Source: a virus
Taxonomy: Duplodnaviria > Caudoviricetes
IMG/VR virus record: IMGVR_UViG_3300025016_000004
Strand: one strand, 5' to 3'
Length of the DNA stretch: 64,000 bases
Of the stretch, positions 1-64,000 are shown one piece after another (positions within the stretch are counted from its first letter, which is position 1; every line of letters begins with the position of its first letter). The notes under the pieces were generated by a model, which ran no database searches, was not told where the DNA came from, and worked only from the letters and a program-made list of their open reading frames with translations. The position numbers and the translations under genes are program-made.

Positions 1-108
1 TAATTTATCAACCAATTGCCCAATTTGAGTTTTAATTGCTTCGTATTCTTGAAGCATTTTAAGATGATGGGCGTTTATTTCCATATTTGACATTTCTTCG
101 TAATTCAT
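1..108 (-). CDS. Hypothetical protein, partial (runs off window start)
   Basis: ATG at 108, open frame MNYEEMSNMEINAHHLKMLQEYEAIKTQIGQLVDKL..., 2 nt after the stop of the 111..515 ORF. Confidence 0.7.
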   Translation of the reverse strand, partial: MNYEEMSNMEINAHHLKMLQEYEAIKTQIGQLVDKL

Positions 109-110
109 AA

Positions 111-515
111 TTATCGTATTACACCTTCACCCACACCAACGTTTGTTGTTGCGCCTTGACTTATTACTGGCCCACCCATATTACCTAAACCAGTTGTGGT
201 TACTTGGACTCCAGGCGGTACAACCACTTCTATTTTAGCATCAAGTTGCATAGCACTTATAATTTCTTCAATTAAAATTACGGTCATAGATTCCATAATA
301 TTTGAATTTTGAGAGAATACATCACCAACAGGTGCTCCAGCTTCCGATTGTCTGGCTATAACCCTTGAAGCAATATTCCTTGCGCTTAACCCCGGCCTCA
401 ATCTAGCACCAACTAATATTAATTGTGGTGGTAAACTTTCTAGTGGTGTTCTAGGTGTTGAAAATGCCGCCTTTAACGTATTGATGACGTTTGTCATTGA
501 ACTCCTTTGTGCCAT
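111..515 (-). CDS. Hypothetical phage protein (possible virion component)
   Basis: 134-aa ORF tightly packed in operon; Gly/Val-rich C-terminus. Confidence 0.75.
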   Translation of the reverse strand: MAQRSSMTNVINTLKAAFSTPRTPLESLPPQLILVGARLRPGLSARNIASRVIARQSEAGAPVGDVFSQNSNIMESMTVILIEEIISAMQLDAKIEVVVPPGVQVTTTGLGNMGGPVISQGATTNVGVGEGVIR

Positions 516-518
516 GAT

Positions 519-1973
519 TTAATTTATTAATCCAGATATTTGTCTAAGTACTTCACCTTTAACCCCTACTAAACTAGCTATCTGAGCTTTTTTATATTTA
601 ACCCTTTCTATTTGAGTTTTAATTATATTATCACTTACCAAGATTTTAATTTGCTTAAGAATTTTATCCATTAATATGCCAACAACAGCATCTCTTATCG
701 ATTGCATTACCGCTGTAATTAAACCCCTATTCTTTTTAATAAAATCTTCAGTATTTTCAAATGCTTCACCATGAATTATAGTGTGATTAACCGCTAAGAT
801 AACAATTAACTTAGGTGATAATATCACACTCACAATTGCAGACATTAAGCTTTTTAACATTTTTTCGATAAAATTAATCTTTACGTTTAATTTATCTTTT
901 TCATTAGCATTACTAGCTGAATCATTGGCTAAATCATCTAAACCGTTTCTAACGATAGTGGTAATAGCTTCAATCAATTGACTTGTGCTTTCTTGATTTG
1001 ATAATGGTGTTAATTGAGCGTTTAGACTACTTAAAGTATCAAATGAAACTGAAGAATCCAAATCACCACAAGTGGTTACTATAGTTTTACCTTTTCTTCT
1101 ATCTTCAGCTCTAGAATCAATTGAATTTAATTCTTCATTGGTAAAAATAAAATAGCTATCATCAATAACCATATTATCATCAGTATTGATGATTCTATCG
1201 ATTATATCTTGAATTTTTATTTCATTTTTTATTTGTTTTTTATCTTTATTTATACTTAAACTAACGGTGCCAAAAACAGATTCAATTATATTATTGATTA
1301 ATTTAGCTGAATCAAAAAGTTTGATGCTATCAATATAATCATTATTTAAATCTGGTAATTTTTTACCATTTGCGCTATCAGCATAATAAGCACTAGGTTT
1401 TATATTAAGTGTATTGTTTGGTAATTCTGGGCCTACACCTTCCTCATTAAACGTAATTTGTAGGATGTCATTACCTGTTGTTACAGCTCCCCAAGAATCT
1501 GTAGTATTACCTTGTATTGTATTGTATAAGAATGTGTTGAAATCTGTGCTATCTGATAATCCATTTGGGTCATTGTATAGTAATTGCCCAGCGGAACTAA
1601 ACGGACTAGTTTTAAACATACCTAATAGGTCTATTTTACTAAGTTCTACATCTATTCCATTATCAATGAATGATTGTGGTATTTTTGGATTCACACTACA
1701 ACTTACCATGGATTTTAAAGCTTTTTTAATTGCTTGTTTAATATCCAATTCAATTTCATTTAAATTATAAGTTAATACGTCAACCAAAGATTCTTTAAGT
1801 GATTCAAAACCAATTAATGCTTTATGTAAGTCTACTAAAAAATCTAGGCTATTTGTTTTTTGTGAAATTGATGCAATGGAGTTAGTCAATGACTGTTTAG
1901 GGTAACCTTCAGCGGAAACCCTTAATGCGGCTATTTGACCGAATACATTAGATTTTTCTCTAGTAACATCCAT
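519..1973 (-). CDS. Hypothetical phage protein
   Basis: 484-aa ORF in operon, no recognised motif. Confidence 0.8.
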   Translation of the reverse strand: MDVTREKSNVFGQIAALRVSAEGYPKQSLTNSIASISQKTNSLDFLVDLHKALIGFESLKESLVDVLTYNLNEIELDIKQAIKKALKSMVSCSVNPKIPQSFIDNGIDVELSKIDLLGMFKTSPFSSAGQLLYNDPNGLSDSTDFNTFLYNTIQGNTTDSWGAVTTGNDILQITFNEEGVGPELPNNTLNIKPSAYYADSANGKKLPDLNNDYIDSIKLFDSAKLINNIIESVFGTVSLSINKDKKQIKNEIKIQDIIDRIINTDDNMVIDDSYFIFTNEELNSIDSRAEDRRKGKTIVTTCGDLDSSVSFDTLSSLNAQLTPLSNQESTSQLIEAITTIVRNGLDDLANDSASNANEKDKLNVKINFIEKMLKSLMSAIVSVILSPKLIVILAVNHTIIHGEAFENTEDFIKKNRGLITAVMQSIRDAVVGILMDKILKQIKILVSDNIIKTQIERVKYKKAQIASLVGVKGEVLRQISGLIN

Positions 1974-1981
1974 TATGTGGT

Positions 1982-2353
1982 TTATTCAGGTTTTTTATTT
2001 CTAGCTTCAACTAATTCTCTAACTCTTTGGAAACTATCTTTGTTGACAATTTCTGAATTATTAGAAAATGCGGCTGCAACATTACCACTATGCTTTATAA
2101 TATCACTTTGTAATTTACCAACATCTAATTTAATCTTAATTGCAGAGTCTTTAAGTTTTAATGCGTCAGTCTTAGCTTTAGCTATTTTAGTCCAATCATC
2201 AACATCTTCTGGTGTTGCTGCGGCAGAAACCTCATTAATTACCTTTTGAGCGTCTTGAATTTGGTTACATGCGTTATTATAAACTTCTTGCATCACATTT
2301 TGAAGTGAGTCATTATCGTTTATCTCTATTTGTTGTCTTTTACTTCTAGGCAT
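1982..2353 (-). CDS. Hypothetical helical/coiled-coil protein
   Basis: 123-aa ORF preceded by the TATTTAT motif at 2370-2376. Confidence 0.75.
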   Translation of the reverse strand: MPRSKRQQIEINDNDSLQNVMQEVYNNACNQIQDAQKVINEVSAAATPEDVDDWTKIAKAKTDALKLKDSAIKIKLDVGKLQSDIIKHSGNVAAAFSNNSEIVNKDSFQRVRELVEARNKKPE

Positions 2354-2394
2354 AATAAGTCTTTTTATTATAAATAGATAGTTTTAGGCTTTTA

Positions 2395-3141
2395 TTATAA
2401 ATAACCTTCATCTATTTTCTCTTCTTTAACTATATCATATATAGTTTTATACCTACGCATTGCAACCCTAATTTCTTTAGTAACTAAATTAGTGTTTTCT
2501 CTTATGGTTGCTAAAATAACATTTTTGTTAAATTTAGAACCACCTTGTAACGATGAAAATAACATTTCCCAATTATTAAGAATATCAATTAACGCTTCAC
2601 CAACCTTTCTTTCATTATCAGTCATTTTCTTTTTACTACCCTTCCCTTCATTCTCAATCTCAACCCTAATTTCCTCAGAAATAGTATCTATTAAATCCGA
2701 TAATGTATAATCAGATTCTGGTAAAGTATAAATGAATTTTTCATCTTGGTGTATCGTTGAAATTGAGGTGTCAAAATCTAGGGCCTGATTAAGCGTTTTT
2801 GTATCTTTAATCATCAAACCTAAAATATAATGTTTACATATCGTTCCGTAATAAGAATAAGCTCTTTTACCCATAGTTGGGTCGAACTTATCGGCTTTTA
2901 ATATAAGGTATGATAAGGTATCACTGTGTAGATTATCAAATGTGTAAGTTTTTCTATATAATTTATAACGTCTAATAATAGATTCAATCATTGTATCGAA
3001 TGCACCTCTTAGATGTTCATTATATATTTTATTCCTTATTAGAGGGTCTTCCTCATTTAAAAAATCTACTACAGCTTTTTCTTGTTCTTCACCAAAATAT
3101 AAACCATTTTTTCTTTTACGACCTCTTCTTCGTTTAGCCAT
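2395..3141 (-). CDS. Phage sigma factor, T4 gp55-like late transcription factor
   Basis: Region-2-like segment KADKFDPTMGKRAYSYYGTICKHY resembles gp55/sigma70 region 2 (FDP..K..F.Y..I). Confidence 0.65.
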   Translation of the reverse strand: MAKRRRGRKRKNGLYFGEEQEKAVVDFLNEEDPLIRNKIYNEHLRGAFDTMIESIIRRYKLYRKTYTFDNLHSDTLSYLILKADKFDPTMGKRAYSYYGTICKHYILGLMIKDTKTLNQALDFDTSISTIHQDEKFIYTLPESDYTLSDLIDTISEEIRVEIENEGKGSKKKMTDNERKVGEALIDILNNWEMLFSSLQGGSKFNKNVILATIRENTNLVTKEIRVAMRRYKTIYDIVKEEKIDEGYL

Positions 3142-3147
3142 GAAATG

Positions 3148-3951
3148 TTAATCCTTTTTTTCGTAAAGAATTACCCTATCATTGATATGGTAACATTCTT
3201 TTTTTGCTAAAGATAACCACCATCTGGATTCATCCATAGATAGCTCTTTTTTATATGTATTGAAAAGGCTTCCTTCTCTATCGTTAACATGTTTGTAAGC
3301 CAATTTTGGGATTACTTTAACTCTGCATGGATTGTAAGTCATTCTTAATAGAAATTCATAAATAAAACTTAATTTAATACTTTCTTTAAGCCCACCATAT
3401 TCTTCATAAGCTTCTTTAAGTACCGCCATTCCATCAATGTTAAAGTTTTGGTATCTTAATAATGCTGCATTATCTAAGACACCAAGTTCATCTGAAAATT
3501 GTGAAGCCCAAACAGCTTCATTCGTAAAGTTCAAAAATTGGTCATTAGGTGTAACATCTAATATCATCGGTAAGAAGATATTTACGTTAGGGTCATCTTT
3601 TCTATATTTAATTACGTTATCAACCCATATAGTAGCTATCTCATCATCTTGTTCAAGGAAAATAAACCATTCTGTTTTAGATTCTTTAACACCTAAATTT
3701 AATTGAGCTTGAAAATTTGTGTCACCTTCATTAGCAACAACCCTAAAATTTAATGTTTTTTCAAACTCACTTTTTAATTTTAATGCTAATTTATAGTCAT
3801 CAGATTCTGCTTTAGCCACCAAAATTAATCCATCTGGTTTTACCTTTTGATTATTAACGCTAGTTACAGCCCTTCTTAAGAAAGTTTCATCAGCTTCAAA
3901 CACTGGAATAATTACACTTATTTCGTTTTTTTCTTTCATCTTATTTTTCAT
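3148..3951 (-). CDS. Glycosyltransferase family 2
   Basis: ISVIIPVFE N-terminal strand, IFLEQDD DxD-like motif. Confidence 0.8.
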   Translation of the reverse strand: MKNKMKEKNEISVIIPVFEADETFLRRAVTSVNNQKVKPDGLILVAKAESDDYKLALKLKSEFEKTLNFRVVANEGDTNFQAQLNLGVKESKTEWFIFLEQDDEIATIWVDNVIKYRKDDPNVNIFLPMILDVTPNDQFLNFTNEAVWASQFSDELGVLDNAALLRYQNFNIDGMAVLKEAYEEYGGLKESIKLSFIYEFLLRMTYNPCRVKVIPKLAYKHVNDREGSLFNTYKKELSMDESRWWLSLAKKECYHINDRVILYEKKD

Positions 3952-5032
3952 TTTTTTCTTCTATTTGTAATAATGTTTCGAATTCAGCTTTTCTGCTAGA
4001 AACAAAATTAGTATATAACTCTTTTATTAATTCAGCTTCTTTTTCTTCAGTAAATAAATCTTTAGAGTCATTGATTCCATCAATAAATTCTTGAGGAATT
4101 GAATCTTCTAACCAAGCTCTCATAAATTCAGCAATTAAATTTGGTATCGCTAAAATATCGTTGGTCCAAATACCATTATTTTTTAATTTAATACTATTTG
4201 AAGTTGAATCTTCACTTTCCATCCATTCTGGTACCATATCAGGTATTTTACCAATTACTGGTGTGTTACATTGAATTGATTCCAATGGAAACGTACCGAA
4301 GCTAGAAATATCATCTACCCATACAGCTAAACAAGATTCACCTAATTGTTCAGCAAATGTTTTTCTAGGCAAGCCTCTTAATTCCCTAAATGTAATCCAC
4401 TTATACATTGGATATCTAAGGTAAAAAGCTTTAACTATTTTTAGAGCTGATTTTTGGTCCCTAGTTAAGATTGATATAATTGGTTTTTTTAATTTTTCAC
4501 TAGGTTTAAAATACTCTGGAATAGACGGTGCTACAATATGAGTTTTTATACTAGGAAATAAACTTTTGATATAATCAGCTTGTTTTTGACTACTTGTTAT
4601 TACATCTCTAAAACCATAATTTAAATCCCATCTTTCAGTCATTTTTAATAATTCTAAAATATAAGTATATGATTGAGATAATACTATTTTCTTACATGGA
4701 AATTCTTTTACCTGTTCCATTACGTTAGCAAAAATTTCAGGTATGATTAAATAATCAATTGCAGTTAAATTTAATTTTTGTTCTTCGATTGATACGTGAG
4801 GTAAACTTGAATAGCTTTCACCTAACCAATCACCAACACCATGGTAATCATTTTTTTCATGTAAGATACTGGCTTTGTAGCCTAAATCATTTAATATTTT
4901 TACGTGTTCGTAAATATTGGCAATCCCAGCTGTTGGATTTCCTTTAGTGTCTAGAGTAAAGAAATAAAAACCAAAATCTTTATTATCTATTTTCTCAATT
5001 AACTGTAATACTTTTTCTTGTTTACTTTCCAT
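3941..5032 (-). CDS. GT-B (GT4-like) glycosyltransferase
   Basis: GIANIYEHVKILN, SFGTFPLESIQCNTPVIG (GxxxxEAMxxGxPVI-like). Confidence 0.7.
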   Translation of the reverse strand: MESKQEKVLQLIEKIDNKDFGFYFFTLDTKGNPTAGIANIYEHVKILNDLGYKASILHEKNDYHGVGDWLGESYSSLPHVSIEEQKLNLTAIDYLIIPEIFANVMEQVKEFPCKKIVLSQSYTYILELLKMTERWDLNYGFRDVITSSQKQADYIKSLFPSIKTHIVAPSIPEYFKPSEKLKKPIISILTRDQKSALKIVKAFYLRYPMYKWITFRELRGLPRKTFAEQLGESCLAVWVDDISSFGTFPLESIQCNTPVIGKIPDMVPEWMESEDSTSNSIKLKNNGIWTNDILAIPNLIAEFMRAWLEDSIPQEFIDGINDSKDLFTEEKEAELIKELYTNFVSSRKAEFETLLQIEEKNEK

Positions 5033-5036
5033 TTTT

Positions 5037-5387
5037 TTAATTCATTTTTTTTAATATTCCATAAGCTAATAGCGTGTTAAAGGCCAATTTAAACCTAATA
5101 CTAGTCTTATCTAAATTATTACGACCTAACATTGGGTCGTCTTCTTTTTCATCTGTCTCATCACCTAAATCAGTAATGAATTGTCTGATTAACTCAAACT
5201 TAACTCCATTAATTTCTTTATGTTTTATATGTTCTTTTGTGGTAAGCCACCTATCAGTTGTGCCATTATGATTAATTTTTTCCACCTTTTTTTTAGTTTC
5301 AACTATATCTTCTTTATCATCAAAGGCTAAAAAAACATCAAGTTCTTCAAAATCTATATAATATAAATCACCAAATATTTTAATCAT
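5037..5387 (-). CDS. Hypothetical protein
   Basis: 116-aa ORF overlapping the upstream gene, operon context. Confidence 0.7.
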   Translation of the reverse strand: MIKIFGDLYYIDFEELDVFLAFDDKEDIVETKKKVEKINHNGTTDRWLTTKEHIKHKEINGVKFELIRQFITDLGDETDEKEDDPMLGRNNLDKTSIRFKLAFNTLLAYGILKKMN

Positions 5388-5958
5388 TATTTATAATTTT
5401 ATTAAACATATCTTCGTCATTAACGAAGTCTAAAATGCTGTCTAATTCATAATCAGCTTCAACATTTTTGTTATAAGACGCATTTATCTTAACAGAAAAT
5501 TTACCTTCTGGTTTAGCTTCTAATGCGATTGGGTTTGCAGTAACTAAAATGTCAATACCATCCCATTTTTTGGTTGTGTCTGTTACAAACTTAATATTAT
5601 CACCAGTGAACCCTAATTTAGATAAAAAGAAGAGTGTTGAAGGTCTGCTTTTATGTGCATCCCTACTAATGATTACAATCTCATGTTCCTCATAATCATT
5701 TATATCAGCTATAAATCTATTTAAAATTGGTCCGATGTTATTATGTAACTGGTCCGCATGTGCATATATTTCCATTGGTGCCTCGCTATAAAGAAATTCA
5801 TTTAATTTTGTTTCATTTGGAAATTGGAAATATTTTAATAAATCCCATTCCTCAATTACAACATCATCTAAATCTTCATTATAGTATTTACCATAAACAT
5901 ATTTTAGTTGTCCGATGAAGTCACGTATGACCTCATTTAAGCTTATTCCTATTCTCAT
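5380..5958 (-). CDS. HAD-fold 5'(3')-deoxyribonucleotidase-like protein (motif I degenerate)
   Basis: MRIGISLNEVIRDF start and overall layout resemble phage NT5C/HAD proteins. Confidence 0.55.
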   Translation of the reverse strand: MRIGISLNEVIRDFIGQLKYVYGKYYNEDLDDVVIEEWDLLKYFQFPNETKLNEFLYSEAPMEIYAHADQLHNNIGPILNRFIADINDYEEHEIVIISRDAHKSRPSTLFFLSKLGFTGDNIKFVTDTTKKWDGIDILVTANPIALEAKPEGKFSVKINASYNKNVEADYELDSILDFVNDEDMFNKIINND

Positions 5959-6006
5959 ATTATTATTTTACTAATTTTTTATTGAAAGTAAACAAAAAGA
6001 TAAAAA

Positions 6007-7812
6007 TTATTTATCAGTGTCTGGTTTTTTATAATTCCTAACCATTTTAGTTATTAATGGATTTCTAACGATATCATTTTCATCAAATTCAAAGAACCCA
6101 ATTTCATCGATATTTCTATGTCTATTCATGGCATCATATAACCCCGTTTTAGTGGCATCATCATATCTATCAGATTGGTCCATATCTCCAGAAACAATAT
6201 ATTTTGAACCGTACCCGATTCTAGTTAAAAGACTTTTCATTTGAGATGGTGACATATTTTGAGCTTCCTCACCGATTAAGATTGAATTATCTAAGGTTTT
6301 ACCTCTAATAAAACCCAAAGGTTCAACCATTAATTCTTTAGAATCTTCTAATTTCCTTCTAGCATCTTCACCTATAATTTTATCAACAATGTCGATTGAT
6401 GCAGCTAAATATGGCTCTAGTTTTTCTTTTAGATTTCCAGGTAAGAATCCTAAGTTCTCTTCAGCTTCAACGGCTGGTTTAACTATTAAAATTTTATTGA
6501 ATGAATTATCTGGGTCTTGAAGTAGTTCTAAAGCTACTGCGATAGCTACGAAAGAATTATGTGTAACTATGAAGTTATCTGTAATATATAAAGAATCTTT
6601 ACTATCAATTGAGATACATTTAGCTTCTGATTGACCTATAGGTTCTATGTCAGTGATATAACGTTTTGGTATATATTTAGTTTTAGGTTTAACTAATTGT
6701 GCTTTTCTTTTTAATTTAAATGGATTAACCTCTGGTGGTAGTGATATAGTTAAGGTGTATGCTTTTTTACATAAAATTTTTTCACCATTATTATCAATAT
6801 ATGAACCTATTTTATCGTTTAACTTAAAAACACCCCCTAAACTATTAACGATAAAACAAACTCCATCAATTAAATCTTTAGATGTGTTAGTGAAAAATGT
6901 GGAAGTACCATTCTTATTTACATAACCATCGGTATCCATTAACCCTCTTAATACTTCTAATCTAACTTTTTTAGTATTAAAAAGGTATTTATCTGGTATT
7001 TTTTTATTTATTGTTGCAATATTTTTTAAGTTTAATTCATTTAAATTATTTAAAATTTCATTATTATTATTTTCACCAATAATTGAGTATTGATACTTAC
7101 CACTTTTTTTATTTATTGTGTGATAATCATTTAATCTTTCGGAAATAAGTTCTACGATTTCAGTATCTTGAGTTGTAAATGTAATTCTATTTTGCGTTAA
7201 ACCACCATCACCTAATAAACATCCTAGAACATAGGGGTCAATAAATAATTCCTTTTCTTCAAATTCAATTGATTTAACTAATGGGATTGTGTGATTTTTA
7301 TCACCTCTACTGGTATTTAAGGTTTCCATTATTTCACTCAAAGGTTTTACATGACCCTTTCTGGGTGAGTAAAATCTTTTACCACCTTTTTTTACTCTAT
7401 AATTTCTATCGTAATATGTGTCAGTTAACCATAAATGCTCATCACAACAATCTGTATAAGAACTATCATTAAAATATACCCTATAAATTTCTTTAATACC
7501 TTGAGGGTGAATTTGAATAACTTTTGTTGGTTTACCTTCAGGGGTTAAAACTTCATCACCAACTCGTATCTCACCCATAGTAGTCCAACCGTTAGGTGTA
7601 AGTATTTTAGAATACAATGGTTGTGCTTTCCCTACGCCAGCAGGCCCAGAACAAAGAACAATTTCTTTCTCTTTAATTAAATTTACAAAATCTTTTTGTT
7701 TAGTGTTTTTGCACTTTAATCTTACCTTGAGTGGTAAGATTTTATTTACAGACCTTTCCTTTGTGGTTGGTTGTGTTGGTGTACTTGTTGTACTTCTTTT
7801 ACCTTTTGCCAT
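6007..7812 (-). CDS. phoH: PhoH-family ATPase containing an intein
   Basis: Walker A GPAGVGK|S split by the intein; LGFLPGNLKEK, RGKTLD, EEAQN, GDMDQSD, IVRNPLI are PhoH motifs. Confidence 0.95.
   Translation of the reverse strand: MAKGKRSTTSTPTQPTTKERSVNKILPLKVRLKCKNTKQKDFVNLIKEKEIVLCSGPAGVGKAQPLYSKILTPNGWTTMGEIRVGDEVLTPEGKPTKVIQIHPQGIKEIYRVYFNDSSYTDCCDEHLWLTDTYYDRNYRVKKGGKRFYSPRKGHVKPLSEIMETLNTSRGDKNHTIPLVKSIEFEEKELFIDPYVLGCLLGDGGLTQNRITFTTQDTEIVELISERLNDYHTINKKSGKYQYSIIGENNNNEILNNLNELNLKNIATINKKIPDKYLFNTKKVRLEVLRGLMDTDGYVNKNGTSTFFTNTSKDLIDGVCFIVNSLGGVFKLNDKIGSYIDNNGEKILCKKAYTLTISLPPEVNPFKLKRKAQLVKPKTKYIPKRYITDIEPIGQSEAKCISIDSKDSLYITDNFIVTHNSFVAIAVALELLQDPDNSFNKILIVKPAVEAEENLGFLPGNLKEKLEPYLAASIDIVDKIIGEDARRKLEDSKELMVEPLGFIRGKTLDNSILIGEEAQNMSPSQMKSLLTRIGYGSKYIVSGDMDQSDRYDDATKTGLYDAMNRHRNIDEIGFFEFDENDIVRNPLITKMVRNYKKPDTDK
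6556..7626 (-). mobile_element. Class 3-type intein (357 aa) with LAGLIDADG endonuclease in PhoH P-loop
   Basis: Starts AQPL, block B DEHLW, block F AKCISID, ends VTHN|S; HEN motifs LGCLLGDGG and LRGLMDTDG. Confidence 0.9.
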
Positions 7813-7816
7813 AAAA

Positions 7817-7845
7817 AAATGTGAGCTTTTTAATAACTCACATTT
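7817..7845 (-). terminator. Hairpin plus U-tract directly upstream of phoH start codon
   Basis: AAATGTGAG-11nt-CTCACATTT followed by TTTT ATG on the minus strand. Confidence 0.4.
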
Positions 7846-7882
7846 AATATAATCACAAAAAATAAAAATTAAATAATAAAAG

Positions 7883-8851
7883 CTATATTTTAGCTTCTTT
7901 ATTTTCGTAGCGTTTTTCTAATTCAGCTAACTTGTACTTTTCGAATATGTTATCTCCATTTACTGTAACTTCAGCAATGAATTTAATTACATAGTGTCCG
8001 TTAAATTCAACGATTTTATCGAATTTTTTTACCTCATATTCATATTCTAAACCATCAATTGCACCTATGGTTTTATCAGTAATGAAACCAATCTTAGTAA
8101 TATCAAGTATATTTGAAGCTCTAGGGTTTTTTATAGCTTTTTTAATTTCACCTATTAAAAATTTGGTTTTCTTATCATATTCATCTTGGTAAGAAGATAC
8201 GTAAAATTCCAATAATTTTTCAGTTTCGTTGATATTTCTAACTAACAATTTTTTGGCATAATATTCAATTTCAAATTTCGGTCTAATATCCCTGTCCACA
8301 TATAGAGCCTTTTTTGATTGCATTGTGGACACCATATCATCAAAAGAAATCTCAGCCAACGTATTACCACTCCAAACATCCGCACCAACTAAATCAAACA
8401 TTATTTTACCATCAATAGGTGTATTATCACCTTTTGGGTTAAGTTTTAATTTATCGTTGCTGAAGGCTTCATAAGCTGATTTGGTGATGTCTTCATTCAT
8501 GACAACTAGCTCAACTGGATACGGGTCGAAGTTATCACGGGTTACTTTATCTAATTTATATTTCTCAATATTATAGGTTTCAACTATTGGTAATCCATCA
8601 GCATCATAACCAACTATTTTAGCTGTTTTATTTTTAGATTCACTTAAAACTTTATACAACCGCCATCTCAACTCTTTAACTTGTTGATTCGTTATCTGAT
8701 TTTTTAACCCATGTAATAATGTACCTTGGTCCTTTTCTATTATTAATCCAACACCTGACAAGTCGGAAGTTTTTGATTGAGATAATATCTTTTTATCAAA
8801 AACTGATAAACCAATCAAAAGCCCCATAATTTTATTTTTTATCCACGTCAT
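7883..8851 (-). CDS. Hypothetical protein whose first ~60 aa are supplied by the upstream HEG cassette
   Basis: ATG at 8851 (MTWIK...) preferred to GTG 8875; overlaps the HEG stop by 20 nt. Confidence 0.8.
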   Translation of the reverse strand: MTWIKNKIMGLLIGLSVFDKKILSQSKTSDLSGVGLIIEKDQGTLLHGLKNQITNQQVKELRWRLYKVLSESKNKTAKIVGYDADGLPIVETYNIEKYKLDKVTRDNFDPYPVELVVMNEDITKSAYEAFSNDKLKLNPKGDNTPIDGKIMFDLVGADVWSGNTLAEISFDDMVSTMQSKKALYVDRDIRPKFEIEYYAKKLLVRNINETEKLLEFYVSSYQDEYDKKTKFLIGEIKKAIKNPRASNILDITKIGFITDKTIGAIDGLEYEYEVKKFDKIVEFNGHYVIKFIAEVTVNGDNIFEKYKLAELEKRYENKEAKI

Positions 8852-9596
8852 ATTTGTATTGCCATTTAAATCCACCCGTTTTATTTCTTTTACCTAAACA
8901 AACCGCACTTATTTTACCTCTAATTATATTTAATTCTTTTTCAGCTTCCCCAGCGTGTGACCATAATTTAATTATTTCACCATCTAACCCAATTTGGTAG
9001 ACGTGTTTTCTTTTATTAGAAACTTCACCCTTTTTACTTTCACTTATTTTAGCCCTAACTACTTCACTAACTATTCTACCTGTTAATTTTTTTGATAGTT
9101 TTATTTTAGTTTCTTCTGATGTAACTCTCCCCATATTAGCTTTACTAATTTTTAATTTAGTTTCTTTGGACAATTTACTACCAGTTCTTAATTTTTTCAT
9201 TCTAATAGAAATCTCTTTTGAATATCTTTTAGCTAAATTCGACATTTTTTTCTTGGTTTCATCACTATGCTTATGCCCTATATTACCATGACCACCCTCA
9301 TTACAATTTAAACCAAACTTAAAACAATCATAATGTTTAATCCAATACTTTTCACGATTATTTAAATATTCTTTATTTACCCCACATAAACATTCTTCGA
9401 TTATTTCATAAGTATCAACAGGGTTCCATTTATGTTTTTCGCAACTAGCCCATAATTTTATTTGCGATTTAAAACCCCCCTTTTTATAATTATATTTTCT
9501 TTTTTTATTATTTATTGTTTGACCTATATAAATTTTACCGTTTGGGCTAGTTAATTTATAAATATAACCCTTTACATTTCTTAAATCTTTTTTCAT
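8832..9596 (-). mobile_element. Free-standing GIY-YIG homing endonuclease with NUMOD3/NUMOD1-type DNA-binding repeats
   Basis: GYIYKLTSPNGKIYIGQT, HSDETKKKMS repeats, C-terminal IIKLWSHAGEAEKELNI...KTGGFKW. Confidence 0.9.
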
Positions 9597-9642
9597 AAAC
9601 ACTATTTATTAATAAATATATAATTTTTAATAAAAGTGAAAA

Positions 9643-9828
9643 TTATTCTTTAACAGGCATCGTTATCTCACCTCGTAATAGAGCATCAGCTAACATGCCT
9701 TGTTGATATGTTTGTTCCATGGAACCAATATCACCCAAAGCGTCAGACTTTTGAGTTAGCATGCTCTTTTCAACCCTAGATAATGATAGGGATAGTAATG
9801 CGAATTTTCGTTTTAAGTAGTTAAGTAT
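9643..9828 (-). pseudogene. Stranded original 5' end of the 7883..8851 gene (61 codons, ATA at the presumed start)
   Basis: ILNYLKRKFALL...QQGMLADALLRGEITMPVKE* aligns ungapped with MTWIKNK...DQGTLL...QQVKE. Confidence 0.8.
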
Positions 9829-11412
9829 TTATGTTCTTATATCTGGGTAATTATTATTAAACCAATCAATACTTTCTTTCAACCCATCACGTAATGAAGT
9901 GAATTCAAAATCTGGTAAGTATTTTTTAATTTTACTATTATCACTTGGTTTTCTATATTGTCCATCAGGTTTACTTGTATCCCAAATAACTTCACCATCA
10001 AATTCCATCAATTCAACTATCATATTAACAACTTCTCTTATTGAATGTTCAGTAGATGTGGTTAAAATAATGGGTTCATCTTCATCATAGTTATATAAAA
10101 CCCATTCAGCTAATTTTGCAACGTCTTTAACATATATAAATTCTCTTAAAGGTATTCCACTACCCCAAATAGTAAACGGAGTGTTGTCACGCTTAGCTAT
10201 ATAACATTTATGTATCAATGAAGGTATAACATGGCCATCTTCGATGTTAAAATCATCATTTGGGCCATAAATATTAGTCGGCACTACACACTTATAATTT
10301 AACCCATGTTGCTCCCTATAAGCTCTTATTTGGACTTCAGCCATACGTTTAGCATAACCATAACCATAATTAGATTCATGTGGAGGACCTAAATGTATTT
10401 TATCTTCAGTTAGGGGGTATTCAATTTTAGCTGGGAATATACATGTAGATAAAAAACAAACTAAATTTTTTACACCATGTTTTCTAGCCGCCTCAATAAC
10501 GTTGGTGTTAATCATTAAATTTTCATAAAAATAATCGCCCATATGTTTCATATTACCACCTAACCCACCAACTTTACCAGCACAGTGTATTACATTATTT
10601 ACTGGGTTAGTTTTAAAATATTCATCAACTGAATTTTTATCCATTAAGTCACATTCTGCTCTAGTTAACTTAATAGAATTGTTGGTAAATTGCGACCCAA
10701 CTAATCCGTTTGCCCCAGTGATTAATTTACTATTTAAAAAAGTAGATAATTTTTGGTGATGTTGGTCAATAACGTGTTCCATATTATCTGGGTATCTTCG
10801 CATTTGAATTAATTCAGCCTTTACGCTTTGGTGCGTTTCATCATTATTATTTCCAGTTACATCAAATCTATCATGAGATATGACAATTAATGGTTCTTTT
10901 ATTGTTAAACCTAAGCGTTTCCCCAATATATCTATCCATGAGTCACAAGCAGCAACTTGTGACCATGAGCCAGTCACTTCAAACCATTTTTTTGGGATTA
11001 TTGGAAATAACACACCTTGTTTTTCCCAAAATTCAATCATTGTGTCAACTTTTGGTGAAATAACACAAAATTTATTTTTATATTTTAATATTTCTAAATC
11101 CCAATGCACACTATTCATAATAGCATCATCATTCCATAATAATAAAAATTCTCCTGATGATTTAGTACTTAAATCATTATAATAATTATGTAACCCACGA
11201 TAAAATTGCCTTTCATAAAAAAAGAGTTTAACATTTGGTTTATCCATTGCATACTCTTTTATTTCATTTATAGAGTGAATATCATCATTATCTAAAGCAA
11301 CTAAAACCTCAAAATTATTAACATCACTACAACTTTCAAAAAGAGAATTAATTGATTTTTTAAATAGTTTACCTCTATTTCTTGTTGGTATTAAAACACT
11401 TACTTTATTCAT
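9829..11412 (-). CDS. fcl: GT2 glycosyltransferase fused to GDP-L-fucose synthase
   Basis: N-half VSVLIPTRNR...WNDD; C-half ITGANGLVG, HCAGKVGGLGGN, STCIFP, YGYAKR, PTNIYGP. Confidence 0.9.
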   Translation of the reverse strand: MNKVSVLIPTRNRGKLFKKSINSLFESCSDVNNFEVLVALDNDDIHSINEIKEYAMDKPNVKLFFYERQFYRGLHNYYNDLSTKSSGEFLLLWNDDAIMNSVHWDLEILKYKNKFCVISPKVDTMIEFWEKQGVLFPIIPKKWFEVTGSWSQVAACDSWIDILGKRLGLTIKEPLIVISHDRFDVTGNNNDETHQSVKAELIQMRRYPDNMEHVIDQHHQKLSTFLNSKLITGANGLVGSQFTNNSIKLTRAECDLMDKNSVDEYFKTNPVNNVIHCAGKVGGLGGNMKHMGDYFYENLMINTNVIEAARKHGVKNLVCFLSTCIFPAKIEYPLTEDKIHLGPPHESNYGYGYAKRMAEVQIRAYREQHGLNYKCVVPTNIYGPNDDFNIEDGHVIPSLIHKCYIAKRDNTPFTIWGSGIPLREFIYVKDVAKLAEWVLYNYDEDEPIILTTSTEHSIREVVNMIVELMEFDGEVIWDTSKPDGQYRKPSDNSKIKKYLPDFEFTSLRDGLKESIDWFNNNYPDIRT

Positions 11413-12634
11413 TTTTATAATTTATTAATTTAAATTTAGGGCATGGTACTATAAAAGTCCCGCCATTTTTTAAATATTCATCTTCCCTAATGGTAAATTC
11501 ATTAATAAAATGCCATGGTAATACTAATAAATAATCAGGTTTAGTTTCTCTCATTTCTTTTTCAGAAAAAATAGGAATATTTGTGCCAACGGTTTTCAAC
11601 CCCCATTTTTGATGGTTTTTTTCAGCAATACCATCAATTAAAGAGTTATCTAGCTCAAAATATTGTAACAGGGTGTTTCCCTTGGTTGATGCACCATAAC
11701 CCCAAATAGACTTACCATTACTTTTTTCTGTTTTGATAAAACTAACCAGTTTATTTTTTAAACTTTCAATTTCATTAAAAAAATTAACCCACGTTTCTTT
11801 TTTATCTAAATTTAATGTTTTTTCATAATTTAATAATGAATTTACTCTAAATTTAGCAACATCTCTATATGGTTGTGTACCAAATTTACTTTTATCGGCT
11901 TCATTTTTCATTGCATAGACTCTAAATGACCCACCATTAACATCATTTAATTGAGCATCCATAATATCCAACCCACATTCTTTAAATAATTTTTCAATAT
12001 TGAATAATGAATAATAAAATATATGCTCATGGCATATATTATCAAACGCTAATTGTTTCAACATTAAAGGTGTATAGGATAATTGTATAACCCAAATACC
12101 ATCATCATCTAAAATTTCTTTTAAATCATTAATAAAATTTTTAGGAGTTTCCAAATCATAAAACATTGCTATTGTTGTAACAACTTTAGCTTTAAGATTT
12201 CCAAATCTACTTTTTTTAAAACCTTCAGCTGAAAAATAATCTTGTATTATTAAATCTGAATGTTCTTCAGCTTCAATTTTAAAGGAATCATCGCATGGGT
12301 CAATACCCACTCTTATTAAATTTTTTGGTACAAAACTTAATAATGTACCATCATTAGACGCAATATCTAACCAAATATCATTATCAGATAATTTTGTTAT
12401 TTTTAAAATAGAATTAACTATACTATTTAATTCATTTTTCATTGTATTATTAATCCCAGAACGATACCAATATTTACCATACATTTCATTAATTTTTGGT
12501 GGGTTGGCAATCTTTACAGCTGAACTTTCCTCATCAAACACCAAAGCTAATTCGTGTTTACCCCCTCTAGGTGTTTCACCTTCATTAATGAAGTCTGAAA
12601 TATATAAGTCGCCTAATGTTAACATTTTTTCCAT
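11405..12634 (-). CDS. NDP-hexose C-methyltransferase family (SAM-dependent)
   Basis: LGDLYISDF, YWYRSG, DIASNDGTLL, FDNICHEH, YGASTKGNTLLQ, LVLPWHF. Confidence 0.85.
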   Translation of the reverse strand: MEKMLTLGDLYISDFINEGETPRGGKHELALVFDEESSAVKIANPPKINEMYGKYWYRSGINNTMKNELNSIVNSILKITKLSDNDIWLDIASNDGTLLSFVPKNLIRVGIDPCDDSFKIEAEEHSDLIIQDYFSAEGFKKSRFGNLKAKVVTTIAMFYDLETPKNFINDLKEILDDDGIWVIQLSYTPLMLKQLAFDNICHEHIFYYSLFNIEKLFKECGLDIMDAQLNDVNGGSFRVYAMKNEADKSKFGTQPYRDVAKFRVNSLLNYEKTLNLDKKETWVNFFNEIESLKNKLVSFIKTEKSNGKSIWGYGASTKGNTLLQYFELDNSLIDGIAEKNHQKWGLKTVGTNIPIFSEKEMRETKPDYLLVLPWHFINEFTIREDEYLKNGGTFIVPCPKFKLINYKNE

Positions 12635-12637
12635 ATT

Positions 12638-13684
12638 TTATTTATAATAATTCATCCAATATTCTATCATTTCATCAATCATAGTTTCAAAGGTATATTT
12701 AGGATTCCATCCTAAGTTATTTTTAATTTTAGAAGAATCACCTTTTAAATCTCTTAATTCTTCTGGCCTTAAGAATTTAATGTCTTGTTTCACATAATCT
12801 TTGTAATCCAAACCTAATTTGTTAAATGTATATTCACATAGGTCTCTAACTGAATGTGATATACCTGTTGAACAGACATAATCTTCTGGTGTTTCTGATT
12901 GTAACATTAACCACATAGCTTCAACATAATCTTTTGCATGACCCCAATCTCTGGTAGCTTCTAAATTACCTAAATTTAATTCACTTTGTAATCCACCTTT
13001 TATCCTTACGGCAGCTTTAACAACTTTGTTAGTTACAAAATTAGTCCCCCTTCTAGGTGATTCATGATTGAATAAAATTCCATTCCATATTTTCATACCA
13101 TAAGAATTTCTATAATTCCTACAGATATTGTAACCATACACCTTAGCGCACCCATAAGGGCTTACTGGTGACATTGGTGTTGTTTCTCTCTGATAACCAT
13201 CTTCATCTATATTATTACCAAACATTTCAGAAGAACTTGCTTGGTATATTTTAGAATCTGGTGATACCATTCTAACAGCTTCCAATAAATTTAAAATTCC
13301 TAAACCTACAACACTTGTGGTATAGATTGGTTGGTCAAAACTAACTCTAACATGTGATTGAGCGGCCAAGTTATATATTTCATCTGGTTTACATAAAAGC
13401 AACACTCTAACCAAAGATGCCATATCGGTCATGTCAGCATATTCCAATTTAATTAATTTATTTACCCTTAATTTTTCAATTCTAGTTGATTGGGTTTCAG
13501 CCACAGAATTTCTTTTAACAATTCCCCAAACTTCATAACCCTTCTCTATTAAAAACTCAGCTAAATATGAACCATCTTGCCCATTTATGCCCGTGATTAA
13601 TACGATTTTTTTACGTTCATTCAAGATAGGTTGTATATCATCTTCAGTATAATAATCATGTTCACTAATTATATCTTTTTTCAT
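12638..13684 (-). CDS. gmd: GDP-mannose 4,6-dehydratase
   Basis: LITGINGQDGSYLAE, NLAAQSHV, QASSSEMFG, SPYGCAK, LFNHESPRRG, RDWGHAKDYV. Confidence 0.97.
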   Translation of the reverse strand: MKKDIISEHDYYTEDDIQPILNERKKIVLITGINGQDGSYLAEFLIEKGYEVWGIVKRNSVAETQSTRIEKLRVNKLIKLEYADMTDMASLVRVLLLCKPDEIYNLAAQSHVRVSFDQPIYTTSVVGLGILNLLEAVRMVSPDSKIYQASSSEMFGNNIDEDGYQRETTPMSPVSPYGCAKVYGYNICRNYRNSYGMKIWNGILFNHESPRRGTNFVTNKVVKAAVRIKGGLQSELNLGNLEATRDWGHAKDYVEAMWLMLQSETPEDYVCSTGISHSVRDLCEYTFNKLGLDYKDYVKQDIKFLRPEELRDLKGDSSKIKNNLGWNPKYTFETMIDEMIEYWMNYYK

Positions 13685-13688
13685 TATA

Positions 13689-14348
13689 TCAATTTTTTAT
13701 TTTATAATTTGGGTTGAAAATATAACATTCTAACCTCTCTATCATCCAAGGGCCTGTAATATCATTTGTTAATAAATCAATGATTTTTTTGTAAAACTCA
13801 CGAGGTCTTAGTTTAATTTGCTCTTTTGTTATAGCAAAATGTCCACCTGGCATAAATTCATACCTATTCGGTGGTCTACCTTCAAATAAAATTTCCCAAT
13901 ATGAATCAACATTAATATTTGGATTATTATCATGCGGGTATCCGTTACTATGACATATTAAGACGCTTCCATTACCAAATTGTATGGATTGATGTAACGG
14001 CCAAGCACTACCAAAAGTGTTATTATGAAATCCATAATAACCACCAAAATTTAATGACACTGTATTTTTAATATCATTAACGTCACCATTTAATACATTT
14101 AATAGATTACCCCAATGGTCAAATGGGAAATCCTGAACAAAAAAAGTATAATCACTTAATTTATCGTAATTAGTGTAGATATGGTAAAAAAATGAATGGA
14201 CGCATCGCCCCATATTAGGTTCAATTAATGTTTCCACTCTATTAGAAGTTTTATCACCTTTTCGATAGATACTAACTAATATATTATCATTAACTTCATC
14301 AACCCAACCTAAATCTTTATCATATGCTGCAATTACTAATTCTTTCAT
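13689..14348 (-). CDS. DUF3431-like protein (glycan-cluster associated)
   Basis: LVIAAYDKDLGWV, PNMGRC..F.YHI..NYD.L, PGGHFAI, LER. Confidence 0.7.
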   Translation of the reverse strand: MKELVIAAYDKDLGWVDEVNDNILVSIYRKGDKTSNRVETLIEPNMGRCVHSFFYHIYTNYDKLSDYTFFVQDFPFDHWGNLLNVLNGDVNDIKNTVSLNFGGYYGFHNNTFGSAWPLHQSIQFGNGSVLICHSNGYPHDNNPNINVDSYWEILFEGRPPNRYEFMPGGHFAITKEQIKLRPREFYKKIIDLLTNDITGPWMIERLECYIFNPNYKIKN

Positions 14349-15181
14349 TTAAACAAATGTTTATATTTTTCTTTATTATTTAAAATATATTCGGGTAAAC
14401 TATTCTCATCAATCACTGACCCCGCTTCTCTACCCTTCATATAACCAATAGTATATATTGGGTGTTTAAAGCTATTAATTTTATTAATTATACCACCTAA
14501 TGCATTAAAATGCCAACCACCATCTTCAATATAAATTGATTCAGTTTTTCTGATTGTTCTTAAATGATTTAAACAACTTTCTTTTACGTTTTTATAAGTG
14601 GTAACTATCGGCCCAGTAAATGGGTTTGAAGCTACAGTCCACTTTTCTGATGTTTTCACATTTAGATAATTAATATAACAGTTAGTAATCATCGGTTTAT
14701 ACACCTTATATTTAGTATTATATTTTTCAGCTAAATGTGGGTTATTAGGGATATCTTCAACGTTTATAGTTAAATTATAATTCCATATTTCATCTACATC
14801 TGAAATATAACAAATATCTTCGTCATGTAAAGATGTTAGAGCATTTTTAATTAATTCTTTTTGGTAGAATTCTTTTAACCAACATAAAATATCACGACTA
14901 ACATTATCACTATTACATGCTAAATTAAATGCATGTTGGTCACAATCTTTATCATTAAAATCTTTTGGTGTGTCAGTAATGACATAATGAATTATTTTAT
15001 GAGCAAACTCCTTAAACCTTTCTTTATTAAGTTCGTAATAAAGTGGTTTCGGAACACCACTAAAAGTTTCAGTAGCTTCTACGATAACGAAATAATCGAC
15101 ATAATCATTTAAAATATTTAATCTTATTTCAAGCATATCTAATTCATCGTTAAAAGTGAAGATATCGTATTTTAAGGCCAT
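14345..15181 (-). CDS. GT17 (MGAT3-like beta-1,4-GlcNAc transferase) family
   Basis: YDIFTFNDELDMLEIRL, IVEATETFSG, SDVDEI, GGWHF. Confidence 0.8.
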   Translation of the reverse strand: MALKYDIFTFNDELDMLEIRLNILNDYVDYFVIVEATETFSGVPKPLYYELNKERFKEFAHKIIHYVITDTPKDFNDKDCDQHAFNLACNSDNVSRDILCWLKEFYQKELIKNALTSLHDEDICYISDVDEIWNYNLTINVEDIPNNPHLAEKYNTKYKVYKPMITNCYINYLNVKTSEKWTVASNPFTGPIVTTYKNVKESCLNHLRTIRKTESIYIEDGGWHFNALGGIINKINSFKHPIYTIGYMKGREAGSVIDENSLPEYILNNKEKYKHLFK

Positions 15182-16068
15182 AAGTGTTTATTTTTTATTT
15201 TATATTCTTCAAATTCACTTATACACTCGTCATAAGTAAATAATTTATTTTCTCTATCAATATAGTTATGGTTTCTAAAAATATTATACCCACAACTCCA
15301 ATATCCATCTGAGATGTTGTGACGACCCCAATATTTAGGTGCTAAAAGATATTTTATAGTATCACTAGTTAATGTAGCAAAATATGGGAAACTAGAATTA
15401 GAAACTATCAAATAATGCGCATTTTTAACAATTGAATAGTCTGTACCAATATCAAAATGACGTACTTTAAAGTTAGGGAAAAATTGAGATGCTCTCACGA
15501 CATCATCCGTAATTACTATAAACTCAAAATTTGGGTTTATCTTTAACATCCTATTAACAGCGTCATTCCAATAATTTTTATTTAAATAAAATTGTGGATG
15601 GTTGGCCCACTCACCACCTCTAAAATTAATTACACAAATATTTTCATTAGAATAATCAAAACAATCTTTTTCAGGTTTAACTCTTAACCATTCTTTTATT
15701 TCTTCTTTTCTATGGATTATTCTATTTTCTGATTGAAAATATCCATCTAATTTAGTATTATCTGTTATTTCTTCTAATAATGGGTCATCAATTCTAATTT
15801 CACTCCCATTAGGGTGTGTGATAGCTCTTTCTCTAAAATAATTTGTTATACCATTTGGTAATGTTGTTGGTGGCGCACCTTCAGCTGGGCTACTACCACC
15901 AATTACTTCCAGACCAAAATCTAAATCCATAAAATCTAAACATTTAAATTTATGTGGATTCATTATTCCAAAATCATAACCTTTGTCTAATGCAACTACT
16001 CTAGTTGTTACATAACAAGCTAATTGATTACCCAAACCTTGGCCATTATATATTTCTGTTACTATCAT
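15172..16068 (-). CDS. GT11 (alpha-1,2-fucosyltransferase-like)
   Basis: GQGLGNQL, DGYFQSE, NFRGGE, ITDD, SNSSF. Confidence 0.8.
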   Translation of the reverse strand: MIVTEIYNGQGLGNQLACYVTTRVVALDKGYDFGIMNPHKFKCLDFMDLDFGLEVIGGSSPAEGAPPTTLPNGITNYFRERAITHPNGSEIRIDDPLLEEITDNTKLDGYFQSENRIIHRKEEIKEWLRVKPEKDCFDYSNENICVINFRGGEWANHPQFYLNKNYWNDAVNRMLKINPNFEFIVITDDVVRASQFFPNFKVRHFDIGTDYSIVKNAHYLIVSNSSFPYFATLTSDTIKYLLAPKYWGRHNISDGYWSCGYNIFRNHNYIDRENKLFTYDECISEFEEYKIKNKHLWP

Positions 16069-16759
16069 ATCTAGCGTTTACTATTTGATGTTCTTTATTT
16101 TTAACTTCCATAGGTGTTGTACTAGATAATCCTGTCCCATGAGTTCTATTAACGTAGGTTGGTTTATCTATAATGTATGGTCCCCCATGTTTATCAAACA
16201 TTTTTTTATAATGGTCAACATCAACCAACCAATTTAAAGTTTCATCAAAAGGTATTATATCTTCGTTTCTTAATGTCATTCCAGATGGGCATCCCATAGT
16301 ATTATTACCTGTCCATATTAAATCATTCCATCTTGGTACAAAATACCTATAAAAATCAGTACCAGTATTGCTATGATAAAATGTTGTCATAGCCCATTTA
16401 ATATCAGGTTGTGATTCTAACTCATCGGCTTGTATTTGTAATGAATTTTCATCATATAAAAAATCATCTTGAAATAATATTTTTATCCATTTACCCGTAC
16501 AACTACGCATAGCTACATTAAGGTTGGGTGAGATAAACCCACGACCTTGTTCATTCGAAACATAAACAATATTTAAATCGTATTTACTATACATTGATAG
16601 TACGTCAACTATGGTATTATCAGTGCTATGGTCAGAAATAACCACTTCGAAATTTTTAAATGTTTGCTTTTTTAATATATCTAAATTAAAGATAAGAAAT
16701 TCAGCACCTTTCCCAGCATATCCAAAGGCTGGTATTGCTATTGAGAAAAATGGTTTCAT
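16046..16759 (-). CDS. Glycosyltransferase family 2
   Basis: FSIAIPA, VISDHS, ILFQDD. Confidence 0.85.
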   Translation of the reverse strand: MKPFFSIAIPAFGYAGKGAEFLIFNLDILKKQTFKNFEVVISDHSTDNTIVDVLSMYSKYDLNIVYVSNEQGRGFISPNLNVAMRSCTGKWIKILFQDDFLYDENSLQIQADELESQPDIKWAMTTFYHSNTGTDFYRYFVPRWNDLIWTGNNTMGCPSGMTLRNEDIIPFDETLNWLVDVDHYKKMFDKHGGPYIIDKPTYVNRTHGTGLSSTTPMEVKNKEHQIVNARYDSNRNI

Positions 16760-17445
16760 AATAAATCTTTTTTAAGCTTATCTACGTTCATTGTTGTGTT
16801 TGTTGGTACATTATTGGGTGCCCAAGCCGTACCGACATCTTTAGTCTCTTTAGCCAACTCAAACATAGTTTTAGTTTCAGTCCCAACATTATAAACACCA
16901 TTTAAATCCTTATTAACCATTTTAATTATAAGGTCAGCTATGACATCAACATAATCAAAATTACCTGTTTGGTTTGTCCATGCGTTATCATATGGGAACG
17001 GCCTTGGTTTATGTGTACACCTACAAATCAAATAATCGTTTGACTCTAATTGTACTAAACCATCGGCTAATAATTTTGTATAGCCATACCAAGTATTACA
17101 ATGAACAGGTACGTTATTTTCAGACGCATTTTCTACTGAGTCAGCATATAAATAATCAGTTGATATATGAACCAACTTAATTCTAAAAGCATTACAATAT
17201 TTTATTAATCTATTAACAAAAACGTAATTAGTATTCCAATGAGATTCTCTATCTTCAGAATACGTGTCAGTATTTGCTATGCAATTAATAATAACATTTG
17301 GTTCGTAATCTAATTTAAATAATTCTCTTATATTATTAATATCAAACCCATCTTTTTTTCTGGAAAAATATTCCCACCCAGTTTGTTTAACAATTTCTGA
17401 ACCTAATAATCCATCCCCTAAAATTAATACTTTTAATTCACCCAT
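16756..17445 (-). CDS. RmlD-like NDP-4-keto-sugar reductase (short form)
   Basis: ILGDGLLG, NCIANTD, HISTDY, YGYTKL. Confidence 0.8.
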   Translation of the reverse strand: MGELKVLILGDGLLGSEIVKQTGWEYFSRKKDGFDINNIRELFKLDYEPNVIINCIANTDTYSEDRESHWNTNYVFVNRLIKYCNAFRIKLVHISTDYLYADSVENASENNVPVHCNTWYGYTKLLADGLVQLESNDYLICRCTHKPRPFPYDNAWTNQTGNFDYVDVIADLIIKMVNKDLNGVYNVGTETKTMFELAKETKDVGTAWAPNNVPTNTTMNVDKLKKDLL

Positions 17446-19883
17446 TTTTCTTTAAAAATTTTATCTATATAATCAAAGACTTCACTAGTATAATGCGGTG
17501 CTGCACCTAAAAAGAATACTTTATCCAATACAGTGTTGGCTTTTGGGTAAGAGTTTAAGTTACCTAAATGTTTATAACCATCATGCATAAGAATATTACC
17601 AGCAAAATAATTTCTTGTTTGGATTTTATTCTCTTCTAAAAACGCAACCAATTTATCTTTCAATGTTTTTGTTTCACAAATGAAAGGAGTTCCAAACCAA
17701 CAAGCGTCAGCTTTAGATAACATCTTAACTCCACTTAAACCTTCAACATAATTTAATAATATATTTTCAATATTATATTTACTAGCCTTTCTGTTAGAGT
17801 CAATTTCATCAAATTTTCTAAGTTGAACCAATCCAATTGAACCTTGAAGGTCCATAGGTTTAAGGTTATAACCCATATTTGCGAATACATATTTATGGTC
17901 AATAATACCATCATAAGAATCTAACCATTGGTCAAATCTATTTCCACATGTACCACAAGGTAATAAGTTGGCCGAACCAACGCAATAGCAATTGTGTGAA
18001 ACGATACCATTCGCATGATAACTTTCGTCTTTTTCAACTTCGAAATTAAAAACTTCTAAATCTTTAACATCATTTACTTCAATTGATGTGATTTCATGAA
18101 TCGCATATTTTTTATCCTCAGTGAAATATTCACTAACGTAGTGATTTTTCTTTTTACTCCAACCTTCATTTATTAAATCACTAAATATTTCAGCATTTTT
18201 ACCATAAGAAACTAAATTATATAAATCACGTTTCGCTTCTATTAATTTACCATTAACAATACTAGGGGTATGTTTATCTGGGGTTCTAACTAATAAATTT
18301 GGTGAAATATTAAATCTACTTAAAATTAATCTAAATTGGTTTGCTAAATTTATATTAGTGGTTGCTAATGACACAGATTGGAAATCATTTGAACCGTCAC
18401 CTCTCCAATAACCTTTAACCAATTCTATTAATAAATTTTTATCATAATGTATAAATTCATATGGTAACATTTTATTATATGATGAAGTTTTTAACGTTTT
18501 ATTAAAAAATTCGTAACCTTTTCTAGTCTTAAAAGTTATTGACACTCCATTTCCTTTAGGTTTTCTAGTAATCATAGACACCCCGAAATATTTTTTCATT
18601 AAATATTTTACATCATCAATATAATTAATCTCTTTCACGTTAAAAGAGAAATCAACCCTATAATATAAATATTTATTTTTAACATTTTGTTTATTTTTAC
18701 CATTAGACCCCTTATTCCCTTTACCTAAAGAACCTTCCGCTAACCAATAACCAATTAACCTAAATAAATCACCTTCAATGTTTAACTTAAAATTTTTAGT
18801 TTTAAGCAATGTTTTGTATGAATATTCCAAATTTTTAGGGGTAGCTTTATTGTCTGGTACTTTTTGAACTAGGAAATCACCTTTAATTATATCTTTAGGT
18901 TGTGTCCACTCAATTTTATTACCCCTCATTACGTATAATGGGTGATTTTCAGTGACTTTTATATCTTCATTTCTCATTGATTTAATTGTGAAAAGATTTC
19001 CATTATAATTTTTTTTAATTAAATCATAAACTTTCTCATAATTACCATTATGCGTATAAACTTTATCACCAATAACTATATTCTCAATATTTTTAACACC
19101 GTTAGTTGTATATATTGACGTTCCAGCTGGGTGACAATCCCTTCCCCACCAAGTAAAACTAGTGAATAACTTGCTTAATTGATGTATGTTGGTACAAACC
19201 ATTCCACCTTCACCCGTTGAAATATGGTGAGCTGGATAAAATGATGATGACCAAGCAACATAATAATCACTGATATCATTACCATCCCATTTACTACCGA
19301 TACTATCACAACTATCACCAATTAATTGCAAGCTATATTTATTACATAATCTAGTTAAGTAATCCATATCGGGTGGGTTACCTAAAACTGGTGAAACAAA
19401 TATAGCTTTTGTTCTATGAGTTATTTTATTTTCTATTTTGGTAATATCAAAATTCAACGTATCAAACTCAATGTCAACGAATACTGGTTTTAAACCATTC
19501 TGTACAACTGTTGATATGGTAGTAGGGAAGCCTACAGGGGACACAATAACTTCATCACCATCTTCCCATCCAAAATACTTTTTAAGACCCGCAATCAGCA
19601 CTAAATTAGCTGAACTACCAGAATTTACCATTTGGGCATACTTCGCACCAAATTTTTTGGCAAACATACGTTCAAATTTTCTAACATTTTCTCCAGCAAC
19701 TACCCATTTACCTGTAACTAAAGTATTGACCGCTTCTATTATTTCAGTTTCATCCCAATAAGGGCCTGAATATAAAACTTGGGATTCCCCAGCCACAAAG
19801 TTTTTATTATAAAGATACTTAGGGTTATTTTCCTTAACGTATTCTTTTAAATCATTTAATATTTTTTCTAATTTATTATCCAT
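17433..19883 (-). CDS. rfbH: CDP-4-keto-6-deoxyglucose 3-dehydrase (RfbH/DdhC, DegT family) containing an intein
   Basis: VNSGSSANL, PVLGNP, SFYPAHHISTGEGG (His in place of the PLP Lys), WGRD|CYC, YDHKY-like IIDHKYV, RNYFAGN. Confidence 0.9.
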   Translation of the reverse strand: MDNKLEKILNDLKEYVKENNPKYLYNKNFVAGESQVLYSGPYWDETEIIEAVNTLVTGKWVVAGENVRKFERMFAKKFGAKYAQMVNSGSSANLVLIAGLKKYFGWEDGDEVIVSPVGFPTTISTVVQNGLKPVFVDIEFDTLNFDITKIENKITHRTKAIFVSPVLGNPPDMDYLTRLCNKYSLQLIGDSCDSIGSKWDGNDISDYYVAWSSSFYPAHHISTGEGGMVCTNIHQLSKLFTSFTWWGRDCHPAGTSIYTTNGVKNIENIVIGDKVYTHNGNYEKVYDLIKKNYNGNLFTIKSMRNEDIKVTENHPLYVMRGNKIEWTQPKDIIKGDFLVQKVPDNKATPKNLEYSYKTLLKTKNFKLNIEGDLFRLIGYWLAEGSLGKGNKGSNGKNKQNVKNKYLYYRVDFSFNVKEINYIDDVKYLMKKYFGVSMITRKPKGNGVSITFKTRKGYEFFNKTLKTSSYNKMLPYEFIHYDKNLLIELVKGYWRGDGSNDFQSVSLATTNINLANQFRLILSRFNISPNLLVRTPDKHTPSIVNGKLIEAKRDLYNLVSYGKNAEIFSDLINEGWSKKKNHYVSEYFTEDKKYAIHEITSIEVNDVKDLEVFNFEVEKDESYHANGIVSHNCYCVGSANLLPCGTCGNRFDQWLDSYDGIIDHKYVFANMGYNLKPMDLQGSIGLVQLRKFDEIDSNRKASKYNIENILLNYVEGLSGVKMLSKADACWFGTPFICETKTLKDKLVAFLEENKIQTRNYFAGNILMHDGYKHLGNLNSYPKANTVLDKVFFLGAAPHYTSEVFDYIDKIFKEKWVN
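17991..19136 (-). mobile_element. Intein (382 aa) with LAGLIDADG endonuclease in RfbH
   Basis: Starts CHPAGT, VTENHP block B, ends VSHN|C; LIGYWLAEG and LVKGYWRGDG. Confidence 0.92.
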
Positions 19884-19886
19884 ATT

Positions 19887-20696
19887 TTATATTTTAATCC
19901 AATTTTCTGGTATTATATCTTGAGTGTCTTTTGGACCTCTTGGGCCAAACCATTGTTTAGGTGCAATCACCTTAGATTCAGCTAATTCATTTTTTCTCAA
20001 ATAAGCACCCCACCAACTAAAACTACTGTTGGCTATTATTTGACTTCCACAATATGATATCAATAGTAAATCTTCTATCTCTTCAGTAAGAGTTGAATAT
20101 GTGATGTTATCACCTTTAAAAGTTTCTTTACACCAATCGATATCATCTGAAACAAATATAAAATATTTATTTTCAAATATATCCATAGCCTCTTTATAAT
20201 AATTGGTAGTGGTTAAGTTTGTGTGAAAATCACTATTCTTTAAGTAATCACCCCTACGCACATGTACCGCCACTAAATCACTATAATTTAGTTTTTTATC
20301 TACAATAAAATTATATAAAAATGTTACAGCTGTATGTTTAAATCTAATAAATTTTGGATTATAAGGGTTAAATAATTTAATTAAACCATCTTTATAATTT
20401 TTAAAATATTTATCACTTTGGAAATACCCATCTAAAACAATATTGTCGTTTTTAGGGATTTCATTAAATGAAAAAGAAGGCTCCCTATACTCCATATTAA
20501 ACCGAGTATTATCTAACCTATTTATATCTTTAAAAAAACTATCTTTATATTTACTTGATGCATTCCCTTGATTTGGCGTATAGCAAGCGTCAAAATTAAA
20601 TCCATACTCAAATCCATGCCGTTTAGCATAAGCATATACGGTTGCTATTTGAAACATTTGGTTACCTATTCCCCCACACAATTTTGTTGTTACCAT
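19887..20696 (-). CDS. GT11 alpha-1,2-fucosyltransferase
   Basis: GGIGNQMFQ, DGYFQS, VHVRRGDY, FVSDD, ANSSFSWWGAYL. Confidence 0.92.
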   Translation of the reverse strand: MVTTKLCGGIGNQMFQIATVYAYAKRHGFEYGFNFDACYTPNQGNASSKYKDSFFKDINRLDNTRFNMEYREPSFSFNEIPKNDNIVLDGYFQSDKYFKNYKDGLIKLFNPYNPKFIRFKHTAVTFLYNFIVDKKLNYSDLVAVHVRRGDYLKNSDFHTNLTTTNYYKEAMDIFENKYFIFVSDDIDWCKETFKGDNITYSTLTEEIEDLLLISYCGSQIIANSSFSWWGAYLRKNELAESKVIAPKQWFGPRGPKDTQDIIPENWIKI

Positions 20697-21415
20697 TTAC
20701 TTAATCTATGATATTTTGGTAATTGTCTTATTTTTGTTGCATGTTCAGTCACCATTTTCATATCTAATTTATGCTCATTAATCGGATTTGTTTCATTATA
20801 AACATAATTAATATCAGTCATAAAATGATAATGTTCGGGGCCAGCCATTTCTAACATTGGAAACATGAAACATACATCACCACTCCATTGCCAGTAATCA
20901 CCGTTTTCATCTCTTAAATCTTGTTCTCTAATTGCTCTCCATAACCCAGCTCTCCATGTTCTAATGTGTGAAGCTGTAAATCGGCCAGTTCTAAGATTGT
21001 CAAAATCTTTTTGTCTTTCAGCAAAACCACGAGCACCGCTAGAATACATAAAACTTCCATTGGCAATCCAAATATCTTGGTTTTTATAAACTTCATTTAT
21101 TCTCTCAAAAACCTTTGTATCTGGTAACCAATCATCACCATCGACTTCAATGCAAACATCGTTATCATCAATATTAAGGTTATGTCTTATTGACGTATCA
21201 AAGTTACCCGTTTGATATAGTTTCTTTTCATAGTCATCAAATAAAATAAATCTATCATCATCTTTGATAAAATCTTTGATTAATTGAACTGAATTATCAG
21301 TTGACATATCATGTGTGATATAACAAGTAAAATCTTTATAAGTTTGACTTTGGATTGTTGCCAAAGACCTTTCTATATAATCTTTCGCATTATAAAATCC
21401 ACATAATACTATCAT
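20690..21415 (-). CDS. Glycosyltransferase family 2
   Basis: YNAKDYIERSL, DMSTDNS, VDGDDWL. Confidence 0.88.
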   Translation of the reverse strand: MIVLCGFYNAKDYIERSLATIQSQTYKDFTCYITHDMSTDNSVQLIKDFIKDDDRFILFDDYEKKLYQTGNFDTSIRHNLNIDDNDVCIEVDGDDWLPDTKVFERINEVYKNQDIWIANGSFMYSSGARGFAERQKDFDNLRTGRFTASHIRTWRAGLWRAIREQDLRDENGDYWQWSGDVCFMFPMLEMAGPEHYHFMTDINYVYNETNPINEHKLDMKMVTEHATKIRQLPKYHRLSKW

Positions 21416-22092
21416 TGTAAATATTTTTTTAAAACTCTTTTAATATAACCTTTTCGCATACTTTCTAGTTTATCCATACACTCATTAACAATATCACTAT
21501 TTTCAAAACTCCAATCATCGTATTTCTCATTTTTAACTAAATTAATGATGGGTTTAATTTTTAAAACACTACCAATTATTTTACAAATTTCCAAAACTTT
21601 AATCTTCTCAAAACCAGAAATATAAATCGTTTTATTGGTTACTTTATTTTTAGTATAATAAACAATTGATGTAACATCATCCACATCAATAATCGACCTA
21701 CTAATATTTTTATAGATTGAGATTTGTTCACCTTCGATTATAGAAGTTTTTAAAAAATTAACTAGGTTATCTTGGTTACCTTTTTCACCTATTACTTGGG
21801 GCAATTTAACTATCAAATAACTATTTGAATTACTTTTGATTAAATCTTCCATTTCTTGTTTATGGTTGTAATAAGGGTTATTGGTTATACCCGCTAATAT
21901 AGTGGTAAAGTAAATAAACTTTAAATCGTTATTTTTAGTTAATGTTTTTAGAATTAAATCAGCTTCACGTTTAAATTCTAAATCGGATATTTCTTTTGAG
22001 GAAGACACACCCGATGCAAAAACAACGCAATCATCGAACAAGTCGATGGATTCTCTAAAACTTGAGGCTATTAGCCCGTTACCTATAATCAT
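21412..22092 (-). CDS. NAD-dependent epimerase/dehydratase-like protein
   Basis: MIIGNGLIA, FASGVSSS, YYNHKQEME. Confidence 0.75.
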   Translation of the reverse strand: MIIGNGLIASSFRESIDLFDDCVVFASGVSSSKEISDLEFKREADLILKTLTKNNDLKFIYFTTILAGITNNPYYNHKQEMEDLIKSNSNSYLIVKLPQVIGEKGNQDNLVNFLKTSIIEGEQISIYKNISRSIIDVDDVTSIVYYTKNKVTNKTIYISGFEKIKVLEICKIIGSVLKIKPIINLVKNEKYDDWSFENSDIVNECMDKLESMRKGYIKRVLKKYLQ

Positions 22093-22838
22093 TAATCTAT
22101 TATTTTTATTCTTCTATTTAGATAATATCTATAATCATCTATATTTTGTTCATCACTAAAAAGATAATAAGTCCCACAATCATATTTTAAGTTGAAATCA
22201 CTCAACCTTTTACCTTTTGGTGTACACTTTTTTAGGTGGTTTTTTAACCCAACATATTTGTAATGCAATAATTTTAAATCTTCACCATCGTAAGTTTTAA
22301 CTTCACCAATTGGTCTAGCAACGTGTGCACCTAAACTATAATTGATTTCTTGTATCTTATTACAATCAAACATCATTGGTTTATTCATTACATCAACAGG
22401 AAAACCAGATTTAACCAATTCAAATATATCATCTTCAGGTTTTAATTCTAATTCCTCATCAGCAATCATATGAACACCATGTGGTTTGAAAAATGTGTAC
22501 CCTTCTTCGAAAGATTTAATTAAAAACTCTTCCATATTTTCATGATATAAAAACTCGTCAATATCACCAATTATTACATAATCAGCCTCACCAACACTTT
22601 GTTTCCAAACCGTATTTTTTATTTGAGCATGTTTTAAATCATCAAATTTTTCATTTGAATTATATGGAATCACTTCCGTATTTTCAAATGAGTTTATAAT
22701 TTCAACACTACTATCGGTTGACATATTATCTATGATGGTAATCTTCTCACAAAACTTTGAATAATATTTCAAAACATGTGGTAAGATATATTCTTCATTA
22801 TAACATAAAAAATACGCATGCATTATTGGTTTTTTCAT
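22092..22838 (-). CDS. GT2-like glycosyltransferase
   Basis: LCYNEEYIL, IDNMSTD, GDIDEFL, LLHYK. Confidence 0.8.
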   Translation of the reverse strand: MKKPIMHAYFLCYNEEYILPHVLKYYSKFCEKITIIDNMSTDSSVEIINSFENTEVIPYNSNEKFDDLKHAQIKNTVWKQSVGEADYVIIGDIDEFLYHENMEEFLIKSFEEGYTFFKPHGVHMIADEELELKPEDDIFELVKSGFPVDVMNKPMMFDCNKIQEINYSLGAHVARPIGEVKTYDGEDLKLLHYKYVGLKNHLKKCTPKGKRLSDFNLKYDCGTYYLFSDEQNIDDYRYYLNRRIKIID

Positions 22839-23620
22839 AATTCTAATAATTTAACCCATTTTTGTATTATTTCTTCATTGGTTAAGCTCTCACCATCATG
22901 TACCGTTGCATCGTTGCCAAAAAATTTAGTTCCAGTGGTTTCGCACTCATCTTTAACCAAAGACGCCACTTCACTTTTTGATGACATAAATACAGCACCT
23001 ACCATATCGTACATCCCTTGTTTATCACCAATAAAACCATATTCAATTACATCCTCACTTACCAATGGTTTTACGTAGTTATTATAATATGGACTATCAT
23101 TTACAGTACCAAATAAAATTACTTTTTCATAACCCTCACTTAAAGCTCTTTGTATTGAAGTGTGGGTTTGTTTATTCTCATCAATTGAACCTATTATCCC
23201 AGCAACCTTTTCAACTTCAGGTGATTTTTCTTTTTTCGCTAAAACTTCTTTTAGGTTAGGGATAATTTCATATTTACCATAATATCCACTATGATACATT
23301 TGTTGTTTCTTATTTAAAAATACGGCAGTATCCCAATATTTTTTCACTTTAGCAACTTCAAATATATTCTTTTCATGACAACATAAAATTGTTTTTTTTA
23401 CATCTAATTTATTAGGTAATTGTAAAAAATGTGCAATAACAACATCATCTTTAGATGGTCTGAATTTATTTAGTTTATCAGCTTTACACTTATCTAAATG
23501 CCAATCGTGTGGCCCATAGAATGTTGTTTCATAACCAGCTTCATTTAAAGCGTTTGTTAATCTAACAAATGCAAATGTAGAACCACCTTTTTCACTCCAA
23601 CCTGATATTATTTTTATCAC
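22835..23620 (-). CDS. GT-B glycosyltransferase-like protein
   Basis: SGWSEKGGST, IGSIDENK, SSKSEVASLV. Confidence 0.6.
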   Translation of the reverse strand: MIKIISGWSEKGGSTFAFVRLTNALNEAGYETTFYGPHDWHLDKCKADKLNKFRPSKDDVVIAHFLQLPNKLDVKKTILCCHEKNIFEVAKVKKYWDTAVFLNKKQQMYHSGYYGKYEIIPNLKEVLAKKEKSPEVEKVAGIIGSIDENKQTHTSIQRALSEGYEKVILFGTVNDSPYYNNYVKPLVSEDVIEYGFIGDKQGMYDMVGAVFMSSKSEVASLVKDECETTGTKFFGNDATVHDGESLTNEEIIQKWVKLLEL

Positions 23621-24705
23621 GCTAATATTTTTTTATATTTTCCCACGTAATCTTCTAATTTAATTTCAGGGTCTATCTTAGTATAGGTTATTTCTGGAAA
23701 AAATTTAGGTAAAACTGCTTCAATTGGTTCAGATGGCCCCACAGTATGAACAATATCATAATTTAAAGGTTTAAATTTATATAATTTACCTTCTTCTGAT
23801 TTTACATTTCCGTTAGGTGTCTTCATTTCGAATTTACCATCACCTTTAATAAAACCTCTAGGAGTGTCTAAAGGGAAAAAATCAATTTTATCCGCTTTAT
23901 ATAATTTAAATGCTTCTGCATCAAATTGTGAGGTTACAGTAACAAAATGACCATCATCTTGTAATAGTTTGGCTAAATCAAATGCAAGCTCCATTGTTAT
24001 TGAAGCTAATAAGATTCTGAATTTATGGTCATCTTTAAACTCTCTACTAATCTTTATTGGTAAATCCTCTTTATATTTCTCAGCAAAAAGACCTCTATTA
24101 ACTTCCCATTGGTCATTGGTTTCACCAATTGACATATGGTTGATTGAAATATTTGTGTGAACTCCAATCTTAACCCCATCTAAATAATTCCTAAAACAAA
24201 AATCAATATCATAAAAATGAAAACCTTCAACAGATTCATCAAAATTATGTTTAAGCCTAGATTTCATTACTGAAAAAAATACACCATCAACAACAACCGC
24301 TTCTTCAATATGATTATTTTGGTCTTCGCTATAACTTGATAATGTTTTTTTACCCTGATGAGTGTGCCAAACACGCCCATACATAGTTTTCCTATCTTCC
24401 CACCATCTACCAGTATCAGCTAAGTATTTTGTACCAGCAACACCTAAAATACCATAATCAGAATTATCATAATGCTTTAATAATTTTTTAGCAAATTGCT
24501 TGGTTTGAATTTCTATATCGTGGTGTAAGAAAACCACAACATCAAATTTAGAATCGTTTAAACCTTTATTATATATTTCAGTTAATGAAAATTCACCTTC
24601 ATTTTTATAAGCTAAAAATTCTACTTTAGGGTGCCCCGCCATTTTTTTTATACCCTTACCATAATCCGTCAAATCATGCGGTGAAGAACAAACAATACTT
24701 ATCAT
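23617..24705 (-). CDS. GT2-like glycosyltransferase with extra C-terminal domain
   Basis: YNKGL, VFLHHDI, VVVDGVF, FHFYDIDFC. Confidence 0.8.
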   Translation of the reverse strand: MISIVCSSPHDLTDYGKGIKKMAGHPKVEFLAYKNEGEFSLTEIYNKGLNDSKFDVVVFLHHDIEIQTKQFAKKLLKHYDNSDYGILGVAGTKYLADTGRWWEDRKTMYGRVWHTHQGKKTLSSYSEDQNNHIEEAVVVDGVFFSVMKSRLKHNFDESVEGFHFYDIDFCFRNYLDGVKIGVHTNISINHMSIGETNDQWEVNRGLFAEKYKEDLPIKISREFKDDHKFRILLASITMELAFDLAKLLQDDGHFVTVTSQFDAEAFKLYKADKIDFFPLDTPRGFIKGDGKFEMKTPNGNVKSEEGKLYKFKPLNYDIVHTVGPSEPIEAVLPKFFPEITYTKIDPEIKLEDYVGKYKKILA

Positions 24706-24721
24706 AATTTATATTTATTTA

Positions 24722-25075
24722 TTAATCGTTATCTTTCACAAAAATTCCATCAACCATTTTACCAGTTCTTTTTGAAATTACATTATAAGCTGACTCTAAA
24801 CAATCTTCTATTGTTAAACCTTGTATTTCAGTTTGAATTATTAGTGTTACTAATATATCACCTATTGCATCTTTAATCTCATGTTCAGTGTTTTTTAAAT
24901 TACCTTTAGGACAAGTAAATTCAAGATTACCCCTTTCTTGAGCATTTAATGCCATGGTTAATTCACCAACTTCTTCTAGAGTTTTTGTGTGTTGGCTAAT
25001 TGGTGTGGCTTTATCAAAAATAGTTTTATCTTTAGCCCAATCAATCACTTTTATATTTAATTCTTTAAAATTCAT
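24722..25075 (-). CDS. MazG-like nucleotide pyrophosphohydrolase
   Basis: KTLEEVGEL, IKDAIGDILVTL, CLESAYNVI. Confidence 0.85.
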   Translation of the reverse strand: MNFKELNIKVIDWAKDKTIFDKATPISQHTKTLEEVGELTMALNAQERGNLEFTCPKGNLKNTEHEIKDAIGDILVTLIIQTEIQGLTIEDCLESAYNVISKRTGKMVDGIFVKDND

Positions 25076-25679
25076 TTTTTTGTTTTAGTATATTAAGAGG
25101 TAATAACTTCTCTGTTTTTTTTTTATTATTTGACCACACTATTAATTCATCTAAAGTCACTCTACCATTATAATACGCCCATAATGTTGCGTTACCAAAT
25201 TGTTTATGTAACCATCTATGGTCAGATGGTGTTATTAATACTAAATTATTTGGGTCGTTATTATTAATATTACAATCTCTATGGTGGGTAATATACCCTT
25301 CTGGTAATTTATTAATATTTAACGTTTCAAATACAATTTTATGGTGTAACTTTATTCTACCAAATTTAGGTAAATAATCTAATTTATAACCACCGTCAGT
25401 TGTTACGTTTTCCCTAAAATTTGGGTTATTCTCACCTAAATATTCTTTTTTTCTAAAATTAGCAACACATTTAGTTGAACAGAAATAACCTTGACTTCTT
25501 TTATATCTTTTCTTAGAAGACTCTTTTAAATGAAACCCTACACCACATTGAGTACAGGTCGTATTAGGTTTACTTTTCCTAAAATTTGCTGAACACTCAA
25601 TACTACAAGTATGAGCGTTTTTAATTTGCTTCCCATATCTTTTAAATAGTTTACCACATATTTTACATTCTATTTCCAT
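25065..25679 (-). mobile_element. Free-standing HNH homing endonuclease with Cys-rich N-terminal repeats
   Basis: CxxC...CS.EC repeats; THHRDCNINNNDPNNLVLITPSDHRWLH. Confidence 0.85.
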
Positions 25680-25758
25680 AATTTTTTACCTTTAATATGA
25701 ATATAAATATAACGAAAATGGTTTTATTGAAAATATGGGTTAAATCTATTACACCGAC

Positions 25759-26328
25759 TTACTTAGCTAAAAATTTTTCTTCTATTATGGCTAATTTAAT
25801 GGCGATTTTTAAAACGTCACCTAACGTAGAATTGTACCATTCTGATTGTACATCATCAACTTTATCATAATTAACGATAGCCGCAAATTCTTCATCAGTT
25901 AATTTAATACCACAACTCAAAGCATAATAAGCTGAACGCTCACCAACTTTCATTGAGACTAAATCATTATTGAAATCGTAGAACTTACCTCTTTTTTCTC
26001 TTTGCCATGCGTCTTTTTCTGGAATGTATAATTTTACTTTACCAATTCCATGTAATAAAACCACTTTAAATAATGAATCTTCTTTTATTTTTAGCCCATC
26101 GGTTAAATTATTTTCATTTATTTTATATGCATGTTTCATAACTCTAAGTGTGTGGTCAATTAAACCACCCTCAAATGCATTGTTTAAATGCTCAAAGCTA
26201 GATTCTGGTGCTTTTATTAAATCTTCACCTAAAAGATTTTCCAATTCTTCTGTCATAGCACCATGTTTTCTCGCTGCTTCCAAATACCTTTTGGTATTCT
26301 TTACGATTTTTTCTTTTGTTAGTTCCAT
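25759..26328 (-). CDS. HD-domain phosphohydrolase-like protein
   Basis: AFEGGLIDHTLRV, LLHGIGK, GERS (YhaM-like layout). Confidence 0.7.
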   Translation of the reverse strand: MELTKEKIVKNTKRYLEAARKHGAMTEELENLLGEDLIKAPESSFEHLNNAFEGGLIDHTLRVMKHAYKINENNLTDGLKIKEDSLFKVVLLHGIGKVKLYIPEKDAWQREKRGKFYDFNNDLVSMKVGERSAYYALSCGIKLTDEEFAAIVNYDKVDDVQSEWYNSTLGDVLKIAIKLAIIEEKFLAK

Positions 26329-26329
26329 T

Positions 26330-26776
26330 TTATACCTCTGTTTTTATTTTTTTATTTCTAAGTCGTTCTTGAAGTTTTTGAAATGCTTCATCCAATTCTT
26401 TTATATCTGTCTTATGTTTTTTATAAGCCTCTATTTTATCCGATTCATCATTTTTTAGAAATTTTTTCATCCTAGCACTAATCCAAAGTGGTCTACGGTA
26501 GTTATATCGATTACCATATAAATCTAAGGCTCCCTTCAATTCTTCATTATACTTCTCCGCTTCTTTTATTGTTTTAATATCTGTGATGGAAGACTTATTT
26601 TTCTGGTACATTAAGTACTGAAGTCTTTTTTTATTTTCTTCTAAGAATGAATACAACGCTTCTTCTCTTGTTAGTTCCATAGGTCTAACAAAATCTTTAT
26701 TTACCAACGAATATAATATCCTAATTATATAAATTGATATCTTTGATAATACACTTTTAATTGTTTTTATATTCAT
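26330..26776 (-). CDS. Hypothetical protein (start may be 26680)
   Basis: 148-aa ORF in operon. Confidence 0.6.
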   Translation of the reverse strand: MNIKTIKSVLSKISIYIIRILYSLVNKDFVRPMELTREEALYSFLEENKKRLQYLMYQKNKSSITDIKTIKEAEKYNEELKGALDLYGNRYNYRRPLWISARMKKFLKNDESDKIEAYKKHKTDIKELDEAFQKLQERLRNKKIKTEV

Positions 26777-26807
26777 TTTTACTTAAAATATTCATAACGC
26801 AATTATA

Positions 26808-29188
26808 CTACTTTTCAGTGCCAAAAACAAGTTTTTTGTAATATTTAGCACGATTTTCTGTAACTTTATCCATTGAGTAGGTTTCAGCCACAGTATTATA
26901 TAAATTATCCCCAAGTATTTTTATCATCTCAGGGTTTTGTATCAATTTTTTAAGGTATTGATACCATTGTTTATGATTCCTATGAGAATCAACCAATAAA
27001 CCATTTTTAGTTAAATCAATTTCACCACCTTTTTGAAATGCATTTTGAATATCAATTGTATAAGGACCATAATTTTGAGCGATTAACGCCTTTTTATGGA
27101 AACCGCTTTCAATTACCTTTAATTGACTTTTAACTTTATTGAAGGTATGTTCAGTCAACGGTGCTAATGAAATATCAAATAAATTATAATTGGTCGCATA
27201 ATTGGTGATTGGTTTTGTCCAAACTCTTCTGTACGGCTCTTGCATAATGCTAGGGAATTCTTCAGTCACATATCTCAATAAATGCTCTTTATATTCTTTT
27301 GAAATTGTCGTATAATCATTGGTGAATATTTTTTCATATTCACACCAAACTGTTTCGTGTGGTAATATATCTCTTTGAGTTTGTTCACCTGTATCTTTGT
27401 TAATTGAATTAACCTTACCTCTAGTATCAAACCCACATAACACAAATTGTATTTTATCTAATAACCCGTCACCTTTTAATTTAGAAACTAATTGATTTAA
27501 TAATTTTAAATCTGCTAAATGACTATTCCCAATCCAAAATGCTTTACCATTTCGTCTAATATATATTATATGATTTTGAACTTCAACGCAATAAACATTT
27601 CCTTTATAATATTTTTTATATTGGTCATCTGTTTTAATTAAAGGGGTATTTTTATTATGTTTACTAACACTAGGGTGTTTTGTAAAATTAACAACTAATG
27701 AATCAAATTGGTTAGTGATTTTACGGCCTTTAATCATAGACGTTCTTTTACCTCGATTAGTAATGGTGGCTGAAATACCTAATTTTAATGCCATTTCTTG
27801 TAAATCATTGGCTAACGCTGATGAAGAGGTAAAAGCTCTAGTTCTACCATATTTGTTATTTTCAATATGACCATCACCATTAATAAACCATTCTAAAAAT
27901 ATCTTTAATTGCCTAGATGACAAATTTAATATTTCTTTAGGTATAAATTTTTCTGTAGCGGTACCAAAATCAGATAAATAATTCCATAATTGTTTATCAA
28001 AGACTCTCAATTGTTTTTTATCTTTAGTGTATTTTGGGTTAAATCCCATTTTAGTTAACAAATTAAACATATGCTCCAAATAATGATTATCTTTAGATTG
28101 AGCAATACCTACTTGATGTAAACCCTTACTTTTACTAGTCCAACCTTCAGCCATCCAAAAGCCGAAAAACTCTAACCAATCATTCATTTCTATCATAGTA
28201 TCAGTCCCATATTTTTCATATAAATCAACCCCATACTTATTTTTTTTATGTCCTTTTATAAAATTTTCATTATAAGCTTCTTCAAATTCGAACTTTAATT
28301 CAGTATAACTAGCTAAATTAGGTAATATAAAATATTCTACCTCATTACCAATCCAATTAGCATTTTTTCTAACATGAAAATTTTTACCATATATTTTTTC
28401 TGATTGTACTAACCCTAAATTCAATTTTTTATGAGTTAAATTCTTAGCTTCTGATGCGTACATATTATGGTTTGGTGTAACTTCATACTCAATTAACCCA
28501 TTTTTAGCACAATTTAATTCACCATCGAATGGTTCACATATATACCCACTTGGTTTATGATATTCCAAATAATTAGTTTCTGGGTTTAATGTTACTACTT
28601 TTTCAGTCTTATCTAACTCATCAAATCGTTTCCAACCACCATCAGTTAAAATTTCGGTATCTGGAGTCATACAACTCCCACCTAACCAACCAATTCTGAT
28701 TTTATCAGAAGGTTCTGGGTTTGAAGTGTATTGTTTTTCTGTTGGGTCAATAGCATTTGGTAAGACTACAACATTCTTGTTATGTTTTTTAATTTCATTT
28801 GCAAAAATTTCTGTTGTTGTTATAATATTCTCAGCAATTTTTAAATTATTAAGGATTTTTTTATCCAAATCATTATTTTTTATAATATGATATGCTGGGT
28901 GAGTCATATCTGGTAACCAATAATCATCTAAATCCATAACTGTAGGGATTCCTAATGATTTTAATTTTTCTAATAATCCTTCCATTTGGTCATAATTACC
29001 CAAAGCTCTATGATAATGAATTAGGTCGTATTGTTTTAACCAATCGTCATCATGTAATTTTGGCTCATATTCAATATCCACATGAAATTCATCTGGATAT
29101 AATTTTTCTAAATGTAAGTTTGGCTTGGTTGAACGAAAATAGCTCAACTTACCCCAGTACGGTCTGAAGGGACTACAAGTATCTTCAT
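26808..29188 (-). CDS. GT-B (GT4-like) glycosyltransferase with intein; first 14 codons out of frame with the body
   Basis: MKILVVPSDRTGVS* (29188-29144) then SYFRSTKP... in another frame; MDLDDYW, PNAID, GWLGGS|SH, KSQLKVIESG. Confidence 0.8.
27525..28673 (-). mobile_element. Intein (383 aa) with LAGLIDADG endonuclease in glycosyltransferase
   Basis: Starts CMTPDTEILT, VTPNH block B, ends WIGN|S; FFGFWMAEG and FLEWFINGDG. Confidence 0.9.
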
Positions 29189-29207
29189 TTTTTGACCTAC
29201 TGGGGTA
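29150..29207 (-). promoter_or_regulatory. RNA hairpin enclosing the glycosyltransferase start codon
   Basis: TACCCCAGTA-GGTC pairs with GACC-G-TACTGGGGTA (14 bp, 1 bulge); begins at the base after the HEG stop. Confidence 0.7.
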
Positions 29208-29975
29208 TCAATTTTGTTTGTTTTCATAATATTTTATTATTTCGTTTATTAGTTCTGGGTTTCTTTTATAATCACTTTCCCAAATAACTTTACTATTATA
29301 ACCATTTTTTTTCGCTAAGTAAAGCTTTTTATTATCACATAACCAAATTTCTTTGGCTGTTTTACTTTTTTTCTTATGCCAATACTCAGCATTATATTTT
29401 TTTGGGTTACAATGCCAATAATCACCATTATACTCTATTAATAAATTAAATTGTGGGACGTAAATATCAAAAATTTTACTTCCTATTCTATAATTAGGTT
29501 CACAATTAATACCTACTTCACTTAATTTATTTATTATTTCATCTTCAGCTTTAGACCTATTATAACTTTTTAATTCACCATTCATTATCCTTTCTTTCAT
29601 CAACTTACTCATTTTAACCCTAACACCTTCCATTTCACCACTTGCCCATAATTTTTTTTTCATATCACTAAACATTTTTCTATATTTTGGTTTAGACATG
29701 TGATTACTGGTGGAAACCCCTATTTTTGATTTACTTATCTTGTTTTTAGTTTCTTCAGTATGGGTTTTATTATAAAATGGGTTACCAACACCTTTTTGTT
29801 TTTTTAATGAACATTTTTTACATATACCTTTCTTTTTTAAATTTCTAGCTAAATAATATTCTTTTGAGGCTTCAACTAATATTTTATTTTTACATAAATG
29901 GCATTTGTAAAAAGAATACCATTTCTGGTTATCAACATTAAATTTGAAGTGTTTATATTTTTCATTTGATTCCAT
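29208..29975 (-). mobile_element. Free-standing Vsr-like/EDxHD-type homing endonuclease with NUMOD3-like repeats
   Basis: GNPFYNKTHTEETKNKIS, SKAEDEI, FDIYVP...IEYNGDYWH, KVIWESD. Confidence 0.8.
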
Positions 29976-30004
29976 AAATTATTTATTAATAAATATGGAA
30001 AAAT

Positions 30005-30076
30005 TTATAAAAAGTTTAAGTATGATACACCTGTTCTGTCACTTGGGACAACTAAGATTTTTATTTTTTTACTCAT
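30005..30076 (-). pseudogene. Stranded original 5' end of the glycosyltransferase
   Basis: MSKKIKILVVPSDRTGVSYLNFL*; KILVVPSDRTGVSY is identical to the downstream copy. Confidence 0.88.
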
Positions 30077-30095
30077 TCTAAAATTCACTTAAACA

Positions 30096-30124
30096 AGTAT
30101 AAGGAAATAAAAAGAATAAGTAAA
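30096..30124 (-). promoter_or_regulatory. sigma70-like promoter TTTACT-N17-TATACT
   Basis: Exact 17-nt spacing, 19 nt upstream of the stranded ATG, just after a terminator. Confidence 0.6.
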
Positions 30125-30125
30125 T

Positions 30126-30153
30126 AAAAAAACCCACTTAAAGTGGGTTTTTT
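30126..30153. terminator. Intrinsic terminator
   Basis: AAAAAAACCCACTT-A-AAGTGGGTTTTTT. Confidence 0.8.
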
Positions 30154-30156
30154 ATA

Positions 30157-30750
30157 TTATTTAGTTGATTTTGGTGTAACTTTTATCTTACCTTCTTTGA
30201 TAAGAGTGGTAATAGTCCTTTTAATTGTAGTTTCAGTTAAATTTTTGGTAAAGGTAGTAGCCATAAAATCTAATAATTTATCTTGAATCTTTTTATCTAA
30301 CTCAGCTTCAGTCATTGTAATTAACATTTGACCTTTTGAATTTACGATTGTAGTTTCATTAATTTGAGAAACTTGAGTTTGTGTAGGTTGTACATATTGA
30401 GCTTGTGGTGCTATTTGTGGTCTAACTAATTTCTTAACATCATCTAAAGAAAATGTTGGCCCACCACCACTAGCCATTTCAAATTTAGGTATTGGGTTTT
30501 CTACCATAGCTCTTTTTATTGCTTCAGGCATTTTACTTTTTTCTAAATTTTGATATGTATTACTGATTTGTCTAGCTGGGTTTGTATGAGGTGTTGCGCC
30601 ATCTGGCAACGCTTCTAATAAATCAACATTACCCGTTAATGTTTCATTTATTATTGTATGGTCAACTTTAAAGTTCGTATTATTAACTTTATCCATTACA
30701 GCTTTGGCCCCACCAAGCATTGCTTCTAATCTTTCTTTACTTACGTCCAT
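30157..30750 (-). CDS. Hypothetical protein
   Basis: 197-aa ORF with Gln/Pro-rich linker. Confidence 0.75.
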   Translation of the reverse strand: MDVSKERLEAMLGGAKAVMDKVNNTNFKVDHTIINETLTGNVDLLEALPDGATPHTNPARQISNTYQNLEKSKMPEAIKRAMVENPIPKFEMASGGGPTFSLDDVKKLVRPQIAPQAQYVQPTQTQVSQINETTIVNSKGQMLITMTEAELDKKIQDKLLDFMATTFTKNLTETTIKRTITTLIKEGKIKVTPKSTK

Positions 30751-30753
30751 TTT

Positions 30754-31419
30754 TTAATTCTTTATATTTTCTATTTCCTCTTGGTCAGTATCTTGGTTAT
30801 TAACTTGGTTATTAACTTGGTTACTAACTCGGTTACCTTTTTCATCCGCTACTTTATCGCTATATAAATTACTATATTGGTAATCTTTAGCTGTTGGATA
30901 ATTAGGTTGAGGCTTTTCTTCATTATCAGCTCTATTTCTAACTAGTGGCTCATTAGTTTTTTTAGTATCTAAATTACTTTGCCAGTTAGCATGTCTTTGT
31001 CTATATTTATCTAAATTTTTATCACTAAATATAGCCATATTAGCCATACCATCATTATTTGGTATGTTAAGTGTTTTATCACCTAAAGCGTTATATAACT
31101 CATCAGGTGGTGCATAAAACGTAAAGTTAGTGGGGGTTATTGTCATTTTATTAGTTAAAAATGTTTTCCAACGAATTATTTTACCGTTTTTATCCCTTTT
31201 TAAATTTGGCCCAGATATTTGATAAACCCTAACTGCGTTATTACCTTTAGATGTTTTACCCATTGCCAAAATTTGACAATACCTAGGCCCACTATTACTA
31301 TCTATACTGTTATCTTCATAACTAATATTAACCGCACGATTGTTATTTATTACATCTTGGATGGTTTTTATATCAGTTCCTTCTAATATAACCTCTTTAT
31401 ATAAATTGTAAAGCTTCAT
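30754..31419 (-). CDS. Hypothetical protein (possible WYL-like fold)
   Basis: VNISYE...RYCQILAMGKTSKGNNAVRVYQ...W. Confidence 0.55.
   Translation of the reverse strand: MKLYNLYKEVILEGTDIKTIQDVINNNRAVNISYEDNSIDSNSGPRYCQILAMGKTSKGNNAVRVYQISGPNLKRDKNGKIIRWKTFLTNKMTITPTNFTFYAPPDELYNALGDKTLNIPNNDGMANMAIFSDKNLDKYRQRHANWQSNLDTKKTNEPLVRNRADNEEKPQPNYPTAKDYQYSNLYSDKVADEKGNRVSNQVNNQVNNQDTDQEEIENIKN
30793..30836. repeat. 12-bp tandem repeat (about 3.7 copies) encoding NQVN
   Basis: ttggttattaac x2, ttggttactaac, tcggttac. Confidence 0.85.
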
Positions 31420-31427
31420 TTAAAAAT

Positions 31428-31754
31428 TTATTCAATAGTTACTTGCCCTACGTTACCAGTTGTATCTGGATGCTTGTAAGTGTTATCACTATTAAATTGA
31501 TTAATAATAGTGTTACCAATCCTACCAGACCCCGCAGCACTAGGTACTCCATAGATATCATAATACCCACCACCATTAGCACTGTCAAATTGTACGCCAG
31601 TACCTTTACCATGAATTGGTGTAATATCATCACTCTTAGCTCTAGTATGTATAGCTGAGTAATTGTGACTAATGTCGAAATTATTAAACGTGTTGTTTGT
31701 TAATAATTGTTGTCTTGCTGCAATTGCAGCTTCTTCTAATTTGTTAGATGCCAT
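31428..31754 (-). CDS. Hypothetical protein (possible virion)
   Basis: 108-aa Gly/Asn-rich ORF in operon. Confidence 0.7.
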   Translation of the reverse strand: MASNKLEEAAIAARQQLLTNNTFNNFDISHNYSAIHTRAKSDDITPIHGKGTGVQFDSANGGGYYDIYGVPSAAGSGRIGNTIINQFNSDNTYKHPDTTGNVGQVTIE

Positions 31755-31767
31755 AATTAATTGTTTT

Positions 31768-32307
31768 TTATTTTCTATTCATATACTCTATTAAATATTT
31801 AATAGATTCTATTTCTTTATTATAAGCTTCAGTTTTCCTGTCACTTGATTTATATATTTCATCACCTCTTAATATCTTATCTGATACTTTACCTTTGGTG
31901 ATATCAATCATTCCACTATCTGGATTCGTTGGGTTTGCGTTATCGTTATCCTTTTCATGTGTTCGAATGAATTGGTTTTCTAACCCAGCATCCATTTTAG
32001 CCTTCTTAGATTGTTTGATACTATCTCTATTTGAACCTAATGTTTTATCAACCCATAACCTAGTTATTTTACCACCAATAAGTTTATACTCACTATCTGA
32101 ACCATCACCTTCATAACTATCAAAGTAGTTTTTTAATCTTTTCATTTGAGCATAAGAAACTTTTCTATCTGATACAATATCTTTAGCTCTTTTAACCCCC
32201 TTAGCATGGTCATCATTTGTAATAACCATTTTAAGAGCTTGATTAACTTTATTAAAGACTTTATCAGGTACGTTAAAGTACTTATCTTGTAAACTACTAT
32301 TAGGCAT
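31768..32307 (-). CDS. Hypothetical protein
   Basis: 179-aa ORF overlapping the upstream gene. Confidence 0.75.
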   Translation of the reverse strand: MPNSSLQDKYFNVPDKVFNKVNQALKMVITNDDHAKGVKRAKDIVSDRKVSYAQMKRLKNYFDSYEGDGSDSEYKLIGGKITRLWVDKTLGSNRDSIKQSKKAKMDAGLENQFIRTHEKDNDNANPTNPDSGMIDITKGKVSDKILRGDEIYKSSDRKTEAYNKEIESIKYLIEYMNRK

Positions 32308-33013
32308 TCGGTTTTAATTTATTTATTATAGAGTTTATTATCATATCTATTGTTTCAGGTTTATCACTTAACCCATTCATATTAATACTATTAACTAAAT
32401 TATTAATACCACGGTCAACACTAGCTGGTAATTCTTTACCATCAATTATTGCGTTATCATTATAATCAGAATCTAATCCTTCTAATAATGATATAGCTTT
32501 TTCTTTAGCTAATCTATCAAATTCTTCAGCGGTAACACCCATAACACGAGGGCCAACACTATTCACATTATATAAATATCTGTTAGGTTGAATTGCTACT
32601 GTATTGAATTCATCTGATGTTGCTTGTGGTGCTGTTTTTATTTCAGTATTATTAACATTCTTTTCATCACCAGAAATGGGGGCTCCAAGTGCATTTACAA
32701 ATTCATCTAAATTACCTTCTTCAACACCACCATTAAGTTCTGGGCGACTATAAAGTTTTGGGTAATTTATTTTAATGAATTCCTCAACTTGATTTGGGAT
32801 ATTTGATAACACATCCATTTCTGGATACATAGCGTCATATATCTTCATAACAACATTTTCACCTTGAATAGGATTTAACTTTTTTAATATTGGACTTAAA
32901 AATTCTTCAATCGCTTCTTGATAATCATCACCCAATCTTTCAGAATTATCATACCCACCTTCTTTAAGGTTTACCTTATAGTTTTTGATATCTTTTTTCT
33001 TTAAAGTTTGCAT
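32300..33013 (-). CDS. Hypothetical protein
   Basis: 237-aa ORF preceded by TATTTAT at 33028-33034. Confidence 0.75.
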   Translation of the reverse strand: MQTLKKKDIKNYKVNLKEGGYDNSERLGDDYQEAIEEFLSPILKKLNPIQGENVVMKIYDAMYPEMDVLSNIPNQVEEFIKINYPKLYSRPELNGGVEEGNLDEFVNALGAPISGDEKNVNNTEIKTAPQATSDEFNTVAIQPNRYLYNVNSVGPRVMGVTAEEFDRLAKEKAISLLEGLDSDYNDNAIIDGKELPASVDRGINNLVNSINMNGLSDKPETIDMIINSIINKLKPNA

Positions 33014-33073
33014 ATATTCATTTTTATATAAATATAACCGAAAAGGTTAATATTTATATACAAACGTATATTT

Positions 33074-36000
33074 ATGTCTTTTGTAACCAAATTAGATTAC
33101 TCAGATAATAGACAAATAAAGCAATTCCAATTAACGAATACTAAACTTTCTGGAACAACAGAGTTCGGTCTTGATGTTAATGATTTGGGTGGTGTCAATG
33201 AATCAACAGTTTATCAAACTGGAACTTTAGTTAATATTACTTCGACTTTCTCAGGAAATTCAAGTACAACTATTTTTTGGTTTGGCGACTCTAGTATGAT
33301 TCCCGCAGCATCAAGTTTATATGCTATTACTAACTTAACATCAGGTGATACCCAAACTGCAAGAGGTTTTGAGGGTGTTGGTCCTACTATTGTCGATGGT
33401 AATAATATCTATAGTGGTTATACAGGTTCTACTTATGACCTTATAGTTACAGCGATAACTGAAACAGGTGTTAATGAATGGACTGGTGAAACTTATTCAA
33501 GTAATGTTGCTATTTTAAGTGGTGCTTCAGCTGATTTTACTGGTAGAGCTATATGGGTTGACGTTTTAGGTGTTACTAGGACCAAACGTTTAATTTTAGC
33601 CGATAAACCAGATTCTTTAACTGGTGTTACAACTGTATTAACTAGAGATGAATTTGGCGATATTTATGAAGTTGAATTCAGTGCTGTAACAAATGATAAT
33701 TATATTTCTGGTGCAACTTTTAGCGCATCAACTGGTGATTTACTCTTAATAAATACATCAGGTGAAACCATAACAACTAATCTTGATGGTAGATATCTAC
33801 CGTTATCTGCAACAACTGGTGATGACTATGTAACTGGAAGTACTTATGATTCATCTACTGGGTTAATTACATTTGAAAGACTTTCAGGTGGTACATTTAC
33901 TGCTAATATTGGTATTACTTCAGGTGATACAACTAATTGGGATTCAGCTTATAACAATATAATAACTGGTGTTACTGTAACTGGAACTAGTAATAAAACA
34001 TTAACTCTTACGCAAAGAAATGGTGTTACTATAACAACCTCTTTTGTTGATTTAACTGGTGGTGGAGCTGGTGAGACTATTACTGGTATAACGTTTAATA
34101 CAACTAACGGTGATTTAATCCTTACAACTAATTCAGGTAGTACAATCCCAACCAATTTAGATGGTAGATACTCATTAACTGGACACACCCACGATTTTAG
34201 TGGTTTAACAAACACAGGTCATACTCATGTTATTAGTGAAATAACTGATTTCCCAACCAACGTTTCATTTTTCACAAATGATGTTGGTTATTTAACGGCT
34301 TATACAAATACGGATAATTATTTAACAACCCATACCTTTAACACAAGTACTGGATTATTTGAATCCACATTACAATCTGGTGGTACTGTTTCAGTTAACC
34401 TTGATGGTAGATACGCATTTAGTTCAGGTCATACACATACGGTATCTGATATCACCGATTTTCCAACTGATTTATCAGCATTCACAAATAGTGTTGGTTA
34501 CATAACTGGATTCACTGATACGAATGATAATGATTATGTATCATCTGCTGGATTTGATATTGGTACTGGCGTATTAACTTTAACTAGATTATCTGGTGGA
34601 ACTGTAACAGTTGATTTGGATGATAGGTATTCATTAAGTGGTCATACACACCCTCAATATTTAACTGGTTATACAGATAATAATGATTATATTACATCTG
34701 GTTCATTCAACCCAGCAAATGGTGAAGTAACCCTTACAAGAGTTTCAGGTGGGACAGTAGTATACAATTTAGATGGTAGATATAGTCTTACTGGCCATAC
34801 TCATACTGTATCTGAAATAACTGATTTTCCAAGTGTTGTCTCATACTTCACAAATGATGTTGGGTATTTAACGGCCTATACGGATACAAATATATTCGTT
34901 AGTGGTGGAACTTTTAATTCTGAAATATTAGAATTCACAAATACATCAGGTGGCACATTTAATATAGATTTAAGCAACACATATACATTAACAGGGCATA
35001 CTCATACTGTTAGTAATATTACCGATTTTCCAACAAATATTTCATACTTCACCAATGACGTAGGTTATATCACAGGATTCACAGACACAAATGATTATGT
35101 AACTAGTGGGGTATTTGATATTTCAACTGGTAATTTAACATTAACAAGAGTTTCAGGTGGAACTGTTGTAACAAATTTAGATAATAGGTATTCATTAACT
35201 GGTCATACACATGTTGGTCTTTCTGATGATTATGTGTCATCCGCTGGATTTGATATTAGTACTGGGGTATTAACCCTAACTAGAATAAGTGGTGGAACAG
35301 TTACGGTTGATTTGGACGATAGATATTCATTAAGTGGACACACACACACTGTATCTGAAATAACAGATTTTCCAATTGTTATCAGCTATTTCACAAATGA
35401 TGTTGGGTATTTAACTGCATATACAGATACAAATATATTTGTATCAGGTGGTACATTCAGTTCTGAATTATTAGAATTCACCAACACTTCAGGTGGAACA
35501 TTCAATATAGATTTAAGTAATACGTATGCGTTAACAGGCCATACTCATACGATTAGTGATATAACTGATTATGTGGTGGTTGATGATTATGTTACTACAG
35601 CTTCATTAAATCAATCGACTGGTGATTTGACGTTAACAAGACTTTCAGGTGATACTGTTGTTACTAATTTAGGGTTTACTTCAGGTGATACAACCAACTG
35701 GAACTCAGCTTATAACGACATAATAACTGGTGCTACTTTCACTGGACTTGCAACTAAAACATTAACTCTTACACAAAGGGACGGTAATACAATAACAGCT
35801 AATTTCACAGATAATAGTGGTGGTGGAGCTGGTGAGACTATTACTGGTGCAACATTTGATACGTCAACTGGTGATTTAGATTTAAATAGTAATTCAGGTA
35901 ATACTATTACAACTAATTTAGATGGTAGATATTCATTAACTGGTCATACTCACGTTGTTGCAGACATAACAGATTTCCCAACTGATTTAAGTGGATTTAC

Positions 36001-38926
36001 TAACGGACCAGGTTACATAACTGGATTTACTGATACAAACGATAATATATTTGTAAGCGGAGCCACATTCAATACGGGTGATGGTGTGTTAGAATTTACC
36101 AATACTTCAGGTGGAACCTTTAATATCGATTTAGATGGAAGGTATTTAACTGGATATACAGATAATGATGATTACGTAACTAGTGCTACGTTTAATGCTG
36201 GGACTGGTGATTTAACTCTTTCAACGTTAAGTGGAAATACAATAATTGAAAATCTTGATGGTAGATACCTAACTGGGTATACTGAAACTGGGAATACTGA
36301 TGATTATGTAACAAGTGGTTCTTTCAACACAACTAACGGTGAAGTAACCCTTACTAGAGTAAGCGGTGGAACTGTTGTATATGATTTAGATGGGAGGTAT
36401 TCATTAACAGGGCATACTCATGATTTTAGTACTTTAACTAATACAGGTCATACGCATGATTTTAGCGAAATAACCAATACAGGTCATACTCATACGGTAT
36501 CTGAAATAACAGATTTTCCAACTGATTTAAGTGCATTTACAAATAGTGTTGGTTATATAACTGGATTCACAGATACAAATGATTATTTAACTACACATAC
36601 ATTTAACACTTCAACTGGATTATTTGAGTCTACATTGCAAAGTGGTGGAACGGTATCTGTTAACCTTGATGGTAGATATTTACCAATCTCAGCATATACA
36701 GATAACGATACAAATATCTTTGTAAGTGGTGGTACTTTTAACTCTGAAATATTAGAATTCACAAATACAAGTGGTGGAACATTCAACATAGATTTAAGCA
36801 ACACTTATTCATTAACTGGTCACACTCATACAATTAGTGATATTACTGATTATGTAGTAGTTGACGATTATGTAAATTCAGCTGGGTTTGATATTGGTAC
36901 TGGTGTATTAACTTTAACTAGATTATCTGGTGGAACCGTAACAGTTGATTTAGATGATAGGTATTCATTAAGTGGTCATACCCATGACTTTAGTGAGTTA
37001 ACAAATACAGGTCATACTCATACGGTAAGTGAAATAACTGATTTCCCAATAAATGTATCATATTTCACAAATGATGTCGGTTATTTAACGGCTTATACGG
37101 ATACAAATATCTTTGTATCAGGCGCAACATTCAATACTGGAAATGGAATTATTGAATTTACAAACACAAGTGGTGGAACATTTAATGTTGATATTGATAA
37201 TAGATACTTATTATCTTCAGATTATAATCCAACGGATGATTATGTAACTTCTGGGTCATTTAACACAACAAATGGTGTCTTAACTCTTACTAGATTAAGT
37301 GGTGGAACTGTTACAACAAATTTAGATAATCGTTATTCATTAACTGGGCATACCCATGACCTTTCTGGACTAACCAATACTGGTCATACCCATACGGTTT
37401 CTGAAGTAACAGATTTTCCAACTAATGTAAGTTTTTTCACTAATGATGTTGGTTATTTAACTGGTTATACTGAAACTGGAAATACGGATGATTATGTAAC
37501 TGGTGGTACATTTAACGTAACAAACGGTAATTTAACACTTACAAGAGTTTCAGGTGGTACCGTTAATGTAGACCTTGATGGTAGATATCTACTAATAACG
37601 GGATTTACTGCACCTACTGGTCTTGAAGCTATTGATGAAGGGAATGGAATTGGTTGGAGATTAATTAGTAGAAATTCGAGTAACTTTGGTGATATAGGAT
37701 TAGATGCTGTAGATTTTAGTAGAAGTACTTCAACATCTACAACTAGAGGGGCTGTTGGTGATTTTAGTTTTGCGGCTGGAGAAAATAATATAGTATTATC
37801 TGATAGAGGTACTGTTTTTGGTTCTGATAATACACTTGATTTAGCTGCATCTAGAGGGTTTGTTTGTGGTTATCAAAATACAGCTAACAATCAATACACC
37901 TTTGTCGCAAATAGAAAAAATTTAGCTTCTGGGAATGCATCATCAGCATTTGGTTTTAGTACTGTAGCTAGTGGTGAAGAATCATTTGCAATTGGTGATG
38001 ACTCTATAGCGGCTGGTACTACTTCATTTTGTGCTGGTGATGGTGGTACAGCTAATGGGGCTTATTCATCAACTTTAGGTGGTCAACTTAATAATTCTAA
38101 CGGTGATAGTTCAGCTTGTTTAGGCGTTGATAATGATGCTTATTCTTATGGTGAATTCTCAATAGGTATTGCATCTACAGTATATATACCAACTAGTACT
38201 ATTGCTTGGGCGGCTACTGATAGGGTTTTTAATGTTGGTAATGGGGTTGCTTTTGGTGTTAAAAGTGACGCTTTTACTATTTTAAAAAATGGTACTATAA
38301 CAGCACCTAGCTTAAGTAATGATATTATACTAACTGGTGATTCTAAAATAATAATAACTAAAGATTATCTAAATACCTATTATTCACCGACTTCAGGTAT
38401 TACAAATAATAATGATTACGTTACTTCAGGTTCATTTAATCCAGCAAATGGTGAAGTAACACTTACAAGACTTTCAGGTGGTACCGTTGTTTATGATTTA
38501 GATGGTAGATATAGTTTAACTGGTCATACTCACCCAGAATTTGATAATTATTTATTCTTATCTGGCGGTACTTTAACAGGGCCTGTTACTGGTACGACTT
38601 TCAACGTATCTGACGCATTATTAGATTATCAAGAAAATCTTGATGTTCTTTCTGCGGCAACTGAAGTTGTGGCTACAGTTTCTAAATTGACTTATGACGC
38701 TGTATTCTTTGATTATGTTGTTAAAAAAGATAGTAATTTAAGGGCTGGTATTGTTATGGCTGTACATGATGGCACTTCAGTAACTTATACAGATACTTCA
38801 ACAGCTGATTTAGGTGATACTTCAGGCGTGGTATTTACAGTTAATATTTCAGGTAACGATTTAAGATTAGTAGCTAGTGTAACTACAGATAATTGGATAA
38901 TTAAAACACTATTAAGAGGAATTTAA
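33074..38926 (+). CDS. Large repeat-rich virion fibre protein with His-x-His motifs and a YadA-head-like segment
   Basis: Repeated DDYVxSGxFxxxxGxLTLTRxSGGTVxxxLDGRYSLTGHTH modules; SAFGFSTVASGEESFAIG beta-roll-like repeats. Confidence 0.8.
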   Translation: MSFVTKLDYSDNRQIKQFQLTNTKLSGTTEFGLDVNDLGGVNESTVYQTGTLVNITSTFSGNSSTTIFWFGDSSMIPAASSLYAITNLTSGDTQTARGFEGVGPTIVDGNNIYSGYTGSTYDLIVTAITETGVNEWTGETYSSNVAILSGASADFTGRAIWVDVLGVTRTKRLILADKPDSLTGVTTVLTRDEFGDIYEVEFSAVTNDNYISGATFSASTGDLLLINTSGETITTNLDGRYLPLSATTGDDYVTGSTYDSSTGLITFERLSGGTFTANIGITSGDTTNWDSAYNNIITGVTVTGTSNKTLTLTQRNGVTITTSFVDLTGGGAGETITGITFNTTNGDLILTTNSGSTIPTNLDGRYSLTGHTHDFSGLTNTGHTHVISEITDFPTNVSFFTNDVGYLTAYTNTDNYLTTHTFNTSTGLFESTLQSGGTVSVNLDGRYAFSSGHTHTVSDITDFPTDLSAFTNSVGYITGFTDTNDNDYVSSAGFDIGTGVLTLTRLSGGTVTVDLDDRYSLSGHTHPQYLTGYTDNNDYITSGSFNPANGEVTLTRVSGGTVVYNLDGRYSLTGHTHTVSEITDFPSVVSYFTNDVGYLTAYTDTNIFVSGGTFNSEILEFTNTSGGTFNIDLSNTYTLTGHTHTVSNITDFPTNISYFTNDVGYITGFTDTNDYVTSGVFDISTGNLTLTRVSGGTVVTNLDNRYSLTGHTHVGLSDDYVSSAGFDISTGVLTLTRISGGTVTVDLDDRYSLSGHTHTVSEITDFPIVISYFTNDVGYLTAYTDTNIFVSGGTFSSELLEFTNTSGGTFNIDLSNTYALTGHTHTISDITDYVVVDDYVTTASLNQSTGDLTLTRLSGDTVVTNLGFTSGDTTNWNSAYNDIITGATFTGLATKTLTLTQRDGNTITANFTDNSGGGAGETITGATFDTSTGDLDLNSNSGNTITTNLDGRYSLTGHTHVVADITDFPTDLSGFTNGPGYITGFTDTNDNIFVSGATFNTGDGVLEFTNTSGGTFNIDLDGRYLTGYTDNDDYVTSATFNAGTGDLTLSTLSGNTIIENLDGRYLTGYTETGNTDDYVTSGSFNTTNGEVTLTRVSGGTVVYDLDGRYSLTGHTHDFSTLTNTGHTHDFSEITNTGHTHTVSEITDFPTDLSAFTNSVGYITGFTDTNDYLTTHTFNTSTGLFESTLQSGGTVSVNLDGRYLPISAYTDNDTNIFVSGGTFNSEILEFTNTSGGTFNIDLSNTYSLTGHTHTISDITDYVVVDDYVNSAGFDIGTGVLTLTRLSGGTVTVDLDDRYSLSGHTHDFSELTNTGHTHTVSEITDFPINVSYFTNDVGYLTAYTDTNIFVSGATFNTGNGIIEFTNTSGGTFNVDIDNRYLLSSDYNPTDDYVTSGSFNTTNGVLTLTRLSGGTVTTNLDNRYSLTGHTHDLSGLTNTGHTHTVSEVTDFPTNVSFFTNDVGYLTGYTETGNTDDYVTGGTFNVTNGNLTLTRVSGGTVNVDLDGRYLLITGFTAPTGLEAIDEGNGIGWRLISRNSSNFGDIGLDAVDFSRSTSTSTTRGAVGDFSFAAGENNIVLSDRGTVFGSDNTLDLAASRGFVCGYQNTANNQYTFVANRKNLASGNASSAFGFSTVASGEESFAIGDDSIAAGTTSFCAGDGGTANGAYSSTLGGQLNNSNGDSSACLGVDNDAYSYGEFSIGIASTVYIPTSTIAWAATDRVFNVGNGVAFGVKSDAFTILKNGTITAPSLSNDIILTGDSKIIITKDYLNTYYSPTSGITNNNDYVTSGSFNPANGEVTLTRLSGGTVVYDLDGRYSLTGHTHPEFDNYLFLSGGTLTGPVTGTTFNVSDALLDYQENLDVLSAATEVVATVSKLTYDAVFFDYVVKKDSNLRAGIVMAVHDGTSVTYTDTSTADLGDTSGVVFTVNISGNDLRLVASVTTDNWIIKTLLRGI

Positions 38927-38984
38927 ATATTATTTGAGATATTTATTAGTAATACCTTTGGATAGTTGGAAGAAGGATTAAACT

Positions 38985-41900
38985 ATGGCAAACGAATTTA
39001 TTATACGTAACGGATTTATTTCTAAATCTGGTTCTACGGTACAGAATTTTTTAAACGTTAGTGGAAACACTACATCAGCCGCATTTGTAACAATTGGTGG
39101 AACAGAATTACAATTTGTAAAAGGTGATGGTACATTAGATTCAAATACATATTTAACGGGGGTAACTGATGCTAACATATCATTTAGTGGCACACCTAAC
39201 TACGTGCCAGTATTTGATGCTTCAAGTAATTTAACCGATTCACCAATTTATATTAGTGGGGGAAGTAGCAACGTTGGTATAGGCACTACAGGTCCAACTG
39301 AAAAATTACATGTATCTGGAAATACATTAATGACTGGTAAAGTAGCTGCTTCTGGTGCAACATTAACTGGTTTATCAAATCAAGGTTCTGAAGCTACCGC
39401 TTTAGTGATTGATAGTTCTGGAATTGTTGGGACAAGGGAGTTAGGTAGTGGTGCGTTTGTTTCTAGTGGTAGTTACTTATTAGATACAACAGATACATTT
39501 ACAGGTGTTTTAACCATAAATGGAGAAATAATCTCAACTGGTAATATCTATTCACAAACCAACTTACTTTTAGATTCCAACAAACGTATAGTTTTTGATA
39601 CTGATTTTGACGGATTTTCTTTTATCGAAAATGATTTTACAAATACATATTCTCACGGTATAAACGCTATGATTCACGGAGGGTATCCAACAGGACATCA
39701 TTTTATTGATGGAGAGGATAGTACTTATACCCCAGTTTATGCTAGTAACTTCACAGCAACTGGTACACTACAAGGTACAAGATTAATATCTACACAAACA
39801 ACAGGTACTGCACCATTTACAGTTGCTAGTACAACAGTAGTACCTAATCTTAATGCCGATTTGTTAGATGGTGTACAAGGTTCTAGTTTTTTAAGAAGTG
39901 ATGTGGCTGATACGAAAACATCAGGAAATTTAATATTCAATAATGATATTAGGCTTCAATTTGGTAATACTCCAAATGTTGATTTAAGAAGTTTTTCTGG
40001 GGGGGATTTTGGTATTACTACTTATATTAGTACAGGAGACCCTAATATAGTATTTAAAAGGGATGCATCAATCCAGTTTACATTTAATATGCCATCTGGT
40101 AACTTCATAGCAACTGGTGAAATAAGAAATTTAGCAAATAAATTTTATATTGGAAATAGTGATACAAGAACTATTATAAGAGACAATAATAGTGGAGCTA
40201 CTATCATATCTCAAAACCAAGTTGGGGGTGGAACTTTATTTTTCAGACCTAATAATGATGTTTCACCAGTTGGTCAAGCAACTCTTGAACCATCTGGTAA
40301 CTTCATAGCAACTGGAGCAATATTTTCAAAAAATTCGATGACTATTGATAATGGTTTAGCCGATGGAGGCTCATTATCATTACGTTCTCTTGGATATAAT
40401 AGTTGGGAATTTGATAACTTTTCTGGGGCTTTAAGAATGTTTCAAGGTGGAACTGTTAAACAGACAATATTAGAGAACGGTAATGTCGGTATTGGAACTA
40501 GTACACCTGATTATTTATTTGAAGTAGAAAACCCAAGCGGACCTGGTGCTTTTACAACTATAGCTAATTTTAAATCAGGAACAGATGCTGATAATACAGG
40601 AGCTCAGATTAATGTTGGTATGAATTCGAGGGGCTGGTTCGTGAGAGCTGGTCGCAATGTTGGGAATGTTGCAATATCAACTATGGGTCAAAGAGAATCT
40701 TACGGTTCTTTTGATTATATGACATTTAAAGGAGGTAATATAGGTATCGGTACTGCATCACCTAATGAACTTTTAGAAGTTGCTGGTAGTACTGGTGCTA
40801 CAATTAGAATAACAAGTACCAAAAATGGAACTTGGACAGTTGGTGAAGAATTAGGTGCGTTAGAGTTTTATGGTTCAGATACATCAGGAGCAGGAGCCAA
40901 TGTAAAAGCATCTATTAGAGTTTCTGACTTTAACACTTTTGGAGCAGCTCATAATATGACATTCTATACAAATGGTGGTACTACTGAAGCCGAAAGAATG
41001 AGAATTACTGCTACTGGAAACGTAAGTATTGGTAACACAAATGATACTTACAAACTAGATGTAAGTGGTACTTGTAGGTTTACAGGAGCATTAAGAGCAG
41101 AAGGTAATATACAATTAGCTAGTGATGCATCAACAATCGTCAATGGTAATAATGCTAGTATATTAAGAAATAACGGTTCTTCAACTATTATTTCATCACA
41201 GAATAACATTATGTATTTCAGACCAGTTGGTGATGCTAGTACTACGGGTCAAGCAACTCTTGATACAGCAGGTAATTTTATAACAACTGGAGCAATAACT
41301 TCAAAAAATTCGATGACTATTGATAATGGTTTAGCTGATGGAGGCTCATTATCATTATTTTCTCTTGGACATAATAGTTGGCAATTTGATAACTTTTCTG
41401 GGGCTTTAAGAATGTTTCAAGGTGGAACTGTTAAACAGACAATATTAGAGAACGGTAATGTAGGTATTGGTACAACAACACCTCAATCAAGAATACACGT
41501 ACAAAATAATTCTGACAATGCTAATATAGCGATGTTTAAAGGATTTTCAACAAATATCAATGACGTAACTACAATTAGCGTTAATAATGGGTTTTCAACA
41601 GAATATGGTAAGCAAGTTAAGATAGGGGCGGTTGCTGAATCAGCAAGTTCTAATGCAACTGGAATGGCTTTATTTACTTCACCTAATAGCAGCACAGCGT
41701 TAGAAAGAGTAAGAATTTCATCTGATGGTAACGTAGGTATTGGTACAACATCTCCAGCATACAAACTAGATGTAACTGGTACAGGTAGGTTTACTGGGGA
41801 TGTGACTGCCACAAATTTTGTGTTAAGCTCTGATAAAAGATTAAAAACAAAAATTAAAGATTTAGAAATTGAGCCTATTAATATTAATTGGAAACAATTT

Positions 41901-42077
41901 GAACTTAAATCAGAAGCTGGTCAAAAAAGGTATGGGGTAATAGCTCAAGAGTTAGAAAAAGACCACCCTAGTTTTATTAGAACAAATGCTGAAGGTATGA
42001 AGTCTGTAGCATATATAGATTTACTTATTGCCAAGGTAGCTGAATTAGAAGCAAGAATAAATAAATTAGAGAAATAA
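38985..42077 (+). CDS. Tail fibre protein with C-terminal intramolecular chaperone (peptidase S74)
   Basis: Repeated NVGIGTTxP; C-terminal SSDKRLKTKIKDL...YGVIAQELE...VAYIDLLIAK. Confidence 0.9.
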   Translation: MANEFIIRNGFISKSGSTVQNFLNVSGNTTSAAFVTIGGTELQFVKGDGTLDSNTYLTGVTDANISFSGTPNYVPVFDASSNLTDSPIYISGGSSNVGIGTTGPTEKLHVSGNTLMTGKVAASGATLTGLSNQGSEATALVIDSSGIVGTRELGSGAFVSSGSYLLDTTDTFTGVLTINGEIISTGNIYSQTNLLLDSNKRIVFDTDFDGFSFIENDFTNTYSHGINAMIHGGYPTGHHFIDGEDSTYTPVYASNFTATGTLQGTRLISTQTTGTAPFTVASTTVVPNLNADLLDGVQGSSFLRSDVADTKTSGNLIFNNDIRLQFGNTPNVDLRSFSGGDFGITTYISTGDPNIVFKRDASIQFTFNMPSGNFIATGEIRNLANKFYIGNSDTRTIIRDNNSGATIISQNQVGGGTLFFRPNNDVSPVGQATLEPSGNFIATGAIFSKNSMTIDNGLADGGSLSLRSLGYNSWEFDNFSGALRMFQGGTVKQTILENGNVGIGTSTPDYLFEVENPSGPGAFTTIANFKSGTDADNTGAQINVGMNSRGWFVRAGRNVGNVAISTMGQRESYGSFDYMTFKGGNIGIGTASPNELLEVAGSTGATIRITSTKNGTWTVGEELGALEFYGSDTSGAGANVKASIRVSDFNTFGAAHNMTFYTNGGTTEAERMRITATGNVSIGNTNDTYKLDVSGTCRFTGALRAEGNIQLASDASTIVNGNNASILRNNGSSTIISSQNNIMYFRPVGDASTTGQATLDTAGNFITTGAITSKNSMTIDNGLADGGSLSLFSLGHNSWQFDNFSGALRMFQGGTVKQTILENGNVGIGTTTPQSRIHVQNNSDNANIAMFKGFSTNINDVTTISVNNGFSTEYGKQVKIGAVAESASSNATGMALFTSPNSSTALERVRISSDGNVGIGTTSPAYKLDVTGTGRFTGDVTATNFVLSSDKRLKTKIKDLEIEPININWKQFELKSEAGQKRYGVIAQELEKDHPSFIRTNAEGMKSVAYIDLLIAKVAELEARINKLEK
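40272..41470 (+). repeat. 224-bp near-identical direct repeat (40272-40495, 41247-41470)
   Basis: Both copies encode GQATL...SKNSMTIDNGLADGGSLSL...FQGGTVKQTILENGNVGIG. Confidence 0.9.
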
Positions 42078-42082
42078 TTATA

Positions 42083-42703
42083 ATGAAGAAATATCACTAC
42101 TTATATATAACAGAAAATCTAATAAATAAAAAATTATATATTGGAGTACATTCTACTGATAATATAGAAGATGGTTATTTAGGTTCTGGTATGAATATTT
42201 TACGAGCTATAAAAAAATATGGAAAAGAAAATTTTGAAAGAGAAATTATTGAGTTTTTTGATTCTAGGGAAGAGGTAGAAGAAGCAGAAAAATTAATTGT
42301 TAATAAATATGTAGTAGATTGTAATCTATTTTATAATTTAAAAGAGGGTGGATGCCTTCCTCCTATAATGATAGGGAAAGATAATCCTATGTTTGGTAAA
42401 GAAAAAAATAAAGACACTAAATCTAAAATTTCTAATTCATTAAAAATATACCAAAGCAAAAATGGGTACAATAAACCTAATCTAGGTAAAAATTTTAGTG
42501 AAGAGTGGAAAGAAAATATAGGAAAAAGCCTAACTGGTAAAAAGAGACCAGAAATGTCAAGCAAAGTTTCTAGTCCAGTACAACATACTAAATTAAATAT
42601 ATTTTTTTCAAGCCTAAAAGAAGCTTGTGTAGTAATGGATATAAATTTAAGTACTGAGAGAGGTAGAATGTGGAGAAACAAATCTGATTTTAAATTTATA
42701 TAA
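42083..42703 (+). mobile_element. Free-standing GIY-YIG homing endonuclease
   Basis: YLYITENLINKKLYIGVH, YLGSG, FYNLKEGG, NPMFGK. Confidence 0.9.
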
Positions 42704-42705
42704 AA

Positions 42706-43533
42706 ATGGTTCCAAATACAAATACATTTTCTTTACAAGATGTGGTAAATGAAATAATACCTACTACAAATGATTTAGCTAGTTGTATTGCAGATGCTAA
42801 TGCAAGTTTTTATGACCCAAGTTATTACACAGCACCGGCAACAAGTTTATTAGAGTTTAGAAATTATGGAGCAATTTCAGTATTTCCAACTGTTAGCAAC
42901 ACTTCTGGTGGTATTAATAACGTTGGGGGGTTTGGAGGTTTTGCAGATATAACAATAGGTGCTTCTGATACAATAGCCATGATATTTATATCTGCATATT
43001 CTAATTTAGGCACTGTTAGTGTTACTGATGATAAAGGTGTTACTTGGAGTCTATATGGAACTCCTTCTAGTAAACAGGCCATTTATTACACTTCGGATTT
43101 AGCTACAACGGGTGTTAGAAGGATTACATATAGCCTTTCAGGTACTTTTTATAGTGCACACTTAGCTGCAACATTTATAAATAGTGCTAATACACCTTCT
43201 GGCACTTTTATAACTAACTCAAGTACTTCAAGTACCTCAGTATCTCAATCTTTTACCCCAGTAGTAGCTACTCCATCTCTTATATTATCTATTTATTTTT
43301 CTTATAGAGGTGGAGAAGTGGGCTCAGTATCTGAATTAGACCCAACATCTTATGGTACTGGACAAGTATTTATAGACTCGGAGGGAGCAGATGGGTCTGG
43401 TGGCCCTCCTGATTTTGTTACAACCTTAACTAAAGAAGAAAAGACATCAACATCAGCAGATACACAATTATTTACAAATCTTATTACAAATGATAATAAG
43501 TTTATTATGTCTGTTGGTCTTAATGGAATTTAA
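42706..43533 (+). CDS. Hypothetical tail-fibre-associated protein
   Basis: 275-aa Ser/Thr-rich ORF starting MVPNTNTFSLQDVV. Confidence 0.75.
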   Translation: MVPNTNTFSLQDVVNEIIPTTNDLASCIADANASFYDPSYYTAPATSLLEFRNYGAISVFPTVSNTSGGINNVGGFGGFADITIGASDTIAMIFISAYSNLGTVSVTDDKGVTWSLYGTPSSKQAIYYTSDLATTGVRRITYSLSGTFYSAHLAATFINSANTPSGTFITNSSTSSTSVSQSFTPVVATPSLILSIYFSYRGGEVGSVSELDPTSYGTGQVFIDSEGADGSGGPPDFVTTLTKEEKTSTSADTQLFTNLITNDNKFIMSVGLNGI

Positions 43534-43613
43534 CATAAAATAAAAAATAAGCTCTTAATTTTCCGTAAAGGATTTTTAACTATTTTTGTAAATAAATCTA
43601 AATCAAATCTAAA

Positions 43614-43847
43614 ATGCAAAAAAACATTAGAAAATTAATAGTTGGGGATAACTACTCTTACAATATTAAATATGTAAAAGGTGCTGAATACAAAGTAGGT
43701 ACTAAAAAGTGTATAATAACAGACTTCATTATAAATGAAGAAACAAACAGTATAGATATTTACGTAACTGACGGAGATTCAAAATTCTTATGGAAAACTA
43801 TCGGCTCAATTCCCTTAGAGGTAGAGTACGATGTAAACTTTTCATAA
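43614..43847 (+). CDS. Small hypothetical phage protein
   Basis: 77-aa ORF, TAnnTTTG (TATTTTTG) at 43581-43588 upstream. Confidence 0.7.
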   Translation: MQKNIRKLIVGDNYSYNIKYVKGAEYKVGTKKCIITDFIINEETNSIDIYVTDGDSKFLWKTIGSIPLEVEYDVNFS

Positions 43848-43848
43848 C

Positions 43849-44046
43849 ATGAAAGCTACATTATATTTTCTTGTAGAAGTAACAAATGATTACAATAACT
43901 ACGAGACTCTTTCTAATGGATTAGAGGTGATGACTAATAATACAATAGAGAGTGTAGAAAACGTAAATAGAATAGTATTGGATTACCTGTCAACGCCAAT
44001 ACCAAAAAATTGGTTAAATGGTTATTTCTTAATAACGTTTATTTAG
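43849..44046 (+). pseudogene. Probably truncated gene (N-terminus recalls phage GroES-like proteins)
   Basis: MKATLYFLVE..DYNN......E....IES..NVNR, then unrelated-looking tail; recognition from memory only. Confidence 0.4.
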
Positions 44047-44136
44047 GTTGTGAACCTATCGGGGCTCAATTCTCATTTTAATCAATATATATCGTATTAA
44101 AGGTGTAAAGCTCATATTTATATAGAAATAGGGTTT

Positions 44137-45345
44137 ATGGCTTTTGTAACCAAAGTAGACTATTCCGATAATAGACAAATAAAACAGTATCTTCTTACGG
44201 ATACACAACTTTCTGGTACAACCACTTTTGGTATTGCCGATGCATTGATACCAATGAATGTTAGTGGTGATACTATTAATATTGATGCCTTACAATATAT
44301 TCAAGCTAGAGGTATTATTTTACCAAATTCATTACCCTTATTTACTGGTGCTACATCACAAATATTAGGTAGGGATAACGATACTGGTAAAATTGTTGAA
44401 ATTGAACTCAGTGGGGTTACCTTTACTGGTGGTAGTGATTATGTAGTTTCTAGTTCATTTAATATAGGTACTGGTGATTTAACTTTAACTAGAGTTTCAG
44501 GTGGGACTGTTATTACAAATTTAGATGGTCGTTATTTAACTGGTACTACTGAAATCGTAGAGTCAATTGCTAACCCTTTAAATGTTTATTTTGCAAACAG
44601 AGTTAAACCTGTTTCAGATAATGAAGGATTTTATGTTAATGCGTCATCAAATAAAGATTCTGGATATCTTGTAAATAATACTGACACCGTGGGCAATGCA
44701 GCGTTAGCTGGTTTTAGAGCTACAGTTAATGGAGACCCTTTTGGTAATGGTTTTTATTTTGGAGTTCCAAATACTAATTATTTTGCGCCATGGTTAAGGG
44801 AGCATGGAATAATAACGGGTAAAGATTTAAATATAATGGTCGGCACCAACGCTGGTACGATAAGCTTTTCACAAGGTAATACGAGTACTAACCAAATAAC
44901 AGAAGCTCAACAAGATAAAGTTTTACTCTTTAATACCGATAGAACCATTGTAGCACCAAGTTTAAGTAAAACGTTAATTGAGGGTGAGTCAAGTGGTAGA
45001 ATATTAACTACTAGAGAATTTTTAGAAAGTAATTATGTTAAAATAGGTAAAAGGATTATAGTTAGTGGTGCAACATCTTATAATTTTGACCATTCACTAG
45101 CTACTGATTGGAAATTTTACATGACAGGTGCAACCACATTTTCAGATAGTAATTTACCATCAGGTGATACTATAATCGAATTTACTGTAAAATTAACTGG
45201 TAATTTTACAGTAACTTGGCCAGTATATTGGGATGTTATTGGGGATACATACGATGGTACTATTTGGAACTTTATAGTGGTACGGGTACATGATGGAAAT
45301 TCTGGGACTGAAGAGGTTACGGCCTTAATTTCAAATATAGTGTAA
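44137..45345 (+). CDS. Virion protein, short paralogue of the 33074 fibre
   Basis: Shares FVTKxDYSDNRQIKQ...T.LSGTT.FG, one LTLTRVSGGT..LDGRY repeat and I.APSLS. Confidence 0.8.
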   Translation: MAFVTKVDYSDNRQIKQYLLTDTQLSGTTTFGIADALIPMNVSGDTINIDALQYIQARGIILPNSLPLFTGATSQILGRDNDTGKIVEIELSGVTFTGGSDYVVSSSFNIGTGDLTLTRVSGGTVITNLDGRYLTGTTEIVESIANPLNVYFANRVKPVSDNEGFYVNASSNKDSGYLVNNTDTVGNAALAGFRATVNGDPFGNGFYFGVPNTNYFAPWLREHGIITGKDLNIMVGTNAGTISFSQGNTSTNQITEAQQDKVLLFNTDRTIVAPSLSKTLIEGESSGRILTTREFLESNYVKIGKRIIVSGATSYNFDHSLATDWKFYMTGATTFSDSNLPSGDTIIEFTVKLTGNFTVTWPVYWDVIGDTYDGTIWNFIVVRVHDGNSGTEEVTALISNIV

Positions 45346-45455
45346 TTGGGAGAACAAGGTTAATCATTTATTACATGTGGTATTTAAGTTTTATAATAAA
45401 AGCCTATAAAAATGTGTTTTAGAATAAAAAATTAACTATTTATAAAAAAAGATAA

Positions 45456-47186
45456 ATGACTAATATAAAGAATTATAATTTTAGTAGAATTGATTACCGA
45501 GTGAGTGATAGTGAATATTATGACTTTTATTTGTGTAGTGATAGTGCAAGTGTGTATATCAGTGATTTTGATTTTATATCTGATTTTGACGTTGAAGATT
45601 TTTTCTACTCTGATTTTAAATTAGATAATAGCCCTAGTGATTATTTGATTTCTTCATTTAATTTCAGTTCAGATAACCAATTAATTTCATTAATTAATAG
45701 TGCTAACACAAAAAGTAGTGTTTTTATACCTTTAAGTAGTACCTTTACGGCCTCTACATACGGTTTAACGGGGTTAGATAATGGAAGCATACCTTATACA
45801 CCAGAAACCGATGATTTCGCTCATAATGAGCTTATAAATACTTTAACGGGTAGTTCATTGGTGATTACTGGTGACACTGCATTAAAATTAAATAAAGTTA
45901 CTGGTTATACAGGTCAATTCGTATACCCAACTGAATTAATAACAACAGGTACCACTGCATACATAAATTTTTGTGGGGGATTTTATCAAGGGTTTTATAA
46001 ATTGGATGGTTATGACTATGAAGTTTTGCCTAATAGATACCAAAAAGGTTGGACTATCGAGACTTGGTTAAATAAATCAGATAATATATGTAGTGGTACA
46101 ACAGGTAACACATTAAATGATGAATATCCAGAAAATAAAGGATTTTTTTATTATGTCGGTACAAGGGCTGAAAATAAATTCTGGAATATATTTACTGGAA
46201 ACACTCTTTCCGCTTGTACTTCAGGCGCAACGTCTGGGTTCTGTACAGATATTAAAGAAATTGATGTTAATATAAATAATGTTACGGTTGATGGTAGTGG
46301 TAGTACTTTAAGTGTACCTATAAGCCCACCACCTATTGATATTAAACAAATAAAGAATAATTTCTTAATATTTGGTAGGTCTGAAGGTACGTTATGTAAT
46401 AATACCCCATCAAAAGATGGTTATGGGCAAGTAAGAGCTGGTAGAGATTTCGATAAAAATAAAATATATTATTCAAGAATTATTAGAGAAGAAACAACCA
46501 ATTTCTTAAATCCATTTTTAATATTTGGTAGGTCTGAAGGTACATTATGTACTAATCAACCATCTTCAGATGGTTATGGTCAAGTAAGAGCTGGTAGAGA
46601 TTTTTCAGGTATGACAACCCCTATATTAGAATTAGATAAAGATACTGATTTAATTGGTAACGCACTAGGGTTTAGAATTACTGATGATGGTCGTATTGGT
46701 TATAGGTTATTAGCGGTTTCAGCTGATTGTAAATCGGTTGATGTGATTGAGGAATATTCTGCTAGTGGTACTGTTACTGCGGATAAATGGACACATATCA
46801 CAGTTAAATGGGTTAATAATGATACTTATAATGCGTGTGATTTAATAAATGCTGGACCTAGAAAGGGTAAATATAAGTTTTATGTAAACTCTATGTTGGT
46901 TTTTATTTCACAAGAATTAGATGAAATAATACCTAAAAGGTTGGCTGATTTAATGGAAAAACAACTGGGTGTACCATATAATATAAGTATTGGTGGTGGT
47001 TCACAAGGGTTATTAGAAAGTATAACATTCGATGGGCAAGACCCTGATGATTTAGGTTTAATAATAGAACAAAATTTTGCTGGAACGTTTATTGGTTCAA
47101 TTTCAAGTTTTAAGATTTACTATAAAAATTTAAGTTGGTGTGAAATTAAAGAGACGTATAATAGTAACTTATCTAATTATTTATAA
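45456..47186 (+). CDS. LamG/concanavalin-A-like domain virion protein
   Basis: GWTIETW, WTHITVKW, KFYVN, IGGGSQGL, FIGSISSFKIY. Confidence 0.75.
   Translation: MTNIKNYNFSRIDYRVSDSEYYDFYLCSDSASVYISDFDFISDFDVEDFFYSDFKLDNSPSDYLISSFNFSSDNQLISLINSANTKSSVFIPLSSTFTASTYGLTGLDNGSIPYTPETDDFAHNELINTLTGSSLVITGDTALKLNKVTGYTGQFVYPTELITTGTTAYINFCGGFYQGFYKLDGYDYEVLPNRYQKGWTIETWLNKSDNICSGTTGNTLNDEYPENKGFFYYVGTRAENKFWNIFTGNTLSACTSGATSGFCTDIKEIDVNINNVTVDGSGSTLSVPISPPPIDIKQIKNNFLIFGRSEGTLCNNTPSKDGYGQVRAGRDFDKNKIYYSRIIREETTNFLNPFLIFGRSEGTLCTNQPSSDGYGQVRAGRDFSGMTTPILELDKDTDLIGNALGFRITDDGRIGYRLLAVSADCKSVDVIEEYSASGTVTADKWTHITVKWVNNDTYNACDLINAGPRKGKYKFYVNSMLVFISQELDEIIPKRLADLMEKQLGVPYNISIGGGSQGLLESITFDGQDPDDLGLIIEQNFAGTFIGSISSFKIYYKNLSWCEIKETYNSNLSNYL
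46365..46603 (+). repeat. 86-bp direct repeat (46365-46450, 46518-46603)
   Basis: Both encode LIFGRSEGTLC.N.PS.DGYGQVRAGRDF. Confidence 0.9.
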
Positions 47187-47224
47187 CGTTAATAGGTTAA
47201 AGAGTATATTTATAATAAAAGATT

Positions 47225-48400
47225 ATGGCAGCATTAGATTTATATAAAGATAGAATATTTACACAATTTAAACACTCATTAGGGGCACCTATAAGGGATA
47301 TTGAGTTGTTGGATGAAATGTTATGTACATTTTTAGAGATAGCTACTGAGGACTATTCTATGTATGTTCAACAATGGTTAATTGAACATCAATGGCAATC
47401 ATTGTTAGGTAAGAACGTAGATACTACAGATATGGCATTTGCTTTAAGTGTGCGTGATTTCGATTTTGTTACTCAATATACTTATGCCTATTCTAAACAA
47501 ACTGGGTTACAAGCGAGAGGTCCATGGGAACTTAAGAAAGATTTTATTGAAGTTGAAGCTGGTAGACAAGTATATGTGATTCCAGCTGGTAGAGAAGTTA
47601 ATGAAGTGTTATGGATGACTCCACCAACTACTGATGCCGCATTATTTGCCAATTATGGTGGTTTTGACGCTGGTTATGGTGGTGGTTTTGCACAAATGGG
47701 TATTGGTCATGCGGCCAACGGTGCTTCAGGTGCTGGTGCTGGTGGTGGATATTACGTTGCCCCAGCTTTCGATGTATTATTAACAGCTTCAGATTTCAAC
47801 TTAAAAAATAGATTACTTAGAAGTGAATTAGCATATAAAATAACCGCTGGCCCTAATGGTACAAGATTATTACACCTTATGAGTACACCAGGTTCTAGAT
47901 TATCATTTGGTGGTGCTGGTGTAGGTGCTGGTGCGGGTGCTGGTGCGGGTCCTACAGCTGTAGGTTTACAAGGTTGTAAAGTTTGGTATCATTATTATGA
48001 CACTGGTGTTGACCCAGAAGCAATAAAGGAATGTAGAAAACTAAACCCTGATATAATTACATTACCAAATGAGGTCCCATTATCTAAATTAGATTTTTCT
48101 CAATTTAATGAACCAACTAAAGTATTAGTAAGACAGTTATTCATGGCTGAAGCTAAAAAAGCTTTAGGTAGAACTAGAGGTAAATTTGGTGGTATTGTTG
48201 GACCACCTGAAGCTGAAAGGACTATGGATTATGAAACTCTTATTTCTGAAGGTAACGAAGAAAAGAGATATACTTTAGAAAGGTTAGATAAGCAACTTGA
48301 AAGATTAGGTAGTGAAAAACAACTTGAGAGGGCTGCCAACGAAGCTGAGAATTTAAATAAACACCTTCGTTATCGCCCTTTGGGAATTTATTGGCATTAA
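47225..48400 (+). CDS. Neck protein (T4 gp13-like)
   Basis: LGAPIRDIELLDEML, GRTRGKFGG. Confidence 0.7.
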   Translation: MAALDLYKDRIFTQFKHSLGAPIRDIELLDEMLCTFLEIATEDYSMYVQQWLIEHQWQSLLGKNVDTTDMAFALSVRDFDFVTQYTYAYSKQTGLQARGPWELKKDFIEVEAGRQVYVIPAGREVNEVLWMTPPTTDAALFANYGGFDAGYGGGFAQMGIGHAANGASGAGAGGGYYVAPAFDVLLTASDFNLKNRLLRSELAYKITAGPNGTRLLHLMSTPGSRLSFGGAGVGAGAGAGAGPTAVGLQGCKVWYHYYDTGVDPEAIKECRKLNPDIITLPNEVPLSKLDFSQFNEPTKVLVRQLFMAEAKKALGRTRGKFGGIVGPPEAERTMDYETLISEGNEEKRYTLERLDKQLERLGSEKQLERAANEAENLNKHLRYRPLGIYWH

Positions 48401-48402
48401 AC

Positions 48403-48428
48403 AAAAAGAGGTCAATTGACCTCTTTTT
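48403..48428. terminator. Bidirectional intrinsic terminator
   Basis: Perfect palindrome AAAAAGAGGTCAATTGACCTCTTTTT between convergent genes. Confidence 0.88.
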
Positions 48429-51400
48429 CTGTTTCTAACGCTACTTTATAGTCTTCTAATACCAACTCAACACCAGCTAAATCCAATTCTTTCTTAATCT
48501 TAAGAGCTTTTTTATCATCACCCTCTTTTCTAGCCTCAATCCAAAGGTGCGTTAACCAAAATTCGAAAGTTTTTTCTTTTCTAAGAGTTAGGGTTTGATA
48601 AAATTTTTGTCTTTGTGCCGCCCAAGGCTCATATTTTAAAATATCAGTAACACAACATAAATCAATTTCCCATTCTTTTGATTTGACATATATATTTGGT
48701 TTTCCATTTTCATCATCATGTACTGTAAATTCAGCTAAATTTTCTAAAGCTTTAGGTAATTTAGTGGTTTTCTTCATTTTTTGAATCTCATCATACTCTA
48801 ATCGTTTAATGATTTCACGGGTTTTAGATTTCTCAAACTTAATACCTTCAATCCTACGAATCCTTTCACGCTCATGATAATCTTCTTGAATTTGTTTCCA
48901 ATCCATGTTTAATTCTTCAAGATTATTTGGTATTTTATTGACTCTAATCCAAAATTGAATTTCCTTATCTTCCATTTCCATCAATTCAGCTAAAGTATTT
49001 TGGTCACCATCTTTGAACGCAGTACCACTATGTAACTCACACTCTTTTTTGGTAAATACTTTCCTTTCAGTTAACTCCATTTCTTTCGTTTTCTTATTTT
49101 TTACCATATCCATTAGAATACCTTCTCTGATTTCAGGTTTAAAACATACTAACAATGGATGAATCCTTTTATTGAAGGCATCTAAGTATTTAGGTACGTT
49201 ATATTCATCAGTTGTTAAATTAGGGTTATTTTCAATTTGCTCAGTTGGAATTAATTTACATTGCAGATTTATTGTTCTCTCACCAGTTTCTTTATTCGTT
49301 ACAACTTTAACATCACCATGACTTTTAACCGTACCTGTATTAACGTAATATACTGTATCACCTAAATTAGCTTTGATATTGTTGGCTATCAATAATTCCA
49401 TATGAGCTTTTTTAGCTTTTAAATTACCAGCTATTGTAGTTGTTTTCATATCAGTCATATAAGAAGATATTGAATCTTTAACATTAGCTTTTGAAGCTAT
49501 TTTAACTAATGGGATTCTAAAATTATAGATATCATCAACCGTTCTGTTGTATAAATCAATAAAACTTTCACCATCACCGTTTAAAAGATATTTAATCCCT
49601 TCATCTAGGAAATCTTCAATATAACCTGGCATCTTAGACGATTTAATAGTGTTACCAACCAACTTTGTTTTACCACCAATAAAGTTAGCATAATTTTTTC
49701 TAGAGAAATTAATTGTTGATGAACAAATATCATCAATATCTAATCCCATTCTACCAATCATAAATAATTCATTGAATTTGGCCACTACAGCGTCTAAACC
49801 TACAAGGATTTTACCTTTATCTTTTTCAGTAAATCTATGAGTACCTTTAGGTATGTAAGTATGTTTACTAACATCTTTTGGAATTGCGAAGTTGAATCCA
49901 TCGGTATTCTTTAAATTAACACCTCCAATACCACCTATGAAAGTCCCATCCTCAGTTGATATATCATAAACGTAATTTTCTTTATCTCTATTTAAAATTT
50001 CTTCATTTTTCCAAACCTCATTCGCTTGCATTATCGTTTTATCGGTAAACTCAGAATTATTACGATTACTATTTCTTAATTTAAATGATATGAAATTCTC
50101 TTTATCTTTACGAAGTTTTAATTTGTATTGAACTCCTAAACAATTCAAAAGATACCCAATACCCGACATCGCAACTTGTGATTTCATACCAATATCAGAA
50201 ACCGTTTCCATATCATTACCATACCCATCAGAAGCGCAAACACCATCCATGAAAGCTTTTTTATTTTCTAAAGTAGTATTTAAAACAAATGTTGGTACTT
50301 TCTTTTCTCTATAACTAGTATAAAAATCCTCACAGAACCTTTGACTAAAATCAGTTTTATACACCACAAGGTTATAAACACCACTACTTTTACGATGGTC
50401 TTTAATCCTTGGTTTAACATCCCAAAAAGCCCAATTTTCTTCAATAATGGATTTTAATTTCTCAAGGTTTTCCAAATTATTACTAGATATTTTCCACTCA
50501 CCTCTCACTCCTTTATTTATATGAGTTTCACCAGTTTTACGAGATTTATAATATTGTTTCCTTGACCCATATATCGCAGAACCATCCCCTAAGAAATATC
50601 CTAGTAACCAATAAAAATCAGTTCTAGTCTCAGGGAAAGTATCTGTATTATGCTGTGGTAATTGGTGAACGTCTATTAAATCACCCCTTTTAAGTGAAGA
50701 TGGTTTAACTTGAATTCCATTTTGGAATAAAGAGTGGTCTTCAGTAACGCAAACTAATCTATCTTTAGTGGAAACTCTATGAATTTGTTTTTGAGTTTCA
50801 TGTTTATAAACATAATTAATTTCTTTCCAACCATTAACAGTTAAAACTTCATAAGGTTTAGTCTCATAATCTCTAATTTCTTCTTCATCAATAGAATTCG
50901 AATTAGGGTTATATAAATCACAAATAGGTAAAATATCAATTGCCCCATTATCTTTCCATTTTATATAAATTGGCGTGTTAAAAGTAACAGAATCACCAAC
51001 CAGAGGTCTAAAATCATAATCCATAAAGAATTTAACCATCAATCTCAAATATTGTCTTCCTCTACATGTTGTTTCTTCAGCACAATTAATATCACCCCAG
51101 TTAAAGATATTTGGTGCCCCTAGTGAACCAAAGAATGAGTTACCAAGAATTTTAATTGGTAATTGTTTCTTATCGTACATACTAGCTAAACTACTTTCTT
51201 TTTCTATTTGAGATTCTAGTAATTCAAAATCTTCTTTAGGTAATTTATCACCATTAGCTTTCTTAAAGTCTTTTAATTTAGATAATTCACCTTTATGATG
51301 GTTCATTAGATTTTTAAATTTATCCCTTGTTGAAGCGATATAAATTAACATACCTTTCATTACTCCCGTAATATCAGTGTCAGGGAAAACATCATGCGTA

Positions 51401-52956
51401 ATCTCAATATTAGGATATAGAGCAGCAAAATCCAGTTTTGCGACGTCTTCAGCATATCCAACCTCTAGTAATCTAGATAATCCACCAGTAAATGTTTTTC
51501 TAGGTTTTAAATCAGGGATAGCCAATCTATTTTCATAAGACCATGCTAACATAATCAATTTCCAAATACCAGCTGTTCCCATTGTTGTTGAACGCATATA
51601 AGATGTAGGAATAATTTTAGATAATAAGAATGAAGCTTGATTATAAACACCATCCACTTGTTCAGTTTCCCAAAGGTCATCAAGTAAGTATTGTCTAACT
51701 ATATCAGAACCCTTAGCCTCCTTATAACCTTCTTTTAATGGGTTTTCTTCATTTATCTTATAATAAGTGCCATCAGTATTATTATAGGCGTATACGCTAT
51801 CCTTATCGTTCCAAGTTTCATATATTTTATTACCTTCAACATAAACTCGATTCTCTTTATTTAAACCTGAAAATTTGGTAATATATTTTAACCCCGCTTT
51901 TTTAATATTCGAGTTGATTGCTTTTGCTCTACGAACTGCATGATAAACATCAACAATATTATAACCCCACATTGTGGTTTGTTTATAATATTCACGCTCA
52001 CCACCTAATTTAAGTGATTTATCAACCCTTCTAATTTTACTATTACCATGTCTATCTAAAGTCTTAGCGATTAATTCAATATCTAACCCTAAAATATCAC
52101 ATCTAGTAAAAATAAAATGCCAGTCAAAGTTTTCTGAGTTATAACCAGCTATAACATCAGGTTTTAGTGTATTAATTACATCAAAAAATTTAAGAATTGA
52201 ATAAGCTTCATAATCCCTTAATTCTTGTTTGGTACCTTCTTGTGGAACTTCTATAATTTCTTCGTAACCTCTATTATCTCTAATACCAACTTGAAATATT
52301 TTATCATCCTTATACCTAATAGGTTCATTGGTACTATCAAATTCATATAATTTGGTTAAATCTTCACCAGTACCCATCCTCTCTTTAATATCTTCAATAT
52401 CTTCCTGAGATAATAATCGACCTTTTGGGTTTAATCCTGTTGTTTCTAAGTCAAATTGAAGTCTATGGACATCGTTATAATCATCCATCCCTTTAAACAA
52501 TCGTCTACCAGTGGCAATTAAATATTGTTCAACTGGGTTTATTGTTATAAAATAACTTTTGTGTGAATCACCATAAACATCAATACCACCATCTTTAAAA
52601 AAATTTAATAATTTTGTATAAGGGCCTTTAACTTTGGCAATGTATTTAAAACCATTCTTCATTCGCCTAGCTTCTTCTTGGTCAGGCATGGAAGTTTTTA
52701 GTTTTTTAATAGAAACACCATATTTTTTTGCAGAGGCGGCAATTAAATTTCTTTTACCACCAAACATTATTTTAGTAACTTCCTCTTTAAACCATAAAAA
52801 TGAAATTAATGAGTCTTTTGATATAAATTTACCTCTTTCAGGGTCATTAATTATCAATGAAACATCTGGGCTACCATATGGAATTTCTACACCTACAATA
52901 TATTTCTTTTGGTTTCTACCCTCTAAGAACCTAGCAATAATTTCTTCGTCAACCAT
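48412..52956 (-). CDS. polB: Family B DNA polymerase with intein
   Basis: FDLETTG, YNSENFD, LDFAALYP, KILGNSFFG, VGD|TDG, KNYA. Confidence 0.95.
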   Translation of the reverse strand: MVDEEIIARFLEGRNQKKYIVGVEIPYGSPDVSLIINDPERGKFISKDSLISFLWFKEEVTKIMFGGKRNLIAASAKKYGVSIKKLKTSMPDQEEARRMKNGFKYIAKVKGPYTKLLNFFKDGGIDVYGDSHKSYFITINPVEQYLIATGRRLFKGMDDYNDVHRLQFDLETTGLNPKGRLLSQEDIEDIKERMGTGEDLTKLYEFDSTNEPIRYKDDKIFQVGIRDNRGYEEIIEVPQEGTKQELRDYEAYSILKFFDVINTLKPDVIAGYNSENFDWHFIFTRCDILGLDIELIAKTLDRHGNSKIRRVDKSLKLGGEREYYKQTTMWGYNIVDVYHAVRRAKAINSNIKKAGLKYITKFSGLNKENRVYVEGNKIYETWNDKDSVYAYNNTDGTYYKINEENPLKEGYKEAKGSDIVRQYLLDDLWETEQVDGVYNQASFLLSKIIPTSYMRSTTMGTAGIWKLIMLAWSYENRLAIPDLKPRKTFTGGLSRLLEVGYAEDVAKLDFAALYPNIEITHDVFPDTDITGVMKGMLIYIASTRDKFKNLMNHHKGELSKLKDFKKANGDKLPKEDFELLESQIEKESSLASMYDKKQLPIKILGNSFFGSLGAPNIFNWGDINCAEETTCRGRQYLRLMVKFFMDYDFRPLVGDSVTFNTPIYIKWKDNGAIDILPICDLYNPNSNSIDEEEIRDYETKPYEVLTVNGWKEINYVYKHETQKQIHRVSTKDRLVCVTEDHSLFQNGIQVKPSSLKRGDLIDVHQLPQHNTDTFPETRTDFYWLLGYFLGDGSAIYGSRKQYYKSRKTGETHINKGVRGEWKISSNNLENLEKLKSIIEENWAFWDVKPRIKDHRKSSGVYNLVVYKTDFSQRFCEDFYTSYREKKVPTFVLNTTLENKKAFMDGVCASDGYGNDMETVSDIGMKSQVAMSGIGYLLNCLGVQYKLKLRKDKENFISFKLRNSNRNNSEFTDKTIMQANEVWKNEEILNRDKENYVYDISTEDGTFIGGIGGVNLKNTDGFNFAIPKDVSKHTYIPKGTHRFTEKDKGKILVGLDAVVAKFNELFMIGRMGLDIDDICSSTINFSRKNYANFIGGKTKLVGNTIKSSKMPGYIEDFLDEGIKYLLNGDGESFIDLYNRTVDDIYNFRIPLVKIASKANVKDSISSYMTDMKTTTIAGNLKAKKAHMELLIANNIKANLGDTVYYVNTGTVKSHGDVKVVTNKETGERTINLQCKLIPTEQIENNPNLTTDEYNVPKYLDAFNKRIHPLLVCFKPEIREGILMDMVKNKKTKEMELTERKVFTKKECELHSGTAFKDGDQNTLAELMEMEDKEIQFWIRVNKIPNNLEELNMDWKQIQEDYHERERIRRIEGIKFEKSKTREIIKRLEYDEIQKMKKTTKLPKALENLAEFTVHDDENGKPNIYVKSKEWEIDLCCVTDILKYEPWAAQRQKFYQTLTLRKEKTFEFWLTHLWIEARKEGDDKKALKIKKELDLAGVELVLEDYKVALETEKEVN
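49906..50991 (-). mobile_element. Intein (362 aa) with LAGLIDADG endonuclease in polymerase motif C
   Basis: Starts SVTFNTP, VTEDHSL, VYDISTE, ends NLKN|T; LLGYFLGDG and FMDGVCASDG. Confidence 0.92.
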
Positions 52957-53129
52957 TTTTGTCTATAACTTTGTGCAATAAAACACAATTTTTAGCCAAA
53001 AAACAAGTTTTTTTTAAAGATTTTTATCATAATTTGTTACTTACCAGGTTTTTACGATATTCATTTGTATGATAAAAGTTTTAAAATGTAATACAAAAAT
53101 ATTCACGAATTTATGGAGATTTAAGAAGT

Positions 53130-53492
53130 TTAATTCTCAAGGATGTGAATATATAATTTATCTCTAATTGGGACTATTAGAGTACCAGAGCCATCTCTAA
53201 ATACTATTTTAAATTCGCCAATATAAGTACCAGCTTGTTTAGTTTCTTTTTCTGTAAAGTAGTATGCAAGGTAATATTCTTCACCTACACAGTCACTTGA
53301 GGATTCTTTTAGTAAGCATAAAGCGTCTTTACCACCAATTCTTTTAACCCCAGTATTTGTATCTGTCATACAAAATGTTATATCAGAATTTTGTATCATA
53401 TCATGGAATCTACTATAATCGTTTCGTCCATCGTTAATTAATTCCAATTTTAAAATCGGTAATGTTGCTTTTTTATTTATGTAAAAATCCAT
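53130..53492 (-). CDS. BppU-like small virion/baseplate protein
   Basis: FYINKKATLPILKLEL...Y....ETKQAGTYIGEFKI...TLIVP. Confidence 0.55.
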   Translation of the reverse strand: MDFYINKKATLPILKLELINDGRNDYSRFHDMIQNSDITFCMTDTNTGVKRIGGKDALCLLKESSSDCVGEEYYLAYYFTEKETKQAGTYIGEFKIVFRDGSGTLIVPIRDKLYIHILEN

Positions 53493-53517
53493 TTGTTCTT
53501 TTATTATAAATATATTG

Positions 53518-53772
53518 TTATGTATTTAAAGATTGAATTAATACAATTGCTTGGTCAATTGTTTGGAAACTCCTATTTGGAACCAATACATGTTTATCAA
53601 ATATGATGATAGGGATTACAGGTTCACCAACGAAATCAAATAATTTAATGACATGTTCTCTATTGGAATCATCATCAATATTTATATTGGTGAACTCAAG
53701 GTTTAATTTGCTTAACTTTTCTTGTAAATCCTTACAATAAGGGCAATTATTACTTGTATATACTTTTATCAT
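53518..53772 (-). CDS. Glutaredoxin-like protein
   Basis: VYTSNNCPYC. Confidence 0.9.
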   Translation of the reverse strand: MIKVYTSNNCPYCKDLQEKLSKLNLEFTNINIDDDSNREHVIKLFDFVGEPVIPIIIFDKHVLVPNRSFQTIDQAIVLIQSLNT

Positions 53773-56678
53773 AACTCTAATCCGTTTTCTTCTAAATCAT
53801 TTAATAATCTGGATAATCTATCACTAGTTTTATCACCTCTATTTAATATTTTATCAATATTTTTTTGTTTATTCATCACAGAATACCACATCACAAAAGA
53901 TACTGTACCTCTAAATAATTGGTAATAAACTGAAACGTTATTTTTCTGCCCGATTCTGTAACAATTATGAACATTATAATTACCAACTACAAATGAGTGG
54001 TCATCTTCTACTGATAAATCATAAACCCTTTCCTCACCTCTTTTAGGTTTTGAAATTTTAATTGATTTAATCGGGTAAGTAATATAATCACCTACTTGAT
54101 TAATTCTTTTATTTTCAACTCTATTTAATGAATACTCAATTGAGTAATTATTAACATTTTTATTAGATAAAGTAACACTCCTACCTAAATTAGCGTTATA
54201 TCTAACCAATTGTGATATTAATTTTAAAGAAGCGGTAGTAGCTTGTTGAGTATTTTTACGTTGGTAACCATCACCATGATAATACCCATCTAATAAATGT
54301 TTTAATTGTTCATTATTTAAATAATCAACCCAATATGGTAATTGTTTAGAATATACATTTTCACCGAACCACATTTTAAATAAATTTGCCATTTCACTAG
54401 AATGTATGGTACAAGTTTTTGTATTATTTTTATCAACATAAGATGAATGTTTATCAATTTTAAAACCCCTTTTTATTATATCAATAATATATTCTGAAGC
54501 GTCATACATTTTAGGGTTAGTTATTTTTTGACATACATTAATTGTATCTGATTTATTATCAGAAATACTACACCAACCATCAGCAATGTAAAACCCAAAA
54601 GCGTATAATAATTCATTAGTTAATAAAACACTTTTAGGTAAAGTAACTAACCTACCATTGGTTTGTAAAAGATTGTGATTATTTTTAAAGTACTTACTTT
54701 TAAAACTTGGTATTTTTAATTCTTCTAATCTACTTATTGGTTGATGTTCACTTCTAATCGTTAAAAAATGATTCAAAATATTTAAATCTTTTGCTTCAAT
54801 CCAAATAAAATCATCTAATATTTTATCATATACATATAATTTATGGTCATGTGTAACTGATAAACTGTTATTATATCCAAAAGCATTTATATCATATCTT
54901 AATTTTTTACGTTCTAATTTAGAAGTTTTATCAATTACATTTTTAAATTTACCTTTATGTGTATAAACTTTATCACCAATTTCAATTTCTTGAATCATTT
55001 TATAACCATCGTCAGTCATAACCCATTGGTCACCAAATATACATCTATCTTCCGCTTGTTCATTATCCCCTGGCACCCAACTGAATGAATTAAAGATAAC
55101 CACAGTACCTTCAGTTAACGTAATACCAACACCCGCAGAAGCTATATTTCCAATAAATACCTTACATTTCTTATTGGTTTGGAATTTATCCACTGATTTT
55201 TGTTTTTCAGTTGAATTCATTCTACCATTATGTATAACGCATTGATTTCCGAAATGTTCAGCTAATTCTTCCAATTCATCAGTAAAAGTAGTAAAAATAA
55301 CGATTTTTTGACCTTGTTCTATGGCATCTTCAGCTAATTCGATTGTTTTTGGTATCACTTCCATAGCAATAAACTTTCTTAAAAGACCTAATTCAACCAA
55401 ATCTTTATTTAAACTAACTCGCTTACCTTCAGCCGCCTTTTTCTCTAAATATTCTTCCCAAAGGTTTTCATATTCAGCCCAACCACGTTTTGACATATCA
55501 TGATACATTGTGGTAATGGTTTTATCTGGCATATCCAAAACATCAGTTTTTAATCTTCTTAAAAGGTTGTTTTTAGTTCTAATTCCTAATTCATCTAAAT
55601 TAGAAGCACCATCAGTTATCCAAATCTGTCTTTTAACTCCGTTTATTACTTTATAAAATCTTTTAGCATCACAATATCTTTGAGCAAAGAACTTCCAATT
55701 ATCAGCCAATGGTGATTTAACCAATTTTAATAAATTGAAGAAATCCATAGGTCTATTAGCAATTGGTGTACCTGTTAATAACCACACTTTACCGATTTGA
55801 CCTTTAGAAACAATATCATTGATTAATTTGGTTCTTTGAGCTTTGGGGTTTTTAACCTTATGAGCTTCATCTAAAATCATCAAATCATAATCTTCATCAA
55901 TTATATTGGTGTAACAAGGGTCACCTTCTTTTTTAGGTTTACCTATACTGTGAAAGTTTTTAAGTATTTCATAATTTATAATGGTAAACCTACCAACGTG
56001 AGACCACTTACTACCATTAATAATCGTAGCTTTTTGTTTAAAACTTTCTATTTCTCGTTGCCAAGTAATTTTCATACTCACTGGACAAATTATTAAAACT
56101 TTTTTAATATCCATTTCTAATGCAGCGATAATTGATTGATAAGTTTTTCCTAGGCCCATCGAATCAGCTAAGATTGCACCATCTCTACACGCTAAGAACT
56201 CAATACCACTTTTTTGATGCTCATATGGGTGACGGCCATCAGTGTCTAATTCTTCATATTTACCCCAATCAATTTCAATTTCACATTCAGTAAAATATGG
56301 GTCATCCAAAACCATTGTTTTTGGTAACCAATACATTTTGGATTGTTTTTGTTTTTGTGTTAGCTTACCATAAACGTGATATGTCTTTTCTTGGTCAGCC
56401 AACATTGCTTGAATTAGCATACGCTCAGGTACAAAAGATAAACTGTATTTATCTTTTAATGATTCACCTAGAAATGGGTTAATCCTAATCACACGATTTA
56501 GGACTTGTGGTTCCACATCATGAAATTTATTTATATATTCAACTTGACCTTCAGTTAAAGTTATTTTATCATTTTTTCTTAACTTACTTTGCAAGTCTTT
56601 TAAGTATGGGTTAATCCCTGTATATGTTTGTAATAAGGTTACTGCACCTCTACTCTTTATGTCTTCTAAATTTATCAA
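53769..56678 (-). CDS. SNF2-family helicase with intein
   Basis: LADSMGLGKT, ILDEAH, LTGTPIAN, GVGITLT, QAEDR|CYRIGQ. Confidence 0.93.
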   Translation of the reverse strand: MINLEDIKSRGAVTLLQTYTGINPYLKDLQSKLRKNDKITLTEGQVEYINKFHDVEPQVLNRVIRINPFLGESLKDKYSLSFVPERMLIQAMLADQEKTYHVYGKLTQKQKQSKMYWLPKTMVLDDPYFTECEIEIDWGKYEELDTDGRHPYEHQKSGIEFLACRDGAILADSMGLGKTYQSIIAALEMDIKKVLIICPVSMKITWQREIESFKQKATIINGSKWSHVGRFTIINYEILKNFHSIGKPKKEGDPCYTNIIDEDYDLMILDEAHKVKNPKAQRTKLINDIVSKGQIGKVWLLTGTPIANRPMDFFNLLKLVKSPLADNWKFFAQRYCDAKRFYKVINGVKRQIWITDGASNLDELGIRTKNNLLRRLKTDVLDMPDKTITTMYHDMSKRGWAEYENLWEEYLEKKAAEGKRVSLNKDLVELGLLRKFIAMEVIPKTIELAEDAIEQGQKIVIFTTFTDELEELAEHFGNQCVIHNGRMNSTEKQKSVDKFQTNKKCKVFIGNIASAGVGITLTEGTVVIFNSFSWVPGDNEQAEDRCIFGDQWVMTDDGYKMIQEIEIGDKVYTHKGKFKNVIDKTSKLERKKLRYDINAFGYNNSLSVTHDHKLYVYDKILDDFIWIEAKDLNILNHFLTIRSEHQPISRLEELKIPSFKSKYFKNNHNLLQTNGRLVTLPKSVLLTNELLYAFGFYIADGWCSISDNKSDTINVCQKITNPKMYDASEYIIDIIKRGFKIDKHSSYVDKNNTKTCTIHSSEMANLFKMWFGENVYSKQLPYWVDYLNNEQLKHLLDGYYHGDGYQRKNTQQATTASLKLISQLVRYNANLGRSVTLSNKNVNNYSIEYSLNRVENKRINQVGDYITYPIKSIKISKPKRGEERVYDLSVEDDHSFVVGNYNVHNCYRIGQKNNVSVYYQLFRGTVSFVMWYSVMNKQKNIDKILNRGDKTSDRLSRLLNDLEENGLEL
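53964..55043 (-). mobile_element. Intein (360 aa) with LAGLIDADG endonuclease in helicase motif VI
   Basis: Starts CIFGD, VTHDH, VYDLSVEDDHSF, ends VHN|C; FGFYIADG and LLDGYYHGDG. Confidence 0.92.
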
Positions 56679-56712
56679 ATTAATTATTTTTATAACAATA
56701 TATTATATTGTT

Positions 56713-56741
56713 AATATACTAAATTTTAATGAAAAAGTAAA
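56713..56741 (-). promoter_or_regulatory. sigma70-like promoter TTTACT-N17-TATATT for the helicase operon
   Basis: Same -35 hexamer and spacing as the 30096-30124 promoter. Confidence 0.6.
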
Positions 56742-56795
56742 TAGTTGGGACTATTTATATAATATGAAATATTTATCAATATATGATTAAGAGTT

Positions 56796-56843
56796 ATGGG
56801 TGCAAATAGAAATAAAATACCAATTAAAAGAATCAACAAATAA
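56796..56843 (+). pseudogene. Stranded original 5' end of the 57619 gene
   Basis: MGANRNKIPIKRINK*; the 24 nt at 56818-56841 are identical to 57632-57655. Confidence 0.85.
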
Positions 56844-56850
56844 GTTTTAT

Positions 56851-57064
56851 AAAACGGAGCGTAAAACCCATTCATCGCTTTAGCGTGAATGGGATGTAAG
56901 CAACAAAAAGATTTGACTTTTAAAAATAAAGTTGTATATTTTTATTAACTCTGGTTTTGGGATGCAATCGGAGTATAAACAAAAACAAGTGGAGGTGTTG
57001 ACGTTGGTCGAGTCTATGAAACTTGAAGCCCAACCCATCGGCTCGCCGTGGGTGGGTAGTTCAC
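56851..57064 (+). mobile_element. Non-autonomous IS200/IS605-family miniature element
   Basis: Follows TTTAT; left hairpin CCCATTCA..CGCT/AGCG..TGAATGGG; right end GAAGCCC-hairpin-GGGTAGTTCAC; internal TTGACT-16-TATATT. Confidence 0.8.
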
Positions 57065-57065
57065 T

Positions 57066-57641
57066 GAAAAACTTAAAAGTAGGAAAAAAGAAATTGGTTA
57101 TAATATATCAGTTGGTGGTCGAAATGGAGTAACTCTTAACAGAAAACATTCTAAAGAAACAATAAAGAAAATGAGTGAAACTAGAAAGGGGATTACATTT
57201 TCTAAGGAAACTTTAAAAAAAATGAGTGAAGCTAAAAAAGGTAAAAAACACTCTAAGGAAACTAGAGAAAAGATGAGTAGACTTAAAAAAGATAAAAAAG
57301 GTAAAAAACACTCTAAGGAAACTAGAGAAAAGATGAGTAGTCTTAGAAAAGGTAAAAAACATTCTAAGGAAACTTTAAAAAAAATGAGTGAAGTTAAAAA
57401 GGGTGATAATAACCATTTTTTTGGTTTATCTCACACAATGAAAATTAGAAATATCATTTCCAAAAAAAACTCTAAAAAAGTATTTGAATTTAAAGATGGT
57501 GATAAAATTAATGAATGGGATAGTTTAAGTAAATGTGCTTTAGATAATAATATTAATATTGGTTACTTATCAAAATGTATAACTAATAATAAAAAATGTA
57601 AAAAAAGATATTTTAAATATGAAAAAGTTGGTACCAATTAA
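57066..57641 (+). pseudogene. GIY-YIG homing endonuclease lacking its catalytic N-terminus
   Basis: In frame with ATG 57171 upstream: EKLKSRKKEIGYNISVGG (end of a GIY-YIG domain), then KKHSKETREKMS NUMOD3 repeats. Confidence 0.8.
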
Positions 57642-58131
57642 AAGAATCAACAAATTTTTTTCTAAAAGAGATTTTGATTTGGAAATTTCTTTAGGTCGTG
57701 AAGCGATAGAAGGTGATGGAAATTTTACTGTAATTTTATATAGAGTTGATAGGAAAACAACCCAGGTTGATGATTTATATGGTGAAGCAAGTGCTAGTGA
57801 AATCAATTTTCTACCTCCCGTTGAGATTTATATAGTTCCGATTATAGATAAAGCTGAAAATAAAACATATAATCCAGATTCCATGCGTTATCTTGAAGAT
57901 GGTAATTTAACTTTCATTGTTTATGTACAACATTTAAACGAATTGGCTGTTGATATAACTGTTGGTGATTATATAGCGTATCCAATTGATGAATCGGACG
58001 TTGTTTATTTTAATGTGACTAATGCTGGTGAAAAGAATTACGACAACGCTCACACAATAATGGGTTATAAAGGTGCTTATAGAATTATCAATTGTACTTT
58101 TGCCAATGAAGATGAATTCAAAGGAATATAA
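57619..58131 (+). CDS. Head completion/neck protein (T4 gp14-like)
   Basis: VILYRVD, DDLYGEA, F.PPVEI, GDYIAY; position among neck and tail genes. Confidence 0.6.
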   Translation: MKKLVPIKRINKFFSKRDFDLEISLGREAIEGDGNFTVILYRVDRKTTQVDDLYGEASASEINFLPPVEIYIVPIIDKAENKTYNPDSMRYLEDGNLTFIVYVQHLNELAVDITVGDYIAYPIDESDVVYFNVTNAGEKNYDNAHTIMGYKGAYRIINCTFANEDEFKGI

Positions 58132-58143
58132 AAAAAATAAATT

Positions 58144-58887
58144 ATGCCACTACCAAAAGGGTTTATTAAAAAAGTAAATTTTATACATCAAAATGTCGGA
58201 CCTGAAAAAAGACAAGACTACCTTGATGATATAGATTATAAAGGTACGTACCTGCCAAAGGGTGTGAGCTATGAAGATATCGATAAAACATTCATCGATT
58301 TTATTGATAAAGAATTATCCCTAGAAATTGATGGTGAATTAGTGCCAGTAAGATTCTTAACCATTCAAAGGTTTGCTGAATTCTCTAAAACATGGTCATT
58401 TTCAGATAAATTTAAAAACTTAAAAATGCCCTTCATTACCGTAGTTAGACAACCTGATATTCAGGTAGGTACTAACCAAGCGGGTATATGGAATATTCCA
58501 GGCCAACAAGTCTATACATACATGAAAGTACCTACTTTTATTGATGGTAGAAAGGGTATGGACACATATAAAATTCCTCAACCAACTTCGGTTGATATTA
58601 CTTATGATGTTAGATTTTTCTGTAATAGAATGAAAGATTTGAATAAATTACACACAATTGTTCAAACAACCTTTAACTCTAGACAGTTTTATATTAATGT
58701 AAATGCACACCCAATGCCAATTCATTTAGAGAAAATTGGTGATGAGAGTCAAAAAGATGATTTCGACAAAAGAAGATTCTATGTTCAACATTTTGAAATG
58801 AAAGTATTGGGATATATTTTAGATGAAGAAGATTTCGAACATATCCCAACTATTAACAGGGGTAATATTCGATTTACGGAAGAATAA
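58144..58887 (+). CDS. Tail terminator-like protein (gp15-like), short paralogue
   Basis: EDIDKTF, VPVRFLTIQRFAE, PFITVVR, P...DITY.V. Confidence 0.55.
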   Translation: MPLPKGFIKKVNFIHQNVGPEKRQDYLDDIDYKGTYLPKGVSYEDIDKTFIDFIDKELSLEIDGELVPVRFLTIQRFAEFSKTWSFSDKFKNLKMPFITVVRQPDIQVGTNQAGIWNIPGQQVYTYMKVPTFIDGRKGMDTYKIPQPTSVDITYDVRFFCNRMKDLNKLHTIVQTTFNSRQFYINVNAHPMPIHLEKIGDESQKDDFDKRRFYVQHFEMKVLGYILDEEDFEHIPTINRGNIRFTEE

Positions 58888-58911
58888 AGTGAAGCATTTA
58901 TATTTATTAGT

Positions 58912-59943
58912 ATGCCACAAGGATATAAAAAAAATATAAAATTTATAAATCAAAATATCGGACCTGAAAAAAGGCAAGATTATCTTGATAATATAGATTA
59001 TAAAGGAAGTTATTTACCTAAAAGTATCTATTACGAAGATATCGACCAAACATTTATTAATTTTGTTGATAAAATTTTAGAAATAGAAATTAATGGGGTA
59101 AAGGTCCCTGTTTATTTTTTAACCATCCAAAGATGGGCTGAATTCTATAAAACTTGGGATACAGCTGATAAATTCAAAAATATTAAAATTCCCTTCATTA
59201 CTATAGTTAGACAACCTGATATTCAAGTTGGAACAAATCAAAATGGATTATGGAATATTCCAGGCCATAAACTATACACTTATATGAAAGTACCTACCTA
59301 TATAGGTGGTAGAAAAGGTGCTGATATGTATAAAATCCCTCAACCAACTTCAGTTGATATAACTTATGAAGTTAGGTTTTTCTGTAATAGGATGAGAGAT
59401 TTAAATATGTTTAATAGAAAAACTCAATTTACTTTTCAATCAAGACAATACTACATCAACGTAAGTGGTCATCCAATGCCAATACATTTAGAGAATATTG
59501 GTGATGAAAGTCAGGTTACTGATTTTGATAGACGTAGATTTTATGTTCAAAATTTTGAAATGAAAGTATTGGGTTATATTTTAGATGAAAATGATTATGA
59601 ATTTGTACCAACTATCAATAGAATGATAGTGTTTACAGAATTATACGATAAAAAACTTAAACCTAAAGTAGTTATTAGGTCATTTAAAGATATTGATGAG
59701 ATAATTTTAAACGTTGTTATTAAAGCGGACCATTATACTGAAGAATTTATAATAGTACCAGAATATGATGCTGAAATAAGGTCAATAACATACGTAACAA
59801 ACGTTACAAATGTCAATATAGCCATCAATGGAGTTCAACAAACACTTCCATTTAATATTTTAGCAAACCAAGAAATAACTTTAACTGTTGATAGAGATGT
59901 AACTAAAGAAGCTAGATTTGAAATTAAAGGATTAGTTAAATAA
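58912..59943 (+). CDS. Tail terminator-like protein (gp15-like), long paralogue
   Basis: Collinear with the preceding gene plus ~95-aa C-terminal extension. Confidence 0.55.
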   Translation: MPQGYKKNIKFINQNIGPEKRQDYLDNIDYKGSYLPKSIYYEDIDQTFINFVDKILEIEINGVKVPVYFLTIQRWAEFYKTWDTADKFKNIKIPFITIVRQPDIQVGTNQNGLWNIPGHKLYTYMKVPTYIGGRKGADMYKIPQPTSVDITYEVRFFCNRMRDLNMFNRKTQFTFQSRQYYINVSGHPMPIHLENIGDESQVTDFDRRRFYVQNFEMKVLGYILDENDYEFVPTINRMIVFTELYDKKLKPKVVIRSFKDIDEIILNVVIKADHYTEEFIIVPEYDAEIRSITYVTNVTNVNIAINGVQQTLPFNILANQEITLTVDRDVTKEARFEIKGLVK

Positions 59944-60232
59944 TGAGTAATATTAATAGAACATATGTATTTGAAACCGTATTAATTAGCGGTGGGACTA
60001 GTGGAACTACTCTTGAGTTCTTCACTGGTGCAACCTTTGATACAGGTACAGGTCATTTAGTGCTGATACAACAGTGATAGCCGCTGCGGTTTGGGATAAA
60101 TTAACTGCTGACCATCAAACTGCCGATACATTCGGTAAAATGTTATATGATATATTGGTTGCTACTGGACAGATTCAACATACAGGGAATGTCAATACTG
60201 AATTACTTAAAAATAAGCCAAATAATCCGTAA
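59943..60232 (+). pseudogene. Out-of-frame chimera of two virion gene fragments
   Basis: MSNINRTY...TGATFDTGTGHL (stop at 60077) joined to another frame SADTTVIAAAVWDKLTADHQTADTFGKML...NNP*. Confidence 0.65.
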
Positions 60233-60272
60233 TTTAATTTTACGAATTTTTTTCCATATTTATATATAGAGG

Positions 60273-60422
60273 TTATTCACCATATAAGTCTGCTTGTTTT
60301 TTACAAGCATCCTTGATTAACTTCTCAACAAACCCAAACATTTTAAGACCATTGTCTTGACAATAATCTTTTAAAATTTTATGTGTTGTTGGTGTGATTT
60401 TCAAGTTTTTACTCCTTTTCAT
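60273..60422 (-). CDS. Small ribbon-helix-helix-like DNA-binding protein
   Basis: MKRSKNLKITPTTHKILKDYC...LKMFGFVEKLI; TATTTAT 12 nt upstream supports ATG 60422. Confidence 0.6.
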   Translation of the reverse strand: MKRSKNLKITPTTHKILKDYCQDNGLKMFGFVEKLIKDACKKQADLYGE

Positions 60423-60573
60423 AGGGTTTTTATTATAAATATAGAGGAAGTATGATAAAACTAAGACAAAAATCATACTAATTATTATATATGTAATATA
60501 TAATAAAACCTTTTGATAAAAATTTATATATTTATTTAAAAATAAGAATTACAAACTTTAAAATATTAATTAC

Positions 60574-62994
60574 ATGAGTTCTAACAACAGAGTATTCGTA
60601 AGCCCAGGAGTTTACACTTCAGAGAAAGATTTATCATTTGTAACACGTCAAGTTGGTGTAACAACATTAGGTTTGGTAGGTGAGACAACAAAAGGTCCAG
60701 CTTTCCAACCAATTTTTGTTTCTGACTTTAACGAGTTCAAAGCGTTTTTCGGTGGTCTTAACGCAACAAAAGTAGCCAGCACAGGTTACCCAAAATATGA
60801 ATTGCCATATATCGCAAAATCATATTTCACAAAATCAAACCAACTGTATGTGACTAGAGTTTTAGGATTTTCAGGCTATGATGCTGGACAATCTTGGGCG
60901 ATAACAGCTGATAATAACCAAGTGGTTGCGCTTTTAAGAAGTAGAGCCGCTTATGATGGTACTGAAACATTAACATTCCAAACTACCGCATTAGGAATGG
61001 TTGATAGTTTAAGTGCGTTGACTGCTGATGCTAAGGCTGAGTTTACTCTTAGTGGGGCTTCAACAACAAGTACTGGATTTACATACAACGTTTCTTTTGA
61101 TTCAACCAAAAAGAATTTCATTACTAGAGTATTAGGTACTAACGCTGAAACAGGTCAAGCACCTATTTATGTTGAGGAAATTTATTCAAAGATGTTAGAA
61201 AATTTAATTTCTACTTCAGGTGTGACTGGATTAACTGTTGGGTTAATTGATAATGCGTCTATATTTTCAGATTATAAAACTGAATATTTACCAGCTGTAA
61301 CACCATGGGTAGTTTCAGAGGTTAACGGTAACGTTATTAAAAAATTATTTAGATTAGTTACAATATCTGATGGTAATACTGCAAACTCTGAAATTAAGGT
61401 TTCAATTGAAAATATTAAACCTGATGATAGAGAATTCGATGTTAGAATTAGGGCTTTTTATGATACTGATGCAAACCCTGTTACATTAGAAAGATTTTCA
61501 AGATGTACTATGGACCCAACTTCAGATAACTTCGTTGCTAGAAGAATTGGTACTTTAGATGGTTTTTATGCATCTAACTCAAATTATGTATTACTTGAAT
61601 TGGATGAAGATGAAGATACTACAACTTCTTTCCCAGCTGGTTTTACAGGTGTTCCATCAAGAATTTATAGTGGTGTTGATGCACCTTCAATTGGGTATAA
61701 CCAATCTTACGCTGCATATTCTAAAATTAGAAAAATTTATTTAGGTTTATCTGATACTGTTGGTATTGACCAAAATTTCTTTAATTACTTAGGTACTGAT
61801 TTAACAGTAACAAGTGGTGTTACTGATGGATTCCACATGGATAGCGGTGCAACTAACAGTATGTTAGCTGGATACACCTTTGTTAATGGTGATTCTGAAC
61901 TTAGAGATGATGCTGGAATAGTTGGTACTAGCTACGAAAAGATATATTCTCGTAAATTCACAATGGCACCTTACGGTGGTTTTGATGGGTGGGATATCTT
62001 TAGAAATAGTGAAAGAACAAACACTGACACATTCAAAATTGGTGGAGCTAAAAGTAGTTTAGCTATAACAAGTACTGCAATTGAAACTAAAGTTGTGAGT
62101 AACGGTGATTTAGGAACAACTTCCGATTATTACGCTTATTTTGAAGCTATAAACACATTCAATAACCCTGAAGCTATTAACATTAATGTGTTAGCAACAC
62201 CAGGTATTGATGTATTTAATCAAACAAATTTAGTTGAAGCTACAATTGAAATGGTTGAAGAGCAAAGATGTGATTCAATTTATATTGTAACTACACCAGA
62301 TAGAAATGCTGGTACTGAAGATATCTTAGATGTTGATGATGTAGTTTCTACATTGGATAATACAGGAATCGATAGTAACTATACTGCAACATACTGGCCT
62401 TGGGTGCAAGTATCTGATACAGATAACAACGTATTACTTTACTTACCGCCTACAAGAGATGTGTGTAGAAATATCGCATTAACTGATAATGTATCATTCC
62501 CATGGTTTGCTGTGGCGGGTGTTCAAAGAGGTGTTGTGCAAGCGATTAAAGCAAGAAAAAAATTAACTCTAGATGAAAGAGATACATTGTATGAAGGTAG
62601 AATTAACCCAATTGCAACATTCGCTTCTGAAGGACTTGTTATATTTGGTAATAAAAACTTACAAACTAAAGATTCTGCATTAAACAGACTTAACGTAAGA
62701 AGGTTATTATTACAAGCAAGAAAATTAATATCTGCTGTATCAATAAGATTATTATTCGAACAAAACGATGAAGTAGTAAGAAATCAATTCAAAACATTGG
62801 TTAACCCAATTCTTGAAAACATTAGAAGTGAAAGAGGTCTTACAGATTTCCGTGTAGAAGTTGATAACACACCTGAATCAATTGATAGAGGTGAATTAAA
62901 TGGTAGAATTTTAATAAAACCAACTAGAGCTTTAGAGTTCATCACAGTTGAATTTGTGGTAATGAATACTGGTGCTTCATTCGAGGACATATAA
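60574..62994 (+). CDS. Contractile tail sheath protein (gp18-like)
   Basis: FVSPGVYTSE, VGETTKGP, ATPGID, PWFAVAG.QRG, RINPI, NVRRLL, PTRALEFI. Confidence 0.95.
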   Translation: MSSNNRVFVSPGVYTSEKDLSFVTRQVGVTTLGLVGETTKGPAFQPIFVSDFNEFKAFFGGLNATKVASTGYPKYELPYIAKSYFTKSNQLYVTRVLGFSGYDAGQSWAITADNNQVVALLRSRAAYDGTETLTFQTTALGMVDSLSALTADAKAEFTLSGASTTSTGFTYNVSFDSTKKNFITRVLGTNAETGQAPIYVEEIYSKMLENLISTSGVTGLTVGLIDNASIFSDYKTEYLPAVTPWVVSEVNGNVIKKLFRLVTISDGNTANSEIKVSIENIKPDDREFDVRIRAFYDTDANPVTLERFSRCTMDPTSDNFVARRIGTLDGFYASNSNYVLLELDEDEDTTTSFPAGFTGVPSRIYSGVDAPSIGYNQSYAAYSKIRKIYLGLSDTVGIDQNFFNYLGTDLTVTSGVTDGFHMDSGATNSMLAGYTFVNGDSELRDDAGIVGTSYEKIYSRKFTMAPYGGFDGWDIFRNSERTNTDTFKIGGAKSSLAITSTAIETKVVSNGDLGTTSDYYAYFEAINTFNNPEAININVLATPGIDVFNQTNLVEATIEMVEEQRCDSIYIVTTPDRNAGTEDILDVDDVVSTLDNTGIDSNYTATYWPWVQVSDTDNNVLLYLPPTRDVCRNIALTDNVSFPWFAVAGVQRGVVQAIKARKKLTLDERDTLYEGRINPIATFASEGLVIFGNKNLQTKDSALNRLNVRRLLLQARKLISAVSIRLLFEQNDEVVRNQFKTLVNPILENIRSERGLTDFRVEVDNTPESIDRGELNGRILIKPTRALEFITVEFVVMNTGASFEDI

Positions 62995-63008
62995 AGTATT
63001 AATATAAT

Positions 63009-63043
63009 AAAAAACTCCTTAATGATTTATTAAGGAGTTTTTT
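63009..63043. terminator. Bidirectional intrinsic terminator
   Basis: AAAAAACTCCTTAAT-GATTT-ATTAAGGAGTTTTTT. Confidence 0.88.
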
Positions 63044-64000
63044 TATATGTAATAGTTCCACAATCATAAATTCTATTAAAACCCCTATTACTCATTATCT
63101 CACATTCAGTTAGATTTCCATCAAAACCTTCTTTAATTAATTTATCTTTTCTAAAACCAAATCTATGTTTACGATTTTTATTAATAACATACCAATAATT
63201 AGGTTTGTTGATTCTAATTTCTTCAAAACCTAATGTTTTATATAATCCACCATCACTCCATCTTCTATCTGCATAACTAACAATTTCTTTCGGCCTATTT
63301 TCACGTATGAAATGTTTTAAAAGTTTTGATGCACCACCAATAACATTTGTGTTTAATTTATTACAAAATCTAGACAATTCAAAATCATATTTTTGTTGTC
63401 CAATACCCAATCTAGGTTTATTAAATAACATAATACTAACCAATTCACCCTTATAACGCAATCCAATGTGATGCGTTGCATTTATACCACCTTGTAGGTG
63501 ATTATCATTAAGAAATTTAATACTCTCTGAGTTACTTATATTATCTATAATACACTCTCTACCATAAATTCTATTTTCAGTTAGATTTAATAGATTTTTT
63601 AATCTTGATTTAACAATTTCTGGTGTGTTAACCCATTCATCTTCAAAAATATGGATTAATTGAATACCTTGTTTATCACATAATTGGGTTTTATTTAAAT
63701 GATAATCTTTATTTAAAAATTCTTCAGAATGCCAATATAATCCATCAAACTCGATTGCTATTTTCTTAGATGGTATGTATATATCTAATTCTTTACCTAA
63801 TATTATTGACCTATTAGATGTAATTGTGTCAACACCTAACGAATTAATGAATTTATTAATTTCAATTTCTTGGTTGGATATAATTGAGACACATTTAGCA
63901 CAACCATGTCCACTTAAATGGTCATAAGGTAATTGCTCAAAATCACCATGCTTGGGGCATGTAATATTGTATTTATTAACCATATTAACATAATCACCAG
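63030..64000 (-). mobile_element. Free-standing Vsr-like homing endonuclease, partial (frame open to window end)
   Basis: ITCPKHG...HL.GHGCAKC, ELDIYIP..IAIEFDGLYWH, IHIFEDEW; frame continues GDYVN upstream of 63983. Confidence 0.8.

What the first reader, a model, noticed from the sequence alone, without database searches (positions are those of the whole stretch)
29142..29207. Candidate programmed ribosomal hop over a stop codon (AGU-UG-AGC) behind a 14-bp hairpin
The replacement start reads ATG AAG ATA CTT GTA GTC CCT TCA GAC CGT ACT GGG GTA AGT TGA, while the body continues AGC TAT TTT CGT 5 nt later. Take-off AGU and landing AGC are read by the same tRNA-Ser(GCU). A +5 slide gives MKILVVPSDRTGVS-YFRSTKP, matching the ancestral ...RTGVSY kept at 30005-30076. 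A hairpin (29207-29194 with 29164-29150) starts right after the HEG stop, encloses the AUG and ends one base before the take-off codon. This parallels T4 gene 60, where a bypass sequence and the mobA HEG form one mobile cassette, and the classic stop-hop constructs. An alternative is reinitiation at the overlapping TTG (TTGA), giving a split 14-aa peptide plus body.
Basis: partly seen in the sequence, partly recalled or inferred. Interest (0 to 1): 0.9.

Follow-up and report, generated by a model that had tools for sequence, protein, structure and literature searches.

The report
Ribosome-hop leader in phage glycosyltransferase
A phage sugar-transferase gene invaded by a selfish endonuclease gene is broken near its start by a stop codon and a 5-base offset that ribosomes most likely hop over with the help of a conserved RNA hairpin, and 47 related versions with gaps of 2 to 10 bases make this a natural family of short translational bypass sites, a way of decoding best known from phage T4 gene 60.

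Summary
On the minus strand a short leader ORF ends ...GTA AGT TGA (stop 29146-29144). The 777-codon glycosyltransferase body resumes at TAT 29141, after AGC 29144-42. A strong hairpin (29208-29194 with 29164-29150) abuts the AGT. Contigs of four sequencing runs give the identical sequence.

The window is one member of a family. I found 47 distinct variants with 18 junction types in viral and metagenome contigs. All share a 26-29 aa leader and a take-off GGY or AGY codon followed at once by TAA or TGA. The gap is 2-10 nt (all three frames), then comes a same-box landing codon and the conserved (K/Y/F)(F/Y)RS body.

- Hopping restores the exact sequence of 54 uninterrupted homologs.
- The hairpin co-occurs perfectly with the gap and covaries.
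- Bodies are full length, with dN/dS 0.04-0.23.
- Hop and intact alleles alternate among near-identical relatives, often next to a NUMOD3/Vsr-like homing endonuclease.

Best reading (0.75): a short programmed translational bypass carried on a homing-endonuclease cassette. It is analogous to T4 gene 60/mobA but not homologous.

One correction: the family-conserved start is ATG 29227, so the hairpin lies inside the ORF.

The scan has noted this family before on other DNA. No protein-level proof exists.

The parts
30005..30076 (-). Remnant of the gene's original 5' end (MSKKIKILVVPSDRTGVSY, then 4 foreign codons and TAA), left upstream when the cassette was inserted
   Evidence: It matches the N-termini of intact homologs. 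L162 has an equivalent remnant broken after the same Tyr codon.
29208..29975 (-). Free-standing homing endonuclease ORF, 255 aa, with a NUMOD3 motif and a Vsr/PD-(D/E)xK-like C-terminal nuclease domain
   Evidence: Pfam NUMOD3 scores 30.7 bits (cut-off 20.4). REase_MTES_1575 gives only a weak hit, below its cut-off. PHROG 'homing endonuclease' phrog_3339 E = 4e-13. Homologs lie directly upstream of the same gene in many contigs.
29144..29227 (-). Leader ORF: ATG 29227, 27 codons, stop TGA 29146-29144. It encodes an N-terminal extension plus beta-strand 1 and the Gly-rich loop of the enzyme. ATG 29188 is an internal Met.
   Evidence: All 47 relatives have the same 26-29 aa architecture.
29150..29208 (-). 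Conserved two-tier RNA hairpin inside the leader ORF: 5' arm 29208-29194, apical stem about 29187-29165, 3' arm 29164-29150 (codons DRTGV). Its base abuts the take-off codon.
   Evidence: -34.2 kcal/mol, z -5.5. For the family, the 68-nt MFE is -28.9 +/- 2.1 against -6.6 +/- 2.1 in intact homologs, with no overlap. Covariation.
29142..29149 (-). Recoding site AGT-TG-AGC: take-off AGT 29149-47, stop TGA 29146-44, landing AGC 29144-42 (its A is shared with the stop). The hop is 5 nt.
   Evidence: This is the shortest of 18 junction types. AGC is the first AGY triplet after take-off.
26808..29141 (-). Body of the GT-B/GT4-like glycosyltransferase, resuming at TAT (Tyr). 777 codons including an intein.
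   Evidence: An intact homolog gives an AF2 model with pLDDT 93.6 whose best PDB matches are MshA, GlgM, BshA and PglA. PHROG glycosyltransferase E = 1e-18.
27525..28673 (-). Intein of 383 aa with a LAGLIDADG endonuclease domain, inserted between GGS and SHL of the glycosyltransferase. This is a second selfish element in the same gene.
   Evidence: Pfam LAGLIDADG_3 43.8 bits. Boundaries follow from the consensus of intact homologs...GWLGGSSHLHDL....
29128..29148 (-). Small 7-bp hairpin over the stop, the landing codon and the first body codons. It is specific to this window and of uncertain meaning.
   Evidence: No equivalent structure is conserved in relatives.

Best explanation
This is a short-range programmed translational bypass (a stop-hop) at the 5' end of a phage glycosyltransferase gene, carried on a mobile homing-endonuclease cassette.

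Proposed course of events:
1. Ribosomes start at ATG 29227 and translate the 27-codon leader, unwinding the hairpin as they go.
2. They pause with AGU in the P site and UGA in the A site.
3. Peptidyl-tRNA-Ser(GCU) lets go of AGU, the mRNA slides 5 nt, and the tRNA re-pairs with AGC.
4. Decoding resumes at UAU. One protein results, ...DRTGVS-YFRSTKP..., identical in spacing to uninterrupted homologs.

The hairpin's 3' arm lies in the ribosome's mRNA exit path at take-off. Its refolding behind the ribosome, perhaps together with the G-rich SD-like GGGG two bases upstream, most likely supplies the forward pull.

At the DNA level the recoded leader plus the untranslated bases probably destroy the endonuclease's target site. 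The cassette would then be immune to its own enzyme without changing an invariant protein motif.

Shown by sequence and comparison: the anatomy, its conservation, the covariation, selection on the body, and mobility. Inferred: the hop itself, the role of the hairpin, and the immunity function.
For: 1. Family. There are 47 distinct variants with 18 junction types. Gaps including the stop are 2, 3, 4, 5, 6, 7, 8 and 10 nt. Nine types are in frame, six shift by 2 and three shift by 1. In every case take-off to landing restores the exact spacing of 54 intact homologs.

2. Codon rule. Take-off and landing codons belong to the same box (GGN with GGN, AGY with AGY) in 17 of 18 types. The landing codon is the first such triplet in any frame after take-off in 46 of 47 variants. 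A stop always directly follows take-off.

3. Hairpin. It is present in 47 of 47 hop alleles and 0 of 54 intact alleles, including intact alleles that have the endonuclease next door. There is no exception among 107 sites.
- In alignment A4, 80.6% of cells pair, against 36-47% when partners are slid. The covariation score is 0.187 against at most 0.067, and 0 of 500 shuffles reach it. Pair 10-67 shows UA 8, AU 6, CG 3, GC 1. Alignment A5 gives 82%.
- There are compensatory GGAG/CUCC and AGA/UCU variants.
- The stem base ends between -2 and +1 relative to the take-off codon, and the outer stem is 12-16 bp.

4. The gene is in use. Bodies are complete ORFs of 377-410 codons (about 776 with the intein) in every contig that reaches the end. 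dN/dS between hop-bearing genes is 0.04-0.23 at dS 0.3-2.

5. No separate start. Most variants have no ATG, GTG or TTG in the body frame for many codons. The leader encodes beta-1 and the loop of the Rossmann core: beta-1 is residues 5-10 and alpha-1 starts at residue 17 in an AF2 model with pLDDT 93.6.

6. Mobility.
- Hop and intact alleles are interleaved on the gene tree, with at least 14 changes forced by well-supported branches.
- Sister pairs are about 98% identical from 20-100 nt past the landing codon but differ throughout the leader.
- The endonuclease lies upstream in 19 of 32 pattern-found variants.
- L174 has lost the endonuclease that L167 still has, but keeps the leader.
- Remnants of the old 5' end survive in the window and in L162.

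7. Not a sequence or RNA artefact. Four run assemblies are identical over the site. Contigs from three RNA libraries bridge the L174 junction with no gap removed.

8. Precedent.
- The gene 60 bypass and MobA form one mobile element, and the bypass insert blocks MobA nicking (10.1101/2022.08.31.505936).
- Pairing of mRNA leaving the ribosome has been proposed as the forward driver of bypassing (10.1101/2024.12.09.627546).
- Upstream refolding hairpins next to a shift site favour forward frame movement on 70S ribosomes (PMC6321510).
Against: - There is no protein, reporter or ribosome-profiling evidence for any member. The host is unknown, and no cultured phage carries the element.
- Nine junction types are in frame and could in principle be read through. 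In the frame-changing types the shifted frame is also open across the gap, so -1 or +1 frameshifting with a 1-4 residue insertion is not excluded by ORF structure alone.
- One type (L171: AGT TAA GGC) breaks the matched-codon rule.
- GGU to GGA landings need a wobble mismatch if tRNA-Gly(GCC) is the hopping tRNA.
- The match between take-off and landing codons could partly reflect how the cassette recombines with the resident Gly or Ser codon.
- By my recollection, unassisted stop-hops in E. coli constructs run at about 1%. Useful efficiency therefore rests on unproven stimulators.
- The window's own junction (AGT-TG-AGC) is a singleton. Its insertion looks recent, because the old 5' end is still intact. 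It also happens to have an in-frame TTG, so post-insertion selection cannot be shown for this exact allele.
- The 3' arm sequence was part of my search pattern for 31 variants. The 16 variants found through protein homology alone show the same structure.
Confidence: 0.75

Rival explanations
1. Conventional recoding that differs between relatives: -1 frameshifting in this window (giving ...GVS-LS-YFR...), -1 or +1 frameshifting or stop-codon readthrough elsewhere. Each would add 1-4 residues to the loop.
For: In every frame-changing junction the shifted frame is open across the gap (gap sequences). Nine junction types are simply in-frame stops. A stop in the A site with a G-rich SD-like run 2 nt upstream recalls the prfB +1 site (my own knowledge).
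Against: - It needs three different mechanisms in close relatives sharing one conserved element.
- P-site re-pairing in the -1 or +1 frame is poor: AGU to AAG, GGU to UGG, GGC to GCU.
- It would insert variable residues into the most conserved motif of the family. PSD, G16 and R21 are invariant, and the site is at the beta-1/alpha-1 junction.
- It does not explain why the codon before the resumption point is always same-box with the take-off codon and is the first such triplet.
- UAA, the commonest stop here, is the least leaky (my own knowledge).
Confidence: 0.08
2. Split gene: the 27-aa leader peptide and a separately initiated body (from the overlapping TTG 29147 after termination at UGA) are made as two chains. 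Either the body works alone or the two associate.
For: The TTG overlaps the stop (UUGA) and is in the body frame in this window. A G-rich stretch lies 4 nt upstream. Homing endonucleases are known to split phage genes into two functional ORFs, such as T4 39/60 and Aeh1 nrdA.
Against: - The TTG is in frame only here, because of the 2-nt gap. In L178, L186 and L206 the same GTTGA puts TTG out of frame. Most variants have no ATG, GTG or TTG in the body for 5 to more than 40 codons.
- A body starting at Ser18/Tyr19 lacks the central beta-1 strand and the Gly-rich loop of the N-terminal Rossmann domain.
- It gives no role to the matched codons, or to a hairpin that co-occurs strictly with the gap.
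Confidence: 0.07
3. The gene in this phage was inactivated recently when the endonuclease cassette arrived. The matching codons and the hairpin would then be leftovers with no decoding role here.
For: - The old 5' end is still intact upstream, which suggests a recent event.
- This exact junction is seen only in this phage population.
- Sister hop and intact genes can be about 98% identical, so some insertions are young.
Against: - None of 47 variants has a degraded body.
- Pairs sharing a junction type have diverged to dS 0.3-0.9 with dN/dS 0.04-0.10.
- The hairpin is maintained by compensatory changes.
- Leaders persist after the endonuclease is lost.
- The 777-codon body here is fully open, intein included.
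Confidence: 0.05
4. The gap is removed before translation, either at the RNA level (cleavage and ligation, or editing) or in a sub-population of DNA molecules.
For: Direct repeats of the flanking codon would also suit an ambiguous excision junction. The contigs used here cannot show rare variants.
Against: - Contigs from three RNA libraries bridge a family member's junction with the stop retained and no indel.
- Four DNA assemblies show no variant.
- No known mechanism excises 5-13 nt.
- The hairpin lies upstream of the gap, not around it.
Confidence: 0.03

Closest known systems
Phage T4 gene 60 translational bypass with the MobA homing-endonuclease element (topoisomerase II large subunit)
   Same: - Matched take-off and landing codons, with a stop directly after take-off.
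- Untranslated bases inside a highly conserved protein motif.
- Linked to a free-standing homing endonuclease as one mobile unit.
- The bypass is kept after the endonuclease is lost.
- The insert is thought to protect against the element's own nuclease.
- An mRNA structure 5' of take-off is implicated in forward movement.
   Different: - The gap is 2-10 nt instead of 50, so there is no room for the A-site/take-off stem-loop.
- There is no similarity to the gene 60 nascent-peptide signal. The site is only 27 codons from the start.
- The 5' hairpin here is strong, strictly conserved and abuts the take-off codon. In gene 60 it lies 9 nt upstream and is poorly conserved.
- The host gene is different (a GT4-like glycosyltransferase).
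- The endonuclease is of a different type (NUMOD3 plus a Vsr/REase-like domain, not MobA).
- There is no sequence homology.
Short stop-hops in E. coli test constructs (Weiss, Dunn, Atkins and Gesteland 1987, '+5 and +6' forward hops; tRNA hopping, O'Connor 1989)
   Same: Peptidyl-tRNA moves between two synonymous codons that flank a stop, over 5-6 nt. The window is a +5 hop and most relatives are +6. The 1987 reference is listed, and 'short distance bypassing/stop hopping' is described.
   Different: Those were synthetic, low-level events without stimulatory signals. Here the site is natural, conserved, needed for an intact enzyme, and paired with a dedicated hairpin. Distances extend to 13 nt.
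Streptomyces phage phiHau3 terminase bypass (PMC10732093) and Magnusiomyces mitochondrial 'byps' (Lang 2014, cited)
   Same: Natural coding gaps that ribosomes cross between matched codons. In phiHau3 the junction peptide was shown by mass spectrometry.
   Different: phiHau3 uses a rare UUA 'hungry' codon rather than a stop, and no homing endonuclease is mentioned (0 occurrences). The byps are longer mobile inserts in mitochondrial genes. Neither has the abutting upstream hairpin in an N-terminal leader.
prfB (RF2) +1 programmed frameshift
   Same: A stop codon in the A site acts as the pause. A G-rich element 2-3 nt upstream of the P-site codon pushes the frame forward (my own knowledge). Upstream duplexes, whether SD:anti-SD or a refolding hairpin, act alike on 70S ribosomes (PMC6321510).
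   Different: prfB shifts by one base with overlapping re-pairing, and always in one direction. Here the tRNA lands on a non-overlapping codon 5-13 nt away, and all three frame relations occur.

Membership tests
T4 gene 60 / MobA-element bypass cassette | Matched take-off and landing codons read by one tRNA | tested here: met
   AGU/AGC in the window. Same-box codons in 17 of 18 junction types, and the landing codon is the first such triplet in 46 of 47 variants.
T4 gene 60 / MobA-element bypass cassette | Stop (or hungry) codon immediately 3' of the take-off codon | tested here: met
   TGA in the window. TAA or TGA in all 47 variants, and no hairpin-bearing site lacks it.
T4 gene 60 / MobA-element bypass cassette | Coding gap of about 50 nt containing the take-off (A-site) stem-loop and an internal SD-like GAG | tested here: not met
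   Gaps are 2-10 nt, too short for a stem-loop inside the gap.
T4 gene 60 / MobA-element bypass cassette | Inserted in the Toprim domain of the topoisomerase II large-subunit gene, with a MobA endonuclease | tested here: not met
   The host gene is a GT-B/GT4-like glycosyltransferase. The endonuclease has NUMOD3 and a weak REase_MTES_1575 match. [quoted passage not shown]
T4 gene 60 / MobA-element bypass cassette | Nascent-peptide signal upstream of take-off | tested here: inconclusive
   The leader is only 26-29 aa. Its conserved residues are either the enzyme's own motif or are dictated by the 5' arm. A peptide effect cannot be judged from sequence.
Programmed translational bypassing / hopping (as a mechanism) | One polypeptide made from two ORFs, with the gap untranslated | not testable with these tools
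   Needs mass spectrometry or a reporter assay. Indirect support comes from exact restoration of homolog spacing in all frames, selection on the bodies, and the lack of start codons.
Free-standing homing endonuclease cassette (intron-less homing) | Intact endonuclease ORF beside its target gene, with presence/absence polymorphism and co-converted flanks among close relatives | tested here: met
   NUMOD3 scores above the Pfam cut-off. The endonuclease is upstream in 19 of 32 pattern-found variants. Alleles are interleaved on the tree. Sharp identity boundaries lie 20-100 nt past the landing codon. L174 is an endonuclease-deleted derivative.
Free-standing homing endonuclease cassette (intron-less homing) | The endonuclease cuts the cassette-free allele and not its own allele | not testable with these tools
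   This is inferred by analogy with MobA and gene 60. It needs an in vitro cleavage assay.
Programmed +1 or -1 ribosomal frameshift | One conserved shift direction at a slippery site that allows re-pairing in the new frame | tested here: not met
   Frame relations of 0, +1 and +2 all occur. There is no slippery re-pairing for AGU, GGU or GGC in the -1 or +1 frame.
Stop-codon readthrough or reassigned genetic code | In-frame stop decoded as an amino acid | tested here: not met
   The window's body is out of frame with the leader. Half of the junction types change frame. Both TAA and TGA are used.

The most novel reading that the evidence does not exclude
A stop-triggered short hop, driven by a hairpin that refolds on the mRNA as it leaves the ribosome, may be a portable recoding module. 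Homing endonucleases would use it as self-immunity: it lets them disrupt their own DNA target inside an invariant protein motif without changing the protein. If so, the gene 60 bypass is not unique. It would be one instance of a widespread class of phage 'hop cassettes', and this family's natural series of gaps (5-13 nt hops) would be a ready-made titration of how far exiting-mRNA pairing can drag a ribosome.
Probability: 0.55. Interest if true: 0.9.

Novelty: new variant of a known kind. Interest (0 to 1): 0.85.

Why it matters
Programmed translational bypassing has rested almost wholly on one model, T4 gene 60. A recent survey still calls that cassette unique and its origin a puzzle. This family would be an independent natural invention of the same trick, in a different gene, with a different endonuclease and a much simpler signal set: a stop, matched codons and one abutting upstream hairpin.

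Its 18 natural junction types with covarying stems offer direct tests of open questions.
- What makes a peptidyl-tRNA let go?
- Does pairing of exiting mRNA supply the forward force?
- How is the landing site chosen?

It also supports the idea that bypass elements evolve as immunity devices of homing endonucleases.

There is a practical side. Gene callers will annotate these glycosyltransferases as truncated or as pseudogenes. Here the callable ORF starts at a TTG that is probably not the real start.

Tried and rejected
- No DNA match in the GenBank phage collection. By protein, the phage hits were mostly to the intein, and the only extein match was a distant one (35%) in an uncultured huge phage. 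No cultured phage is therefore available for experiments.
- No whole genome is held for the window, and the window has no tRNA genes. The phage's tRNA set and its host stay unknown.
- The endonuclease has no relative with a solved structure by sequence search.
- The pattern scan of 185,579 prokaryote genomes gave only 5 chance hits, in unrelated sequence (four GC-rich, one at 41% GC). About a dozen GC-rich chance hits in the metagenome scan and two in the viral scan were discarded.
I therefore counted pairs on the gapless sub-alignments A4 and A5 and on per-sequence folds. A5 shows high pairing but only modest covariation, for the same register reason.
- I looked for hairpin-bearing leaders without a stop, and for stops without a hairpin. 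There were none among 107 sites.
- A conserved downstream 'take-off' hairpin like the window's small 29148-29128 stem was not found in relatives.
- The GACCCCCAC run downstream in the K-type genes also occurs in intact alleles, so it is not a hop signal.
- RNA evidence is limited to contigs from metatranscriptome libraries for a relative (L174), not for the window. It shows that the gapped form is present, not how it is translated.
Full report
**What is in the window**

The feature lies on the minus strand. Reading 5' to 3' there are five parts.
- A 72-nt remnant ORF at 30076-30005, encoding MSKKIKILVVPSDRTGVSY followed by four foreign codons and a stop.
- A 255-aa ORF at 29975-29208.
- A short ORF that ends ...GGG GTA AGT TGA, with the stop at 29146-29144.
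- A 777-codon frame that continues from AGC (29144-42) TAT TTT CGT down to 26808.
- Inside that frame, a 383-aa intein at 28673-27525.

The 255-aa protein carries a NUMOD3 motif above the Pfam cut-off. It also has a weak match to a Vsr/PD-(D/E)xK-type nuclease domain and matches PHROG homing-endonuclease families.

The long frame is a GT-B, GT4-like glycosyltransferase. An uninterrupted homolog about 75% identical over the N-terminal extein folds with pLDDT 93.6. Its best solved matches are MshA, GlgM, BshA and PglA.

The window comes from a large tailed phage (tail sheath and PhoH-like genes) found in groundwater and aquifer metagenomes.

**Check of the observation**

- The hairpin (5' arm 29208-29194, 3' arm 29164-29150) has 14 bp with one bulged G plus an apical stem. 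The region folds at -34.2 kcal/mol, z = -5.5.
- Contigs assembled independently from four runs cover 28900-29400 without a single difference or gap, at depth 17-79. The five extra bases are therefore real, although these runs may include the source sample.
- Uninterrupted homologs in IMG/VR begin M..KIKVLVVPSDRTGVSYFRSTKP. This is exactly what joining the leader's ...GVS to the body's YFR gives.

**The window is one member of a family**

Four of the 80 protein-homology loci (three distinct variants) also lacked a continuous N-terminus. They showed the same anatomy with other gaps. A pattern from the conserved 3' arm was scanned over viral and metagenome contigs. Loci found through the endonuclease alone were added.

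Together these give 47 distinct variants with 18 junction types. All share the following parts.
- A leader ORF of 26-29 aa that starts with ATG.
- An N-terminal extension that encodes the 5' arm.
- The enzyme's own ...VLV.PSD..GV(G/S).
- A take-off codon (GGT, GGC, AGT or AGC).
- TAA or TGA immediately after it.
- Zero to seven further bases.
- A landing codon.
- The conserved (K/Y/F/A)(F/Y)RS... body.

Gaps including the stop are 2 nt (this window), 3, 4, 5, 6, 7, 8 and 10 nt. All three frame relations therefore occur. In every case the step from take-off to landing restores the exact spacing of the 54 intact homologs.

Take-off and landing codons are same-box in 17 of 18 types. The landing codon is the first such triplet in any frame after take-off in 46 of 47 variants. 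The one exception is L171 (AGT TAA GGC).

**Correction on the start codon**

In all relatives the ORF starts about 18 nt upstream of the 5' arm. The window has an in-frame ATG at that place (29227-29225), overlapping the last codons of the endonuclease gene.

The nearest leaders (L195, L210) also contain the internal ...QKMKILVV... Met.

**The hairpin belongs to the gap, not to the endonuclease**

- The 68 nt ending at the take-off codon fold at -28.9 +/- 2.1 kcal/mol in the 47 hop alleles. In the 54 intact alleles the figure is -6.6 +/- 2.1, with no overlap.
- The intact alleles include some that have a homologous endonuclease directly upstream.
- Among 107 distinct sites, none has a hairpin without the stop or a stop without the hairpin.
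- The stem is kept by compensatory changes. The pair opposite the third base of the Thr codon is U-A, A-U, G-C, G-U or C-G. GGGG/CCCC becomes GGAG/CUCC, and CGU becomes AGA with a matching 5' arm.
- On the gapless alignment A4, 80.6% of cells pair, against 36-47% when partners are slid. The covariation score is 0.187 against at most 0.067, and no shuffle in 500 reaches it. A5 gives 82% against 34-46%.
- The base of the stem ends between 2 nt before the first base of the take-off codon and its second base. The outer stem is 12-16 bp.

**The interrupted genes are in use**

- Wherever the contig allows, the body is a complete ORF: 377-410 codons, or about 776 with the intein.
- Between hop-bearing genes dN/dS is 0.04-0.23. 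This includes pairs with the same junction type that have diverged to dS 0.3-0.9.
- Most bodies have no ATG, GTG or TTG for many codons after the junction.
- The leader encodes beta-strand 1 (residues 5-10) and the loop before helix 1 (which starts at residue 17) of the N-terminal Rossmann domain. A body made alone would lack a core strand.
- Contigs from three metatranscriptome libraries bridge the junction of a relative (L174) with the stop retained. This argues against removal at the RNA level.

**Mobility**

- On a tree of the first 150 body residues, hop and intact alleles are interleaved. At least 14 changes are forced by well-supported branches.
- The sister pairs L097/L118, L166/L044 and L193/L111 are about 98% identical from 20-100 nt past the landing codon. 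They are unrelated or heavily recoded in the leader. This is the picture of a co-conversion tract.
- The endonuclease sits directly upstream in 19 of 32 pattern-found variants.
- L174 is an endonuclease-deleted derivative of the L167 type. It keeps the last 130 nt or so of the endonuclease gene and the leader.
- The window and L162 still carry the displaced original 5' end, broken after the same Tyr codon. This marks the insertion point and shows that the gap and the landing codon arrived with the cassette.

**Mechanism**

The single explanation that fits all members is a short programmed bypass.
1. With the take-off codon in the P site and a stop in the A site, peptidyl-tRNA (Ser-GCU here, Gly in most relatives) unpairs.
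2. The mRNA moves 5-13 nt.
3. The tRNA re-pairs with the first cognate triplet, and decoding resumes.

At take-off the 3' arm occupies the mRNA exit path, while the apical stem and the 5' arm are already outside. Zipping up the outer stem would pull the mRNA forward by about the distances observed.

This matches two lines of published work. Pairing of exiting mRNA has been proposed to drive gene 60 bypassing. Refolding hairpins placed just upstream of a shift site favour forward frame movement on 70S ribosomes.

The conserved GGGG (or GGAG) two bases upstream could add an SD-like push, as in prfB (my own knowledge). The hop, the role of the hairpin and the immunity function are inferences. None is shown at the protein level.

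**Why the gap might exist**

For T4, the bypass insert, and not the synonymous polymorphisms, blocks nicking by MobA. Here the endonuclease family also occurs next to intact alleles without any hairpin.

The hop leader is thus a speciality of one sub-lineage. Its target presumably spans the invariant GV(G/S)(K/Y)FRS codons. Untranslated bases would change the DNA there without touching the protein.

**Rivals**

- Mixed frameshifting and readthrough cannot be excluded from ORF structure, because the shifted frames are open across the gaps. It would need three mechanisms for one conserved element. It would insert 1-4 residues into the most conserved loop, and it leaves the codon rule unexplained.
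- Reinitiation at the overlapping TTG is possible only in this window.
- Recent inactivation is conceivable for this singleton allele, whose old 5' end is still intact. The family evidence argues against it.
- Excision at the RNA or DNA level has no support.

**Comparison with what is known**

The element works like the T4 gene 60/MobA cassette but is not a member of that family. It differs in host gene, endonuclease type, gap length (2-10 against 50 nt) and the lack of an in-gap stem-loop. Its upstream hairpin is also far stronger and strictly conserved.

It is the natural counterpart of the +5/+6 stop-hops seen at low level in test constructs. Other natural cases are the phiHau3 terminase and the mitochondrial byps.

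Full-text searches found no description of this glycosyltransferase family. Manning and Atkins state that the gene 60 cassette 'remains unique'.

Earlier notes of this scan describe the same family on other DNA and reached the same reading. I saw them after my own analysis and do not count them as independent evidence.

**Verdict**

The best explanation has a confidence of 0.75. I class it as a new variant of a known kind, of high interest to the recoding field and easy to test.

Noticed in passing
window 27525-28673 (-): The same glycosyltransferase gene also holds a 383-aa intein with a LAGLIDADG domain between GGS and SHL. Its penultimate residue is Gly (…WIGN|S), not the usual His. L162 has an intein-sized insert in the same gene (body about 776 codons). 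One gene thus hosts two different selfish elements.
   Followed up: partly
L171 = L054 = L105 (IMGVR_UViG_3300016484_000411), junction AGT TAA GGC: This is the only junction type whose take-off (Ser) and landing (Gly) codons do not match, yet its body ORF is intact for more than 420 codons. It may be a recent recombinant, a low-efficiency site, or decoded differently.
   Followed up: partly
L110, L111, L113, L114, L117-L120, L123, L130, L155: More distant members of the same endonuclease family (33-50% identity) sit directly upstream of intact glycosyltransferase genes with no leader extension, hairpin or gap. Often the gene's ATG overlaps the endonuclease stop.
   Followed up: partly
L132, L133, L135, L142, L143, L147, L154, L158, L160 and others: Proteins sharing the C-terminal nuclease domain lie upstream of a different gene whose product begins ...(R)KFI.(T/S)I.V.(D/E)WE(I/V)(E/L)TD.GW.... 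I did not check whether those junctions also carry recoding signals.
   Followed up: no
L051/L177 about 3300-3790: In this endonuclease-free hop allele, an opposite-strand ORF with internally repetitive sequence occupies the place upstream of the leader where the endonuclease sits elsewhere.
   Followed up: no
window 6007-7812 (-): A 601-aa ORF matches a PhoH-like family in its C-terminal part and P-loop families (terminase, primase, helicase-loader) in its N-terminal part. It may be a fusion or a two-domain NTPase.
   Followed up: no
window 29128-29148 (-): A 7-bp hairpin (GUUGAGC...GUUCAAC) covers the stop, the landing codon and the first body codons. It is not conserved in relatives, so its relevance is unclear.
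   Followed up: partly

Follow-up and report, generated by a model that had tools for sequence, protein, structure and literature searches.

A glycosyltransferase gene in the phage sequence analyzed here (the window: the whole 64,000 nt stretch of IMG/VR record IMGVR_UViG_3300025016_000004; Duplodnaviria, Caudoviricetes) has two 5' ends. The resident one is cut off after some 19 codons; the other belongs to a homing endonuclease cassette, and closes on a stop codon in a different frame from the gene body. The reading we consider likely is that a mobile endonuclease cassette has re-headed the gene, that a hairpin-driven ribosome hop would restore the protein, and that the unusual spelling of the second 5' end stems from the hairpin and from a foreign donor. 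The arrangement is not peculiar to this phage: its anatomy, the matched codons flanking the gap, and a covarying RNA hairpin are conserved across a family of related alleles, and mosaic allele pairs attest to its mobility.

All of the features lie on the minus strand. First is the stub (30005..30076), which retains 19 codons of the resident gene, start included (MSKKIKILVVPSDRTGVSY), and then runs through four cassette-derived codons (LNFL) to a TAA stop; the closest backbone relatives, L001-L003, begin MSKK[IL]K[VI]LVV. The left junction of the cassette falls after ...TCA TAC TT in the stub, with homologous junctions in L087 and L090. An AT-rich spacer (29976..30004) containing the box TATTTATTAATAAATA, a possible promoter, separates the stub from a free-standing homing endonuclease gene of 255 aa (29208..29975), assigned by Pfam, PDB profile, and AF2 plus Foldseek. 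A near-copy of the box occurs elsewhere in the same phage (on a second contig in each of four runs), and a similar box is found 5' of a GIY-YIG gene at 9603-9640. Cassette ORF1 (29144..29227) consists of 27 codons (MKTNKIDTPVGQK + MKILVVPSDRTGVS) and a TGA: the first 13 are a leader missing from uninterrupted genes, with homologues (TPV[GS][RQ]K or NP[LMV]NGRE[RK]) in 39/39 cassette alleles, and the last 13 sense codons are a recoded copy of the glycosyltransferase N-terminus. This ORF begins not at ATG 29188 but 13 codons upstream, at ATG 29227-29225 (MKTNKIDTPVGQK...); like its counterparts in related cassettes, it overlaps the endonuclease gene at the latter's 3' end.

An RNA hairpin (29150..29207) and the hop site (29142..29149) follow, and then the body of a GT4-like glycosyltransferase, which runs from the landing codon on (26808..29144; PHROG 7162, 4e-35; Pfam Glyco_transf_4 at 18.6 bits, under the 28.5 cut-off). 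The body is itself interrupted by a LAGLIDADG intein (28673-27525; limits GGS/CMTPD ... WIGN/S, with splice junction residues S/C and N/S), to which Pfam LAGLIDADG_3 matches at 3.2e-11 (43.8 bits vs. a cut-off of 22.5). In the phage GenBank collection, glycosyltransferase matches are distant (≤38% identity) and the cassette was not found; the window contains no tRNA genes.

The peptide KILVVPSDRTGVSY is coded twice, in the stub (30076-30005) and in the replacement (29185-29139), as direct repeats set 876 nt apart. The second copy runs from 29185 as KILVVPSDRTGVS and then TGA (29146-29144); its Y codon, TAT (29141-29139), is reached only past a 5 nt offset (AGT TG AGC TAT). A codon count bears out the earlier observation that the peptide is the same with 11 of 14 codons changed: all 14 residues agree, 17 of 42 bases differ (11 of the 17 at third positions), every difference is silent, and each of the six-fold codons (one L, two S, one R) changes family. 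Identity by chance can be excluded, because none of 300,000 simulated trials of 17 random substitutions retained more than 11 of the 14 residues. The accompanying proposal, that the upstream copy is a remnant and the downstream copy a replacement from the endonuclease cassette, is also supported. Contigs from four independent groundwater/aquifer runs, at 17-79x, match positions 28900-30300 with no differences (four runs compared, of 24 with the sequence, contigs only); no empty-site allele was seen in these contigs, and there is no RNA dataset among the sequencing runs listed with the sequence.

A pattern scan of IMG/VR gave 45 matches with no false positives, and 39 distinct versions of the cassette are found there in uncultured phages, each with ...GV[S/G]-stop, a gap of 2-10 nt, and a landing codon. 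Hops of +6 are by far the most common (23 alleles), with smaller numbers of +8 (five), +7 and +11 (three each), +5 (two), and +9, +10, and +13 (one each); take-off codon, gap, and landing codon occur in 22 distinct combinations. The site in the window (take-off AGT 29149-29147, stop TGA 29146-29144, landing AGC 29144-29142) reads AGT-TG-AGC, a +5 hop, and the next codon, TAT, gives ...GVS-YFRS; the second +5 allele, L199, has AGC TG AGC. Take-off and landing codons share their first two bases in 38/39 alleles, AGY going with AGY in Ser-type bodies and GGN with GGN in Gly-type bodies. Imperfect landing codons are found in two, L051 (AGT to GGC) and L174 (AGC to AGA, a wobble mismatch). A stop codon directly follows the take-off codon in every allele (TGA in 22, TAA in 17, TAG in none), and the family consensus TGV[SG][YFKH][YF]RS is rebuilt in all 39. 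Purifying selection acts upstream and downstream of the gap alike (pN/pS 0.29 and 0.37, respectively). The upstream figure, over 34 distinct sequences, supports the suggestion in the initial annotation of protein-level selection on the replacement; its inference that the out-of-frame codons are translated is almost certainly correct, mainly on the strength of the 39 alleles restoring the protein across a stop-containing gap. Judging from these alleles, cassette ORF and body are most likely joined by a ribosome hop over the stop and a 5-base offset.

Several other ways of decoding the junction were considered and rejected. Reassignment of TGA or TAA as sense codons does not rescue the frame-shifted gaps (+5, +7, +8, +10, +11, +13), and TGA also terminates the endonuclease ORF; nor, as a general explanation, can readthrough or a -1 or +2 frameshift rescue them. 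A micro-intron is likewise rejected, no mechanism being known that would excise 2-10 nt.

The hairpin was analyzed by codon-anchored minimum free energy (MFE), a hand-set structure for one subfamily, and covariance-model alignment. In the window (-27.1 kcal/mol), an outer helix pairs 29207-29194, in the leader codons, with 29164-29150, in the codons for D R T G V; the KILVVPS codons form a further, inner helix; and the whole ends one base 5' of the take-off codon. When the stub codons are put behind the leader instead, the predicted energy falls off to -11.0 kcal/mol. MFE separates the two classes of allele completely: the 66 nt up to the take-off codon fold at -24.7 to -37.6 kcal/mol in 39/39 cassette alleles, versus a mean of -6.3 and at most -12.3 kcal/mol for the same window in 38 uninterrupted alleles. 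The hairpin, pairing the leader with the SDRTGV codons, is found in 39/39 bypass alleles and 0/38 uninterrupted ones, with z-scores of -2.3 to -4.3 relative to synonymous recoding. In a comparison uncorrected for relatedness among the alleles, its helix ends between -2 and +1 of the take-off codon in all 39.

The pairing is also seen to covary. At the third base of the Thr/Ser codon the pair is AU in 17 cases, UA in eight, UG in four, GC in three, and CG in two, and the covariation score, for an alignment that was fitted to the covariance model, is 0.261 vs. 0.112 shuffled, with none of 500 shuffles reaching 0.261 and slid partners scoring 0.03-0.07. The presence of G-U pairs on the sense strand indicates pairing of RNA rather than DNA. 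The window has a covariance model match at 29144-29212 (71.6 bits). Covariance model R1 separates the classes poorly (non-seed cassette alleles 22-52 bits, uninterrupted alleles up to 30 bits) because coding-sequence homology lifts the uninterrupted alleles; a search of unaligned 90-nt stretches with MAFFT and RNAalifold found just a weak consensus of -5 kcal/mol, leaders of differing length having been misaligned. The hairpin would act as a stimulator of the hop.

A likely history and a proposed mechanism can be put together as follows. A mobile cassette would have entered a phage glycosyltransferase gene near its 5' end, at about codon 19, bringing with it a Vsr-like endonuclease gene, a new start and 13-codon leader, 13 foreign conserved codons, and a stop with a short gap, and the resident N-terminus would have stayed behind as a dead stub. 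The foreign copy would code for the same peptide because the motif is nearly invariant in the family, and be spelled differently both because it came from a diverged donor lineage and because its codons are chosen to pair with the leader in a strong hairpin, the 3' arm of which reaches to the final codon ahead of the stop. On the new message, ribosomes would pause when AGU holds peptidyl-tRNA-Ser and UGA occupies the A site; the bottom 10-14 bp of the hairpin, which the ribosome still encloses, could then re-zip behind it and pull the mRNA through, until the tRNA pairs anew with AGC, 5 nt downstream, and the protein is continued as ...TGVS-YFRS. Lying within a few bases of the left junction, where the nuclease is likely to cut, the gap probably also spoils the nuclease target, as in T4 gene 60/MobA.

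The endonuclease has a zinc finger and a NUMOD3 DNA-binding part (Pfam NUMOD3, 3e-07, above cut-off; profile match to the I-TevI DNA-binding domain 1i3j, 5.5e-05), followed by a C-terminal Vsr-like nuclease domain. The C-terminus of its AF2 model has pLDDT >90, and the best Foldseek matches are to the I-Bth0305I catalytic domain 3r3p (TM by target 0.74, prob 1.00, E 2e-3), with E. coli Vsr (1cw0/1vsr) also among the top matches. By sequence, Vsr-type matches are all under cut-off (MTES_1575, 1.4e-4; 3r3p, 0.44), as is a TIGR00632 match for the L097 homologue (3.7e-5), and phmmer found no match to the endonuclease in the PDB. The modeled structure has the Vsr-like PD-(D/E)xK catalytic fold. According to the alignment, the protein is without the ~50-aa N-terminal helix-turn-helix found in most of its relatives, and as it stands in the window it may be inactive.

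In dozens of phage contigs from IMG/VR, a member of this endonuclease family lies directly 5' of the glycosyltransferase gene. On the gene tree, bypass alleles are intermingled with uninterrupted ones, which requires 16 label changes, 11 of them forced by strongly supported branches. Two allele pairs are mosaic: L097/L118 and L031/L041 are each 92-100% identical from a point past the landing codon (~20 nt and ~60 nt, respectively) and ~60% identical upstream. Hairpin and gap are kept in 10 alleles without an endonuclease match in the upstream flank (one flank being 627 nt) and in three with a short endonuclease fragment aligned (one flank 199 nt). Endonuclease genes are also found 5' of uninterrupted, gap-less genes (L110, L111, L117-L119, L123, L130, L155), so a gap is not the sole way to coexist with the endonuclease. 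In the window itself a co-conversion tract cannot be mapped, the nearest relatives sharing just 53-82% protein identity across the neighborhood. By comparison of alleles, the mosaic pairs show that the cassette is mobile; that the nuclease would cut endonuclease-free alleles site-specifically and so home is indicated indirectly, by these pairs and the patchy distribution.

The initial annotation attributed the recoding of the replacement to nuclease immunity. As stated this is unsupported, and it is unlikely that the synonymous changes were selected mainly as resistance to the cassette's own nuclease. Hosts of homing endonucleases must have resistant targets, the recoded stretch and gap are within ~45 nt of the left junction, and in the mosaic pairs recoding runs ~15-25 nt beyond the landing codon. 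Against this, the other three loci with a stub show fewer changed codons (L081, 3/11; L087, 4/12; L090, 8/13), so that heavy recoding is no property of the cassette. On average, 57% of same-residue codons differ between unrelated uninterrupted alleles and 66% between cassette and uninterrupted alleles, and 10% and 25% of such pairs, respectively, differ at ≥10/13; recoding to this extent is thus nothing unusual in the family. In T4, polymorphisms alone fail to block MobA and the bypass insert blocks it (bioRxiv 10.1101/2022.08.31.505936), which bears on the present case by analogy only.

Ancestry and structure fit the codons more closely. The replacement is a foreign allele, closest to L004 and L084, and the stub is closest to L015. 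Its unusual codons (AAG, CTT, CGT, GGG), each with 10-13% usage in this phage, are those that pair with the leader in the conserved, covarying hairpin. Overlapping RNA structure plus foreign ancestry would seem a better explanation of the recoding than immunity, although the gap, and perhaps the recoding too, may confer some immunity as an added benefit. Recoding could conceivably also be kept since identical direct repeats of 40-57 nt would recombine and delete the cassette, divergence stabilizing the element. The two copies are direct repeats (876 nt apart), and differences at the 17/42 level would suppress homologous recombination; but the L081 stub differs from its replacement at only 6/39 bases, and most cassette alleles are without a detectable stub, yet have the same hairpin-fitted codons, making this an improbable cause.

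There is likewise little probability that no hop takes place and that ribosomes stop at the TGA and restart at the overlapping TTG (29147), to yield a 27-residue peptide, dispensable or complementing in trans, and a glycosyltransferase without its first strand. For this allele alone a restart is conceivable, the window having a TTGA stop/start overlap with the TTG in the body frame one codon 5' of the landing codon (TTG AGC TAT), and L086 and L091 also have a body-frame TTG shortly 5' of the landing codon. However, the other 36 of the 39 alleles lack a body-frame ATG, GTG, or TTG ahead of the landing site, and beyond it an in-frame start comes only after 5-30 codons, or not at all; codons just past the landing site are conserved (pN/pS 0.37 again); the matched duplicate Ser/Gly codon flanking the gap would be purposeless; and no part of the family is more conserved than the PSDxxGV motif. 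It is least probable of all, and barely credible, that endonuclease insertion killed the gene and that stub, replacement, and frame offset are decaying debris: the junction is out of frame, one gene holds both an endonuclease cassette and an intein, and the endonuclease is truncated, but the body is open over 779 codons with 72-75% (N-extein) and 77-82% (C-extein) identity to L001-L003, 39 alleles share the architecture, with a covarying hairpin and purifying selection to either side of the gap, and the sequence is identical in every run compared.

If the ribosome does hop this gap, as we prefer to read it, the cassette alleles would make up a bypass family of their own, set apart by its gene, its nuclease, and the shortness of its gaps (2-10 nt). 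According to a 2022 survey, similar bypassing was unreported in phages outside the T4 gene 60 type (bioRxiv 10.1101/2022.08.31.505936), and the literature searched here has T4 gene 60 and its homologues as the only natural programmed bypassing in phages. Since its natural variants number in the dozens and its 5' hairpin is simple and covaries, the idea of sliding by pairing behind the ribosome becomes directly testable. The family would also represent a third route for homing endonucleases inside genes, without introns or inteins. More tentatively, leader and N-terminus hairpin might form a portable "winch," 10-14 bp re-zipping behind a stop-stalled ribosome with a matching codon 5-13 nt on, a module that homing endonucleases would use in essential frames instead of an intron or intein; should this be true, the 22 natural gap variants are a ready mutational series for mRNA refolding as a driver of ribosome sliding. 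For annotation, such bypass genes will be miscalled as truncated or as pseudogenes, and silent recoding beside a selfish nuclease is not automatically target immunity.

Among known systems, prfB (RF2) has a programmed +1 frameshift at the P-site codon before UGA. The present site resembles it in that UGA comes after the P-site codon, a G-rich element (GGGG or GGAG) precedes that codon by 2-3 nt, and the ribosome would move forward, but the shift here is +5 to +13, onto a non-overlapping codon, and the G-run is not (only) an anti-Shine-Dalgarno partner, because it covaries with a C-run in the leader, pairing within the mRNA. Short hops over a slow codon in E. coli were reportedly described by Weiss and colleagues in 1987. 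In these short, non-programmed hops (cited in bioRxiv 10.1101/2022.08.31.505936), as in the one proposed here, a peptidyl-tRNA leaves the codon before a stop or hungry codon and re-pairs at a matching codon a few bases on, independent of frame (+5 and +6 are documented); they are low-efficiency events in synthetic or overexpressed genes, whereas here the site is a natural one with its own dedicated, covarying hairpin, and at least 39 alleles of a gene that seems to be needed conserve it. I-Bth0305I and the "fractured genes" (3r3p; Dassa et al., 2009, PMC2677866) share the Vsr-like fold, the free-standing nuclease gene inside a conserved phage gene, and the patchy mobile distribution, but in elements of that type introns or split inteins restore the product, in place of a new 5' end and translation across a gap. 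In phage Aeh1, MobE is inserted in nrdA, with added N- and C-terminal tails (bioRxiv 10.1101/2022.08.31.505936); again a free-standing endonuclease lies within an ORF and cassette-supplied coding sequence keeps the gene working, but two polypeptides assemble, whereas here a dead 19-codon stub is left upstream and one polypeptide would be restored.

The closest analogue is T4 gene 60/MobA, of which the present system is an analogue and not a member, without sequence homology. For gene 60 bypassing, a 5' stem-loop forming behind the ribosome has been proposed as a propeller (bioRxiv 10.1101/2022.08.31.505936; 10.1101/2024.12.09.627546). Both systems have matched take-off and landing codons, often Gly (Manning and Atkins, bioRxiv 10.1101/2022.08.31.505936), with a stop immediately behind the take-off codon and an mRNA helix preceding it. 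In both, a homing endonuclease cassette divides a conserved gene or gives it a new head, the gap is near the nuclease target, and the bypass arrangement outlasts endonuclease loss. They differ in the gene (glycosyltransferase vs. topoisomerase II large subunit) and the nuclease (Vsr-like/NUMOD3 vs. HNH MobA), and in how the gap is built: that of gene 60 is ~50 nt with the take-off stem-loop within it, while one of 2-10 nt has no stem-loop or Shine-Dalgarno-like element because of its size. The stimulator here would instead be one long hairpin ending at the take-off codon, formed by the leader and the first codons of the gene, with take-off only 27-33 codons into the ORF.

All features of the locus lie on the minus strand. 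A 24-codon stub ORF (30076-30005), 3' of the upstream gene's terminator, encodes MSKKIKILVVPSDRTGVSY and then LNFL before its stop codon; an AT-rich spacer separates it from an endonuclease gene of 255 codons (29975-29208). A second copy of KILVVPSDRTGVS is terminated by TGA (29146-29144), and the long glycosyltransferase ORF, ending at 26808, continues 5 nt out of frame: AGT TG AGC TAT TTT CGT. The ORF holding this replacement copy starts 13 codons further upstream than initially annotated, at ATG 29227, so that MKTNKIDTPVGQK precedes MKILVV, and it overlaps the end of the endonuclease gene. The glycosyltransferase body also contains a LAGLIDADG intein (28673-27525; junctions GGS/CMTPD ... 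WIGN/S), making two unrelated selfish elements in one gene. The frame offset is not an assembly error, since 28900-30300 is reproduced with zero differences by contigs from four independent groundwater/aquifer runs.

The endonuclease has a Pfam match to NUMOD3, and a 15-sequence profile matches the NUMOD3/zinc-finger DNA-binding domain of I-TevI (1i3j, 5.5e-05). Its C-terminal domain is confidently modeled by AlphaFold, with the catalytic domain of I-Bth0305I and Vsr from E. coli as the closest structures; the initial label "Vsr-like" thus holds at the level of fold. The N-terminal helix-turn-helix found in most relatives is missing from this one.

Homologues in IMG/VR number at least 86 loci for the glycosyltransferase and at least 118 for the endonuclease, with the endonuclease gene directly upstream of the same glycosyltransferase in dozens of contigs. 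Glycosyltransferase alleles fall into two classes: one uninterrupted, with a normal start (MSK[IK]KVLV...), and one, the cassette or bypass class, in which a leader (TPV[GS][RQ]K or NP[LMV]NGRE[RK]) is followed by conserved [IV]LV[VL]PSDxxGV[S/G] and then a stop. A degenerate pattern describing the cassette-type ending hits IMG/VR at 45 places, every one of them a cassette, and there are 39 distinct cassette alleles in total. Some homologous endonuclease genes (loci L110, L111, L117-L119, L123, L130, and L155) are directly upstream of uninterrupted glycosyltransferase genes, which have the usual short start and lack the hairpin.

In all 39 alleles the stop is directly 3' of a Ser or Gly codon, and a second Ser/Gly codon lies 2-10 nt downstream, followed by conserved [YFKH][YF]RS. 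The first two bases of the two codons match in 38 of 39. This duplicated matched codon is the signature of ribosomal take-off and landing. There are 22 distinct take-off/gap/landing combinations, with putative hops of +5 (2 alleles), +6 (23), +7 (3), +8 (5), +9 (1), +10 (1), +11 (3), and +13 (1); the two +5 alleles are AGT-TG-AGC in the window and AGC-TG-AGC in L199. The stop is TGA in 22 alleles and TAA in 17, never TAG. Translational restart is made very unlikely by the absence of ATG, GTG, or TTG in the body frame ahead of the landing codon in 36 of the 39; the body-frame TTG of the window, in which the final T of AGT is joined to TG, looks incidental. Readthrough or codon reassignment is ruled out as a common explanation by the frame-shifting alleles. 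Two alleles have imperfect landing codons: L051:3926-3997 (AGT-TAA-GGC), where a G-U pair would be needed at codon position 1, and L174:3922-3990 (AGC-TGATA-AGA), with a wobble mismatch. These may be decaying, or may be evidence of tolerance in landing.

The 66 nt up to the take-off codon are predicted to fold at -24.7 to -37.6 kcal/mol in all 39 alleles; the mean for the equivalent window in 38 uninterrupted alleles is -6.3 kcal/mol. The leader forms the 5' arm of the hairpin and the S-D-x-x-G-V codons the 3' arm, with the helix ending at -2 to +1 relative to the take-off codon. Silent codon positions covary with the leader: at third positions, the Thr/Ser codon has AU, UA, GC, CG, and UG pairs and the Val codon AU, CG, UA, and GC pairs, and GGG/CCCC becomes GGA/CUCC, both sides changing together. 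When 15 alleles are aligned with MAFFT, pairing in the outer helix is 96.7%, and none of 500 shuffles reached the observed covariation; with all 39 aligned by fitting to the model, covariation scores 0.261, vs. 0.112 shuffled and 0.03-0.07 for slid partners. Sense-strand G-U pairs point to pairing at the RNA level.

The initial annotation described the replacement as identical in peptide to the stub but recoded, under protein-level selection, and diverged in DNA in a way that could make it immune to the nuclease. The count is correct: all 14 residues are identical, while 11 of 14 codons and 17 of 42 bases differ, with the codon family switched in all four six-fold codons. Protein-level constraint is certain, since 300,000 trials of random substitution retained at most 11 residues each. 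The silent changes are better accounted for by a foreign origin together with the covarying hairpin than by immunity. The closest relative of the stub is L015 (3 differences in 39 nt), and those of the replacement are L004 and L084 (6 differences), so the two copies differ in ancestry. In this stretch, uninterrupted alleles from different phages differ at 57% of the codons for shared residues, and 10% of pairs equal or exceed the 10/13 of the window; for cassette vs. uninterrupted alleles the figure is 66%, and 25% of pairs reach 10/13. Heavy recoding is not required by the cassette, as pairs at the other three stub-retaining loci are less diverged (L081, 3/11; L087, 4/12; L090, 8/13). It is largely the spelling needed by the hairpin: AAG, CTT, CGT, and GGG, used in the replacement, each make up only 10-13% of their codon families in this phage, and placing the stub codons behind the same leader weakens the fold from -27.1 to -11.0 kcal/mol. 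The replacement has 43% G+C, vs. 30% for the window.

In the four stubs the left junction lies 4-8 nt past the Ser/Gly codon, so the cut and insertion site likely adjoins the gap. In T4, polymorphisms gave no protection against MobA, but the bypass insert did (bioRxiv 10.1101/2022.08.31.505936); by analogy, the gap is a better candidate than recoding for conferring immunity. The existence of alleles combining endonuclease and uninterrupted gene shows that there are other routes as well.

In a tree built from the first 150 residues that follow the gap, 35 bypass alleles are scattered among 42 uninterrupted ones; 16 label changes are needed, and well-supported branches force at least 11 of these. 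The window clusters with four uninterrupted alleles (support 100/96). Two pairs of loci have bodies 92-100% identical beginning ~20 nt (L097/L118) or ~60 nt (L031/L041) past the landing codon, with only ~60% identity upstream. This places a recombination breakpoint closely 3' of the gap, the pattern that homing with short co-conversion would be expected to leave. Upstream of 26 of the 39 alleles there is an endonuclease match of 100 residues or more, and upstream of three only a short fragment aligns (one with a flank of only 199 nt); in the upstream flanks searched, no match was found for 10 (one flank of just 627 nt). The hairpin and gap thus persist after the nuclease is lost.

Another cassette, broadly similar in layout, is at 8826-9762, also on the minus strand. 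It consists of a stub ORF (9762-9643), a gene for a GIY-YIG endonuclease (9602-8832), and, near 8826, a new start for a gene ending at 7883. Unlike that of the glycosyltransferase cassette, its replacement N-terminus has diverged from the stub in protein sequence, and stop and gap are both lacking. Each of the two endonuclease genes is preceded by an AT-rich box, TATTTATTAATAAATA (29979-30013 and 9603-9640); in all four runs another contig of this phage carries a near-copy, and the box may serve the selfish genes as a common promoter. A minus-strand ORF at 6007-7812 has a P-loop (GPAGVGK) and, after it, an apparent intein, AQPLYSKILTPNGW ... IVTHN/S.

Anatomy, conservation, covariation, and mosaicism are direct observations; the hop itself can be proposed as follows. 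The ribosome would stall 27 codons into ORF1, its A site occupied by UGA and tRNA-Ser sitting on AGU. At this point the hairpin's lower 10-14 bp would be inside the ribosome, with the partner strand waiting outside; re-zipping of the helix could pull the mRNA through until the tRNA re-paired at AGC and decoding resumed. Longer hops go with helices extending further into the take-off codon (Spearman 0.59, ignoring kinship among alleles). Full-text searches of the literature found bypassing only in the gene 60/MobA family, yeast mitochondrial byps, a Streptomyces phage candidate, and synthetic short hops, none of them involving a glycosyltransferase or the Vsr-like/NUMOD3 nuclease family. For the first steps of gene 60 bypassing, the proposed driver is a 5' stem-loop forming behind the ribosome (bioRxiv 10.1101/2022.08.31.505936; 10.1101/2024.12.09.627546).
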